A program made the translations under genes and the position numbers. Below the pieces are notes generated by a model. That model saw nothing but the letters and a program-made list of their open reading frames with translations, did no database searches and had not been told where the DNA came from. Shown here one piece after another: positions 1-40,239 of a stretch of 40,239 nt of DNA; position 1 is the stretch's first letter, and each line of letters begins with the position of its first letter. The stretch spans positions 1-40,239 of the forward strand of contig CANQJG010000003.1 of assembly GCA_947624185.1 (NCBI GenBank), read 5' to 3'. The DNA comes from an uncultured Clostridia bacterium. GTDB lineage: Bacteria > Bacillota > Clostridia > TANB77 > CAG-508.

Positions 1-31
1 ATATTATAACAATTATTTTATATAAAATCAA

Positions 32-62
32 CATTTAAAGTGCAATTTTTGCACTTTAAATG
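32..62. other. Perfect 14-bp inverted repeat (terminator or operator)
   Basis: catttaaagtgcaa-ttt-ttgcactttaaatg; a third partial half-site tttgcacttta at 70-80. Confidence 0.55.
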
Positions 63-182
63 CTTAAAATTTGCACTTTATTTTATATTTGTCAAATCTT
101 TTATAAATTCGAGTTACATATTACTATTTATCTAGCTGAAACAGATAACCTTTGCTTTAATAGTTGAAGTTTTTCTTTAACT

Positions 183-634
183 TTACCAACCATATTCGCT
201 ATATTTAATATTATTTTTATAGTTTTGTATCGCTATAATTCTATCATCAACAATATTAGAAGGTAAATCATTTATATTAATCCATTTTAATTCTTCATTT
301 TTTGAGGTTCATTAATAATTGGTTCACCACTCCATTTATTTGCTTTAAAATATCCATTGTAATAAATACATCCATTTGAATTTTTATGTATCATGCAAAC
401 AAATTCTAAATTTTCTTCTTTTATATCTATATTAAGTTCTTCTTTTGCTTCTCTACACATTGCGTGTTTCATTGATTCATTTGCATCAACATGTCCTGAA
501 GCAGACAAATCGTAAAAGCCATCACAAAATCCTGTATTTTTTCTTTTTTGAAATAAAATTTCTTCATTATTTTCTTTTTCTCTTGTTAATAATAACATTA
601 CTGCAGAACAACATTTAAATCTTTCACTCATCAT
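183..634 (-). pseudogene. NUDIX hydrolase with a frameshift in an A6 tract
   Basis: Nudix box SGHVDANESMKHAMCREAKEELNI; ORF stops at 287, but adding one A at 298-303 continues as NEELKWININDLPSNIVDDRIIAIQNYKNNIKYSEYGW to TAA at 183-185. Confidence 0.75.
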
Positions 635-826
635 TAATCCTCCTATTATTTCTACATTAATTTATTTTATATCTTTTATCTCCCCACCAATTTAGAATTA
701 AATCTATTAAAAATATAATTTTTCTGCTTTCAAATACATTTCTTCTCATATATCCATATTTTAATATTTATCAATTCCTGTACCATTTTTTAGTATATTT
801 TTATTTGTCTTATAATGTAAGGTATG

Positions 827-1459
827 TTATGTTACTTTAACAAAGACTTCGCGTGGTGCTCCACATAATGGACATTTAAAATCAAGAGGTAATTCATCTC
901 CTTCATATACATATCCACATATAGTACATTTCCAACGATTGTTTTTTATTTCTGTTTCAATATCAGGAAAATAAGTTGGTGCTTTTTTAGGACTCTTTCC
1001 TTTTAAAACTTCATGATAGAATTTATAGCTCATTGCTGCTTTTTCCATAGTTTTTTCGGATGAAATTATTTTACCTAAAAAAATTGTGTGTGTTTCTGTT
1101 TCTAAAGTTCCTATTACTTCACATGTTATATAACCATTACTATCTTTTATTATTGGAAGATTATCAACTACTTCATAATCAAAATTTTTAAATTTGTCAT
1201 TATCACGACTACTAGAAAATCCGAAAACACCTATTATTTCACTATTGCTTTCTTCATTTAAAATTGATATTGAAAACTTATTAATTTTTTTAATGCACTC
1301 ATTTGTAAAATTATCATGATTAATGCTTATTGCTATTGTAGCTGGATCAGATGTTATCTGCATAACACTATTTGCTATACAGCCAACATTTCTTTCTTCA
1401 TCTTTGCAACCAATTACATAAACTCCATAATTTAAATCTCGTAATATTAAATTATTCAT
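827..1459 (-). CDS. Flavin reductase-like domain fused to a C-terminal rubredoxin (high-molecular-weight rubredoxin type)
   Basis: YGVYVI...GCIANSVMQITSDP...THTIFLG flavin reductase domain; C-terminal CTICGYVY...CPLCG. Confidence 0.85.
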   Translation of the reverse strand: MNNLILRDLNYGVYVIGCKDEERNVGCIANSVMQITSDPATIAISINHDNFTNECIKKINKFSISILNEESNSEIIGVFGFSSSRDNDKFKNFDYEVVDNLPIIKDSNGYITCEVIGTLETETHTIFLGKIISSEKTMEKAAMSYKFYHEVLKGKSPKKAPTYFPDIETEIKNNRWKCTICGYVYEGDELPLDFKCPLCGAPREVFVKVT

Positions 1460-1495
1460 AATTATTTTTCAACCTTTCTCCTATCTACATTTTAC

Positions 1496-1741
1496 TTAAC
1501 AATTTACACTCTTAATATTTTGTATTTCAAATCTGTACTTTTGCTTCACATTTGGATATTTCTCATGATCAACTTCTGATGCAAACATATCATAAGGTCT
1601 TATGTATAATTGTGTATCTCCATATAATGCTCTATATACTACATATTTTTCTCTCGTTTCACTGTGCGTTGCTATATCTTCTACTAAATATAAATCTCCC
1701 TTAAAATGTTTATAAATTGATTTGATTTTTATTTCGTTCAT
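1496..1741 (-). CDS. DUF1653 family protein
   Basis: YKHFKG..Y.V...[14 protein letters not shown]...YIRPYDMF signature. Confidence 0.85.
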
Positions 1742-1836
1742 ACCTTATATCTCCCTATTTTAAATTTACTTTTTATTTATGTGGCAATTCATTTTTATAA
1801 ATAAGTAATCTTATAATATTAAATTATAATTCAACA

Positions 1837-2262
1837 TTAATCTAAATATTTAAATACTTGCTCAGGATATATTTTTAATTCTTTATTTTTAAATTTATTT
1901 ATATCTATCCACATTGCATCTGTTTCGCAATTATCATCAATTATATGATATTTTTCTTTATAGTCTTTATCTTTTATCTTAACGTTATAAAACAATATCA
2001 ATTCATGAGCATTTTTTCCATTATAGATAAATATATTTTCTACAATACCTAAAAATTCTCCAACACAAATATCTATATTAAGTTCCTCTTTAAATTCTCT
2101 TTTTAATGCCTCTTTACTATCTTCTAAAAATTCAATGCCTCCTCCTATACTTCTATAAAATACCTCGTCTTTTACTTCGTCATATCCTTTACTAACTAAT
2201 ATTTTATTTTCTTTCTTTGCTATTCCAAGAACAATAGGTCTTATTTCTTTATATTTATCCAT
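1837..2262 (-). CDS. NUDIX hydrolase
   Basis: GGGIEFLEDSKEALKREFKEELNI Nudix box; GGAG RBS upstream. Confidence 0.85.
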   Translation of the reverse strand: MDKYKEIRPIVLGIAKKENKILVSKGYDEVKDEVFYRSIGGGIEFLEDSKEALKREFKEELNIDICVGEFLGIVENIFIYNGKNAHELILFYNVKIKDKDYKEKYHIIDDNCETDAMWIDINKFKNKELKIYPEQVFKYLD

Positions 2263-2322
2263 ATCTTAAATCCTCCATAAGTTATTATCTAATTAGAGTA
2301 TAATCATCTACCCCACTTAGTC

Positions 2323-2988
2323 CTACATATTTAAAGTCCATGTTTTATTATCCATTAAAATATCATACTTCAAATCCATTTTCTTTGAAAATGCTTCTAT
2401 TGCTTTAAATACTTTAGAAGTAAAATAATATTCATTAAGCTCTTTTATGTCTATATTACCATCAGTAATAAAGTTTAATATCATTTTTTTATTCTTTATA
2501 TGTATAGTAATATCCTCAATATGTTGATATTGTCTATTTCCTTTTATTTTTTTACCTGACTGAGTAATTCTCGATTTTGTTATATCCAATTTATCTGCTA
2601 AAATGATTGATAAAACTATTATATTATCACTCTCAAAATGTGAACTATGATTTTTAATTGCATCTAGAACAATATCTGAACCTTCAAATAATATATTATT
2701 GTCTTTAAATAGTTTCTTCGAATATTCATAACTTCTTTGTGCATGTCCGTCTTTACCTTGTAGGGCACCAACATCATGTAATAAGCATGCTATTTTACAC
2801 TGGTAAATGGTATTTTCATCAAAATTTAAATCTGTAAGAATTTTTTCTGCAATCTTAGAAACATTTTGTACATGTTTATAATTATGAAAAGCCCCAGCTT
2901 CTTCTTTTTCCTTACTTTCAATTTCTCTATATATTTTAAAAATTTCATCATTTGAATTTAGAAATTCATATACTTCCTTTGGAGTCAT
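2323..2988 (-). CDS. HD-domain metal-dependent phosphohydrolase
   Basis: HNYKH...LLHDVG...H...H...LADKLD motif order. Confidence 0.8.
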   Translation of the reverse strand: MTPKEVYEFLNSNDEIFKIYREIESKEKEEAGAFHNYKHVQNVSKIAEKILTDLNFDENTIYQCKIACLLHDVGALQGKDGHAQRSYEYSKKLFKDNNILFEGSDIVLDAIKNHSSHFESDNIIVLSIILADKLDITKSRITQSGKKIKGNRQYQHIEDITIHIKNKKMILNFITDGNIDIKELNEYYFTSKVFKAIEAFSKKMDLKYDILMDNKTWTLNM

Positions 2989-3067
2989 ATTTTCTCATCC
3001 CCTTTATCTATGTTCATTATTATATAATTACATTTCTAAAAAGTAAACCACTTTATAAAAAATTATT

Positions 3068-3093
3068 GACCTATTGCAAATTTACAATAGGTC
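3068..3093 (-). terminator. Probable intrinsic terminator after hydA
   Basis: gacctattg-8 nt-caataggtc 9-bp stem just downstream of the hydA stop, followed by AT-rich tail. Confidence 0.6.
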
Positions 3094-3100
3094 GTAATTT

Positions 3101-4855
3101 TTATTCTAAAATATATTTTTCTTGTTTTTCATAATTAGTATGTAAATATTTATGAGCTTTTTCACTTCCTGGAGTCTTAAAGAAATCTTTATAAATTTTA
3201 ATTAGAGTAGGATTTTGATGTGATTTACGTATTATTGATTTTTTATCAATTGTGTACAAAGTATTTGCTCTTAATTTTCTTACATCAACTGCACTTCTTG
3301 TTTTTGAAGATTTTATTGGCTGACCACCGCCCATTACGCATCCGCCTGGGCAAGCCATTATTTCAATAAAATCATATTTACTCTTTCCGTTTTTTACATC
3401 ATCCATTATTTTTCTTGCATTTTTTAAACCTGATGCAACTGCAATTTTTAATTCTTTTCCTGCTACTGTAATTGTAGCTTCTTTTATGCCTTTTTCTCCT
3501 CTAATTTGTTTATATTCAATTTCTTTTAAATCTTTTCCTTCTAATACATCTGCTGCAGTTCTTAATGCTGCTTCCATAACTCCGCCAGTTGTTCCAAAGA
3601 TTGCTCCTGCTCCCGTAGCTTCGCCCATTGGATCGTCAAATTGAGTTTCTTCCAATGAGTTGAAATCTAAGTTCATTTGTTTTATCATCCTTGCAAATTC
3701 TCTTGTAGTAATTACGCAGTCTACATCTCTAATTCCGTCTGCTTCCATTTCATCTCTAGTTGCTTCATATTTCTTTGCGATACATGGCATTATTGAGACA
3801 ACATATATTTTGCTTGGATCTATATTGAATTTTTTTGCATAATAAGATTTAATTATTGCTCCAAACATTTGATGTGGAGATTTGCAACTTGATAAATGTT
3901 CTAATTGATCAGAGAAATTCTTTTCTGCAAATCTAATCCATGCAGGACAACATGATGTAATCATTGGCAATGTTCCATTATTTTTTACTCTATCTATAAA
4001 TTCATTTGCTTCTTCCATAATAGTGAAGTCAGCTCCTGTATTTGTGTCAAATACTTTGTCAAATCCTAATCTTCTTAATGCTGTTACCATTTTGCCTTCT
4101 GCATTTTCTCCTATTGGAACATCAAATTCTTCACTTAATCCTGCTCTTACTGCTGGAGCTGTTTGAGCGACTGTAATTATTTCCGGATCATTTATTTTTT
4201 CCCATACTTTATCTATATCAACTTTTTCATGTAATGCTCCTGTTGGGCATGATTCAATACATTGTCCGCAAAATACGCAGTTTGAGTCATTTAGTGATAT
4301 ATTATCTACAGTTGAAATACATGATTCGAAACCTCTTCCACTACAGTCTATTGCTCCTATATCTTGAACTTTTTTACATGTACTTACGCATCTTCTACAT
4401 AAAATACATTTCTTAAAATCTCTCACTATTGATGGAGATTTATCATCAACTTTTGGTTTTACTTTTTCTCCGTCATATTTAATTTCATCAACATTGTATT
4501 GAATAGCTAAATTCTGAAGTTCACAATTTCCTGACCTGATGCATGTTAAACAATTTCTATCATGATTAGATAATGTTAAATCCAAAACCATTTTTCTAGC
4601 TTGTATAACTTGTGGTGTGTGAGTTTTTACAACCATACCTTCTTCTACTTTTTGGATACATGATGTTGCTAAACCTTTTCTACCTTCAACTTCGACAACA
4701 CACATCCTGCAATCTCCATTTTCATTTATGTCTTTTAGAAAACATAATGTTGGAATATCAATATTTGCTTTTCTTGCTGCTTCTAAAATAGTTGTTCCTT
4801 CTTGAACTTCTACATTAATATCATCAATTTTTAAATTAACTAACTTTTTTTCCAT
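3101..4855 (-). CDS. hydA: [FeFe]-hydrogenase catalytic subunit, trimeric NADH-linked/bifurcating type
   Basis: H-cluster motifs TSCCPAW, MPCIAKKYE, EIMACPGGCVMGGGQP; N-terminal 2Fe-2S, His-ligated 4Fe-4S and 2x[4Fe-4S] cysteine motifs. Confidence 0.95.
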   Translation of the reverse strand: MEKKLVNLKIDDINVEVQEGTTILEAARKANIDIPTLCFLKDINENGDCRMCVVEVEGRKGLATSCIQKVEEGMVVKTHTPQVIQARKMVLDLTLSNHDRNCLTCIRSGNCELQNLAIQYNVDEIKYDGEKVKPKVDDKSPSIVRDFKKCILCRRCVSTCKKVQDIGAIDCSGRGFESCISTVDNISLNDSNCVFCGQCIESCPTGALHEKVDIDKVWEKINDPEIITVAQTAPAVRAGLSEEFDVPIGENAEGKMVTALRRLGFDKVFDTNTGADFTIMEEANEFIDRVKNNGTLPMITSCCPAWIRFAEKNFSDQLEHLSSCKSPHQMFGAIIKSYYAKKFNIDPSKIYVVSIMPCIAKKYEATRDEMEADGIRDVDCVITTREFARMIKQMNLDFNSLEETQFDDPMGEATGAGAIFGTTGGVMEAALRTAADVLEGKDLKEIEYKQIRGEKGIKEATITVAGKELKIAVASGLKNARKIMDDVKNGKSKYDFIEIMACPGGCVMGGGQPIKSSKTRSAVDVRKLRANTLYTIDKKSIIRKSHQNPTLIKIYKDFFKTPGSEKAHKYLHTNYEKQEKYILE

Positions 4856-4865
4856 AAGAACCCTC

Positions 4866-6722
4866 CTATCCTATCGCCTTAAATGGACATTTTTGCATAC
4901 AAGACCTACATTTAATACATTTATCTTGGTCAATTTTGTGGACTTTTCCAATCTCGCCACTAATTGCAGAAACTGGACAAACCTTTTTGCATAAATCGCA
5001 TCCCTTACATTTTTCTTCATCAATCACTATTTTTGCAAGTTCTTTGCACTCTTTCGCTCTACAATTCTTATCTATAACGTGCTCTTTGTATTCGTCCGCA
5101 AAATATTTCATTGTGCTTAATATTGGATTTGGAGCAGTTTGACCTAATCCGCAAACAGATGCCTGTTTAATTCCTTTTGCTAATGTATCAAGATTAACTA
5201 AATCGCTTTCTTCTCCTTTTCCACTACATATCTTTTGAAGGATTTCTAACATCCTTTTTGTTCCAATTCTACAAGGTGTACATTTTCCACAAGACTCGCT
5301 AACAGTAAATTCCAAATAGAACTTAGCAATATTAACCATACATTTGCTGTCGTCCATTACGATAAGTCCACCTGACCCCATCATCGAATCTATTTTTGAT
5401 AGTGATTCATAATCTATTGGTGTATCCAAATGTTCTTCAGGTATACAACCACCTGAAGGTCCACCTGTTTGAGCTGCTTTGAATTTTCTGCCATTTGGTA
5501 TTCCGCCACCTATGTCAAATACTATTTCTCTTAGTGTAGTTCCCATTGGTACTTCAACTAGGCCAACATTATTTACGTCTCCACCCAAGGCAAAAACTTT
5601 AGTTCCTTTTGAAGTTTCTGTTCCAATTGATGAATACCATTTTGCTCCATTTAAAATTATTCTAGTTATGTTTGCATAAGTTTCAACATTATTAATAAGT
5701 GTTGGACAACCCCACAATCCGCTATGAGCTGGATATGGTGGTTTTAGTCTAGGTTGACCACGCTTTCCTTCTATTGATTCAAGAAGTGCAGTTTCTTCAC
5801 CACATACAAATGCTCCTGCCCCAAGTCTTATCTCAATATCAAAATTAAATTTAGTGCCAAAAATATTTTTGCCAAGCAATCCATACTTTCTTGCTTGCTC
5901 AATCGCAACTTGTAATCTATGTACTGCAATTGGATATTCTGCTCTTACATATATAAATCCTTTATCAGCTCCGATTGCATATCCTGCAATTGTCATTGCC
6001 TCTAATACTGAGTGTGGATCTCCTTCTAGTATACTTCTATCCATAAAAGCTCCTGGGTCTCCTTCATCAGCATTGCAAACAACATATTTTTGTTTAGCTT
6101 CTTCTATTTTTACAAAACTCCATTTTTTTCCTGTTGGGAATCCTGCTCCACCACGACCTCTAAGTCCTGAATCTGATACTTCTTTTATAACTTCATCTTG
6201 TGACATGGTAGTTAATACTTTTTCCAAGGCTTTGTATCCGTCAAAAGCAAGATATTCATCAATATCTTCAGGATTAATTACACCGCAATTTTTAAGTGCA
6301 ATTCTTTTTTGCTTTTTATAAAAGTCTAAATCATCTAATCTGTCTACCATGTTGCCAGTTACATTTTTACATAATAATCTTTCTACTCTTTTTCCATTAA
6401 TAATATGGCTTTCAATTATTTCTTCACAATCTTCCGGAGTAACCATTTGATAAAATGTATCTTCCGGTCTAATAATTACAATTGGGCCTTTTGAGCAAAT
6501 ACCAAAGCAACCAGTCATGATTACTCTAACATTATCTAGTTTTTTCTTTTTAATAATTTTGTTGAAATTTGCTAATATTTCAGGTGATTTTGAAGATGTG
6601 CAACCAGTACCATGACATACTAATATGTGCTTTTCTCTAGTGTCTGCATTAGTATTAACCCTTAAATCAAGCTCTTTTCTTTTAGTCTCAGCAATTTTAT
6701 GTAGTTCGTCTATACTTTTCAT
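4866..6722 (-). CDS. hydB: NuoF-like FMN/NADH-binding hydrogenase subunit
   Basis: GLRGRGGAGFPTG, CNADEGDPGAFMDR, GAGAFVCGEET, ESCGKCTPCR, C-terminal 2x[4Fe-4S]; start moved to ATG 6722, which has an AGGAG RBS. Confidence 0.93.
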   Translation of the reverse strand: MKSIDELHKIAETKRKELDLRVNTNADTREKHILVCHGTGCTSSKSPEILANFNKIIKKKKLDNVRVIMTGCFGICSKGPIVIIRPEDTFYQMVTPEDCEEIIESHIINGKRVERLLCKNVTGNMVDRLDDLDFYKKQKRIALKNCGVINPEDIDEYLAFDGYKALEKVLTTMSQDEVIKEVSDSGLRGRGGAGFPTGKKWSFVKIEEAKQKYVVCNADEGDPGAFMDRSILEGDPHSVLEAMTIAGYAIGADKGFIYVRAEYPIAVHRLQVAIEQARKYGLLGKNIFGTKFNFDIEIRLGAGAFVCGEETALLESIEGKRGQPRLKPPYPAHSGLWGCPTLINNVETYANITRIILNGAKWYSSIGTETSKGTKVFALGGDVNNVGLVEVPMGTTLREIVFDIGGGIPNGRKFKAAQTGGPSGGCIPEEHLDTPIDYESLSKIDSMMGSGGLIVMDDSKCMVNIAKFYLEFTVSESCGKCTPCRIGTKRMLEILQKICSGKGEESDLVNLDTLAKGIKQASVCGLGQTAPNPILSTMKYFADEYKEHVIDKNCRAKECKELAKIVIDEEKCKGCDLCKKVCPVSAISGEIGKVHKIDQDKCIKCRSCMQKCPFKAIG

Positions 6723-6795
6723 TAAAACTCCTATTCCGCCAGCATATTCAAATATAACCATTTGAAATGTAGCTATTTTAATTTTTATAGAAAAT

Positions 6796-7278
6796 TTAAT
6801 CTTTTTTCATAAACTCGTCTATTACTTCATCTAATTTCTTAACAGTAGCTTTTCCATAAACTTCGTTATTAATTGTAAATACAGGTGCTAATCCGCATGC
6901 ACCAACGCATCTAGTAGAATCAAGTGAAAATTTTCCATCCTTACTAGTTTCTCCCTCTTCAATTCCAAGTTTTTGTTTAGCTCTTTCTAGCAACTCCTTT
7001 GAACCTTTAACAAAGCAAGCTGTACCCAAGCAAATTGATACATTGTACTTGCCTTTTGGTTTTGTAGTAAATCTTGAGTAAAATGTTACTACTCCGTAAA
7101 TTTCAGCTACAGGAATTCCAAGGTATTCTGATATTTCCAATTGTGCTACTTTAGGAATATATCCAAATTTAGTTTGTACTTCTTCAAGAATTACGATTAA
7201 ATTATCCTTAGTCCTCTTAAATTTAGAAAGCAACTCTTTGGTTTCTTCTCTTACTTTCTTATCCATGCAATTTTCCAT
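6796..7278 (-). CDS. hydC: NuoE-like 2Fe-2S hydrogenase subunit
   Basis: GVVTFYSRF, CLGTAC..KG, CVGACGLAP motifs. Confidence 0.93.
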   Translation of the reverse strand: MENCMDKKVREETKELLSKFKRTKDNLIVILEEVQTKFGYIPKVAQLEISEYLGIPVAEIYGVVTFYSRFTTKPKGKYNVSICLGTACFVKGSKELLERAKQKLGIEEGETSKDGKFSLDSTRCVGACGLAPVFTINNEVYGKATVKKLDEVIDEFMKKD

Positions 7279-7291
7279 TTATGCTTACCAA

Positions 7292-7337
7292 TCCTTTCTT
7301 GCCTTCGCCATACTTAATCTGCGAAAGGCACAAATTT
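7292..7337 (-). promoter_or_regulatory. Conserved leader hairpin abutting the RBS (copy 1, hydC)
   Basis: Minus strand aatttgtgcctttcgcagattaagtatggcgaaggcaagaaagga; similar to 12960-13002. Confidence 0.5.
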
Positions 7338-7380
7338 TTCAAATTTATTCTCCCTTCTGCCCCGATTATATCAAACTAAA

Positions 7381-8454
7381 TTAATTAATACAATTATTTT
7401 GTCGAAAAATATCAATATAAATTTTTCCGCCACCCACAACAATATCATCAATGTACATAACAAGTGATTGCCCAGGAGTTATCCTTGCTTGTGGCTCATC
7501 AAATATTATCTTTATCTGATTTTCATTTAATTGTATTGCCTTCGCATCAGCTTCTTTTGAAGAATATCTTGTTTTTACTTTTACGTTAATGCTATCCTCT
7601 AATTTATCAAATAAAAGCAAATTAATATCACTAATTATTACTTCATTTTTATATAATTCTTTTTCAGTACCAACAATAACTTCATTTTTATTTTTGTCAA
7701 ATCCAATAACGAAAAGTGGCTCCTTGTAAGATATTCCAAGCCCCTTTCTTTGACCAATTGTATAATTATAAAGACCTGTATGTTTACCTAAAACTTCGCC
7801 ATTTGAATCTACAATATTTCCTTCCAAAGGCTTTATTGAAGAATTTTCTTCCAAGAATTTTTTATAATTTCCGTCAGGTATAAAACATATATCTTCGCTA
7901 TCAGGCTTGCTTGCCACAGATAAATCATGTTTTTTAGCAATTTGCCTTATTTCATCCTTGCTCTCAAAATCAGCCAACGGAAAAATCACTTTTTCAAGCA
8001 TTTCCTTTGGAATATTCCATAAAACATAACTTTGATCTTTTTTAATTGATTTAGATTTCCTTAAAATCCATTTTTTGTACTTTTCACTATATTCTGTTTT
8101 TGCATAATGCCCTGTCGCAATGTACTCACACCCCAAGTCTTTCGCCTTTTCATACATTAATCCAAATTTAAGATATCTGTTGCACTCAATGCATGGATTC
8201 GGAGTCCTGCAATTTGCATAACAATCCATAAAATCATCTATAACATATTTCTTAAATTCTTCTTTTCCTTCCAAAATATAATGATTAATTCCTAATTTAT
8301 TGCATAAATTTTTCACATCAATATATGAGCAACAACTTCCATTTGGAAATAGATTTAGTGTTGCTCCTATTACTTCATAACCTGCTTCTTTCAAAAGAAT
8401 TGCAGAGACCGTACTATCTACTCCTCCGCTCATCCCTAGTAAAACTTTTTTCAT
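7381..8454 (-). CDS. mnmA: tRNA 2-thiouridine(34) synthase
   Basis: GMSGGVDS PP-loop, SCC, TPNPCIECN, ATGHYA, KDQSY, DSEDICF, YTIGQRKGLG, TPGQ. Confidence 0.96.
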   Translation of the reverse strand: MKKVLLGMSGGVDSTVSAILLKEAGYEVIGATLNLFPNGSCCSYIDVKNLCNKLGINHYILEGKEEFKKYVIDDFMDCYANCRTPNPCIECNRYLKFGLMYEKAKDLGCEYIATGHYAKTEYSEKYKKWILRKSKSIKKDQSYVLWNIPKEMLEKVIFPLADFESKDEIRQIAKKHDLSVASKPDSEDICFIPDGNYKKFLEENSSIKPLEGNIVDSNGEVLGKHTGLYNYTIGQRKGLGISYKEPLFVIGFDKNKNEVIVGTEKELYKNEVIISDINLLLFDKLEDSINVKVKTRYSSKEADAKAIQLNENQIKIIFDEPQARITPGQSLVMYIDDIVVGGGKIYIDIFRQNNCIN

Positions 8455-8534
8455 TTTACCATTATTCCCTTCTTGTAAATTATATGTATTTATTTTCCTT
8501 GTACAACTATTCTATAACAATTTTTCTTCTATAA

Positions 8535-8978
8535 TTATACGTTTCTTCTCGCACACTCAATACATCTTTGATTATTTATATCATATCCACAATCTAAGCT
8601 TGAAAGACCTAATTCTTTGTGAGTATATCTTGCAAGTTTATTTAATGTATCATCACTTAAAACTGTTTTAATAGCTTTGGCTTCATTTTCGGCATTTTCT
8701 TCAGTCGAACCTAAAATTTCAATTAAAAATAATTTAACAATATCATTGGCTTCCACAATTTTTCGAGCTAAGCTCTCGCCTTCCTTCGTAAGCTCAATTT
8801 GCCCATAAGGTTCATAATTGATTAACTTTTCTTGTTTCAAACTATTGATTGCATTATTCACACTAGCCTTAGTTTTGCCAAGTTTGTTAGCTATTTCTGT
8901 AACTCTAATTTCATTTTTTGTATTTTTTAATATATATATCGTTTTTAAATACTCTTCTTGACTATTTGTCAAATCCAT
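8535..8978 (-). CDS. DtxR/MntR-family transcriptional regulator with degenerate metal site and Cys-rich tail
   Basis: LTNSQEEYLKTIY...IRVTEIANKLGKTKASV winged HTH; start placed at ATG 8978 after AGGAGAAGGA, because ATG 9017 lies inside the -10 box. Confidence 0.85.
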   Translation of the reverse strand: MDLTNSQEEYLKTIYILKNTKNEIRVTEIANKLGKTKASVNNAINSLKQEKLINYEPYGQIELTKEGESLARKIVEANDIVKLFLIEILGSTEENAENEAKAIKTVLSDDTLNKLARYTHKELGLSSLDCGYDINNQRCIECARRNV

Positions 8979-9015
8979 TTTCCTTCTCCTTTTTGATTTG
9001 TTAGCTATATCTAAC

Positions 9016-9044
9016 ATTATATATGCTTATTAATTCTTTGTCAA
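9016..9044 (-). promoter_or_regulatory. Sigma-A promoter for the regulator (possibly also mnmA-hyd)
   Basis: TTGACA-17 bp-TATAAT on the minus strand. Confidence 0.75.
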
Positions 9045-9062
9045 ATAATTTACAAAAAATAC

Positions 9063-9091
9063 TAGACATTTTCTCATAAATATATTATTAT
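9063..9091 (+). promoter_or_regulatory. Divergent sigma-A-like promoter
   Basis: TAGACA-17 bp-TATTAT upstream of the 9134 ORF; AT-rich context weakens this. Confidence 0.45.
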
Positions 9092-9133
9092 ATTTATATG
9101 AACATAAGAATAAATTAAGGAGGCTCATAACAA

Positions 9134-9490
9134 ATGTTAAATATGAAAAAAATTATAATAATATCAATATTACTTATTTTAGTTTTTGCTGTATTAGGCT
9201 TTAATGCAAATGCATTTGCTTCTAACATTAATATGAATTTAGCAAGCGAATCCAATGTAACTGATGAAGGTAATCCTGGAAATAATATTAGAAATTCTAC
9301 TAACTCTACTAATTCTGATATATTGGATACTAATACAGTTACTAATATTGAAAACATAAATAGTATCGACGAATATAATGAAACAACGTCTAGTTTCGGA
9401 TTACCTGAGATTTTAAATATTTTATTACTTGCTGTTGGTTTAGTTATAATTTTACTTGCTGTTGCAATTTTAATTAGATTAGGAAAATAA
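9134..9490 (+). CDS. Small exported protein with C-terminal membrane anchor
   Basis: AAGGAGG RBS; signal peptide, N/T/S-rich linker, C-terminal hydrophobic helix. Confidence 0.75.
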   Translation: MLNMKKIIIISILLILVFAVLGFNANAFASNINMNLASESNVTDEGNPGNNIRNSTNSTNSDILDTNTVTNIENINSIDEYNETTSSFGLPEILNILLLAVGLVIILLAVAILIRLGK

Positions 9491-9539
9491 GTGTTTCTTT
9501 TAATTAAATAATTCTATATGGTATGTTGCGTAAAAAATA

Positions 9540-9580
9540 GAACTCAAGCTGTTAAACATTTTGTCTAACAATTTGAGTTC
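9540..9580. terminator. Probable bidirectional terminator
   Basis: Long imperfect stem gaactcaa..tgtt.aaca / tgt.taaca..ttgagttc between convergent genes. Confidence 0.6.
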
Positions 9581-9716
9581 ATTTCAATTTCTATAATTTT
9601 ATAATTTTATTTTCTATTTTTCTTATTTATTCTTTTTTTATTCTTTCATTTTTACTTTTCCGTATTGCAAATTTATCATAACATATTATTTCTCATGCAT
9701 TGTCTTTCTTCTTTAA

Positions 9717-10178
9717 TTACTTGTTATTTTCCTTCAAATATCTATTAATTTTCTTATCTGCTTCTTTTTTCTTCAAATCTTCTCTTTTATCAAAAAGCTT
9801 CTTCCCCTTGCCAACTCCTAATTCAAGCTTAACAAAATTACCTTTAAAATATAATTGTATTGGCACTAATGTATATCCTTTTTGTGTAACCATACCAACT
9901 AATTTATTTATTTCTCTTCTATTCAATAATAATTTTTTTGGTCTTAATGGATCTTTATTATATATATTTCCATGGTCATAAGGACTTATGTGCATTGAAT
10001 ATACATATACTTCCCCATTTTTTTCAATAGCTGCATAACTGTCTTTCAAATTTACTTTTCCAGCTCTAATCGATTTTATTTCCGTGCCATACAAAACTAT
10101 ACCTGCTTCAATCTTGTCAAGTATTTCATAGTTATGATATGCAGTTGGATTCTTAGCTATTAATGTACTTTTTTCCAT
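9717..10178 (-). CDS. smpB: SsrA-binding protein
   Basis: [44 protein letters not shown]. Confidence 0.97.
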
Positions 10179-10217
10179 TTGTCACCTTTCTTGCTATTAT
10201 TATCATTTAAAAATAAT

Positions 10218-11225
10218 CTATTTTTTTCTTCTTTTTATGAAATCACCAATTTGATTCCATTTTAGAATAATTGCTTCTATTATTATAACTGATAAAATGG
10301 TTAATGTAAATAGCCATACTGGCATTGTTATAGTTTTTACGCCTACACTCATATTAGCATCTACGTCATTTGTGTCTGCCACAGATATTGGCGATTCTTT
10401 TCTAATTACTTTTAATTTATATGTTAAATCTTTTTCATCATTGGTTAATTTTAATAATATTTCATTTTCTCCAACTTGTAATTTATCAGGTTTTTCGATT
10501 TTCAAATAATCTGAATATGGACCTGCATCAGTTACCAATTTCAAATCGACTATTTCATTTTCAACTTCTAAATTATATTCAAATACATCTACATTAAATG
10601 TTGGACTAAAGCTTATATCCTGCTCTTCCCCGTTTTCCTTGATTCCTTTGACTGTTAATCCGTAAATTCCAAATTCAGGTGTTGCTTCTTCAGGAATAAT
10701 TGTTTCTTCAGGTAAATCAGTCGTTTTTTTATTATTATTTGTTTGAGTTTTTGTATTGGTTTTAGGTTGTGTATTGGTGTTAGTTTTTGGAGTAGATGAT
10801 GTTCCAGTATTGGTACTGCCTTGGTTGCTAGTTTCAGGTGGAGTCACTTCAACAGGCTTTTCAGTAATTGTAATACTTCTACTTGATGCAGAAGTTATGA
10901 AATCCGCATTTACATCTGAAGTTGTTACACTAGTGCTTGATACTGGCGCAACAGTAACTTTTCCTGTTCCAGTTGCATTTGCTTTACCGCTTAATGATAG
11001 CTGTCCGTCAACCCACACATTTCCACTAGGCGATACACTTATATTACTAGTACAACTAATATTTACATATCCATTAATTCCGGAAATTGTCACAGAAAAT
11101 GAATCCCCTACATAAGCAGAAGTTTTGCTTATGCTCATCCCAATAGCTGCTGCATGTACTTTTGTTCCGTATAATAGGCTCAAAATAACTGCTAAAATTA
11201 CAACAATATGTACTTTATTTTTCAT
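10218..11225 (-). CDS. Surface protein: signal peptide, beta-rich N-domain, T/N/P linker, cadherin-like beta-sandwich, C-terminal TM helix
   Basis: FSPTFNVDVFEYNLEV...LQVGENEI...TYKLKVIR matches the cadherin-like pattern; hydrophobic C-terminus with basic tail. Confidence 0.7.
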   Translation of the reverse strand: MKNKVHIVVILAVILSLLYGTKVHAAAIGMSISKTSAYVGDSFSVTISGINGYVNISCTSNISVSPSGNVWVDGQLSLSGKANATGTGKVTVAPVSSTSVTTSDVNADFITSASSRSITITEKPVEVTPPETSNQGSTNTGTSSTPKTNTNTQPKTNTKTQTNNNKKTTDLPEETIIPEEATPEFGIYGLTVKGIKENGEEQDISFSPTFNVDVFEYNLEVENEIVDLKLVTDAGPYSDYLKIEKPDKLQVGENEILLKLTNDEKDLTYKLKVIRKESPISVADTNDVDANMSVGVKTITMPVWLFTLTILSVIIIEAIILKWNQIGDFIKRRKK

Positions 11226-11243
11226 TTTACTATCCTTCCTTTA

Positions 11244-12947
11244 TTACCTTTTTTCAATTTTTTTCAAATTCATAATATCATTTTTTATAAATGTGTAATC
11301 TCTCGTTGTTATTACATTGTCGTTATCAACATCAGCAGTTGATTTCATTATTTCAGAACTTATTTTTTTAAGATTCATAATGTCATTTTTTATAAATGTA
11401 TAATCTCTTGCTGTTATTATTCCGTCTCCGTCTACATCTCCATACAATTTCGTGATATAGGTTTGCACAACATTTTTGTCGCTATCTAAAATCTCTATTT
11501 TTGCACTTGTGCCGACATAAATATTATCCTTAGATAAATATGTTATGTTAATTTCAAAATCTTTTGGAATATTAAAATGTTTTATAAAATTCTCTTTATT
11601 AGTTTCCCTGTCAAAATTGCTTATTACTCCATTTTCTTCTTTGTAATCAATAATTTCTATTTTTTGCTCTTCAGATAATTTAGTTACATTTATTGTTATT
11701 GAAGCCTCTACATTAAATTTCTCAATTGTGGCTGTAATCTTTGTATTACCAGCTTTTAAGCCTTGCACTAGTCCATTACTGTCAACACTAGCAATATTCT
11801 CATCTTCACTTTTCCATACAACATCACAATCTAATTTTCCAATGTCAGTAAATAGCTGTATTTTGTTACCTTCAATTACGCTGGTTTCAGCACCATTTTC
11901 AATATCTATATGTGGCTGGATTGTATTTACAGTAATTTCCTTCTTTATTGCTTCATTTCCGTCAGCAATTGCAGTAACCTTTGCAGTTCCTTCCGCTATT
12001 GCTTCAATCACACCATTTTCATCAACTTTTACAATAGATGAATCGCTTGACTTCCATATAACCTTTTTATTTTTTGCAGAGTCAGGCTTAATTGTTGCAT
12101 TTACTGTCTGCTTTTCGCCTACAAATAATGTTAAATCATCTTTATCTAAAGTAATAGAATTTGGAACTTCCGTTTTTAACTTCAAATTAAAATGTTCAAC
12201 AATCGCTTGACCGTCAGCTTCCCCAATTCTTTTCAATTTTTCATCAGTATTAATAAATTGAAAATCAGAGCCTCTGATAAAAGCGTGTTCAATTAAAATC
12301 GCTTGTATGCCAGAACCATTTGAGAAATTAATTCCTCTATCATCTCCAGGACCTTTCATACAATATCTAATTATTCCATAATAATCAGCCCTGCTACCGT
12401 CATAATATTGCCACTTCTCTTCTGTATCATTGCATAATCTTGTTTTAACTCCCCTAGATGCAATTCCAATACGTCCTAAATTTCTCAAAATAAGCTCGCC
12501 AATCTCTTTGGATTCATCATAATACTTGTATTGCTCTCTACGAGATGTAACATAAACTTCTGCACCATTTGCTTCTTCATAAATAGAGCCAGTCGCATTA
12601 TAATGCAAGCAAAGCAGTAAATCAGCATTGTTATTTCTTGCAACCATTGATCTATCAACTATTTCCATTTCTTGATTATCAGCCAATCCGTCATGTGTCA
12701 TTATAATATTTATTCCATAATAATTATTTAAATAATCTCTCAAATATCTCGTAGTTTTTAAATTAATGTCCTTTTCCATAATACCATAATCATAGTTTAT
12801 TGAACCAAACTCATGACCACCATGTCCCGGATCAAGCACTATTGTCATTGTTTTAACAGTTTCGGCAAAACACAAATTTTTTGAAAAAATTATATATAAA
12901 AATATTATAATTAATGTTGTTACAATTTTTTTTGCATAAATTTTCAC
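11244..12947 (-). CDS. N-acetylmuramoyl-L-alanine amidase (Amidase_3) with two Ig-like Big_2 domains and a C-terminal dockerin-like domain
   Basis: IVLDPGHGG, EKDINL, LHYNA, ILIEHAFI; WKSSDSSIVKVDENG and WKSEDENIASVDSNG; duplicated GDVDGDG.IT.RDY / ADVDNDN.IT.RDY; GTG start. Confidence 0.88.
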   Translation of the reverse strand: MKIYAKKIVTTLIIIFLYIIFSKNLCFAETVKTMTIVLDPGHGGHEFGSINYDYGIMEKDINLKTTRYLRDYLNNYYGINIIMTHDGLADNQEMEIVDRSMVARNNNADLLLCLHYNATGSIYEEANGAEVYVTSRREQYKYYDESKEIGELILRNLGRIGIASRGVKTRLCNDTEEKWQYYDGSRADYYGIIRYCMKGPGDDRGINFSNGSGIQAILIEHAFIRGSDFQFINTDEKLKRIGEADGQAIVEHFNLKLKTEVPNSITLDKDDLTLFVGEKQTVNATIKPDSAKNKKVIWKSSDSSIVKVDENGVIEAIAEGTAKVTAIADGNEAIKKEITVNTIQPHIDIENGAETSVIEGNKIQLFTDIGKLDCDVVWKSEDENIASVDSNGLVQGLKAGNTKITATIEKFNVEASITINVTKLSEEQKIEIIDYKEENGVISNFDRETNKENFIKHFNIPKDFEINITYLSKDNIYVGTSAKIEILDSDKNVVQTYITKLYGDVDGDGIITARDYTFIKNDIMNLKKISSEIMKSTADVDNDNVITTRDYTFIKNDIMNLKKIEKR

Positions 12948-12959
12948 TTTTATTAGAAT

Positions 12960-13002
12960 TCCTTTCCTGCTTTTGTTATCCTATCTGCAAAAGCACAAAT
13001 TA
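12960..13002 (-). promoter_or_regulatory. Conserved leader hairpin abutting the RBS (copy 2, amidase)
   Basis: Minus strand aatttgtgcttttgcagataggataacaaaagcaggaaagga; 8-bp perfect stem. Confidence 0.5.
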
Positions 13003-13327
13003 ATTCAAAAATTTAATATTTGTATTTAATATTGATTTAGAAAAGTTTTGTTAAATTCTTTTTAATTATATTTTAATATATTAATAATTTCAATATTTTT
13101 GCGTATTATTACAAAAATTTAATATATTTACTTTGCCGAATCGCTTTTTGATTAAAGAATTTAATATAAAAAATTACATTTTTTTGTTTGCTGAATTTAA
13201 TATAAAAAAACGAACTTATATAAACATTTACTAATTTTTGAAAAATTTTCTTGTTCGATTTTTCTGAATAAATAATTTTAAATTGTAAAAAATAAAAATG
13301 ACGAAAAAAGTCAAAAGGAGGTTTATT

Positions 13328-13822
13328 ATGCGCAAAAAAATGTCGATAATAGCCACCATATCAATTTTAATAATATGTTTGATTAGTAGTTTTGTCTTCG
13401 CAACATCCGGAGATTCAATGTTAACAAATGCAGTAGATGATACAGCAAATGTAATTAACAATGGTGGTCAAATGGTAGGAAACGTTATAGAAGACGGCGG
13501 AGCTATGGTTGGTAATGTTGCTCGTGACGGAGCAGAAATGATGTCTGAAAATATGGTAGATGGAAATACAGCAATTGCCAATGGAATAATAGATAGTCAA
13601 ACTATTGATGATGTTGGTGGAGATGCCAAAAATGCAGTTGAAACAATGACAACAGGAAATGTTTTATCAGGAAATAGTATGTCAAATTATAAAATTTTGG
13701 GATTAAATTTATCTGTTTGGATGTGGATAATTTTAATAATTATTATAATCGTTGTTATAGTTTTAATTTGCAAATATATGCAAGACCATGATGACAATAA
13801 TGATGATGACGATGATGAATAA
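13328..13822 (+). CDS. Exported low-complexity protein with C-terminal TM helix and acidic tail
   Basis: AGGAGG RBS before ATG 13328; signal peptide; 11-aa quasi-repeats; WMWIILIIIIIVVIVLIC helix. Confidence 0.75.
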   Translation: MRKKMSIIATISILIICLISSFVFATSGDSMLTNAVDDTANVINNGGQMVGNVIEDGGAMVGNVARDGAEMMSENMVDGNTAIANGIIDSQTIDDVGGDAKNAVETMTTGNVLSGNSMSNYKILGLNLSVWMWIILIIIIIVVIVLICKYMQDHDDNNDDDDDE

Positions 13823-13842
13823 AACGTCCTTGCAAAAAGTTA

Positions 13843-13876
13843 CCCCAAGATATATCTTAATCGATAAATCTTGGGG
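13843..13876. terminator. Probable bidirectional terminator
   Basis: ccccaagat.tatc / gata.atcttgggg stem between convergent genes. Confidence 0.7.
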
Positions 13877-13929
13877 ATTAAATTATTGATTTATTTATAC
13901 ATTTTAATTATATTTATTAGTAGTATTTA

Positions 13930-14859
13930 TCAAGCTTTATTGCTTGAACCAAATACATCTTTTATTTTATGCTTTACACAATCTTTTATATAATCTCTTC
14001 CAAGTCCCAAATATTTTCTTGGGTCAAACACTTCCGGATTTTCAACAAATACTTTTCTGATTCCTGCTGTCATTGCTAATCTTAGGTCTGTATCTACATT
14101 TATTTTTGACACTCCCCTTTGGCTGGCTTCATGCAACATTTCATCAGGCACGCCTTTGGCTCCCGGCATGTTTCCTCCATAAGTGTTACACATTTCAACG
14201 TATTCAGGTACTACTGTTGATGCTCCATGCAATACTATTGGAGTTTCAGGAATCAATGCTTTTATTTTTTCTAAAATATCAAAACGTAATTTTGCTTCTC
14301 CTTTAAATTTATATGCTCCATGGCTTGTTCCAATTGCTATTGCTAGTGAATCGCAATTTGTTTTTTGTACAAATTCTAATGCTTGTTCAGGGTCTGTATA
14401 CATACTGTCTTCTTGTGCTACATTTACGTCATCTTCGATTCCTGCTAATTTTCCAATCTCTGCTTCAACTACTACTCCACGGCTATGAGCATAATCTACT
14501 ACTTGTTTTGTTAATTCTACATTTTGTTCAAAATCATATTTTGAACCATCAATCATTACTGATGTATAGCCATTATCTATACATAGTTTACATGTTTCAA
14601 AGTCAGGTCCATGATCTAAATGTAATGCTACTGGTACGTCATGTTCCTCCAATCCTGCTTCTATCATGTGTTTTAAATATGGTATTCTTGCATATTTCAA
14701 AGCACTTGATGATGTTTGCAATATTACTGGTGAATTTTCTTCTGCTGCAGCATCTAATATTGCTTGTACAAATTCCATATTATTTATGTTAAATGCTCCG
14801 ATTGCAAATTTTTCATCTAGTGATTTTTTAAACATTTCTTTAGTTGTTACTAGTGGCAT
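13930..14859 (-). CDS. fba: Class II fructose-1,6-bisphosphate aldolase
   Basis: LHLDHG, SVMIDGS, VEAEIG, AIGTSHGAYK, VLHGAS, KINVDTDLR; start at ATG 14859 after GGAGG. Confidence 0.96.
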   Translation of the reverse strand: MPLVTTKEMFKKSLDEKFAIGAFNINNMEFVQAILDAAAEENSPVILQTSSSALKYARIPYLKHMIEAGLEEHDVPVALHLDHGPDFETCKLCIDNGYTSVMIDGSKYDFEQNVELTKQVVDYAHSRGVVVEAEIGKLAGIEDDVNVAQEDSMYTDPEQALEFVQKTNCDSLAIAIGTSHGAYKFKGEAKLRFDILEKIKALIPETPIVLHGASTVVPEYVEMCNTYGGNMPGAKGVPDEMLHEASQRGVSKINVDTDLRLAMTAGIRKVFVENPEVFDPRKYLGLGRDYIKDCVKHKIKDVFGSSNKA

Positions 14860-14888
14860 TTCTTTTCCCTCCATTATTAATATCTACT

Positions 14889-14913
14889 AACGTTGATTAC
14901 ACACTAATCAACG
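14889..14913. promoter_or_regulatory. Perfect 11-bp palindrome in the fba leader
   Basis: aacgttgatta-cac-taatcaacgtt between promoter and RBS. Confidence 0.55.
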
Positions 14914-14935
14914 TTTCTATATTTAATACAACCTT

Positions 14936-14964
14936 ATTATATTTCTAAAAAATTCTATTGTCAA
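14936..14964 (-). promoter_or_regulatory. Sigma-A promoter of fba
   Basis: TTGACA-17 bp-TATAAT on the minus strand. Confidence 0.8.
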
Positions 14965-14980
14965 TTATTTTATTAAAATA

Positions 14981-15008
14981 ACTCGCATGTATTTCATAAC
15001 ATACGAGT
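14981..15008 (-). terminator. Intrinsic terminator
   Basis: Minus strand actcgtatgt-8 nt-acatgcgagt followed by tattttt. Confidence 0.75.
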
Positions 15009-15051
15009 CTTGGTTAACCATTAATTATTAATATAATACACGGTTTATCAC

Positions 15052-15435
15052 TTAAACTTTTTTCCATAAAGTATCTAAACCATCATTTTCAATAACTTTG
15101 TCTTCTAGTTTTTCTTTTTTACCTTTTTTGCTAGATTTCTTTGATTTTACGCTCTTTTTGAAGTCAACTTCAATTCTGTCTAACCAAAGGAAAGATAAAA
15201 ATGAAATAAATGTGAACAATTCATCAACTAGAATACATATTGCTAAAGTTTTAATATTTTCAACTGTAGCGTTTGCTAATTCTATTGTATGTCCTACTAG
15301 CAATGTGATGAAGCAAAGTAACATAATACATGCTACTGTGTTTGACCTATTGTTTCTTGCTAGGAATAAACATAATAAAAATAGAACTAATGCTGTTATT
15401 AAATAAAATGGCTGTGTAAAATCGATAATTGGCAT
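15052..15435 (-). CDS. Small three-TM membrane protein of unknown function
   Basis: AAGGAGG RBS before ATG 15435; three hydrophobic segments; Lys-rich tail. Confidence 0.75.
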   Translation of the reverse strand: MPIIDFTQPFYLITALVLFLLCLFLARNNRSNTVACIMLLCFITLLVGHTIELANATVENIKTLAICILVDELFTFISFLSFLWLDRIEVDFKKSVKSKKSSKKGKKEKLEDKVIENDGLDTLWKKV

Positions 15436-15635
15436 AATTATTTCCTCCTTTGTTATTCTGTATATATAATACATTATTAATTTACATTTTTCAATATATT
15501 TTGTGTTAATTTTATATTACATTATTATTACAATATTGCAATTTTTTGTATCCCTTTTATTATCTGCTTTTATAGACTTTCAATGTTCTTATTAAATACT
15601 CTATGTTGCTAAACTTAAACTATCTTTTATTTAAT

Positions 15636-17051
15636 TCATTTTTTCTTTATTTTATTTATTACTGCTCTTATCATTGTCATATTATTTAACACACTGTATG
15701 CTACTGCAATTACTAGTGATATTACATTGAATATCCAATACATTGGTGTTGGAATAAATGGCATATATTTTGTATAATAAGCTAGACATACTATTGTTAG
15801 TATTATTGTAGGACCTACCCACTTTAATTCTTTTAGTTTTACATATTTTTTTAATTTATTTCTTCTATAAAAATATACTATCAAATCTGCTATTAATGTT
15901 GATATGCAAGCTGCATAGATACCTATTAATTTTACCAATAGCAAATCTATTACTAGGTTAATGGTTGCTGCAACCAATGTAGTTGTTCCCATTATCTTAG
16001 TGTCTTTAAACGCTGAGAATATTCCACCAAAATAGCTAGACAAGTTAGAATAATATGTTGCAATCATTATTAATGGTATGTAAATATATGCTTCATCATA
16101 AGCTTTATTTATTAAAATTGGAAATGCAAAAGGCATTACTGCGATTAAGCATATCGTTACTGCGAACAATAATCTTTTTGTGTCATGATAAATGCTATTA
16201 TAATATTTATTTTTATTTTCTTCCTTTGTAATCCTTGCTGCTGATTCCTTCCATGCAGTATAGAAATATCCATATACTACGCTTATTATGTTTGGGAATT
16301 TACTTGCCATTGCATAGATTCCATTTGCTGCTGAGCTTATTAATTGTGTTAAAATTATTCTGTCTGACATATTTATTATGCTCCATGATATGCTGTTTGG
16401 CACAAGTGGGACAGAATATTTTATCATTTCCTTCATTAAAGGCTTATCATATTTTCCAAAATAGTTCCATAATCTTAACATTACAAATATTACAATTGCT
16501 GTTGCTATATTTGCTATCGTGTTCGCCCATAGAAGTCCTTCTGCTCCTGCTTTTAGCGCTACTATGAAAAATATATTTAATATTATTGTTACTATTCCTA
16601 ATATGAAATTAGAAAGTGAGTACAATTTTATTTTACTTAATCCTCTTGCCAGCGCATTGCTTAACCCAATGAATATATTTGAAATAACGAACATTATAAA
16701 TGCCAAAATTAGTGAACTTGTATAATTTATTAAATTAAGTATCAATATCGCTAATGGGACAAATATCACAATTCCAAATAAAGTATACAATATCGTTTGT
16801 CCAATTATTTTCTTTTCCTCTTTTTTACTGCTGGCATCTATCAAGAATCTAAACATAGATTCTTCCATGAGCAATGTGATTATTGGACATAGGAATAACG
16901 ATACAGTACATACAAAATCATAAGTTCCATATTCTGAAGGCGACAGCCTAGATGTATACAATGGCAACAATATGTACGATATTATTTGTGTACTTATCTT
17001 TCCTATTGCTATAATTAAAGTATTTTTTACTAACTGTTTCTTTTGATTCAT
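15636..17051 (-). CDS. Wzx-like oligosaccharide flippase
   Basis: LVKNTLIIAIG...LLPLYT..LSPSEYG; YSVPLVPNSISW.I.NMSDR; many TM helices. Confidence 0.88.
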   Translation of the reverse strand: MNQKKQLVKNTLIIAIGKISTQIISYILLPLYTSRLSPSEYGTYDFVCTVSLFLCPIITLLMEESMFRFLIDASSKKEEKKIIGQTILYTLFGIVIFVPLAILILNLINYTSSLILAFIMFVISNIFIGLSNALARGLSKIKLYSLSNFILGIVTIILNIFFIVALKAGAEGLLWANTIANIATAIVIFVMLRLWNYFGKYDKPLMKEMIKYSVPLVPNSISWSIINMSDRIILTQLISSAANGIYAMASKFPNIISVVYGYFYTAWKESAARITKEENKNKYYNSIYHDTKRLLFAVTICLIAVMPFAFPILINKAYDEAYIYIPLIMIATYYSNLSSYFGGIFSAFKDTKIMGTTTLVAATINLVIDLLLVKLIGIYAACISTLIADLIVYFYRRNKLKKYVKLKELKWVGPTIILTIVCLAYYTKYMPFIPTPMYWIFNVISLVIAVAYSVLNNMTMIRAVINKIKKK

Positions 17052-17075
17052 TTTTCTCCCTTATTATTTATAATT

Positions 17076-17552
17076 TTAAGACTCTAATCCTAATAAATCT
17101 TGAATTTCATTTTTTAATTCTTTTTTGAAATTTTTATTATTGCTCTTATATTTTTTTGGAGTAAATTGCATATCTAATAATTTAGGCAAATCTTTGAAAT
17201 CTCTCATTGGTATAATATAACCGTCTTTTGCAAATGTTTCTAGAATTTGTTCTTGATGATTATTTACGTGCTCTTTATACTCTTTTTTTCTTGCAACAAC
17301 TATCATTGTTTTATTCATTTTAAGTCCTTGAATTATTGTGCCAACTCCTGCGTGAGTAATTACAACTCTAGCTTTTTTCATATATCTATTAAATTCTTGT
17401 TCAGTAAGATATTTATGAATCTCGATTTTGTCAGATGAATAATCTGTTGATCCTACTTGGGCAATTATTTTTTCCTTGGTATCTAATTTATCAACCGCTT
17501 CAATCAGCCTTTTAAACTTTTTATCTTGAGTTCCCAATGTTACAAATATCAA
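17076..17552 (-). CDS. PssE/Cps14G-like glycosyltransferase (Alg13-like half)
   Basis: IFVTLGTQ..KFKRL, VITHAGVGTI, EHVNNHQ; probable TTG start overlapping the upstream stop. Confidence 0.88.
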   Translation of the reverse strand: MIFVTLGTQDKKFKRLIEAVDKLDTKEKIIAQVGSTDYSSDKIEIHKYLTEQEFNRYMKKARVVITHAGVGTIIQGLKMNKTMIVVARKKEYKEHVNNHQEQILETFAKDGYIIPMRDFKDLPKLLDMQFTPKKYKSNNKNFKKELKNEIQDLLGLES

Positions 17553-18013
17553 TATATCCACCCCCAATATTTAGCTTTAGGATACAATTTCTTCATTTCT
17601 TCCCATTGAACTACAAAGGTGTCTGCTATCGGGTATACAAGCCTTCCTGCTAGCGTTTTAGTTGTTATATTTGCAAATGTTTCTATCCATATTACTTTTG
17701 CTCCAAATAATTTTGCAATATAACACATTGGCACCGCTGTATGAGTACCAGTTGTTACAATTACTTTTGGTTTTATTTTTAAAAATAAGTATAGACTAAT
17801 AAATATGTTAAACAAAAATATGAAAAAGTATCTAATTGGTGTTCTCCTTGTTCCATATATTAAGAAATGTGCTTTATCTCCATATTTTTGCTTTATTTCT
17901 TTGCTTGCATCTGTTTTTTCAGTTACGACTGAATAATCATAACTTTCAAAGTCAAGCTGTCTGAGTTCGCTTAAGTGTCCACCTATACTTGATATAAACA
18001 TTACCTTTGTCAT
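17549..18013 (-). CDS. PssD/Cps14F-like glycosyltransferase partner (Alg14-like half)
   Basis: SSIGGHLSEL, IVTTG, WIETFA, FVVQWEEM. Confidence 0.88.
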   Translation of the reverse strand: MTKVMFISSIGGHLSELRQLDFESYDYSVVTEKTDASKEIKQKYGDKAHFLIYGTRRTPIRYFFIFLFNIFISLYLFLKIKPKVIVTTGTHTAVPMCYIAKLFGAKVIWIETFANITTKTLAGRLVYPIADTFVVQWEEMKKLYPKAKYWGWIY

Positions 18014-18119
18014 TTAAAAAGTCCTTTCAACTACTCTATCTTTCAACTAATTTATTTTATTCTCATTAGTAATTCTATATATGATTTTTTCGGGTACAAA
18101 ATTTAATATGTTTATTCAA

Positions 18120-20057
18120 TTACATTTTATCGGGAACTTCTATTCCTAAAAGTTTTAGTGAATTTTCTAATGTTACTTTTGTCATGTATGTTAAATACAA
18201 ACGTGCATTTTGACTTTCTTGGTCATCACTTATTATTTTATTTTTATCATAAAATACTCCATAAGCTTTCGCTACATCTATACTGTATCTTGTAATTATT
18301 GAAGGTTCATTTTTTTCTAAGCTATTTAATATTATTTGCTTGAAACTACTGATTAATTTTATAAGTTTTATACTAGCGTCATCTGTCAAGATTTTATAAT
18401 TTATGCCTTCTTTTACATTTGTATTATTTGTACTGTTTTCATTTATATTGTCTGCACTATTCTTATTATTTAGAGCTTTTTCTAATACACTTTTAGTTCT
18501 TACAGCCATGTATTGAACATAAGGTCCAGTTTCTCCATTAAAGTTAAGAGCTTCATTTAAATCAAATACTTGATTTTTTATTCTCGACTCTTTTAAATCT
18601 TCGAAAATAACTGCTCCTATTCCAACTTGCTTTGATACTACATCTTTATTATCCAAGTTTCTGTCTTGCATGATTTCTTTTGCTTTTGCAATCGATTCAT
18701 TTAGCAAGTCTTCCACCTTTACAAAATTGCCTTTACGAGTTGACATTTTGCCTTCAGGAAGCATAATCATACCATAACTTACATGTTCTAATCCATTTGT
18801 GTATTTTTCATCTAAATCTAAATATTTAGCTACTTCAAAAATTTGTTTGAAATGTAAATTCTGCTCTTCTCCAACTACATATATACATTTGTCGTAATCA
18901 TAAGTTCTAGCTCTATATAAAATTGCTGCTAAATCACGTGTTGCATAGATTGATGAACCATTAGCTTTTTGTATGATACAAGGTGTTTTTATACCTTTGT
19001 CTTCTAAATCTACCACTCTTGCTCCTTGTGATTCTATAAGCCTTCCGTTTTTTTCCAAAATGTCTATAACTTCTTGCATTTTATCTGAATAAAAAGCTTC
19101 TCCATTATATGAATCAAATTTTACGTTAAGCAATTCATATATTTTTTGAAATTCTTTTAAGCTTAACTCTTTAAATTCGTTCCATAATTTAACGCAATAT
19201 TCATCTCCGTCTTCAAGTTTTTTAAATGTTTCTCTACACTCTTCTAGTACATTTTCATCTTGTTCACATAATTCATTTATTTTTTTATATATTTCTGAAA
19301 GCTTGTCTATTGGATTCTCGGTTAAATCATAGTCCTTACCCCACCTTTTATATCCTTCTATTAGTTTTGCAAATTGTGTACCATAGTCTCCTAAATGGTT
19401 TAGGCTCAAGGTTTCAAAACCACAGTTTTTATAAATCTTATAAAGTGAGTTTCCTATTATAGTTGTTTTTAAATGTCCAATATGAAATGGCTTAGCAATG
19501 TTAGGCGACGAATATTCTACTAATACTTTCTTTCCTTCTCCAATATTCATTTTGCCATATTCATCTTTTTGCTCATCAAATAATTCAATTGCTTGTTTTA
19601 CAATTTGAGATTTATCAATATAAAAATTTAAATAGCCACTTATTGATTCCACTTTTTCAATTATTGAAACGTTGTTTTTCTGCTTTATTTGTGTATTATC
19701 ATTTTCTTGCACATTTGAGTTTGTTTGTACTTCTTCATCTCTTTGTGTGTCTTTATTTTCTTGCACGTTTGAGTTTGTTTTTGCTTCTTCATTTGCTTGC
19801 TGTTTTGAACCTGCTTTTACATCATCATTAATCTGTGCTTTCAACTTGTCAGCTATCATGTTTGGAGCTTGTCTTAATATTTTTGCAAGCCTAAAACAAG
19901 GGAAGGCATAATCTCCGTTGCTTTCTTCTTTTGGAACTTCTATATAATCTTTTATGTCATTTTCAGTTAGTTCGCAACCGTTGTCAATGCTTTCCTCCTT
20001 CATGCAATTCTGTAAATTAGTATATATTAATTTCGCTATTATTTCTTTAAAATCCAT
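18120..20057 (-). CDS. argS: Arginyl-tRNA synthetase with low-complexity insertions
   Basis: GDYAFPCF, VEYSSPNIAKPFHIGH, GDYGTQF, YATRDLAA, KMSTRKG, GETGPYVQY, C-terminal VPDKM. Confidence 0.96.
   Translation of the reverse strand: MDFKEIIAKLIYTNLQNCMKEESIDNGCELTENDIKDYIEVPKEESNGDYAFPCFRLAKILRQAPNMIADKLKAQINDDVKAGSKQQANEEAKTNSNVQENKDTQRDEEVQTNSNVQENDNTQIKQKNNVSIIEKVESISGYLNFYIDKSQIVKQAIELFDEQKDEYGKMNIGEGKKVLVEYSSPNIAKPFHIGHLKTTIIGNSLYKIYKNCGFETLSLNHLGDYGTQFAKLIEGYKRWGKDYDLTENPIDKLSEIYKKINELCEQDENVLEECRETFKKLEDGDEYCVKLWNEFKELSLKEFQKIYELLNVKFDSYNGEAFYSDKMQEVIDILEKNGRLIESQGARVVDLEDKGIKTPCIIQKANGSSIYATRDLAAILYRARTYDYDKCIYVVGEEQNLHFKQIFEVAKYLDLDEKYTNGLEHVSYGMIMLPEGKMSTRKGNFVKVEDLLNESIAKAKEIMQDRNLDNKDVVSKQVGIGAVIFEDLKESRIKNQVFDLNEALNFNGETGPYVQYMAVRTKSVLEKALNNKNSADNINENSTNNTNVKEGINYKILTDDASIKLIKLISSFKQIILNSLEKNEPSIITRYSIDVAKAYGVFYDKNKIISDDQESQNARLYLTYMTKVTLENSLKLLGIEVPDKM
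19688..19795. repeat. 2 x 54-bp in-frame tandem repeat inside argS
   Basis: Encodes NEEAKTNSNVQENKDTQR / DEEVQTNSNVQENDNTQI. Confidence 0.85.
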
Positions 20058-20073
20058 AGAATTCTCCTAACCA

Positions 20074-20203
20074 TTAATTATGATTTGATCTTTAATTCTT
20101 TGCATTTGTTTAATTAAGATCTACTCTTTAATTCTTGCATTTGTTAATTATGATCTACTCTTTAATTCTTTTCGTTTGTTTAATTATGATTTACTTTGTA
20201 ATT
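20074..20203. repeat. ~35-bp tandem repeat (about 3.6 units) in the argS leader
   Basis: Units of ttaattatgatctactctttaattcttt(g)catttgt starting at 20074, 20110, 20144 and 20180. Confidence 0.85.
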
Positions 20204-20256
20204 GTTTGTATTCTTTTAATCATACTTTGCTTTATAATCATATAATTATTTAAAAC

Positions 20257-20991
20257 TTATTCTTTTCCTTGTAATTGCTTGCGTTCTTTTTTTATTATTT
20301 TTATATAACGTACATTGCTTTGCAAAAATCTTTTGATTCTTTTTGGTTCTACTGTAATTCTATATAACCACTCCAAATGGTATTTTAAAAACATTTTTGG
20401 AGCTCTTTTTTTCATACCGCTTAATACATCAAAGCTTCCACCTACTCCAACAAATATGCCTTTATTAAAATCTTTTAAATTTTCATAAATTAATATTTCT
20501 TGATTAGGTATTCCTAAAGCTACTAAAACAACGTCAGGTTTTGCTTTTTTTATTTTTTCAAATATTTCTTGTTTATTTTCTACATATCCGTCAACTGCTC
20601 CTGCAATAACTAAGTCAGGATATTGTTCATCAATTTTTTTTGTAAATTTTTCTATTACTTCTTTTTTTGCTCCGAATAAAAATATACTTTTTTTATGTTC
20701 ATTGCATTTTTCTAATAAATAATTTACGAAATCTATTCCTGTAATTGTCTTATTAATTTCCTTAATTCCAAACATTTGGGCACCTTTTACAATTCCAATT
20801 CCGTCAGGTACAATAACTGTTTGATCATCTAATAATGCGTTTTTTAAGGTTTCATTTTCTTCGGCAATCATCAATGTTTCAGGGTTCGCTGTTATTACAA
20901 ACATTTTTTTCTCATCTATTAGATTTTTTTCTGCAAGACTATAAAATTCTTTTTGGCTTCCCTTATATATTTTTTGAAAATATTCTTTCAT
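20257..20991 (-). CDS. WecB/TagA/CpsF-family glycosyltransferase (ManNAc transferase-like)
   Basis: ITANPE, VPDGIGIV, ITGIDF, LVALGIPNQE, GVGGSFDV.SG..KRAP, LEWLYR. Confidence 0.9.
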   Translation of the reverse strand: MKEYFQKIYKGSQKEFYSLAEKNLIDEKKMFVITANPETLMIAEENETLKNALLDDQTVIVPDGIGIVKGAQMFGIKEINKTITGIDFVNYLLEKCNEHKKSIFLFGAKKEVIEKFTKKIDEQYPDLVIAGAVDGYVENKQEIFEKIKKAKPDVVLVALGIPNQEILIYENLKDFNKGIFVGVGGSFDVLSGMKKRAPKMFLKYHLEWLYRITVEPKRIKRFLQSNVRYIKIIKKERKQLQGKE

Positions 20992-21018
20992 TAAAATACC
21001 GTTCCTTTTTATCCTATT

Positions 21019-22122
21019 TTAGTTGCTGTACTTTTCTATTATCGCGTCTACTATTTTCTTACTTGCATTTCCGTCTCCATAAGGATTCTTGGCTACACTC
21101 ATTTTTTTATACTCTTCTTCATTTTCTATTAATTCTTTTGTTAAATTAAATATGTTTTCTTCATCTGTTCCTGCTAGTTTCAAAGTTCCTGCTTCAATTC
21201 CCTCAGGTCTTTCGGTAGTTTCTCTTAAAACTAAAACTGGCTTTCCAAGTGACGGAGCTTCTTCTTGTATTCCACCACTATCAGTTAAAATTAGATATGA
21301 TTTGTTTATAAAATTATGAAAATCTATTACATTTAATGGATCTATTAGCTTTATTTTTTCATTACCGTCTAAATATTCTTTTGCCAACTTTCTGACTTTT
21401 GGATTAAGATGAACTGGATAAACTGCTTTAACATCATCATACATACTTACGATTCTTTTTAATGCTTTGAAAATATTTTCCATTGGCTTTCCAAAATTTT
21501 CTCTCCTATGAACTGTAACCAAAATCAATTTGTCATCTCCAACCCAGTCCAATATTTCATTTTTATAATCATTTTTTACAGTTGTTTTCAAAGCATCTAT
21601 CGCAGTATTGCCTGTTACGAATATTGTATCTTTATTTTTTCTCTCTGCTAATAAATTATTTTTGCAAGCTTCAGTTGGAGCAAAATTCATATCTGCTAAA
21701 ACTCCTACCATTTGTCTGTTCATTTCTTCCGGATAAGGAGCATATTTATTATATGTTCTTAAACCTGCTTCAACATGACCAATATCAACTTGATTGTAAT
21801 ACGCTGCTAAAGCCCCTGCGAAAGTCGTTGTCGTATCTCCATGTACTAACACTATGTTAGGTTTTTCTTCTCTAATAATTTTTTCTAGTCCAGTTAGCAC
21901 CTTGCTTGTTATATCATTTAAAGTTTGATTTTCTTGCATAATATTCAAATCGTAGTCAGGCACTATATCAAATACTTCTAATACCTGATCTAGCATTTGT
22001 CTATGTTGTGCTGTAACACATACAATGCACTTTATCTCTTTTCTTGACTTTAATTCTTTTATTACTGGTGCTAATTTTATCGCTTCAGGTCTAGTCCCAA
22101 ATATCAACATTACTTTAATCAT
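21019..22122 (-). CDS. wecB: UDP-N-acetylglucosamine 2-epimerase (non-hydrolysing)
   Basis: FGTRPEAIKLAP, TAQHRQML, VHGDTTT, HVEAGLRT, TDSGGIQEEAPSLGKP, NPYGDG. Confidence 0.95.
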   Translation of the reverse strand: MIKVMLIFGTRPEAIKLAPVIKELKSRKEIKCIVCVTAQHRQMLDQVLEVFDIVPDYDLNIMQENQTLNDITSKVLTGLEKIIREEKPNIVLVHGDTTTTFAGALAAYYNQVDIGHVEAGLRTYNKYAPYPEEMNRQMVGVLADMNFAPTEACKNNLLAERKNKDTIFVTGNTAIDALKTTVKNDYKNEILDWVGDDKLILVTVHRRENFGKPMENIFKALKRIVSMYDDVKAVYPVHLNPKVRKLAKEYLDGNEKIKLIDPLNVIDFHNFINKSYLILTDSGGIQEEAPSLGKPVLVLRETTERPEGIEAGTLKLAGTDEENIFNLTKELIENEEEYKKMSVAKNPYGDGNASKKIVDAIIEKYSN

Positions 22123-22272
22123 CTTTACATCTCCACTTATCGTTTTATTTATTTTTTAATAGTTTATTGTCATTTATTTTTCTGTATCAAATTTTCTGTT
22201 TTGTTCTAATTAATTTTGTTATTTTCATTAATCCATTATTTTTCATTATTATATCATTTACTTTTAATTATA

Positions 22273-22962
22273 TCATTTATTTTTTAATTTTTTATAAATG
22301 CAATATAATTTTATGTTAAATTTATTATTCATTTTCATCCTTAGATGTTCATTTCTCCAAGCTTTTTTACCAAGCCAAGAGCCTAGAAAAACATGTACTG
22401 TAAGCGAATCTTTAGAAGGATTGCAAAGTACGCCGTCTTTGTACACTTTTATTCCTTCTTTAAGCAATTGCTCTTTATTTCCTAACTCACAGCCATATTT
22501 ATTTATCAAAATATTCGATACAGATATTGTATTGTTATCTTCAAATTTAAAATCCATATCAATATCATCATAGTAATCCAACATATCTTTTACAAATGGA
22601 TGCTTGGCTTCAGCTCCAAAAACTGCAGTAAATGGGTAGTTTGCATTTTCATATCCAACAAATGCTCTATTGTCTAGCAAGCTGTCCAATTTATCAATTA
22701 CAAAAACATCTGTATCTAAGTAAATACCACCTTGTTCATATATTGCATATGCTCTAACGTAATCACTTACAAATGCCCACTTCTTTGCTTCGTATGCTCT
22801 TTTTACAAATGGGTGCGAATCAATGTCAAAATTATCTTCGTTCCACTCGATTATTTCATAATCTTTTAAGTGTTTTTTCCATGTTTTCATGCACTTTTGG
22901 ATTGCTTTTGGCTTTTCCTTTTTTCCCATCCATACATAATGGATTTTTTTAGGTATTGACAT
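22273..22962 (-). CDS. DXD-motif glycosyltransferase (GT32-like)
   Basis: IPKKIHYVW, WAFVSDYVR, GGIYLDTDV. Confidence 0.88.
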   Translation of the reverse strand: MSIPKKIHYVWMGKKEKPKAIQKCMKTWKKHLKDYEIIEWNEDNFDIDSHPFVKRAYEAKKWAFVSDYVRAYAIYEQGGIYLDTDVFVIDKLDSLLDNRAFVGYENANYPFTAVFGAEAKHPFVKDMLDYYDDIDMDFKFEDNNTISVSNILINKYGCELGNKEQLLKEGIKVYKDGVLCNPSKDSLTVHVFLGSWLGKKAWRNEHLRMKMNNKFNIKLYCIYKKLKNK

Positions 22963-22993
22963 TTTTAATTGTTCCTTTCAATTTGCTGAAATG

Positions 22994-24487
22994 CTATTTA
23001 TTCTTCAATATTCCAAATCTGTAAACAAATTTGTATTGTTTTGTTATGAAATAATATATTACTGCAATTATGAAATTTATTATAGTAAATACCACTCCTG
23101 AACCTATACAAATAGCCAAATTTGAGTATTGCTTTGGCAATATTATATAGAAGATTGCTCCTAGACAAATTATAAATAATGTGTTTAGTGCAAACCTTAA
23201 GTAATATTTCCATACATTTTCATGTATTATTTTCTTGAATATTACAAAAGGTTTTGTAAACAAATCTGCTAAAATCATTGATACTATTGTTCCAACCAAC
23301 ACTCCTGCTATTCCCATATATTGTACTAAAATAATTGATAAGCATAAATTAATTATTACTTCTAAAATAACAAATCTTTTTACTTCTTTAAATTTTCCTG
23401 AAGAAAATGTAAAGACTTTAAGCGGAATTTTTACAATTTGGTAAAATAGTATAATCGTAAATAGCAATGCCAATATTGTACTTGTATGTATATTTCCATT
23501 ATACCATATATTTATAAATTGATTAATAAATAAGAATAATGGTACACATATTATTGTTGCCACAAAGAATACAAATTCATTAAATTCATTAAATACCTGT
23601 ATTCCTTTGCCTTTTGCAGATACTAGCATATCTCCAACGCTTGACATCGTGGCTCCTGCTATTTTGTCCACTAATTGCCTTATTCCTTCTACAAAGTAAT
23701 TGTAAGTTGAATAAATAACAACAAATTTTAACCCAATTACCTTAGAGATAATAATTATATCTATATTGCTTGTCACTAAATTGCCTAAAGTATTTACAAA
23801 TAAGTCTTTTACGTCTTTTATCATCGAGAAATCTTTCTTCTCTTTGAAATCGACTTCTTTATAATTTTTCTTAAATAGATAATGAATTATTACATTACCT
23901 ATAATACTACAAATAACCAAAGAAATCAATATTTCCGGTAAACCTAATCCGCTACATACAATTATTATTTCTACAATTGTTTTTAATATAGTCACTCCTT
24001 GAAATACTGTGTTTGGTATGTATTTCTTTTGATCAGCTTCAAATAGCACTCTATATGGAATTGTGAAATAATAAATTGCTTGACTTATTAAATAAATTAT
24101 AAAAGTAATCTGTGTGTATGAAAAATCAAAGCTATTATCTTTTATGAAAAATCCTACAAAAAATGAGATAATGAATCCTACAACTAATATTAATGTTCCT
24201 ACAACATTGAATATAACTTTTGATGCTGCCATTATAGAACTGATTTTTTTGTTATCTTTTTCGCTTATTGGTTTATAAAGTCTGAAAAGTAAAGCTGTTC
24301 CTACACCACCTTCTAATAATACCAAATAACTTATAATTTGTCCATATAATTGGTACAAGCCTAATTGGTCATTACCTAGAATTTGGATAAACAACTTTGA
24401 TCTAAATAATCCTAATAAAAGTATCACTATTTGTGGAACTGCATCTGTTAAAAAGTTAATAATAGTTGATTTAGTTCTACTCTTCAT
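22994..24487 (-). CDS. Second Wzx/MOP-family polysaccharide flippase
   Basis: Multi-TM; LFIQILG...LGLYQLY..IISYL.LLEGGVG....F.LYKP pattern. Confidence 0.85.
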   Translation of the reverse strand: MKSRTKSTIINFLTDAVPQIVILLLGLFRSKLFIQILGNDQLGLYQLYGQIISYLVLLEGGVGTALLFRLYKPISEKDNKKISSIMAASKVIFNVVGTLILVVGFIISFFVGFFIKDNSFDFSYTQITFIIYLISQAIYYFTIPYRVLFEADQKKYIPNTVFQGVTILKTIVEIIIVCSGLGLPEILISLVICSIIGNVIIHYLFKKNYKEVDFKEKKDFSMIKDVKDLFVNTLGNLVTSNIDIIIISKVIGLKFVVIYSTYNYFVEGIRQLVDKIAGATMSSVGDMLVSAKGKGIQVFNEFNEFVFFVATIICVPLFLFINQFINIWYNGNIHTSTILALLFTIILFYQIVKIPLKVFTFSSGKFKEVKRFVILEVIINLCLSIILVQYMGIAGVLVGTIVSMILADLFTKPFVIFKKIIHENVWKYYLRFALNTLFIICLGAIFYIILPKQYSNLAICIGSGVVFTIINFIIAVIYYFITKQYKFVYRFGILKNK

Positions 24488-24512
24488 TATTATTTACAAT
24501 CCCTTTCTTCGT

Positions 24513-25673
24513 TTATAAAATCTCAATCTCAGGAAATATACATAAAAATTTGCATATTTCTATCATTTTATCTTTATCATATTCATTTTTAACAACTATC
24601 GTTTTAAAACCTATTTCCATTTCAATTAGTAGATTTAAATAAAATTCATCAATTGTACCTTGTTTTATTTCTTTGTTAAATTTTCTTATATCTTTGCCTT
24701 TGTAAATGAATATATCAGGCACTTTTTCTATTGTAACTTTTCTATTTGAGCTAGAAGTGTTTTTGTAAAAATTCACTAATGAATTCAAAAATAAATTATT
24801 TTTATAATTTGGCACTCTCTTCTTTACAACGAACTCAACGATTTTGCCTTTTCTCTTCTGCTCTTTTTTATGATAAATCGGTTTGTATTCTATTTTCATT
24901 TTATGTAAAGCTCTACATAAAAAATTTTGTAATTTATAAAATGGAATATTATAATAATTCATTAATGTTGTAAGAGTTCTCAATTCTCCATTTAGTACAT
25001 TTAAAGTTCCGATTTCATCATTTATATAATTGTTTTCATGTATTCTATATTTCATAAAGATAAAATCTACTTTTTTTACTTTTATTATGCTTGGCTTTTC
25101 ATTTTCTGTATTTATCCAAAAAGGCATATTCCATATTAGATATGTATTTTTTATACTTGAAACGTAACTTTCCTTTTTGAAAAATCCAACATCTACATAA
25201 AGATTTCTGCCTAAACTCAATTGTTGTAAAGGCAAATCACTTTTGCTATTTTTATATTGCCTTACCTTTTGAATCCCAAGCTCTGCTCCATTGTCATTAA
25301 TCAGCTTCAAATCTGATATGATAGCATCATAATCTGCATTTTTACTCATGTAATCAACGCATTTTTCAAATGTAGTATTTTCATTTAGCAAATCATCTGA
25401 GTGTAGCACATATATATAGTCGCCAGTAATGTAATCAAGTGCATTAATTATCGCATTTAATTGGTCTGAATTTTCCTGATAACAATATCTAATTTTATCT
25501 TCAGCATCTTTTTCTTTTTTATAGTCTTCAATAATAAGTCTAGTATTATCAGTTGAACCGTCATCTATAATAATTAATTCCCAATCCTTATATGTCTGAT
25601 ACATCAATGAATCAAGCGTTTCTTTTATCGTTTTGCTGTCATTATAAGTTGGCATTATTACTGATATTTTCAA
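24513..25673 (-). CDS. GT2-family glycosyltransferase
   Basis: ISVIMPTYN, ELIIIDDGSTDNT, LHSDD; TTG start. Confidence 0.88.
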   Translation of the reverse strand: MKISVIMPTYNDSKTIKETLDSLMYQTYKDWELIIIDDGSTDNTRLIIEDYKKEKDAEDKIRYCYQENSDQLNAIINALDYITGDYIYVLHSDDLLNENTTFEKCVDYMSKNADYDAIISDLKLINDNGAELGIQKVRQYKNSKSDLPLQQLSLGRNLYVDVGFFKKESYVSSIKNTYLIWNMPFWINTENEKPSIIKVKKVDFIFMKYRIHENNYINDEIGTLNVLNGELRTLTTLMNYYNIPFYKLQNFLCRALHKMKIEYKPIYHKKEQKRKGKIVEFVVKKRVPNYKNNLFLNSLVNFYKNTSSSNRKVTIEKVPDIFIYKGKDIRKFNKEIKQGTIDEFYLNLLIEMEIGFKTIVVKNEYDKDKMIEICKFLCIFPEIEIL

Positions 25674-25675
25674 AA

Positions 25676-26818
25676 TTACTTTAAACTCCCTTCAATCAAG
25701 TTGTACCAATTTTGTGCAACTATTTCTTTTTTATATTTTTTTGAAAACTCCCTGCCCTGCTTTCCTAAAACATTTCTTAGATTTTCATTTTCTATTAATT
25801 CTATTATTTTTTGAGCCATGGTTTCTTTATCTCTGTTTTCAATCAAATAGCCGTTTTCGCCATTTTTTATTATTTCCTTAGCTCCTTGTGCACTATCGAA
25901 CGCTAATAAAGGTATGCCATAGCTTTCAGCTTCAATTAAAACGATTCCAAAAGACTCTGTAAATGAACTCATTGCATAAATTGATGAATCAAGATATAAT
26001 TTATCAAGTTCTTCTTTGGTTTTGTATCCATGTAATATGACATTATTTTCAAGGTTATATTCTTTTATTTTCTGCTGTACTGCACTTTCTTCTTCTCCAC
26101 TTCCGACAATATTTAAAGTCCAATTTGGATATTTTTTATGTACTATATTGAAAACATCAATTAAATCTGTATAACCTTTTTCTTTGGCCAATCTTCCAAC
26201 AGAAATTATATTTTCTGAATTTAGAGTTGACACTTCCTTTGGATAATTATCTATGCAATGTGGTATGTATATACATTTTGTCTTAGTTCCTTTTAACTTT
26301 TCTTGATAAAAATCTGTAAGCTCCTGAGAAACTGGCAAAAAATAATCAATATTTTTTATACATCTCAATGTTTTATTTATATATTTTTTATTGTTATTAT
26401 GATGATTATGCTCTTGTGCAATTTTAAGAGTTCCCTTTTTAGCGTACTTCCCAACCCAAGCATTATGAAAATATCTTGTTGAAATTATTACATCACTATC
26501 TAGTTTTTTTATAGCATCAACCATAAGTTTTTTCCTTAAAAATAGCACCTTTGCACTAATAAATGATTGCTTAATAATTTCAAAGATATTCAAACTTTTT
26601 ATTGCCTTCTTTAGTTCAAGTCTATTTGGTTTTAAATTATTTTTTAAATATGTAACTTTCACTCTTGGATCAATCTTGAAAGCAGAACTATCTTGCAACA
26701 TATAATTTACTATGATTTCTACGCTATAATTTTCACATAGCATATTGCTTAATGATATGATTGCATTTTCTGTTCCGCCAACGCCTAGGTGCAATGCTAA
26801 TATAGATACCTTTTTCAT
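25676..26818 (-). CDS. GT4-family glycosyltransferase
   Basis: GGTE, SVGRLAKEKG, ESFGIVLIEA, ENGYL. Confidence 0.9.
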   Translation of the reverse strand: MKKVSILALHLGVGGTENAIISLSNMLCENYSVEIIVNYMLQDSSAFKIDPRVKVTYLKNNLKPNRLELKKAIKSLNIFEIIKQSFISAKVLFLRKKLMVDAIKKLDSDVIISTRYFHNAWVGKYAKKGTLKIAQEHNHHNNNKKYINKTLRCIKNIDYFLPVSQELTDFYQEKLKGTKTKCIYIPHCIDNYPKEVSTLNSENIISVGRLAKEKGYTDLIDVFNIVHKKYPNWTLNIVGSGEEESAVQQKIKEYNLENNVILHGYKTKEELDKLYLDSSIYAMSSFTESFGIVLIEAESYGIPLLAFDSAQGAKEIIKNGENGYLIENRDKETMAQKIIELIENENLRNVLGKQGREFSKKYKKEIVAQNWYNLIEGSLK

Positions 26819-26871
26819 ATTAATTCCATTTCTTTCTTGCTTTCAATTCAAGCTAATATTGTTTATATATA

Positions 26872-27061
26872 ATTCTATAAATATAATAGTGTTCGCACCT
26901 TGCTGTCGCAAATTCCATTATGCCTTCATGGCTGTGCAATTAATATACTTTGTGCAATACATAATGCCATTCGGCGCTTGTATGTAATTTGCTTCATTCG
27001 CCCTTCGCTAACGCTCCGGTTGGGCGCTGCGCGGTTGCTTCAACTATTATATTTATAGAAT
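26872..27061 (-). repeat. Dispersed structured element, copy A (inverted relative to B and C)
   Basis: Core 26898-27034 is the reverse complement of the B/C core; closed by a perfect 19-bp IR attctataaatataatagt / actattatatttatagaat. Confidence 0.92.
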
Positions 27062-27065
27062 AATA

Positions 27066-28586
27066 TTACATCCAATCATAATCTTTTAATTTAAATAACA
27101 ATTGAATTAAAATAACACTTATAAATATTCCACTTGCTGGAGCTGTGAGTACGTGACCTGCGAGCAATGCGGCTACAAAGCTTATAAATACTGAATATAT
27201 CATAAACCATACTTCTTGATTTACTATTGCTTTCTTGAATTTTTTTATTAATTCTTTTATTACTAATATTGCAAAGACTACAAAAGGTATGAAATACAAT
27301 ATAAATCCTGCAATTCCGTCGCATATTACAATGTCAAAATAATCCATTTCTATTAATTTTAATGGTTGTACTATATACCATTTCTCAGTCATATAGCCTA
27401 TTCCAAATATTTTGCTTTTTACATTTGCATTTTTGTATAATTCTAAATTATCCCTTAAGAAATCATCTCTTCCGCTGATGAGTGAATCTTGTCTTTTTTC
27501 TTCTTCTTCCTCTTCTTTTTCTTCTGTATCACTTTCGCCTGAAGTTTCATTATTTTTATTGAAATTAAATTCTATTTTTGGAAATGTAACTCCATTGGTT
27601 AGTTTTATATTTTTTCCTACTGGAGAATATGGTACAAAAATGAACGATATAATTATTACCCCAATTGTAACAAGTCCTTTTTTTAAGTATTTCATCTTGT
27701 CTTGCTTTTGAGAATTTTCACTTTCAGCATTGCTGATGCTTTTAGTACTGCCCATACTTTTTTCTTCAGCACTGCTACTTTGTTTAGCTATATTGCTGCT
27801 TGTTTTTGTACTAAAAAATTTTACTACACATACAATTAGAGTTATTACTGCTAGACCAATTGCGCCAAAAAATGGTGCTTTTGTGCCCATTTCTAATACA
27901 GAGAAAATATATAATGCAAGTGTAATAAAATTAAATATTTTTCCTTTTTCGCCATTAATCAAGCTAAGTACTAAAATCGGAGCTGTGCAAGACATGATTA
28001 CTCCGATTTCATTTGCAGCGTAGAAAAGCCCAATTGTACCTTTTTTATCCGGATAAGTGTTATATGCTACACCGAAAACCCTTGCTAATAATATAACTAG
28101 AGCGTAGCCAAATAAAGCATAAATTATGGTTTTATTTTCTATTTTAATATCATTTTTTTTGAATATTGGTATTAAGGCAATAAAAATAATTGGTAAATAA
28201 AATGTTTTTACTATTCCTTTTATTTGAGTAAACATCCCTGTCATACCAAAATTTGCATAGCAATTTACTAGGAATAATATTAAATAAATAGCTAGAATTG
28301 CGTAATATATCAGCATTGTTATTCTATACTTTTTATTACTGATAAAAAGTGCATAGATTGCTGTTGCTATCATGAAAAATGTTCTTACAAATATTCCTAG
28401 TGTGAGCATTTCATTTACATTTCTAACTAACAAAGAAGTTATCACATCTATAATTGGTTGAATTAAAATGTAAAAGACTATGATTTTTTTGATGTTTATT
28501 TTTTTTGTCATTTTTGCCATTATTCCTTTCGCCATTATTCCTTTCATTGTGGAATTAATAATTATATTATTAATTCCCAGTTGCAT
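27066..28586 (-). CDS. O-antigen ligase/polymerase-like membrane protein
   Basis: ILIQPIIDVITS, GLFYAANEIG, GTK, LISGR, IEMDYFDI, AGHVLTAP; true start probably one of the ATGs at about 28510-28550. Confidence 0.8.
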   Translation of the reverse strand: MQLGINNIIINSTMKGIMAKGIMAKMTKKINIKKIIVFYILIQPIIDVITSLLVRNVNEMLTLGIFVRTFFMIATAIYALFISNKKYRITMLIYYAILAIYLILFLVNCYANFGMTGMFTQIKGIVKTFYLPIIFIALIPIFKKNDIKIENKTIIYALFGYALVILLARVFGVAYNTYPDKKGTIGLFYAANEIGVIMSCTAPILVLSLINGEKGKIFNFITLALYIFSVLEMGTKAPFFGAIGLAVITLIVCVVKFFSTKTSSNIAKQSSSAEEKSMGSTKSISNAESENSQKQDKMKYLKKGLVTIGVIIISFIFVPYSPVGKNIKLTNGVTFPKIEFNFNKNNETSGESDTEEKEEEEEEKRQDSLISGRDDFLRDNLELYKNANVKSKIFGIGYMTEKWYIVQPLKLIEMDYFDIVICDGIAGFILYFIPFVVFAILVIKELIKKFKKAIVNQEVWFMIYSVFISFVAALLAGHVLTAPASGIFISVILIQLLFKLKDYDWM

Positions 28587-28624
28587 TTAATTAATTAAAT
28601 GCGATTTATTGTATTTATAATTTT

Positions 28625-29764
28625 CTAGTCTCCTAGACAAATTCCTATATTTCTTGCAGTTTCTACAAGTTCATCATCCATTGTAACTAAACGAACATTG
28701 CTTTCTTTAGTTCCACCTTCAACTGCACCAAGCTCTTTATTATTTCCTACCACATCTTCTAAAGGTACATAATCAAGCTTGCCATTTTTTATAACTGTAA
28801 GCACTCCAAATTTTCCTTCCATTGCAAGCTCCATAGCTTTGGCTCCATATTTTGTTGAAAGCACTCTATCGTAAGCTGTAGGCGTTCCACCCCTTTGCAT
28901 ATAACCAAGTGTTGTGCATCTTGATTCTAGTCCTGTTAATTTTTCTAATTCTTTTGATACTTTGTCTCCAGCTCCTGCAAATTTTACTGCTATTCCTGTT
29001 CCGTCGCTAACATTACTATTTACTGTTGAAGCAGTACCGTCTTTAGGCTGTGCACCTTCTGCCACAACAACAATGCCGAATTGCTTTCCTTTTGCAATCC
29101 TTCTTTGTAAGCTTTGTGCAACTTTATTTATATCATAAGGAATTTCCGGAATAAGTGCAACATCAGCACCACCTGCAATTGCAGACTCTAAGGCAATCCA
29201 GCCTGCATATCTTCCCATAACTTCTAGACACATTATTCTGTGATGAGTTTCAGCAGTCGTATGAAGTCTGTCTATAGCTTCAGAAGCTACTGATACTGCA
29301 GTATTGTATCCAAATGTTATATCAGTACAAGCTACATCATTATCAATTGTTTTTGGAACTCCAATTGTTTTTATCCCTTTGATAAATAAGTCTCTTGCAG
29401 ACTTCTGAGTACTATCTCCACCAAGTGTAAATACACAGTCAAATCCGTCTTTCATTACATTTTGAACACAAAGGTCTGATAAATCTCTGTATTCCACTGT
29501 TCCGTCCGGATTAGTTACTTTGTAATGAAAAACTATTGTATTTGTAGATGAACCAATTATTGATCCACCTTTTGGCAATATTCCGTCAGCCATTGGATTA
29601 AAATCTAATCTTACAAATTTATTTTCAAGAAGTCCCTTATAGCCGTCAATAAATCCATAGCACTCTATTCCATAAACTTCACATGATTTTTTTATGGCTC
29701 TAATAACTGGATTAAGTCCAGCAACATCCCCACCATTTGCTAGTATAGCAACTCTTTTTAACAT
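28625..29764 (-). CDS. pfkA: 6-phosphofructokinase (PfkA family, phosphoryl donor uncertain)
   Basis: GGD.AGLN, PKTIDND, DRLHTTAETH.R...EVMGRYAGWIA, LIPE, LGYMQRGG.PTAYDR. Confidence 0.9.
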   Translation of the reverse strand: MLKRVAILANGGDVAGLNPVIRAIKKSCEVYGIECYGFIDGYKGLLENKFVRLDFNPMADGILPKGGSIIGSSTNTIVFHYKVTNPDGTVEYRDLSDLCVQNVMKDGFDCVFTLGGDSTQKSARDLFIKGIKTIGVPKTIDNDVACTDITFGYNTAVSVASEAIDRLHTTAETHHRIMCLEVMGRYAGWIALESAIAGGADVALIPEIPYDINKVAQSLQRRIAKGKQFGIVVVAEGAQPKDGTASTVNSNVSDGTGIAVKFAGAGDKVSKELEKLTGLESRCTTLGYMQRGGTPTAYDRVLSTKYGAKAMELAMEGKFGVLTVIKNGKLDYVPLEDVVGNNKELGAVEGGTKESNVRLVTMDDELVETARNIGICLGD

Positions 29765-29802
29765 TTGTTTACCTCCTAATTATATGTTAATTTTAACATT
29801 TT

Positions 29803-31365
29803 TTATATTTCTTGATCATCTAAATCTATTTTTTTATCATTTGTTGTTTTCTCTGTATTTTGAATATTTCTTGCCTTTTTATATTCATTATAAATTCTTT
29901 TCCATTTTAATGGATCATATAATTTATTTCTTGTTTGTACTATCCTTAATGCTTTGTTTATTGTATCTAATGCAATTTTGTCTTCTTTCAACTCTTTTTT
30001 ATGTAATTTTAAATATCCTTCTGAGTGTTTATATATTTTTGCTTTAAAAGCCGCTTCTGATTGAACTAATACTTGTAATGTCTCATCTTCTCCTTCTATT
30101 AATTCTTTTATTTCTTCTATTTTATTTAACATATCTTTTGAATCTGATTTTTCTATTAATTTTCTTGCTTTCCCTATTGCATCTAATTCTTTATTTTTTT
30201 CTGTAAAGATTTCTTCAAAGTCATCTTCTGTTTCATCTAATTTTATTGATTCTACTCTTACAATTGGTTCTTTTTTTCTGTCTTTATTTCTTTCTTCTTC
30301 TGCGATACTCCTTAAACTATTCATTGCTTTTACATTGTCAGGTTCTATCTTTAATACTTTTTCTAATAATTCTTTTTCTCTGTCTTTATTTCTTTCTTCT
30401 TTTGCGATTCTTATTAAACTATATATTGTTATTACATTATTAGGCTCTAATTTTAATATTTTTTCTAATAATTCCTTTTCTCGTTTTTTATTTTGCTCTT
30501 CTCTTGCAATTCTTATTAAGCTACTCATTGCTATTGTATTATTAGGCTCTATTTCTAATATTCTTTCTAGTAATTTCTTTTCTTGATCTTTGTTTTGCTC
30601 TCTTCTTGCAATTTTTATTAATCTACCCATTGCTTTTACATTATTAGGCTTTAATTCTAATAATTTCTCCAGTAATTCCTTTTCTCGATTTTTATTTTTT
30701 TCTTCTCTTGCAATTCTTATTAAGCTGCTCATTGCTATTATATTATTAGGCTCTATTTCTAATATTTTTTCTGATAATTCTTTTTCTCGATTTCTATTTT
30801 TTTCTTTCCTTGCTATAATTATTAAATTAATCATCGTTCTTGCATTATCAGGATCTACATTTAATATTTTTTCTAGTAATTCTTTTTCTCGATTTCTATT
30901 TTTCTCTTCTCTTGCAATTTTTGTTAACGTATACATTGCTATTACATTATTAGGCTCTATTTCTAATATTTTTTCTGATAATTCTTTTTCTCGATTCCTA
31001 TTTTTCTCTTTTATTGCTATACCTATTAAACTAATCATTACTTGTACATTGTCATTTTCTACTTTTAATATTTTTTCCAGTAATTCTTTTTCTTCTTCTT
31101 GATTACCTTTTTGTTTTGCTATTAGCATTTCTAAAGATAATATAACAATTCTATTTGATTTTGGGCTTAATTTATTAATTTCTATTCTTGCTTCTTCAAT
31201 GTTTCCTTCTTTTATTAGTCTTTTAGCTTTTTTTCTTATTTCTATTTCTTTTTTCCATTTGTTCAAAGTTGAAATAGATATTTGAGTATCTTTACTTATC
31301 TGTTCTAAGTCTTCATTTGCTTTTATTCTTTCTTCTATCTCATTTTTTACTTTATAAGAATACAT
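29803..31365 (-). CDS. N-terminal HTH plus eight 34-aa TPR-like repeats, function unknown
   Basis: LEQISKDTQISISTLNKWKK HTH-like; repeats NxxREKELLEKILxxEPNNxxAMxxLIxIAREEx; start at ATG 31365 (GGGGGA RBS) or up to 31386. Confidence 0.8.
   Translation of the reverse strand: MYSYKVKNEIEERIKANEDLEQISKDTQISISTLNKWKKEIEIRKKAKRLIKEGNIEEARIEINKLSPKSNRIVILSLEMLIAKQKGNQEEEKELLEKILKVENDNVQVMISLIGIAIKEKNRNREKELSEKILEIEPNNVIAMYTLTKIAREEKNRNREKELLEKILNVDPDNARTMINLIIIARKEKNRNREKELSEKILEIEPNNIIAMSSLIRIAREEKNKNREKELLEKLLELKPNNVKAMGRLIKIARREQNKDQEKKLLERILEIEPNNTIAMSSLIRIAREEQNKKREKELLEKILKLEPNNVITIYSLIRIAKEERNKDREKELLEKVLKIEPDNVKAMNSLRSIAEEERNKDRKKEPIVRVESIKLDETEDDFEEIFTEKNKELDAIGKARKLIEKSDSKDMLNKIEEIKELIEGEDETLQVLVQSEAAFKAKIYKHSEGYLKLHKKELKEDKIALDTINKALRIVQTRNKLYDPLKWKRIYNEYKKARNIQNTEKTTNDKKIDLDDQEI
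30289..31104 (-). repeat. 8 x 102-bp coding tandem repeat
   Basis: Eight ungapped 34-codon units visible at DNA and protein level. Confidence 0.9.
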
Positions 31366-31389
31366 TGAAAATTCCCCCATAGTCATTTA

Positions 31390-32247
31390 TTATTTTGTTC
31401 TTTTGCGAAGATTTTCCCTATTTTTCTCTGCCTTGTTTTTCTTAGCAATCTTTACTATTAATATTATTACTAACAAAAATAGTATTACTGCAACGGCAAC
31501 TAAAAAGGCTATTGCTTTGTTTTCATCTTTAAAAAATTCTGTAACATAATCTTTTGCTTTAATAAAGAAATCATTATTTTCTACTTTAGTAATAATTGTT
31601 TTTTCTACTGCTACATTTACTGTGATTTCATAAACTGTAGTATCTTTTCCGTTTCTTAAAATAATTGTAATTATATTTTCTCCTGACTCTAAGCCTGTGT
31701 TTCCTATTACTTCAATTTCTGCACTTTCAATAGAAGCAACTGCATTTACATTAACATCAGTACTTTCTCTATCACTTTTCATATTAGCTGTATATTTAAA
31801 GTTCAAATCACTTAATGGCTCATTTATAGTGGCTTTATCAATACTTAATTCTGTAAGCTTTAAACCATTATCTTCCTGTTTGGTTACAATTATGTTGTAT
31901 GTTTTCGTTGTTTTATTTTGTGCTGTTACAACAATTTTAATTGTACTTTCCTTGTTAGATAATCTCGTATTTCCACTTATCCTTTTAGTAGCCTTTTCGT
32001 TTTCAGTTTCGGCATTTACTTCAAGTGAAGATACACTTGTTGGCACAACTAGATAATAATTTAATGTATATTTATTAAATTCAGGTGACAAGGTATATCC
32101 TTCAACTGATAAAGATTTTAAATAATTGTTTGCTTTTTCACTTTGTATGGTATTTGTAGAGCTACTAGTAGCTTGCGAAAAATTAATTCCACTTATTAAA
32201 AAAATTATTGTTAATATACTGATTAATACAATGTTTGATTTTTTCAT
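31390..32247 (-). CDS. Membrane-anchored protein with two cadherin-like beta-sandwich domains
   Basis: NNYLKSLSVEGYTLSPEFNKYTLNY...IVVTAQNKTTKTYNIIVTK; second similar domain; signal peptide and C-terminal TM. Confidence 0.8.
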   Translation of the reverse strand: MKKSNIVLISILTIIFLISGINFSQATSSSTNTIQSEKANNYLKSLSVEGYTLSPEFNKYTLNYYLVVPTSVSSLEVNAETENEKATKRISGNTRLSNKESTIKIVVTAQNKTTKTYNIIVTKQEDNGLKLTELSIDKATINEPLSDLNFKYTANMKSDRESTDVNVNAVASIESAEIEVIGNTGLESGENIITIILRNGKDTTVYEITVNVAVEKTIITKVENNDFFIKAKDYVTEFFKDENKAIAFLVAVAVILFLLVIILIVKIAKKNKAEKNRENLRKRTK

Positions 32248-32380
32248 TTTATAATTCCTTCCTTAGTTCAAATTGTTTGACAATAATTGATTTTTATTTA
32301 TGTAAAATTGCGTATTTTTCCTGTATAAATTTTATCATAAGATAATAAAAAGTCAATACAATATTCGCTTATAATTTTAT

Positions 32381-32580
32381 AAATACATGAAAATAGTTGT
32401 TTTTGAATACGCCGCGCAGCGCCCAACCGGAGCGTTAGCGTAGGGCGAATGAAGCAAATTTCATACAAGCGCCGAATGGCATTATGTAAGCTTTATGAAG
32501 TAAATTAATTGCAAAGCCATGAAGGCATAATGGAATTTGCGACAGCAAGGCATGAAAAAAACAACTATTTCCATGTATTT
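32381..32580 (+). repeat. Dispersed structured element, copy B
   Basis: Core 32412-32550; 24-bp IR with one mismatch (32381-32404 / 32557-32580). Confidence 0.92.
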
Positions 32581-32608
32581 TTATATTTAATAATTATATT
32601 TTTTATAT

Positions 32609-33193
32609 TTAAATAATAAACTTTGTAATTGCTAGTCCATCTCCAACTTCTAAAATTTCAGTGGATAAATTCGGATTTTCTGTAACATTTTTTATATATT
32701 CTCTTAAATGATTTACAGCAGTTCTTTGTTTGTGCTTGTTATAATCACTCATTACATAACCTTTATATAAAATATTATCTGCAAAAATTACTCCATTTTT
32801 ATTAAGCATCCTCAAAGCGTGTTCTAAGAAAAAAGGATATTTTGTTTTAGCAGCGTCAATAAAAACCATATCATATTTATTGTCCATTTTAGGTAATATT
32901 TCTACTGCGTCTCCTTCATAAATATTAATTACATTTTCTTTTTCCATTATTTTTATATTTTCTTTTGCTTGTTTAACCATATTTTCGTCACGCTCTATCG
33001 TATCTATTACTCCGCCTTCGCTTAAAAACTGAGAAAAACATATTGCAGAATATCCTACTGCTGTACCAATTTCAAGTATTCTATTTATCTTTTTATTTTC
33101 CATATATTTTTCAATAACTTCTAATGTGTCGTCCATAATAATTGGTACATGATTAGCTATCGCTCTTTGCTTTATTTTAGATAATTTATCCAT
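32609..33193 (-). CDS. Class I SAM-dependent O-methyltransferase (YrrM/TrmR-like)
   Basis: VPII, ILEIGTAVGYSA, YDMVFIDAAK, IFADNILYKG, VGDGLAI. Confidence 0.88.
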   Translation of the reverse strand: MDKLSKIKQRAIANHVPIIMDDTLEVIEKYMENKKINRILEIGTAVGYSAICFSQFLSEGGVIDTIERDENMVKQAKENIKIMEKENVINIYEGDAVEILPKMDNKYDMVFIDAAKTKYPFFLEHALRMLNKNGVIFADNILYKGYVMSDYNKHKQRTAVNHLREYIKNVTENPNLSTEILEVGDGLAITKFII

Positions 33194-33304
33194 TATATAT
33201 TTGCTCCTTTAGATTTTTACATTATTCTATATTATATATTAAGTTGTCAATTTTTTCCAATACTCATATAATTTAATAGCACATTTTTTATAATACTATT
33301 TTAA

Positions 33305-33505
33305 TCAAAATCAAAAAAATATAATAGTTGTAGCAACCGCGCAGCGCCCAACCGAAGCGTTAGCGAAGGGCGAATGAAGCAAATTACATACAAGCGCCGA
33401 ATGGCATTATATATTGCATAAAGTACACTAATTGCATAGCCATGAAGGCATAATGGAATTTGCGACAGCAAGGTGCAAAGACTATTATATTTTTTAAGAT
33501 TTTGA
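33305..33505 (+). repeat. Dispersed structured element, copy C
   Basis: Core 33337-33473; ~24-bp imperfect IR (33305-33328 / 33481-33505). Confidence 0.92.
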
Positions 33506-33542
33506 ATATATAGTAACAGAAAATTATAATCATCCACAATGT

Positions 33543-35366
33543 CTATTCTTTAACTGTTCTTCTTGCTTCTCTTTCACGTGTTTTTGTATCCAATATTTTC
33601 TTTCTTAATCTAATATTTAAAGGTGTAACTTCAACAAGTTCGTCATCTTCTATAAATTCAATAGCTTGCTCTAATGACATATTTAAAGGTGGAACTAGAC
33701 GAAGTGCATCATCTGAACCTGATGCTCTAGTGTTAGTTAGATGTTTCTCTTTGCATACGTTTACTGATAAATCTTCATATCTTGGATTTATTCCAACTAT
33801 CATACCTTCATAAACTTCTACACCTGGTTCGATTAAAAGTTCTCCCCTTAATTGTGCATTATATAAACCATAAGTAATTGATGTTCCTGCTTCAAAAGCA
33901 ACTATAACGCCTTTTGTTCTTGATTGGATTTCTCCTTTATATGGCTCATAATCTTTAAATACACTTGCCATCCTTCCTTCGCCTTTTGTATCTGTTAAGA
34001 ATTCTGTTCTATAACCAATTAATCCTCTTGAAGGTATTTCGAATTCTATCTTAGTGTGACCGCTTTCAGCAGGTTCCATATTTACCATTTCAGCTTTTCT
34101 TTTTCCTAATTTTTCAATAACAGTTCCAACTGAATCGTCAGGAATATTTACGCTTAAAACTTCAATAGGTTCGCATTTTACACCTTCAATTTCTTTGAAA
34201 ATAACTTTTGGACGAGATACTAAAAGCTCAAATCCTTCTCTTCTCATAGTTTCAATAAGAACTGATAAATGTAATTCTCCACGACCACATACTTCAAAAC
34301 TATCTGCCTTATCTGTATCGCTAACTCTTAATGAAACATTTCTTTCAAGCTCTTTTTGCAATCTATCTCTGATATGTCTAGAAGTAACAAATTTACCTTC
34401 TTTTCCAGCCAAAGGTCCGTCATTTACACTAAAAGTCATTGAAACTGTTGGTTCATCAATATTAACGAAATCGATTTTTTCCGGATGATCTACATCACAA
34501 ATTGTCTCTCCAATGTTTATATCAGGGATTCCTGAAATAACTACTATGTCTCCGGCTTTAACTTCTTCAGCTTCAACTCTTTTTAATCCTTCATAAGTGA
34601 ATAATTTAGCAATTTTGCCTTGAGCAACATCTCCATTTTCCTTGCAAATGCTAACAGTTTGACCAGCTTTTATTGTACCACGTTCTACTCTACCTGAAGC
34701 CAATCTTCCAAGGTAATCATCATAACCAATATTAGAAACTAGAAGTTGTAAAGTACCGTCAATATCACATTTTGGTGGATCAATTTTTTCAACAATTGTA
34801 TCAAAAATGCACTTAACATTGTCGCTCTCATCTTCTAAATTCATTTTAGCAATTCCATTTTTAGCAGACGCATATATAACTGGAAAGTCTAATTGCTCAT
34901 CATTAGCACCCAAATCAATAAATAACTCTAGAACATCATCTACAGCTTTTACAGGATTTGCACCAGGTCTATCAATTTTGTTGATAACAACAATTGGTTG
35001 TAAATCTAGTGCTAAAGCTTTTTTTAAAACTTCCCTTGTTTGAGGCATTGGACCGTCAAATGCATCAACCAAAAGTAAAACTCCGTCAACAGTTTTAAGA
35101 ACACGCTCAACTTCTCCTTCAAAATCAGCATGTCCTGGAGTATCAACAATATTTATTTTTATATCATTATACATAATTGATGTGTTTTTAGAAAGAATTG
35201 TGATTCCTCTTTCTCTTTCCAAGTCGTTAGAATCCATTACTCTTTCTTCAACTTGTTCATTATCTCTAAAAACGTGACTCTGACGTAAAAGTGCATCAAC
35301 CAATGTTGTCTTTCCATGGTCAACGTGCGCAATAATTGCAATATTTCTTATATTTTCGTTTATCAT
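33543..35366 (-). CDS. typA: Translational GTPase TypA/BipA
   Basis: IRNIAIIAHVDHGKTTLVD, ERERGITILSK, DTPGHADF, GRGELHLSVLIETMRREG, DDELVEVTP. Confidence 0.97.
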   Translation of the reverse strand: MINENIRNIAIIAHVDHGKTTLVDALLRQSHVFRDNEQVEERVMDSNDLERERGITILSKNTSIMYNDIKINIVDTPGHADFEGEVERVLKTVDGVLLLVDAFDGPMPQTREVLKKALALDLQPIVVINKIDRPGANPVKAVDDVLELFIDLGANDEQLDFPVIYASAKNGIAKMNLEDESDNVKCIFDTIVEKIDPPKCDIDGTLQLLVSNIGYDDYLGRLASGRVERGTIKAGQTVSICKENGDVAQGKIAKLFTYEGLKRVEAEEVKAGDIVVISGIPDINIGETICDVDHPEKIDFVNIDEPTVSMTFSVNDGPLAGKEGKFVTSRHIRDRLQKELERNVSLRVSDTDKADSFEVCGRGELHLSVLIETMRREGFELLVSRPKVIFKEIEGVKCEPIEVLSVNIPDDSVGTVIEKLGKRKAEMVNMEPAESGHTKIEFEIPSRGLIGYRTEFLTDTKGEGRMASVFKDYEPYKGEIQSRTKGVIVAFEAGTSITYGLYNAQLRGELLIEPGVEVYEGMIVGINPRYEDLSVNVCKEKHLTNTRASGSDDALRLVPPLNMSLEQAIEFIEDDELVEVTPLNIRLRKKILDTKTREREARRTVKE

Positions 35367-35452
35367 TTTCTTACCCTCTTTTATTATCTTTTCTTATTAT
35401 GATTTTTTGTTTTTTATTATGGTTTTTGTATGTTTTTTTTGCTTATTTATTT

Positions 35453-36517
35453 TTAATTAAGACTACTATACTCATTGCTCGTGCCTTCTAATTCTTTTAT
35501 AGAAAGTTCGATTTTTTTCTTTTCCAAATTTATATCTATTATTTTAGTATTAACTTCTTCTCCAATTTGTAACTTTTCTTCAGGTTTAGAAATCCTTTCT
35601 TCACAAATTTGAGAAATATGTATAAGACCGTCTACTCCTTCTGTAATTTGAGCAAACACTCCAAAAGGCATAAACTTTCTAATTTTTACTTTTACAATGT
35701 CTCCTACTTTATAATTAATACTTTCCCAAGGATCTACACCTTTTCCTTCATAAGACAATTTGATTCTCTTATTTTCTTTGTCTAATTCTTTAATAGTAAC
35801 ATTTATTTTTTGACCTTGTGTTAAAATATCTTGTACTTTGGCATCTCTGTTCCATGAAATCTCTGAAATGTGAAGCAAGCCTTGGACTCCATTAATATCA
35901 ACAAATGCACCATAAGAGCATATACTTGACACAATACCTTCGTATTCCTTTCCAACTTCAGCATTGCTCCAAAAGTCATTTTCAGCTTTTTCCTTTATTT
36001 CATCTAAAACAGCTTTGCAAGAACCGATTATTTTACGTTCCTTTGGATTGTATTCAATAATTTTAAATCTTACTATGTCTTTTTGACCACAAGAAAGTGA
36101 GTTAGGAATAAACACTCTAATTCCATTTATATTTATAACCAGACCTTTGTCAGTAACTTCGTTAACTTTTTCTTCAAAGATTTCGTTGTTTTCTACTTTT
36201 TCTTCAAACTCTTTTTTTGCTTCTTGACTTTTTAATCTTTTGCAAGATAAAAGTACGTTACCCAAACCGTCATTTAATTTTAGAATTTCAAATTTTATTT
36301 TGTCTCCAGCTTTCACTTCTTTAGCAGGATCTACATTTTCATCATACGAATACTCAGATTTCGGAATTATACCGTCAGCTTTGTAATTTAAGTCAACAAA
36401 AATTTCTCCCTTGCTACTTACATTAATAACTGTTCCTTCTGTTATTTTTTCTAACTTTTGATTTTCGTTCATTGAATTATTTAATAACTCTTCAAATGAG
36501 ATATTTTCTTCGTTCAT
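35453..36517 (-). CDS. rpsA: Ribosomal protein S1-like protein (about four S1 domains)
   Basis: VDLNYKADGIIP, YGAFVDINGVQGLLHISEISW, FGVFAQITEGVDGLIHISQI. Confidence 0.88.
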   Translation of the reverse strand: MNEENISFEELLNNSMNENQKLEKITEGTVINVSSKGEIFVDLNYKADGIIPKSEYSYDENVDPAKEVKAGDKIKFEILKLNDGLGNVLLSCKRLKSQEAKKEFEEKVENNEIFEEKVNEVTDKGLVININGIRVFIPNSLSCGQKDIVRFKIIEYNPKERKIIGSCKAVLDEIKEKAENDFWSNAEVGKEYEGIVSSICSYGAFVDINGVQGLLHISEISWNRDAKVQDILTQGQKINVTIKELDKENKRIKLSYEGKGVDPWESINYKVGDIVKVKIRKFMPFGVFAQITEGVDGLIHISQICEERISKPEEKLQIGEEVNTKIIDINLEKKKIELSIKELEGTSNEYSSLN

Positions 36518-36624
36518 TAAAAATTTTATTCCTTTTATACGTATATTTAGGTTTTTAGAAGGTTACCTATAAACCTTTATTAAATCATTATTTTGTTATA
36601 TTTTACTACTAAGTCAACATTATA

Positions 36625-36653
36625 ATTATACCGTAACATTGACCGTTTGTCAA
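36625..36653 (-). promoter_or_regulatory. Sigma-A promoter of rpsA
   Basis: TTGACA-17 bp-TATAAT on the minus strand. Confidence 0.8.
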
Positions 36654-36725
36654 CATAACAGATTGTATAAAACTTATAAAATTGCTTTTAGCTTTTCACT
36701 TGACCAACTGATTATATAAAAATAA

Positions 36726-36754
36726 ATTGATGTACGAAAATTTCGCACACCAAT
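36726..36754 (-). terminator. Terminator after the pilin-like pair
   Basis: Minus strand attggtgtgcgaaa-t-tttcgtacatcaat (two G-U pairs) then ttatttt. Confidence 0.7.
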
Positions 36755-36770
36755 TCACTTAAGATTTAAT

Positions 36771-38222
36771 TTATTTCATATAAAGTACCACACGAAAACC
36801 TGTAATCATACTATAAGCACTCTTTAGAGTATCATCACCTTCGGCATGAACTACAGGGCACTCATTTCCTGCATATTTAAAGCTTCCACCACGAAGAATA
36901 ACATACATTGTACTATCTTTAATATTGTGAGCAGTCGTCCATTCCCATACATTTCCTGCCATATCATATATATTATATGCTTTGAAATCATTACATACAC
37001 CTGTTGCCAGTTCTATTCTGGTTTTGTACGTTTTGCTACTTTTTTCATAACTTTGATCAGCCTTTGCTGTTACTGAACTTTTATTATATGTTGAAGCATA
37101 ATCCCATGTGTCTTTATCTTCATCACTATTTAAACCATGTTTTGCCCAAAAGCCATTTATTTTTGTATAATTTGTTGTCGTATTATTATAATAGTTTCCC
37201 CAATTTGTTGAATTTGATATTGTTTTTCCAATACTAGCAAATAGATTACAAATCACATTCCATGCTTGACTGTCTACTAAATAACTTCCTACACTATCTT
37301 TATTCTTATCTTTATACATATTTTCTGCTACTATTTTAGCGCTTGCTTGGCTTATATAATTCCATACTGGTTCACCTTTTTTACTTACTGGTGATAAATT
37401 TTTTATTGCATCTAATCCAGCTTTATTTGTCTGGCCCCTATTAGAATGATCATATGTTAAATCGCCTTTAACATAAAAACCTGCATTACTTGGAATTCCT
37501 GCTTCATACCTTGCTATATAAAATCCACCATATTTTCTTATACTTTCTTTTGCTTTACTTGTTTGATTTTTCTCCCAACTCGAAGTTATTGCACTTATTC
37601 CCGAATCACCTGAAGCACCACTATTGTATTCGTTATTTACATTTGTAATATCAGCACTTGTATAATCATCACTCCACGCTAGTCCATTGCCTGCAGTTGA
37701 TGTTCCATTTGTTTCATACGGAGTATTATGACTCCAGCCTTTATCCATTACATCATTTTTTGCATCTTCATATTCTTGTTCTGTACATGGTATCCATACA
37801 AATTGATTTCCGCCACCACTATTGTTTAAGTCATCTCCTGAAACATCTGATATTACAAATCCTGTTTTTCTATTTCCACCTGCATAATAGAATCCCTTTG
37901 GTATTGGTATTATATATCCTTTTCCATCTGACGTTGGTGTTACTATACTTGTATCCCAATTTTTATTACTTGGTATCTCTGTTTCTTCTCCTGCACCTTT
38001 CAATCTTGCTTCCATTTCTTCTTCTAAATCTTGTAAACCATTTTCTTCTTCATTTTGGGCACCTTCATATTTTTCTGTTGCTTGTTTTGTTTTATCAATT
38101 AATCCATTATCTCCCAAAGTTAGATTCAAGGTGACTCCTGCTAAAATTAACATTATTATGATTGTAATTACAAGTGACAGTATAGTTATACCTTGCTCTT
38201 TTTGATTTTTCTTCTGTTTCAT
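36771..38222 (-). CDS. Type IV pilin-like N-terminus fused to an FGE-sulfatase/C-type-lectin-fold domain (paralogue 2)
   Basis: QKEQG|ITILSLVITIIIMLILAGVTL class III signal; GNQFVWIP, GGFYIARYEAG, NIYDMAGNVWEWT, RGGS...GFRVVLY. Confidence 0.82.
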   Translation of the reverse strand: MKQKKNQKEQGITILSLVITIIIMLILAGVTLNLTLGDNGLIDKTKQATEKYEGAQNEEENGLQDLEEEMEARLKGAGEETEIPSNKNWDTSIVTPTSDGKGYIIPIPKGFYYAGGNRKTGFVISDVSGDDLNNSGGGNQFVWIPCTEQEYEDAKNDVMDKGWSHNTPYETNGTSTAGNGLAWSDDYTSADITNVNNEYNSGASGDSGISAITSSWEKNQTSKAKESIRKYGGFYIARYEAGIPSNAGFYVKGDLTYDHSNRGQTNKAGLDAIKNLSPVSKKGEPVWNYISQASAKIVAENMYKDKNKDSVGSYLVDSQAWNVICNLFASIGKTISNSTNWGNYYNNTTTNYTKINGFWAKHGLNSDEDKDTWDYASTYNKSSVTAKADQSYEKSSKTYKTRIELATGVCNDFKAYNIYDMAGNVWEWTTAHNIKDSTMYVILRGGSFKYAGNECPVVHAEGDDTLKSAYSMITGFRVVLYMK

Positions 38223-38231
38223 TTTTACCTC

Positions 38232-39725
38232 CTATTTTACATAAAGAACTACTCTAAAGCCCATAATAGCATGGCAAACAGTATTTAAATCATCATCGCC
38301 TTCTGCATGTACTATTGGATATCCGTCTCCGGCATATTTAAAACTACCACCACGTGGAACAACATACATTTTATCTCCATTGATGTTATGTCCTGTCGTC
38401 CATTCCCATACATTTCCTGCCATATCATATATATTATACACTCTAAAATCATCACACAAACCTGTTCCCAATTCTATTCTGTATTTATATGTTGTACTAG
38501 ACTTAGTATAAGTACTATCAGGTTTAACATTAATATTACCTTTTTCATACTTTGATGCATAAGTGTCCCATTTATCAGCATCTGTCAATCCATATTTTGC
38601 CCATAAACCATTTATTTTTGAATAATCTGTTGATGTATTATTGTAGTAGTTTCCAAATTTTGTAGAATTTAATATTGTTCTTTGCGTATCTTTTGTTCCT
38701 AATACATCCTTGAATAACTGACAAACACGATTCCATGCCTGACTATCTATTAAATAACTTCCTACACTATCGTTATTCTTGTCTTTATACATATTTTCTG
38801 CTACCGTTTTTGCATTTGATTGGTTTATGTAGTTCCATACTTGTACACCTTTTTTGCTTACTGGTGATAAACCATTTATTGCATTCAATCCTGCAGTATT
38901 TACTTGTCCCCTATTTGTATGATTATATGTTAAATCGCTATTTATATAGAAGCTTGCATTACTTGGTACTCCTGCTTCATATCTTGCTATATAAAATCCA
39001 CCATATTTCCCTGTACTTTCTATTGCTTTACTAGTTTGATTTTTTTCCCATTTTGAAGTTATCGCACTTATTGTAGCTTCTGGTACACTTTTAGCAACAT
39101 ATACATCATTTACCTTTTTGATATCAGCATCTGTATAATCATCACTCCAAGCTAAGCCCTTTCCTGTAGTTGATGTTCCATTTGTTTCATATTGAGTGTT
39201 ATGACTCCAATTTTCATCCATTACATCATCTTTTGCTTCTCTATATTCACTTGCAGTACATGGTATCCATACAAATTGATTTCCACCAGCACTATTTTTT
39301 AAATCATCTCCTTCTTGATCAGAAATTACAAATCCTGTACTTTTATTTCCACCTGCATAATAAAATCCTTTGGGCACTGGTATTACATTTCCTTTTCCGT
39401 CTGATATTGGTGTTACTTTGCTCATATCCCAATTTGATTGGTTTGGTGCTTCTGTTCCTGCATCTTCAAATTGATCATATAAATCATCTTGAAAATCTTG
39501 TATTCTGTCTTCTTCTTTTTCTTGAGTTTCTTCATATTTTTCTGTTGATTGACTTGCCTTGTCAATTAATCCATTGTCTCTAAGTGCTGCATTTAATACA
39601 ACTCCTGATAAAATTAGCATTACCAATATAGTTACAGATAGTGCAATTATAGTTACACCCTGTTCATTCAAAATTTTCATATTATTTTTGTATGAATTTT
39701 TTGTTTGTATTTTATTTTGATTCAT
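38232..39725 (-). CDS. Type IV pilin-like N-terminus fused to an FGE-sulfatase/C-type-lectin-fold domain (paralogue 1)
   Basis: NEQG|VTIIALSVTILVMLILSGVVL; same motifs; collinear with its neighbour over the full length. Confidence 0.82.
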   Translation of the reverse strand: MNQNKIQTKNSYKNNMKILNEQGVTIIALSVTILVMLILSGVVLNAALRDNGLIDKASQSTEKYEETQEKEEDRIQDFQDDLYDQFEDAGTEAPNQSNWDMSKVTPISDGKGNVIPVPKGFYYAGGNKSTGFVISDQEGDDLKNSAGGNQFVWIPCTASEYREAKDDVMDENWSHNTQYETNGTSTTGKGLAWSDDYTDADIKKVNDVYVAKSVPEATISAITSKWEKNQTSKAIESTGKYGGFYIARYEAGVPSNASFYINSDLTYNHTNRGQVNTAGLNAINGLSPVSKKGVQVWNYINQSNAKTVAENMYKDKNNDSVGSYLIDSQAWNRVCQLFKDVLGTKDTQRTILNSTKFGNYYNNTSTDYSKINGLWAKYGLTDADKWDTYASKYEKGNINVKPDSTYTKSSTTYKYRIELGTGLCDDFRVYNIYDMAGNVWEWTTGHNINGDKMYVVPRGGSFKYAGDGYPIVHAEGDDDLNTVCHAIMGFRVVLYVK

Positions 39726-40000
39726 TTGTTTTTCCTTTCTATTCTATTTTTTTCTCATTTTTACTCTAGTAATTTTCTATAACTCATAAAATATTATCGA
39801 TGTGTCATGAAATATCAATACTTCTTCAATATTTTTAATTTACCCTATTTTGCTTTTTTAATTCACATTTTCTATATTTTGTATTCGGTTTGTTCCGACT
39901 ATTTTTATTTTACCATTACATTTTTTCACTGTCAATTATTTTTACAACTTTTGCAATTTATAAAAATAATCGTAAAAGTAAAGCTACAAAAGACAACAAA

Positions 40001-40038
40001 AAGCCACGTATTTTAGATTAAACTAAAACACATAGCTT
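40001..40038 (-). terminator. Intrinsic terminator for a transcript entering from the right edge
   Basis: Minus strand aagctatgtgttttag-6 nt-ctaaaatacgtggctt (16 pairs including G-U) followed by ttt. Confidence 0.8.
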
Positions 40039-40081
40039 CTATTTCTATGTTTCCACCCGTTTCCTATTATATTTAAAACAT

Positions 40082-40214
40082 TCAAACTGTTGATCAATGA
40101 TGCCATTATATCTACTAAAGTAATTTTTTCTAGACCGATTAACAAATATATGGTAGAATATGGTGTGTGTGTGTGTGTCAGACTGTTGAACAATGAGCCT
40201 ATTATGTCTACTAA
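40082..40214. repeat. Two 37-bp direct repeats (31/37 identical), 96-bp period, dif/Xer-site-like
   Basis: tcaaactgttgatcaatgatgccattatatctactaa (40082-40118) and tcagactgttgaacaatgagcctattatgtctactaa (40178-40214). Confidence 0.85.
40163..40178. repeat. (GT)8 microsatellite
   Basis: Read directly. Confidence 0.95.
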
Positions 40215-40219
40215 TACGA

Positions 40220-40239
40220 CTCTCTCTCTCTCTCTCTCT
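40220..40239. repeat. (CT)10+ microsatellite truncated by the window end
   Basis: Read directly. Confidence 0.95.

What the first reader, a model, noticed from the sequence alone, without database searches (positions are those of the whole stretch)
26872..33505. Multicopy ~200-bp structured element with conserved core and copy-specific, still-complementary closing stems
Seen: three intergenic copies (26872-27061 minus; 32381-32580 and 33305-33505 plus) share a GC-rich 137-139-bp core in very AT-rich DNA; A and C differ at only 6 of 137 positions. Each is closed by a 19-24-bp inverted repeat with a common inner part (aatagt/actatt). The outer part differs in every copy (attctataaat..., aaatacatgaa..., tcaaaatcaaaaa...) yet stays complementary, and the next stem also covaries (gcaacc/ggtgc in A and C, tacgcc/ggcatg in B). 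The core has nested stems: cgccc/gggcg, gcaaatt.cat/atg.aatttgc, gcc-gaat-ggc and gcc-atgaa-ggc. Known: classic MITE terminal repeats are conserved in sequence, unlike these. Copies lie in both orientations relative to the genes, arguing against a riboswitch. No transposase or clear target duplication is visible. Inference: a non-autonomous element recognised as folded ssDNA/RNA (REPIN- or IS200/IS605-derivative-like), or a multicopy ncRNA; it may be undescribed.
Basis: partly seen in the sequence, partly recalled or inferred. Interest (0 to 1): 0.82.

Follow-up and report, generated by a model that had tools for sequence, protein, structure and literature searches.

The report
Structured palindromic repeat family in Clostridia
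The three copies belong to a large, previously uncatalogued family of about 150-230-bp intergenic repeats in uncultured gut Clostridia, built from a GC-rich, sequence-conserved multi-hairpin core closed by a long AT-rich stem whose two arms change together, and it behaves like a mobile element whose mobilising enzyme is unknown.

Summary
The three window copies (26872-27061 -, 32381-32580 +, 33305-33505 +) are members of a family with 43 covariance-model hits in this 1.04-Mb draft genome. The family occurs in 22 of 44 genomes of the genus at 1 to 58 hits each, and two named relatives carry 63 and 64 copies. The architecture is: arms of 30-60 nt that are complementary within a copy; a covarying 5-6-bp helix P1; an almost invariant junction holding two small hairpins (H1, H2), mostly spelling GCGNAGC or GCGNNAGC; a variable, covarying hairpin H3; and GCGACAnCAA. 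On 78 diverse copies, 23 of 25 modelled pairs show compensatory changes. No Rfam family, plasmid record or phage record matches. Mobility is supported by patchy distribution, presence/absence differences between sister genomes, and one outgroup-polarised 235-bp gain with no visible target duplication. Y1 (IS200/RAYT), IS630, IS4/5 and rve transposases do not track the element. Orientation relative to genes is even, and G-U excess over A-C is small, so an RNA role is not shown. My best reading is a non-autonomous element recognised as a folded single strand, probably DNA. It is a new variant of a known kind, of moderate to high interest.

The parts
26872..27061 (-). Copy A, long form, type-1 arms. 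Model hit (P1 + core) at 26895-27038; conserved core at 26900-27034. Its end lies 5 bp downstream of the stop codon of the O-antigen-ligase-like gene (27066-28586, -).
32381..32580 (+). Copy B, long form, type-2 arms. Model hit at 32408-32554; core at 32412-32548. It is antisense to the flanking minus-strand genes. The site is empty in G007 (17 bp instead of 267 bp).
33296..33513 (+). The site is empty in G007 (81 bp instead of 339 bp) and occupied in G002.
33305..33332 (+). Copy C, left arm (AT-rich, pairs with 33477-33505).
33333..33338 (+). Copy C, P1 5' strand (GCAACC). It pairs with 33472-33476 (GGTGC).
   Evidence: 6 of 6 P1 pairs covary
33339..33345 (+). Copy C, H1 mini-hairpin GCGCAGC (GCGNAGC type).
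   Evidence: motif rule from PMC13037366 (abstract and passages read)
33352..33369 (+). Copy C, H2 domain: CC-GAA-GC-GTTA-GC-GAA-GG. It has a covarying closing pair, a purine-rich internal loop, and the apex GCGTTAGC.
33379..33463 (+). Copy C, H3 variable hairpin. The base is GC-AAATTACAT...ATGGAATTT-GC. The long-form extension adds two small GCC...GGC hairpins.
   Evidence: (10 of 10 modelled upper pairs covary in A2)
33462..33471 (+). Copy C, invariant 3' module GCGACAGCAA. Its first two bases close H3.
33477..33505 (+). Copy C, right arm.

Best explanation
The copies belong to a family of non-autonomous, MITE-like mobile repeats. Their conserved, recognised part is not the termini. It is an internal GC-rich core that folds into a four-helix junction (P1, H1, H2, H3), closed by a 30-60-bp AT-rich stem.

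Shown:
- The family is multicopy and patchily distributed.
- It is gained at new intergenic sites without a visible target duplication, usually just after a stop codon. It is lost by deletion.
- P1, H2 and H3 covary.
- The two arms of a copy match each other far better than they match the arms of other copies.
- About 45 junction nucleotides are nearly invariant across genera.

Inferred:
- The element is recognised and propagated as a folded single strand by a factor acting in trans. Only the structure of the arms matters, not their sequence.
- The strand that folds is the one I call sense. H1 and H2 spell GCGNAGC or GCGNNAGC only on that strand.
- I favour single-stranded DNA over RNA, for three reasons. 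These words are the known 'mini-hairpin DNA' motif found at priming sites of single-stranded phage and plasmid DNA. Loops such as GTTA, GTCA, GCCA and GCTA break the RNA GNRA rule. There is no orientation bias relative to host transcription.
- The core may serve both as the recognition site and as a built-in signal for second-strand priming.
- The mobilising enzyme is unknown. A multicopy PD-(D/E)XK (Rpn-like, PDDEXK_2) gene family is the only candidate that co-occurs, and that evidence is weak.
For: Copy number and spread:
- 53 BLAST matches and 43 model hits in the own 1.04-Mb genome.
- 22 of 44 genomes of the genus have hits, at 1-58 per genome. None were found in 22 others, including genomes rated 99-100% complete.
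- 24 of 151 genomes of the order have hits, nearly all in one family: f1 21/52, f2 0/9, f3 1/52, f4 0/4, f5 1/33.
- G041 has 63 copies and G042 has 64.
- 72 of the 80 listed loci of a pattern scan of species genomes lie in records titled Clostridia, Clostridium, Clostridiales or Eubacteriales MAGs.

Gain and loss:
- G007 lacks copies B and C at syntenic sites.
- In 6 of 20 G002 loci the alignment to G000 is interrupted by 128-306 bp present only in G002.
- At one of these sites G007 (2-bp gap), G021 (9-bp gap) and G000 share a tight stop-codon-to-RBS junction. The 235 bp in G002 are therefore a gain.
- The G002 orthologue of the C10 copy has lost 141 bp.

Structure:
- A1 (35 copies): 87.3% of cells paired against 76.1% in shuffles, and 17 of 29 pairs with double changes.
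- A2 (78 copies): 88.3% against 70.7%, 23 of 25 pairs with double changes, 0 of 500 shuffles as high, and slid controls at 33-39%.
- Arm complementarity over 40 nt, own against cross: G041 0.874 against 0.565, with the own arm the best partner in 17 of 17 copies; G000 0.729 against 0.573, best partner in 23 of 32.

Strand and molecule:
- H1 fits GCGNAGC or GCGNNAGC in 69 of 78 copies, and H2 in 47 of 78. Of these, 12 H2 loops are GNYA, which is not GNRA.
- In G000, 71 of the 218 such words in the genome lie in the 46 5' modules, and 68 of those are on the sense strand.
- PMC13037366 (abstract and passages) describes these words as extraordinarily stable DNA mini-hairpins at the G4, St-1 and alpha3 primase sites (GCGAAAGC, GCGTTAGC), in ssiA, and in N4 promoters.
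- Orientation relative to flanking genes is about even.

No catalogue match:
- Rfam.
- Plasmid and phage collections.
- Viral contigs: 0 hits with an exact word and 2 chance-like hits with the degenerate pattern.
Against: - No mobilising gene was found. There is no recurrent neighbouring protein among about 100 loci. Y1_Tnp, DDE_3, DDE_Tnp_1 and rve are absent or sporadic in five copy-rich genomes.
- The PDDEXK_2 link is only co-occurrence among related genomes. The family is also present over its cut-off in about 12 of 22 genomes without the element.
- Insertion boundaries are fuzzy in AT-rich DNA, and only one gain is polarised by outgroups.
- All 5 testable copies are shared between G041 and G042. 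Some sites are occupied in species about 80-87% identical. Many copies are therefore old, and activity may be rare.
- About a dozen short-form copies in G000 sit inside a larger duplicated gene-family unit. They probably spread with that unit rather than by transposition.
- A modest G-T/G-U excess over A-C (arms 73 against 44; core helices 43 against 33) fits either a weakly selected RNA or a single-stranded DNA fold, and the counts are not independent.
- GNRA-compatible loops are also common (46 of the 116 conforming loops).
- No single-stranded intermediate, transcript or priming activity has been observed.
Confidence: 0.5

Rival explanations
1. A multicopy structured non-coding RNA. Each copy is transcribed, alone or as part of a neighbouring mRNA. 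The long A-U stem is cut by RNase III, releasing a junction RNA of about 100-150 nt that binds a protein or has catalytic activity.
For: The architecture is typical of functional RNAs: invariant junction nucleotides flanked by covarying helices. Purine-rich internal loops (GAA/GAA, GA/GA) and many GNRA-type loops are present. There is a small G-U excess on the sense strand. The core is GC-rich in a genome of 28.8% GC. The structure is absent from Rfam, so it would be new.
Against: - No promoter or terminator is conserved across subfamilies. A TTGCGA-17-TATTAT site exists only with type-1 arms, and promoter-like sites are not enriched overall, 37 against 42.6 expected.
- Orientation relative to flanking genes is even.
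- In the short-form units the core is antisense to the unit's transcription.
- Half of the genus lacks the element altogether, including complete genomes. It is therefore dispensable.
- Triloops and GNYA loops fit DNA mini-hairpins better than RNA rules.
- The G-U to A-C ratio is only about 1.3-1.7.
Confidence: 0.17
2. The repeats are, or have become, host cis-elements at the 3' ends of genes. Their long hairpins would act as terminators, insulators or mRNA-stability determinants, as described for ERIC, Correia and other repeats. The core would be a passenger.
For: In G000, 18 of 25 copies with both neighbours close by lie between tandem genes. Their core is 32-74 nt from the upstream stop codon, so the arm ends within about 0-30 bp of it. 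At site C the G007 allele has a conventional terminator-like hairpin where G000 has the element. The arms read A-tract - stem - T-tract in both orientations. The Delihas review (PMC3184786, passages read) reports many repeats at 3' ends that are co-transcribed and affect mRNA stability.
Against: A passenger core would not stay nearly invariant across genera while the arms diverge to background similarity. Stems next to the T-run are AT-rich, unlike intrinsic terminators, and the scan called no terminator in the copies. The gain at L059 and the G007 copy at L042 each lie between a stop codon and the next gene's ribosome-binding site, where a terminator is not expected. Location after stop codons may only reflect where insertions are tolerated.
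Confidence: 0.12
3. Derivatives of IS200/IS605 ends or REP/REPIN elements, mobilised by a Y1 (HUH) transposase or RAYT.
For: The shared features are hairpin-based recognition, no target duplication, and intergenic dispersal. Y1_Tnp genes exist in 21 of 44 genomes of the genus.
Against: Y1_Tnp was found in 0 of 5 copy-rich genomes (G000, G002, G041, G042, G043). In the genus it was found in 9 of 18 genomes with 3 or more copies, against 10 of 22 without the element. It is missing from G055 (32 hits, 90% complete), G061 (12 hits, 99% complete), G057 and G058. TnpB scores over its cut-off in 1 of 5 genomes. The size and the four-helix core are unlike REP (20-40 nt) or IS200/IS605 subterminal hairpins (recalled).
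Confidence: 0.04
4. Chromosomal relics of single-strand origins (sso/ssi) from rolling-circle plasmids, ICEs or single-stranded DNA phages that integrated repeatedly.
For: The element resembles ssoA in size (about 160 nt), extensive single-strand folding and orientation-specific motifs. The CS-6 word TAGCGT is present in copy B and many G000 copies. ssoA features were taken from PMC4598088 and PMC5703833 (passages read). Mini-hairpin words mark priming sites (PMC13037366).
Against: There was no match to 72,556 plasmid or 50,697 phage records. No Rep, relaxase or phage genes recur beside copies. The RSB box of ssoA was not seen by eye, only a shared ATGCCG in G000-type H3 that is absent from other subfamilies. 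CS-6 is replaced by AAGCGA in most relatives. Tens of dispersed copies, each with its own arms, do not fit integration relics.
Confidence: 0.04

Closest known systems
Bacterial MITEs that fold into long hairpins (ERIC, Correia/NEMIS, RUP)
   Same: They share a size of 100-250 bp, an intergenic location often at gene 3' ends, many copies, no coding capacity, patchy distribution between relatives, and a long hairpin when single-stranded (PMC3184786, passages read).
   Different: Classical MITEs have sequence-conserved terminal inverted repeats, flanking target duplications (often TA), and a partner IS with matching ends. Here the termini are the least conserved part, the internal core is the most conserved, no duplication is visible, and no partner IS was found.
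REP/REPIN elements with RAYT, and IS200/IS605-derived palindrome-associated elements
   Same: Recognition appears to be by hairpin structure rather than by inverted terminal sequence. There is no target duplication. The elements are non-autonomous.
   Different: No Y1/HUH gene tracks the element. The element is 5-10 times larger than a REP. Its conserved part is a four-helix junction, not a short imperfect palindrome with a conserved tetranucleotide (REP features recalled).
Integron attC sites
   Same: The sequence varies while the palindromic structure is kept. attC sites are recognised as a folded single DNA strand of one polarity (recalled).
   Different: attC sites carry the conserved RYYYAAC...GTTRRRY ends in the opposite order, flank gene cassettes next to an integrase, and lack a conserved GC-rich core (recalled). 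Here the copies are dispersed, nothing lies between copies in tandem arrays, and no cassette structure exists.
Single-strand origins and initiation signals (ssoA, ssiA, G4-type origins) and 'mini-hairpin DNA' GCGNAGC/GCGNNAGC
   Same: The region is 100-200 nt, strongly folded and strand-specific. It contains GCGNAGC/GCGNNAGC words, including GCGTTAGC, the word reported at the St-1 and alpha3 primase sites. TAGCGT (CS-6) is present in some copies (PMC13037366, PMC4598088, PMC5703833).
   Different: There is no sequence homology to known sso. No RSB box was seen. The copies are not on a plasmid or phage. There are tens of chromosomal copies. Priming activity is untested.
Rfam structured-RNA families of Clostridia and metagenomes
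   Same: A GC-rich structured intergenic element in an AT-rich genome.
   Different: No family reaches its gathering score in the window. Nothing overlaps the copies at E up to 10. The only hits on 10 divergent copies are far-below-threshold chance matches to MIR841, SraG and tmRNA.

Membership tests
Classical MITE | Terminal inverted repeats conserved in sequence among copies | tested here: not met
   Arms of different copies are at background similarity (0.565 in G041, 0.573-0.618 in G000), whereas the arms within a copy match at 0.874 and 0.729. Only a loose TTCTTATAG-like outer box and a TATATA box recur in some copies.
Classical MITE | Target-site duplication flanking the element | tested here: not met
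   No direct repeat of 3 bp or more is present at the outgroup-polarised gain. None is consistent at the other filled/empty pairs. Boundaries in AT-rich DNA are uncertain by a few bases.
Classical MITE | Autonomous partner IS with matching ends in the same genomes | tested here: not met
   Genome counts with a match, out of 5 copy-rich genomes: PF13358 0, PF01609 0, rve 1 over cut-off, PF01797 0, PF07282 1 over cut-off. IS110 is absent from G000, G002, G006, G007 and G021. Draft genomes can miss IS copies.
Classical MITE | Short, non-coding, multicopy, with presence/absence differences between relatives | tested here: met
REP/REPIN-RAYT or IS200/IS605 derivative | A Y1 (HUH) transposase gene co-occurring with the repeats | tested here: not met
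   0 of 5 copy-rich genomes. In the genus, 9 of 18 genomes with 3 or more copies against 10 of 22 without the element.
Integron attC | RYYYAAC...GTTRRRY ends, cassette array, adjacent IntI integrase | tested here: not met
   The inner arm boxes read ...TAGTT ... AACTA..., the opposite order, on either strand. The copies are dispersed with no cassettes. An integrase search was not run.
ssoA-type single-strand origin | RSB box and CS-6 (TAGCGT) in a roughly 160-nt folded region on a rolling-circle replicon | tested here: not met
   CS-6 is present only in some copies (for example copy B). The RSB box was not seen by eye. There was no plasmid or phage match. The motif definitions come from PMC4598088 (passages read).
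ssoA-type single-strand origin | Priming of complementary-strand synthesis on single-stranded DNA | not testable with these tools
   This needs an M13 or plasmid single-strand conversion assay.
Mini-hairpin DNA motif (GCGNAGC / GCGNNAGC) | The word itself, on one strand | tested here: met
   H1 fits in 69 of 78 copies and H2 in 47 of 78. In G000, 68 of 71 words inside the elements lie on the sense strand. The motif definition comes from PMC13037366.
Any Rfam 15 family | A score at or above the family's gathering threshold | tested here: not met

The most novel reading that the evidence does not exclude
This is a new class of hairpin-closed mobile element that travels as a folded single DNA strand and carries its own second-strand priming module, the two mini-hairpins in a four-way junction. 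It would be cut and joined by a structure-specific PD-(D/E)XK (Rpn-like) nuclease instead of a DDE or HUH transposase. That would explain why only the shape of the arms is conserved and why no target duplication is made.
Probability: 0.1. Interest if true: 0.85.

Novelty: new variant of a known kind. Interest (0 to 1): 0.62.

Why it matters
If the reading is right, this is a repeat family that inverts the usual logic of miniature transposable elements. The conserved, recognised part is internal and structured, while the ends are free to drift as long as they pair. Only a few systems work this way (attC sites, REP/RAYT, IS200/IS605 ends), and each of them revealed a distinct single-strand DNA enzymology. 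The family is abundant, up to about 64 copies in genomes of 1.0-1.9 Mb. It fragments assemblies of an uncultured gut lineage and sits at the ends of genes, where it may alter expression. It also offers a natural set of more than 100 variants of a compact four-helix junction with DNA mini-hairpin motifs, which makes the questions of what binds it and whether it primes DNA synthesis directly testable. If instead it proves to be an RNA, it is a new structured RNA class missing from Rfam.

Tried and rejected
Known RNA family. Rejected: cmscan found nothing at gathering score, nothing over the copies at E up to 10, and nothing relevant on 10 divergent copies.

Coding. A 19-codon frame starting at ATGAAGC is broken by the 2-nt indel between subfamilies and by loop indels (seen by eye). 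Rejected.

Arms derived from the target (core inserting into a pre-existing palindrome). Rejected for the one polarised gain, because the empty alleles in G000, G007 and G021 carry no palindrome.

Arms or 'tails' copied from the flank of a donor copy. The tails of six filled alleles gave only low-complexity matches elsewhere. Longer alignments showed that the tails are the degenerate outer arms, homologous between copies.

In-place compensatory change between orthologous copies. Too few orthologous pairs and substitutions were available to test it. The few changes seen were one-sided.

A hypervariable 3' flank between G041 and G042. This turned out to be indel-rich but homologous intergenic DNA.

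A conserved 'master' locus in genomes with a single copy. Of the 7 single-copy loci in which the script located the element (10 fetched), only the G120 and G154 loci are syntenic, between rpsO and pnp.

A recurrent neighbouring gene. None was found.

A pseudoknot between columns 43-46 and 101-104 of A1. No covariation was seen. An alternative register is a tandem G-A pair extending H3, plus T44-A100 and G45-C99. It is only compatible with the G024 variants and was not tested.

Expression. Nothing can be said about transcription.

Literature. Two searches for compensatory or palindromic repeats in Clostridia returned no paper on this element.

Reverse transcriptase. RVT_1 is present in 34 of 44 genomes of the genus but absent from G002 and G007. 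There is no correlation with the element.

Full report
WHAT IS THERE

The three copies are real and sit at the stated coordinates. Their cores are 137, 139 and 137 nt. A and C differ at 6 of 137 positions. Each copy is closed by a long AT-rich inverted repeat. Copy C folds far better than shuffled sequence, both as RNA (-61.7 kcal/mol, z -5.69) and as DNA (-35.7 kcal/mol, z -5.13).

The flanking genes are ordinary:
- an O-antigen-ligase-like protein;
- a group-1 glycosyltransferase;
- a cadherin-like-domain protein;
- an O-methyltransferase;
- TypA/BipA.

No Rfam family reaches its threshold in the window. Nothing overlaps the copies even at E up to 10.

THE FAMILY

The window is contig C3 of a draft genome of 1.04 Mb in 87 contigs, 28.8% GC, rated 77% complete.

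Copy C finds 53 matches in this genome. A motif scan finds 40 5' modules. Of these:
- 28 also carry the 3' module: 23 long cores of 134-137 nt and 5 short cores of 90-95 nt;
- 10 of the remaining 12 are truncated copies or run off a contig end;
- 2 are spurious.

A short form of about 150 bp lacks the inner part of the variable hairpin. It also occurs in tandem arrays.

Of the 80 listed, 72 lie in records titled uncultured Clostridia, Clostridium, Clostridiales or Eubacteriales MAGs from rabbit, goat, buffalo and human gut samples. The other 8 are GC-rich chance matches in unrelated phyla.

With a covariance model built from 35 diverse copies (R1):
- 22 of 44 genomes of the genus have hits. 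The largest counts are 58, 51, 43, 35, 32, 28 and 26, and the smallest is 1. The other 22 have none, including genomes rated 99-100% complete.
- 24 of 151 genomes of the order have hits, almost all in one family: f1 21/52, f2 0/9, f3 1/52, f4 0/4, f5 1/33.
- Two well-assembled named relatives, G041 and G042, carry 63 and 64 copies.

Plasmid and phage collections give no match. Viral contigs give only two chance-like hits.

ANATOMY

Across the family the layout is constant:
1. A left arm of 30-60 nt.
2. P1, of 5-6 bp.
3. GCG(T)(A)AGC, which is H1.
4. GAYCAA.
5. H2.
6. GCGAnTGRAGC.
7. H3, a hairpin with 3 to 92 nt between its closing GC pairs.
8. GCGACAnCAA.
9. P1', then the right arm.

On 35 copies, 87.3% of cells are paired against 76.1% in shuffles. 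Seventeen of 29 pairs carry changes on both sides.

On 78 copies aligned to the model, the figures are 88.3% against 70.7%. Twenty-three of 25 pairs have double changes, no shuffle out of 500 reaches the observed values, and slid controls give 33-39%. That alignment is fitted to the model and leans towards it, but the slid and shuffled controls are far away.

The helices in detail:
- P1 changes freely: GTGAC/GTCAC, GAGCT/AGCTC, GCACC/GGTGC and others.
- The closing pairs of H2 covary: CC/GG, AC/GT, GC/GC, AG/CT.
- H2 ranges from a bare GC-GNA-GC to more than 20 nt. It often has a GAA/GAA or GA/GA purine loop.
- About 45 junction nucleotides are invariant or nearly so.

THE ARMS

Within a copy the arms are complementary. 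Between copies they are hardly alike.

| Genome | Own arms, match over 40 nt | Arms of different copies | Own arm is the best partner |
|---|---|---|---|
| G041 | 0.874 | 0.565 | 17 of 17 copies |
| G000 | 0.729 | 0.573 | 23 of 32 copies |

(All.)

Over 133 distinct copies the median aligned stem is 36 bp. Similarity between copies decays with distance from the core, with a TATATA box and, in some copies, a TTCTTATAG-like outer box. This is the reverse of a classical MITE.

MOBILITY

G007 is about 80-86% identical to G000 in this region. It lacks copies B and C at syntenic sites, with 17 bp instead of 267 and 81 bp instead of 339. G002 is 95-97% identical and shares copies A and C.

In 6 of 20 G002 loci, 128-306 bp present in G002 are missing from G000.

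One case is polarised by outgroups. G000, G007 (2-bp gap) and G021 (9-bp gap) all have a tight stop-codon-to-RBS junction. The 235 bp in G002 are therefore a gain. The inserted DNA is homologous over its whole length to other copies. The real arms are thus longer than the well-paired part. No target duplication and no palindrome are visible at the empty site.

Decay by deletion is seen too:
- The G002 orthologue of one copy has lost 141 bp.
- One G000 site keeps a 41-bp remnant in inverted orientation.

Other copies are old:
- All 5 testable copies are shared by G041 and G042.
- Two G000 sites are also occupied in G006 or G007, where the element has a short H3.

About a dozen short-form copies in G000 belong to a larger duplicated unit and probably spread with it.

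WHERE IT SITS

Of 25 G000 copies with both neighbours within 600 bp, 18 lie between tandem genes, 5 between convergent genes and 2 between divergent genes. The core is 32-74 nt from the stop-codon side. The element's orientation relative to the genes is about even.

WHO MOVES IT

No protein family recurs next to the copies.

| Pfam family | Result |
|---|---|
| Y1_Tnp | 0 of 5 copy-rich genomes |
| DDE_3 | 0 of 5 |
| DDE_Tnp_1 | 0 of 5 |
| rve | 1 of 5 over cut-off |
| TnpB (PF07282) | 1 of 5 over cut-off |
| Y1_Tnp, genus | 21 of 44 genomes, no relation to the element |
| IS110 (PF01548), genus | 9 of 44 over cut-off, none in G000, G002, G006, G007 or G021 |
| RVT_1, genus | 34 of 44, missing from G002 and G007 |

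The only family that co-occurs is PDDEXK_2 (Rpn-like). It is multicopy and often lies 150-350 bp from contig ends:
- It is present in all 18 genomes of the genus with 3 or more copies, in G052 only as fragments.
- It is present in G041, G042 (fragments only) and G043.
- It is also present over its cut-off in about 12 of the 22 genomes without the element.

Among related draft genomes this is a lead, not evidence.

RNA OR DNA

For RNA:
- The design is invariant junction plus covarying helices.
- Purine-rich internal loops are present.
- There is a small G-U over A-C excess on the sense strand: 73 against 44 in the arms and 43 against 33 in the core helices. These counts are not independent.

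For single-stranded DNA:
- H1 and H2 spell GCGNAGC or GCGNNAGC in 69 and 47 of 78 copies. These include 58 triloops and 12 GNYA loops that break the RNA GNRA rule.
- In G000, 71 of the 218 such words in the genome lie in the 46 5' modules, and 68 of those are on one strand.
- These words are the 'mini-hairpin DNA' motif. A 2026 review (PMC13037366, abstract and passages read) places it at the primase sites of G4 (GCGAAAGC) and St-1/alpha3 (GCGTTAGC, the H2 word of the window copies), in ssiA, and in N4 promoters.
- There is no orientation bias relative to transcription.

ssoA origins are folded regions of about 160 nt carrying RSB and CS-6 (TAGCGT) (PMC4598088 and PMC5703833, passages read). 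TAGCGT occurs in copy B and others, but RSB does not. The likeness is therefore functional at most.

VERDICT

The element is a new, widespread family of structured, MITE-like repeats with an inverted conservation pattern. Its mobiliser is unknown, and whether it acts as DNA or RNA is unresolved.

I hold 'mobile or formerly mobile selfish repeat' at about 0.85. I hold the full mechanism, a folded single strand, probably DNA, acting in trans, at 0.5.

Noticed in passing
window about 40000-40200; G000 contigs C12, C15, C16, C24, C30, C33-C35, C38, C44, C50, C54, C65, C66, C73, C76 and others: A second repeat, with 22 matches of its 16-base terminator word at up to 2 mismatches. On the opposite strand it reads: ribosome-binding site, a small frame MKKLESVARV followed by a (CA)n or (GA)n dinucleotide run (His-Thr repeats in one frame), then a conserved terminator-like hairpin. 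The run length differs between copies, which looks like a phase-variable contingency locus. In about 16 of the 22 the hairpin end abuts a truncated copy of the structured element, cut at different points (my reading of the flanks printed).
   Followed up: partly
G000 C35:8800-10236 (-), C38:5002-6120 (-), C54:4501-6075 (-), C30:191-424 (-): A paralogous family of large proteins whose N-terminus (..KGITLVALVVTIIIMLILAG..) looks prepilin-like by eye. They lie directly downstream of the short-form element arrays. Pfam gives only weak fn3-type hits and no N-methyl domain at E 0.001 or better.
   Followed up: partly
G000 C5:17764-18435 (+), C54:6897-7514 (-), C53:5-154 (-); many genomes of the genus: PDDEXK_2 (Rpn-like 'recombination-promoting nuclease / putative transposase') genes are multicopy, up to 9 per genome in the genus and 12 in G043. 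They often lie 150-350 bp from contig ends, like an IS. The C54 copy lies next to the small-frame unit and a short-form element.
   Followed up: partly
G000 C30:420-790, C42:3760-4080, C76:2560-2940; L181:4526-4834: Tandem arrays of two or three short-form or minimal elements, separated by about 11 bp or abutting. In these arrays the outer arm of one unit can also pair with the neighbouring unit's arm.
   Followed up: no
window 33460-33488 (+) and 26911-26883 (-): An outward-facing promoter-like site, TTGCGA-17 nt-TATTAT, is formed by the invariant 3' module and a type-1 right arm. Other type-1 copies have a perfect TATAAT. The site is not present with type-2 arms or in other subfamilies.
   Followed up: no
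L264 (G120:C3) and L270 (G154:C52): A single copy lies between rpsO (S15) and pnp (PNPase) in two genomes assigned to different families. Their flanks are nearly identical. G154 is rated 72% complete with 4% contamination, so a binning artefact or a transfer is possible.
   Followed up: no
G042:C8:28512-33872 and G042:C24:3372-8811, against L219 and L217: Two insertions of about 5.3-5.4 kb are present in G042 but not in G041, in otherwise 95-97% identical regions.
   Followed up: no
genus-wide, for example G000:C28:7624-8205 (-): Reverse-transcriptase (RVT_1) frames of about 320-380 aa occur in 34 of 44 genomes of the genus. They are unrelated to the element's distribution.
   Followed up: no
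G000 C49:5266-5403, against L032 (G007:C5): Orthologous copies differ by the roughly 50-nt inner extension of H3, which is present in G000 and absent in G007. This suggests either a deletion in G007 or homogenisation of G000 copies towards the long form.
   Followed up: no

Follow-up and report, generated by a model that had tools for sequence, protein, structure and literature searches.

In Streptococcus gallolyticus, the Pil1 locus is described as having a repeat tract within a short leader ORF; when the frame shifts, the lengthened peptide runs into a terminator hairpin that precedes the pilus genes (PMC3894217). IStrons, described as first found in Clostridia, join a group I intron to enzymes of the IS200/IS605 or IS607 type (PMC13565253). 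The eukaryotic retrotransposons Mino (AC), Kibi (TC), and Waldo are reported to insert into AC or TC/AG repeats (PMC3812793), and insertion sequences (ISs) with outward promoters have been described, in which a terminal promoter can drive a neighboring gene (PMC3281130). Outward promoters, Pil1 attenuation, IStrons, and eukaryotic microsatellite-targeting elements are already known, as is the IS1182 family. In the literature searched, which was mainly open-access, we found no bacterial IS described as inserting into a phase-variation tract while bringing a substitute for it, although a prior description is possible.

The window analyzed here (the whole stretch of 40,239 nt) is all of contig C3 in an assembly of 87 contigs (1.04 Mb, 29% G+C, 77% complete), and the features near its end are listed in Table 1. 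The locus resembles Pil1 in its repeat tract within a short leader ORF and in the predicted frame-dependent run into a hairpin. Whereas Pil1 has GCAGA repeats at one locus, however, the repeats here are dinucleotides at ~20 loci per genome, associated with prepilin-like genes, and a transposon appears to enter and duplicate the switch. The module of an IStron likely spares the host gene that it enters, and the present element is similar in being an IS fused to a module likely to spare the interrupted host gene; the module is, however, a promoter–leader–repeat switch on IS1182 and not a group I intron, and no credible Rfam match was found in 38000–40239. The repeat targets are the same as those of Mino, Kibi, and Waldo, but the element is a bacterial DDE element and its target a likely regulatory tract. 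Compared with the ends of outward-promoter ISs, the end here adds an RBS, a start codon, a tract prone to slippage, and frames that stay open into the leader of the host.

Table 1. Features of the window in order from the contig end inward
Feature	Position	Strand	Remarks
(AG)10+ tract of the IS end, part of the leader ORF that the element brings	40220..40239	-	Truncated where the contig stops
Spacer of 26 nt in the IS end (earlier "centre" plus "XerD arm")	40194..40219	-	Off-frame stop at 40211–40213
Terminal inverted repeat (15 bp) at the pilin-facing end of the IS1182-family element	40179..40193	.	Inverted partner on C40 and C79; both ends of L206
(AC)8, downstream part of the tract entered by the element	40163..40178	-	
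Possible third, more decayed terminal repeat, 11/15	40131..40145	-	Shuffle P 0.007; weak, post hoc
Older decayed IS end: terminal repeat (40083–40097, 13/15) plus spacer	40083..40123	-	No tract after it
Intrinsic-terminator-like hairpin of the attenuator	39999..40040	-	Long leader frame stops inside (40023–40025); second frame stops at 40045–40047
Second sigma-70-like promoter, 11/12, extended -10	39907..39935	-	Between the terminator and the pilin-like gene
497-aa prepilin-like surface protein	38232..39725	-	C-terminal FGE-sulfatase-like (lectin-type) domain
483-aa paralogous prepilin-like protein	36771..38222	-	

Repeat-bearing leaders of prepilin-like genes

The genome contains 27 dinucleotide tracts of at least six units, nearly all of which are set in one design: a promoter, an RBS, a leader start of ten codons, an (AC)n or (AG)n tract, and a conserved hairpin with a T run, usually followed by a prepilin-like gene. 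The hairpin was present in 22 of 29 tract rows, and exactly one reading frame reached it in 22 of 22, including three loci interrupted by an element; the remaining seven rows were two contig ends, two direct fusions to a pilin-like ORF, two IS far ends, and one unrelated tract. Seventeen leaders were uninterrupted, and in these both remaining frames stopped 3–15 nt past the tract. Four of the 16 leaders with a known start were in the long (ON) frame, and tract lengths ranged from 9 to 18 units among paralogues. A tract was located ≤900 nt upstream of 18 of the 27 strict matches to the prepilin motif, which misses the gene at 38232–39725. Among 121 genomes sampled from this uncultured gut order, 43 also had (AC)n/(AG)n tracts. 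Twenty loci were sampled from 18 genomes; in 19 of them, two frames stopped early and the third was longer (prepilin motif in nine, within the fetched DNA only). This arrangement suggests that the tract family likely represents leader-peptide attenuators before pilin-like genes, which would be on/off phase variable. The available part of a paper on pilins of TANB77 (PMC11680825), the order with which this genome is tentatively linked, makes no mention of repeats, phase variation, or transposases, and the pilins it describes are shorter.

At the window locus, the second, strong promoter-like site lies behind the terminator and may allow transcription to skip the switch, unlike the dependence on read-through of a Pil1-type attenuator. 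A search of this genome (77% complete) for a PilC-type gene (PF00482) gave no match, and the label "pilin" therefore rests on the N-terminal motif, together with an Atlas lead for the 497-aa protein, whose look-alike cluster has N_methyl in 21% of its members. Both pilin-like proteins (36771–39725) carry the FGE-sulfatase-like domain at the C-terminus, a fold that is a common target of diversity-generating retroelements.

Several other observations concern these genes and their surroundings. Three prepilin-like paralogues (on C20, C60, and C73) have a +1 break in a common position immediately beyond the hydrophobic N-terminal helix, which may be either a recurring mutation or a second control point; on C20 and C60, the (AG)n tract is directly fused to the pilin-like ORF. 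A GC-rich palindromic repeat is often located between the leader terminator and the pilin-like gene (C35, C73, and C76). In genomes of family f3, the same tract–leader–terminator design precedes genes lacking the prepilin motif (L254–L261). Elsewhere in the window, a 36-bp tandem array of four copies lies at 20074–20220, between argS and a glycosyltransferase gene, and a TPR-coding array of 102-bp units at 30268–31093.

The repeated contig end and its IS1182-family element

The original prediction interpreted the end of the window as paired dif/Xer-like sites at the edge of a locus combining site-specific recombination with slipped-strand variation. Its description of the letters was accurate: two 37-nt direct copies at 40082–40118 and 40178–40214, 96 bp apart, are identical at 31 of 37 positions, with three of the six mismatches inside the 8-nt "centre", and shuffling the last 240 nt 500 times gave no comparable repeat better than 26/37. 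The tracts (GT)8 (40163–40178) and (CT)10 (40220–40239, the contig end) were also as described, and no recombinase was found between 1 and 40239. The repeat and tract region is not an assembly artefact, a possibility that had been raised for the terminal ~100 bp: C35 and C79 contain exact matches to the newer copy, and contigs from sequencing runs match the region. One of these spans 39806–40194 with 0 differences and is not independent support because it possibly comes from the source sample, and another, from a different study, spans 39761–40148 with four differences. The site is multi-copy and breaks the assembly, in agreement with the expectation that a contig ending in the tract marks a repeated site.

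It is extremely improbable that the two copies are dif/Xer-like sites that shuffle pilin cassettes. Their arm–centre–arm appearance is compatible with this, as is the presence of three tyrosine recombinases in the genome, two of them XerC/D-like; however, these genes are located on C43, C6, and C2, none beside the repeats, and the motif, which as a dif site would be expected once per chromosome, has four copies in the genome, on three contigs other than those of the recombinases. The motif was found in 0 of 60 relatives at two mismatches. The reading was rejected because conservation among the homologous ends is limited to the outer 15 bp: the inner "XerD arm" sequence occurs in no other genome's homologous end, the boundary of the element coincides with the (AC)n tract and not with the 8-bp centre, and the inverted 15-mer partner adjoins a DDE transposase. 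A separate dif-like candidate on C25 was dropped after it was not found in five relatives, and no true dif site was identified for comparison. What remains of the proposed locus is its slipped-strand part, with Xer recombination replaced by a mobile-element junction whose tracts likely control the pilin-like genes.

The feature is almost certainly the end of an element of the IS1182 family (NF033551), a family that the complete homologous element resembles in having a single DDE transposase, 15-bp terminal inverted repeats, and a length of ~1.9 kb. C40 and C79 each end in the outer 15 bp of the newer copy, inverted and immediately preceded by an (AC)n tract; on the opposite strand, these contig ends encode 13 residues that match the C-terminus of a transposase. 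These residues are identical at 9/13 positions to those of L206, an element in a relative, and at up to 10/13 in the 110 closest proteins, as against ≤6/13 in the other 130. L206 is a complete element of 1,890 bp with the window's 15-bp repeat at both ends, (AC)8 before it and (AC)6 after it. Its 489-aa transposase (NF033551, 321.8 bits; cut-off, 270) points away from the pilin-like gene, its pilin-facing end has its own start codon and (AG)10, and its far end aligns with the end of C40. Because both flanks are (AC)n, a target-site duplication is indistinguishable from the tract. Only one other complete element was found, L187 (transposase, 310 bits against the same cut-off of 270), which has a degenerate far repeat and a carried tract of the same type as its target; it was reached via a DUF772 search of 301 genomes, and its transposase then led to L206.

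Residues D143, D302, and E434, which we take to be the conserved acidic triad of the IS1182 transposase, were invariant in 21 aligned transposases. The L206 clade contains 110 listed proteins at 54–100% identity, mostly on element-sized contigs, after which identity drops to 43%. A second clade (L187 and L205), 41% identical to the L206 clade, has the same design at AG-type sites; in the phylogenetic tree, the AC and AG clades each had 100/100 support, and their sister relation was unsupported. The nearest plasmid record was the IS1182 transposase of Clostridium pasteurianum BC1 (41%).

The element body was not found in its own assembly by a search of genome G000 for the transposase family, and its attachment to the window end therefore rests on contig overlaps and homology. 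The last 77-mer is common to C40 and C79, and the first 77-mer to C3 and C79. From these overlaps and the homology, the simplest path would be C40–IS–C79–IS–C3, the multi-copy body having been lost in binning; the last ~400 bp of C79 are 90% identical to the end of C40, so strain mixing is possible. Terminal ends are multi-copy in G000 and in G007, the latter with four far and two pilin-facing ends. Neither PF05598 nor PF13751 had a match in G000, G007, G128, or G209, nor did PF05598 in G222 or PF13751 in G431.

These contig joins bear on whether the body has already been lost at the window locus, leaving a solo scar as a domesticated two-tract switch and a contig break caused by the tract alone. 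Solo ends with ordinary host genes upstream are present in four genomes (G099, G519, G033, and G209), the older copy in the window would be such a remnant, and the contig does stop inside the tract. We nevertheless regard this as very unlikely, given that C40 and C79 both extend into the end of the transposase, that C79 and C3 both begin with an identical 77-mer, which places C79 in both pairs, and that the summed depth at 40156–40211, which is not a copy number, was ~24–36 in one run, against 3–4 on the flank.

Two observations were made at other contig ends. C79:1-3469 (L009) holds a pilin-like gene, a 444-aa protein, the N-terminal motif of which appears ATPase-like by eye, and a duplicated promoter–leader between two IS ends in a composite-transposon-like arrangement. 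The contig ends of C8, C46, C47, C64, and C81 have a repeated sequence in common, which presumably resembles the ends of group II introns.

Insertion sites and distribution

In a junction census of 24 selected ends, all were located at the same AC register and in a fixed orientation. An AG tract lay 26–29 nt inside the element in 13 of the 16 pilin-facing ends, as against none of the eight far ends; one of the three exceptions was cut by a contig end, one was decayed, and one was a miniature element. With the miniature left out, the prepilin motif occurred ≤900 nt from 13 of 15 pilin-facing ends. The miniature is 99 bp long, retains both ends, and sits within the tract of another genome with one frame open. 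When the search was led by the transposase and blind to the target, tract junctions were found at the three closest of 12 places and at none of the other nine. Other IS1182 elements of the same order have similar 15-bp repeats and are sited at hairpins or other motifs, whereas the L206 clade is found in (AC)n in one orientation, with a leader and (AG)n aboard. Survival bias could mimic such targeting, since insertions elsewhere could have been purged.

A search with the 15-mer repeat alone in 401 genomes yielded 15 matches, of which 12 were at tracts, one at a decayed tract, one in a sister miniature element, and one in a gene. A tract-biased search of 401 family genomes yielded 40 matches, 15 of them with GT context in 10 genomes; of the 25 matches without it, the four inspected were coding sequence. 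Together with G128, these 10 genomes bring the ends to 11 genomes in eight genera and two families. No element of the L206 type was found in 200 class-level genomes, where the single other match was an ordinary hairpin-flanking IS1182-type end, and pattern scans of metagenomes gave no match. A viral scan with tract context also gave no match; a repeat-only viral scan gave 120 loci, which we attribute to chance because none had a facing partner.

The putative switch carried by the element end

The pilin-facing ends have an RBS, a start codon, and a leader start homologous to those of the host. In the window, the contig ends inside (AG)n, so the start codon and promoter of the element-borne leader would lie past 40239; the assignment of this leader is based on homologous ends on C35 and in G007 and G401, which show an RBS and a start codon upstream. 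A promoter upstream of the carried leader scored 11/12 in L187 and, by eye, 9/12 in L206; those of L206 and L205 were below the 10/12 threshold. In each of the 13 tract-bearing ends, one frame met a stop 35 nt short of the outer end, and the other two continued without a stop across the terminal repeat. For the eight distinct spacers, two open frames arose in 9–25% of shuffles (per-spacer P 0.09–0.25), and because the spacers are homologous, the pattern does not represent 13 independent events and the P values do not multiply. This genome has three interrupted loci, and at each of them the hairpin is reached from (AG)n in exactly one frame.

We consider it probable that these features together constitute a mechanism in which an IS1182 end in the (AC)n tract of a leader attenuator rebuilds the switch that its own entry breaks. 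The transposase would pick (AC)n tracts, and the element, on entering the (AC)n of a leader, would break the switch, which its own start codon, (AG)n, and predicted promoter would then rebuild. The interrupted gene would likely stay switchable because the element brings its own AG-repeat copy of the switch. After insertion, the gene would be governed by the length of two tracts: slippage of either would shift the leader into the one frame running into the terminator, and a leader that reaches the terminator would allow the pilin-like gene to be transcribed. Recombination between the host and element leader starts would delete the transposase and leave a two-tract scar, and the older repeat copy (13/15) may be such a scar. 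Loss of the body in this way would also fit the solo ends of G099, G519, G033, and G209. At L251 (G209:C5), a decayed solo IS end lies in frame with a pilin-like ORF and both tracts are degraded; here, the switch is apparently fixed ON and the terminal repeat would code for part of an N-terminal extension.

The leader might instead be passively captured host DNA in a genuine IS1182 end, placed by homology or survival bias and acting as an outward promoter or having no role. Host AG-type leaders match one element spacer at 20–21 of 28 nt, the host and element leader starts of L187 are nearly identical, and outward promoters are described as common in IS ends (PMC3281130). Passive capture is nevertheless unlikely: all 24 of 24 junctions lie at the same tract register in a fixed orientation, the frame layout is kept across spacers that are alike at only 12–19 of 28 nt, and the same design recurs with the second, 41%-identical transposase clade.

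Returning to the rebuilding of the switch by the element, the trace at 40131–40145 hints at nested insertions; its score of 11/15 compares with 7–9/15 reached by 20 control leaders against the terminal repeat. A broader scenario is possible but rather doubtful. The two IS1182 clades may be specialised on the hypermutable tracts of contingency switches and trade targets, the AC-inserting clade delivering (AG)n and the AG-inserting clade being able to deliver (AC)n (L205); loci would gather nested ends because of this trade (up to three in the window), host AG-type switches would be domesticated IS ends, and the phase-variation switches of many pilin-like genes would be built, lengthened, and reset by transposition. 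The evidence on a decayed-end origin of the host AG-type leaders is mixed, with a spacer match at 20–21 of 28 positions and a terminal-repeat match at only 5–7 of 15.

The analysis exposes ~20 predicted repeat-controlled attenuators per genome, and both the presumed (AC)n target choice of the DDE enzyme and the logic of the switch are directly testable in a laboratory strain. If the proposed mechanism is true, this bacterial IS inserts selectively into a microsatellite and makes up for the disruption by bringing a working copy of the regulatory switch. Together with splicing out and plain outward promoters, this would make three ways in which an element can spare its host.
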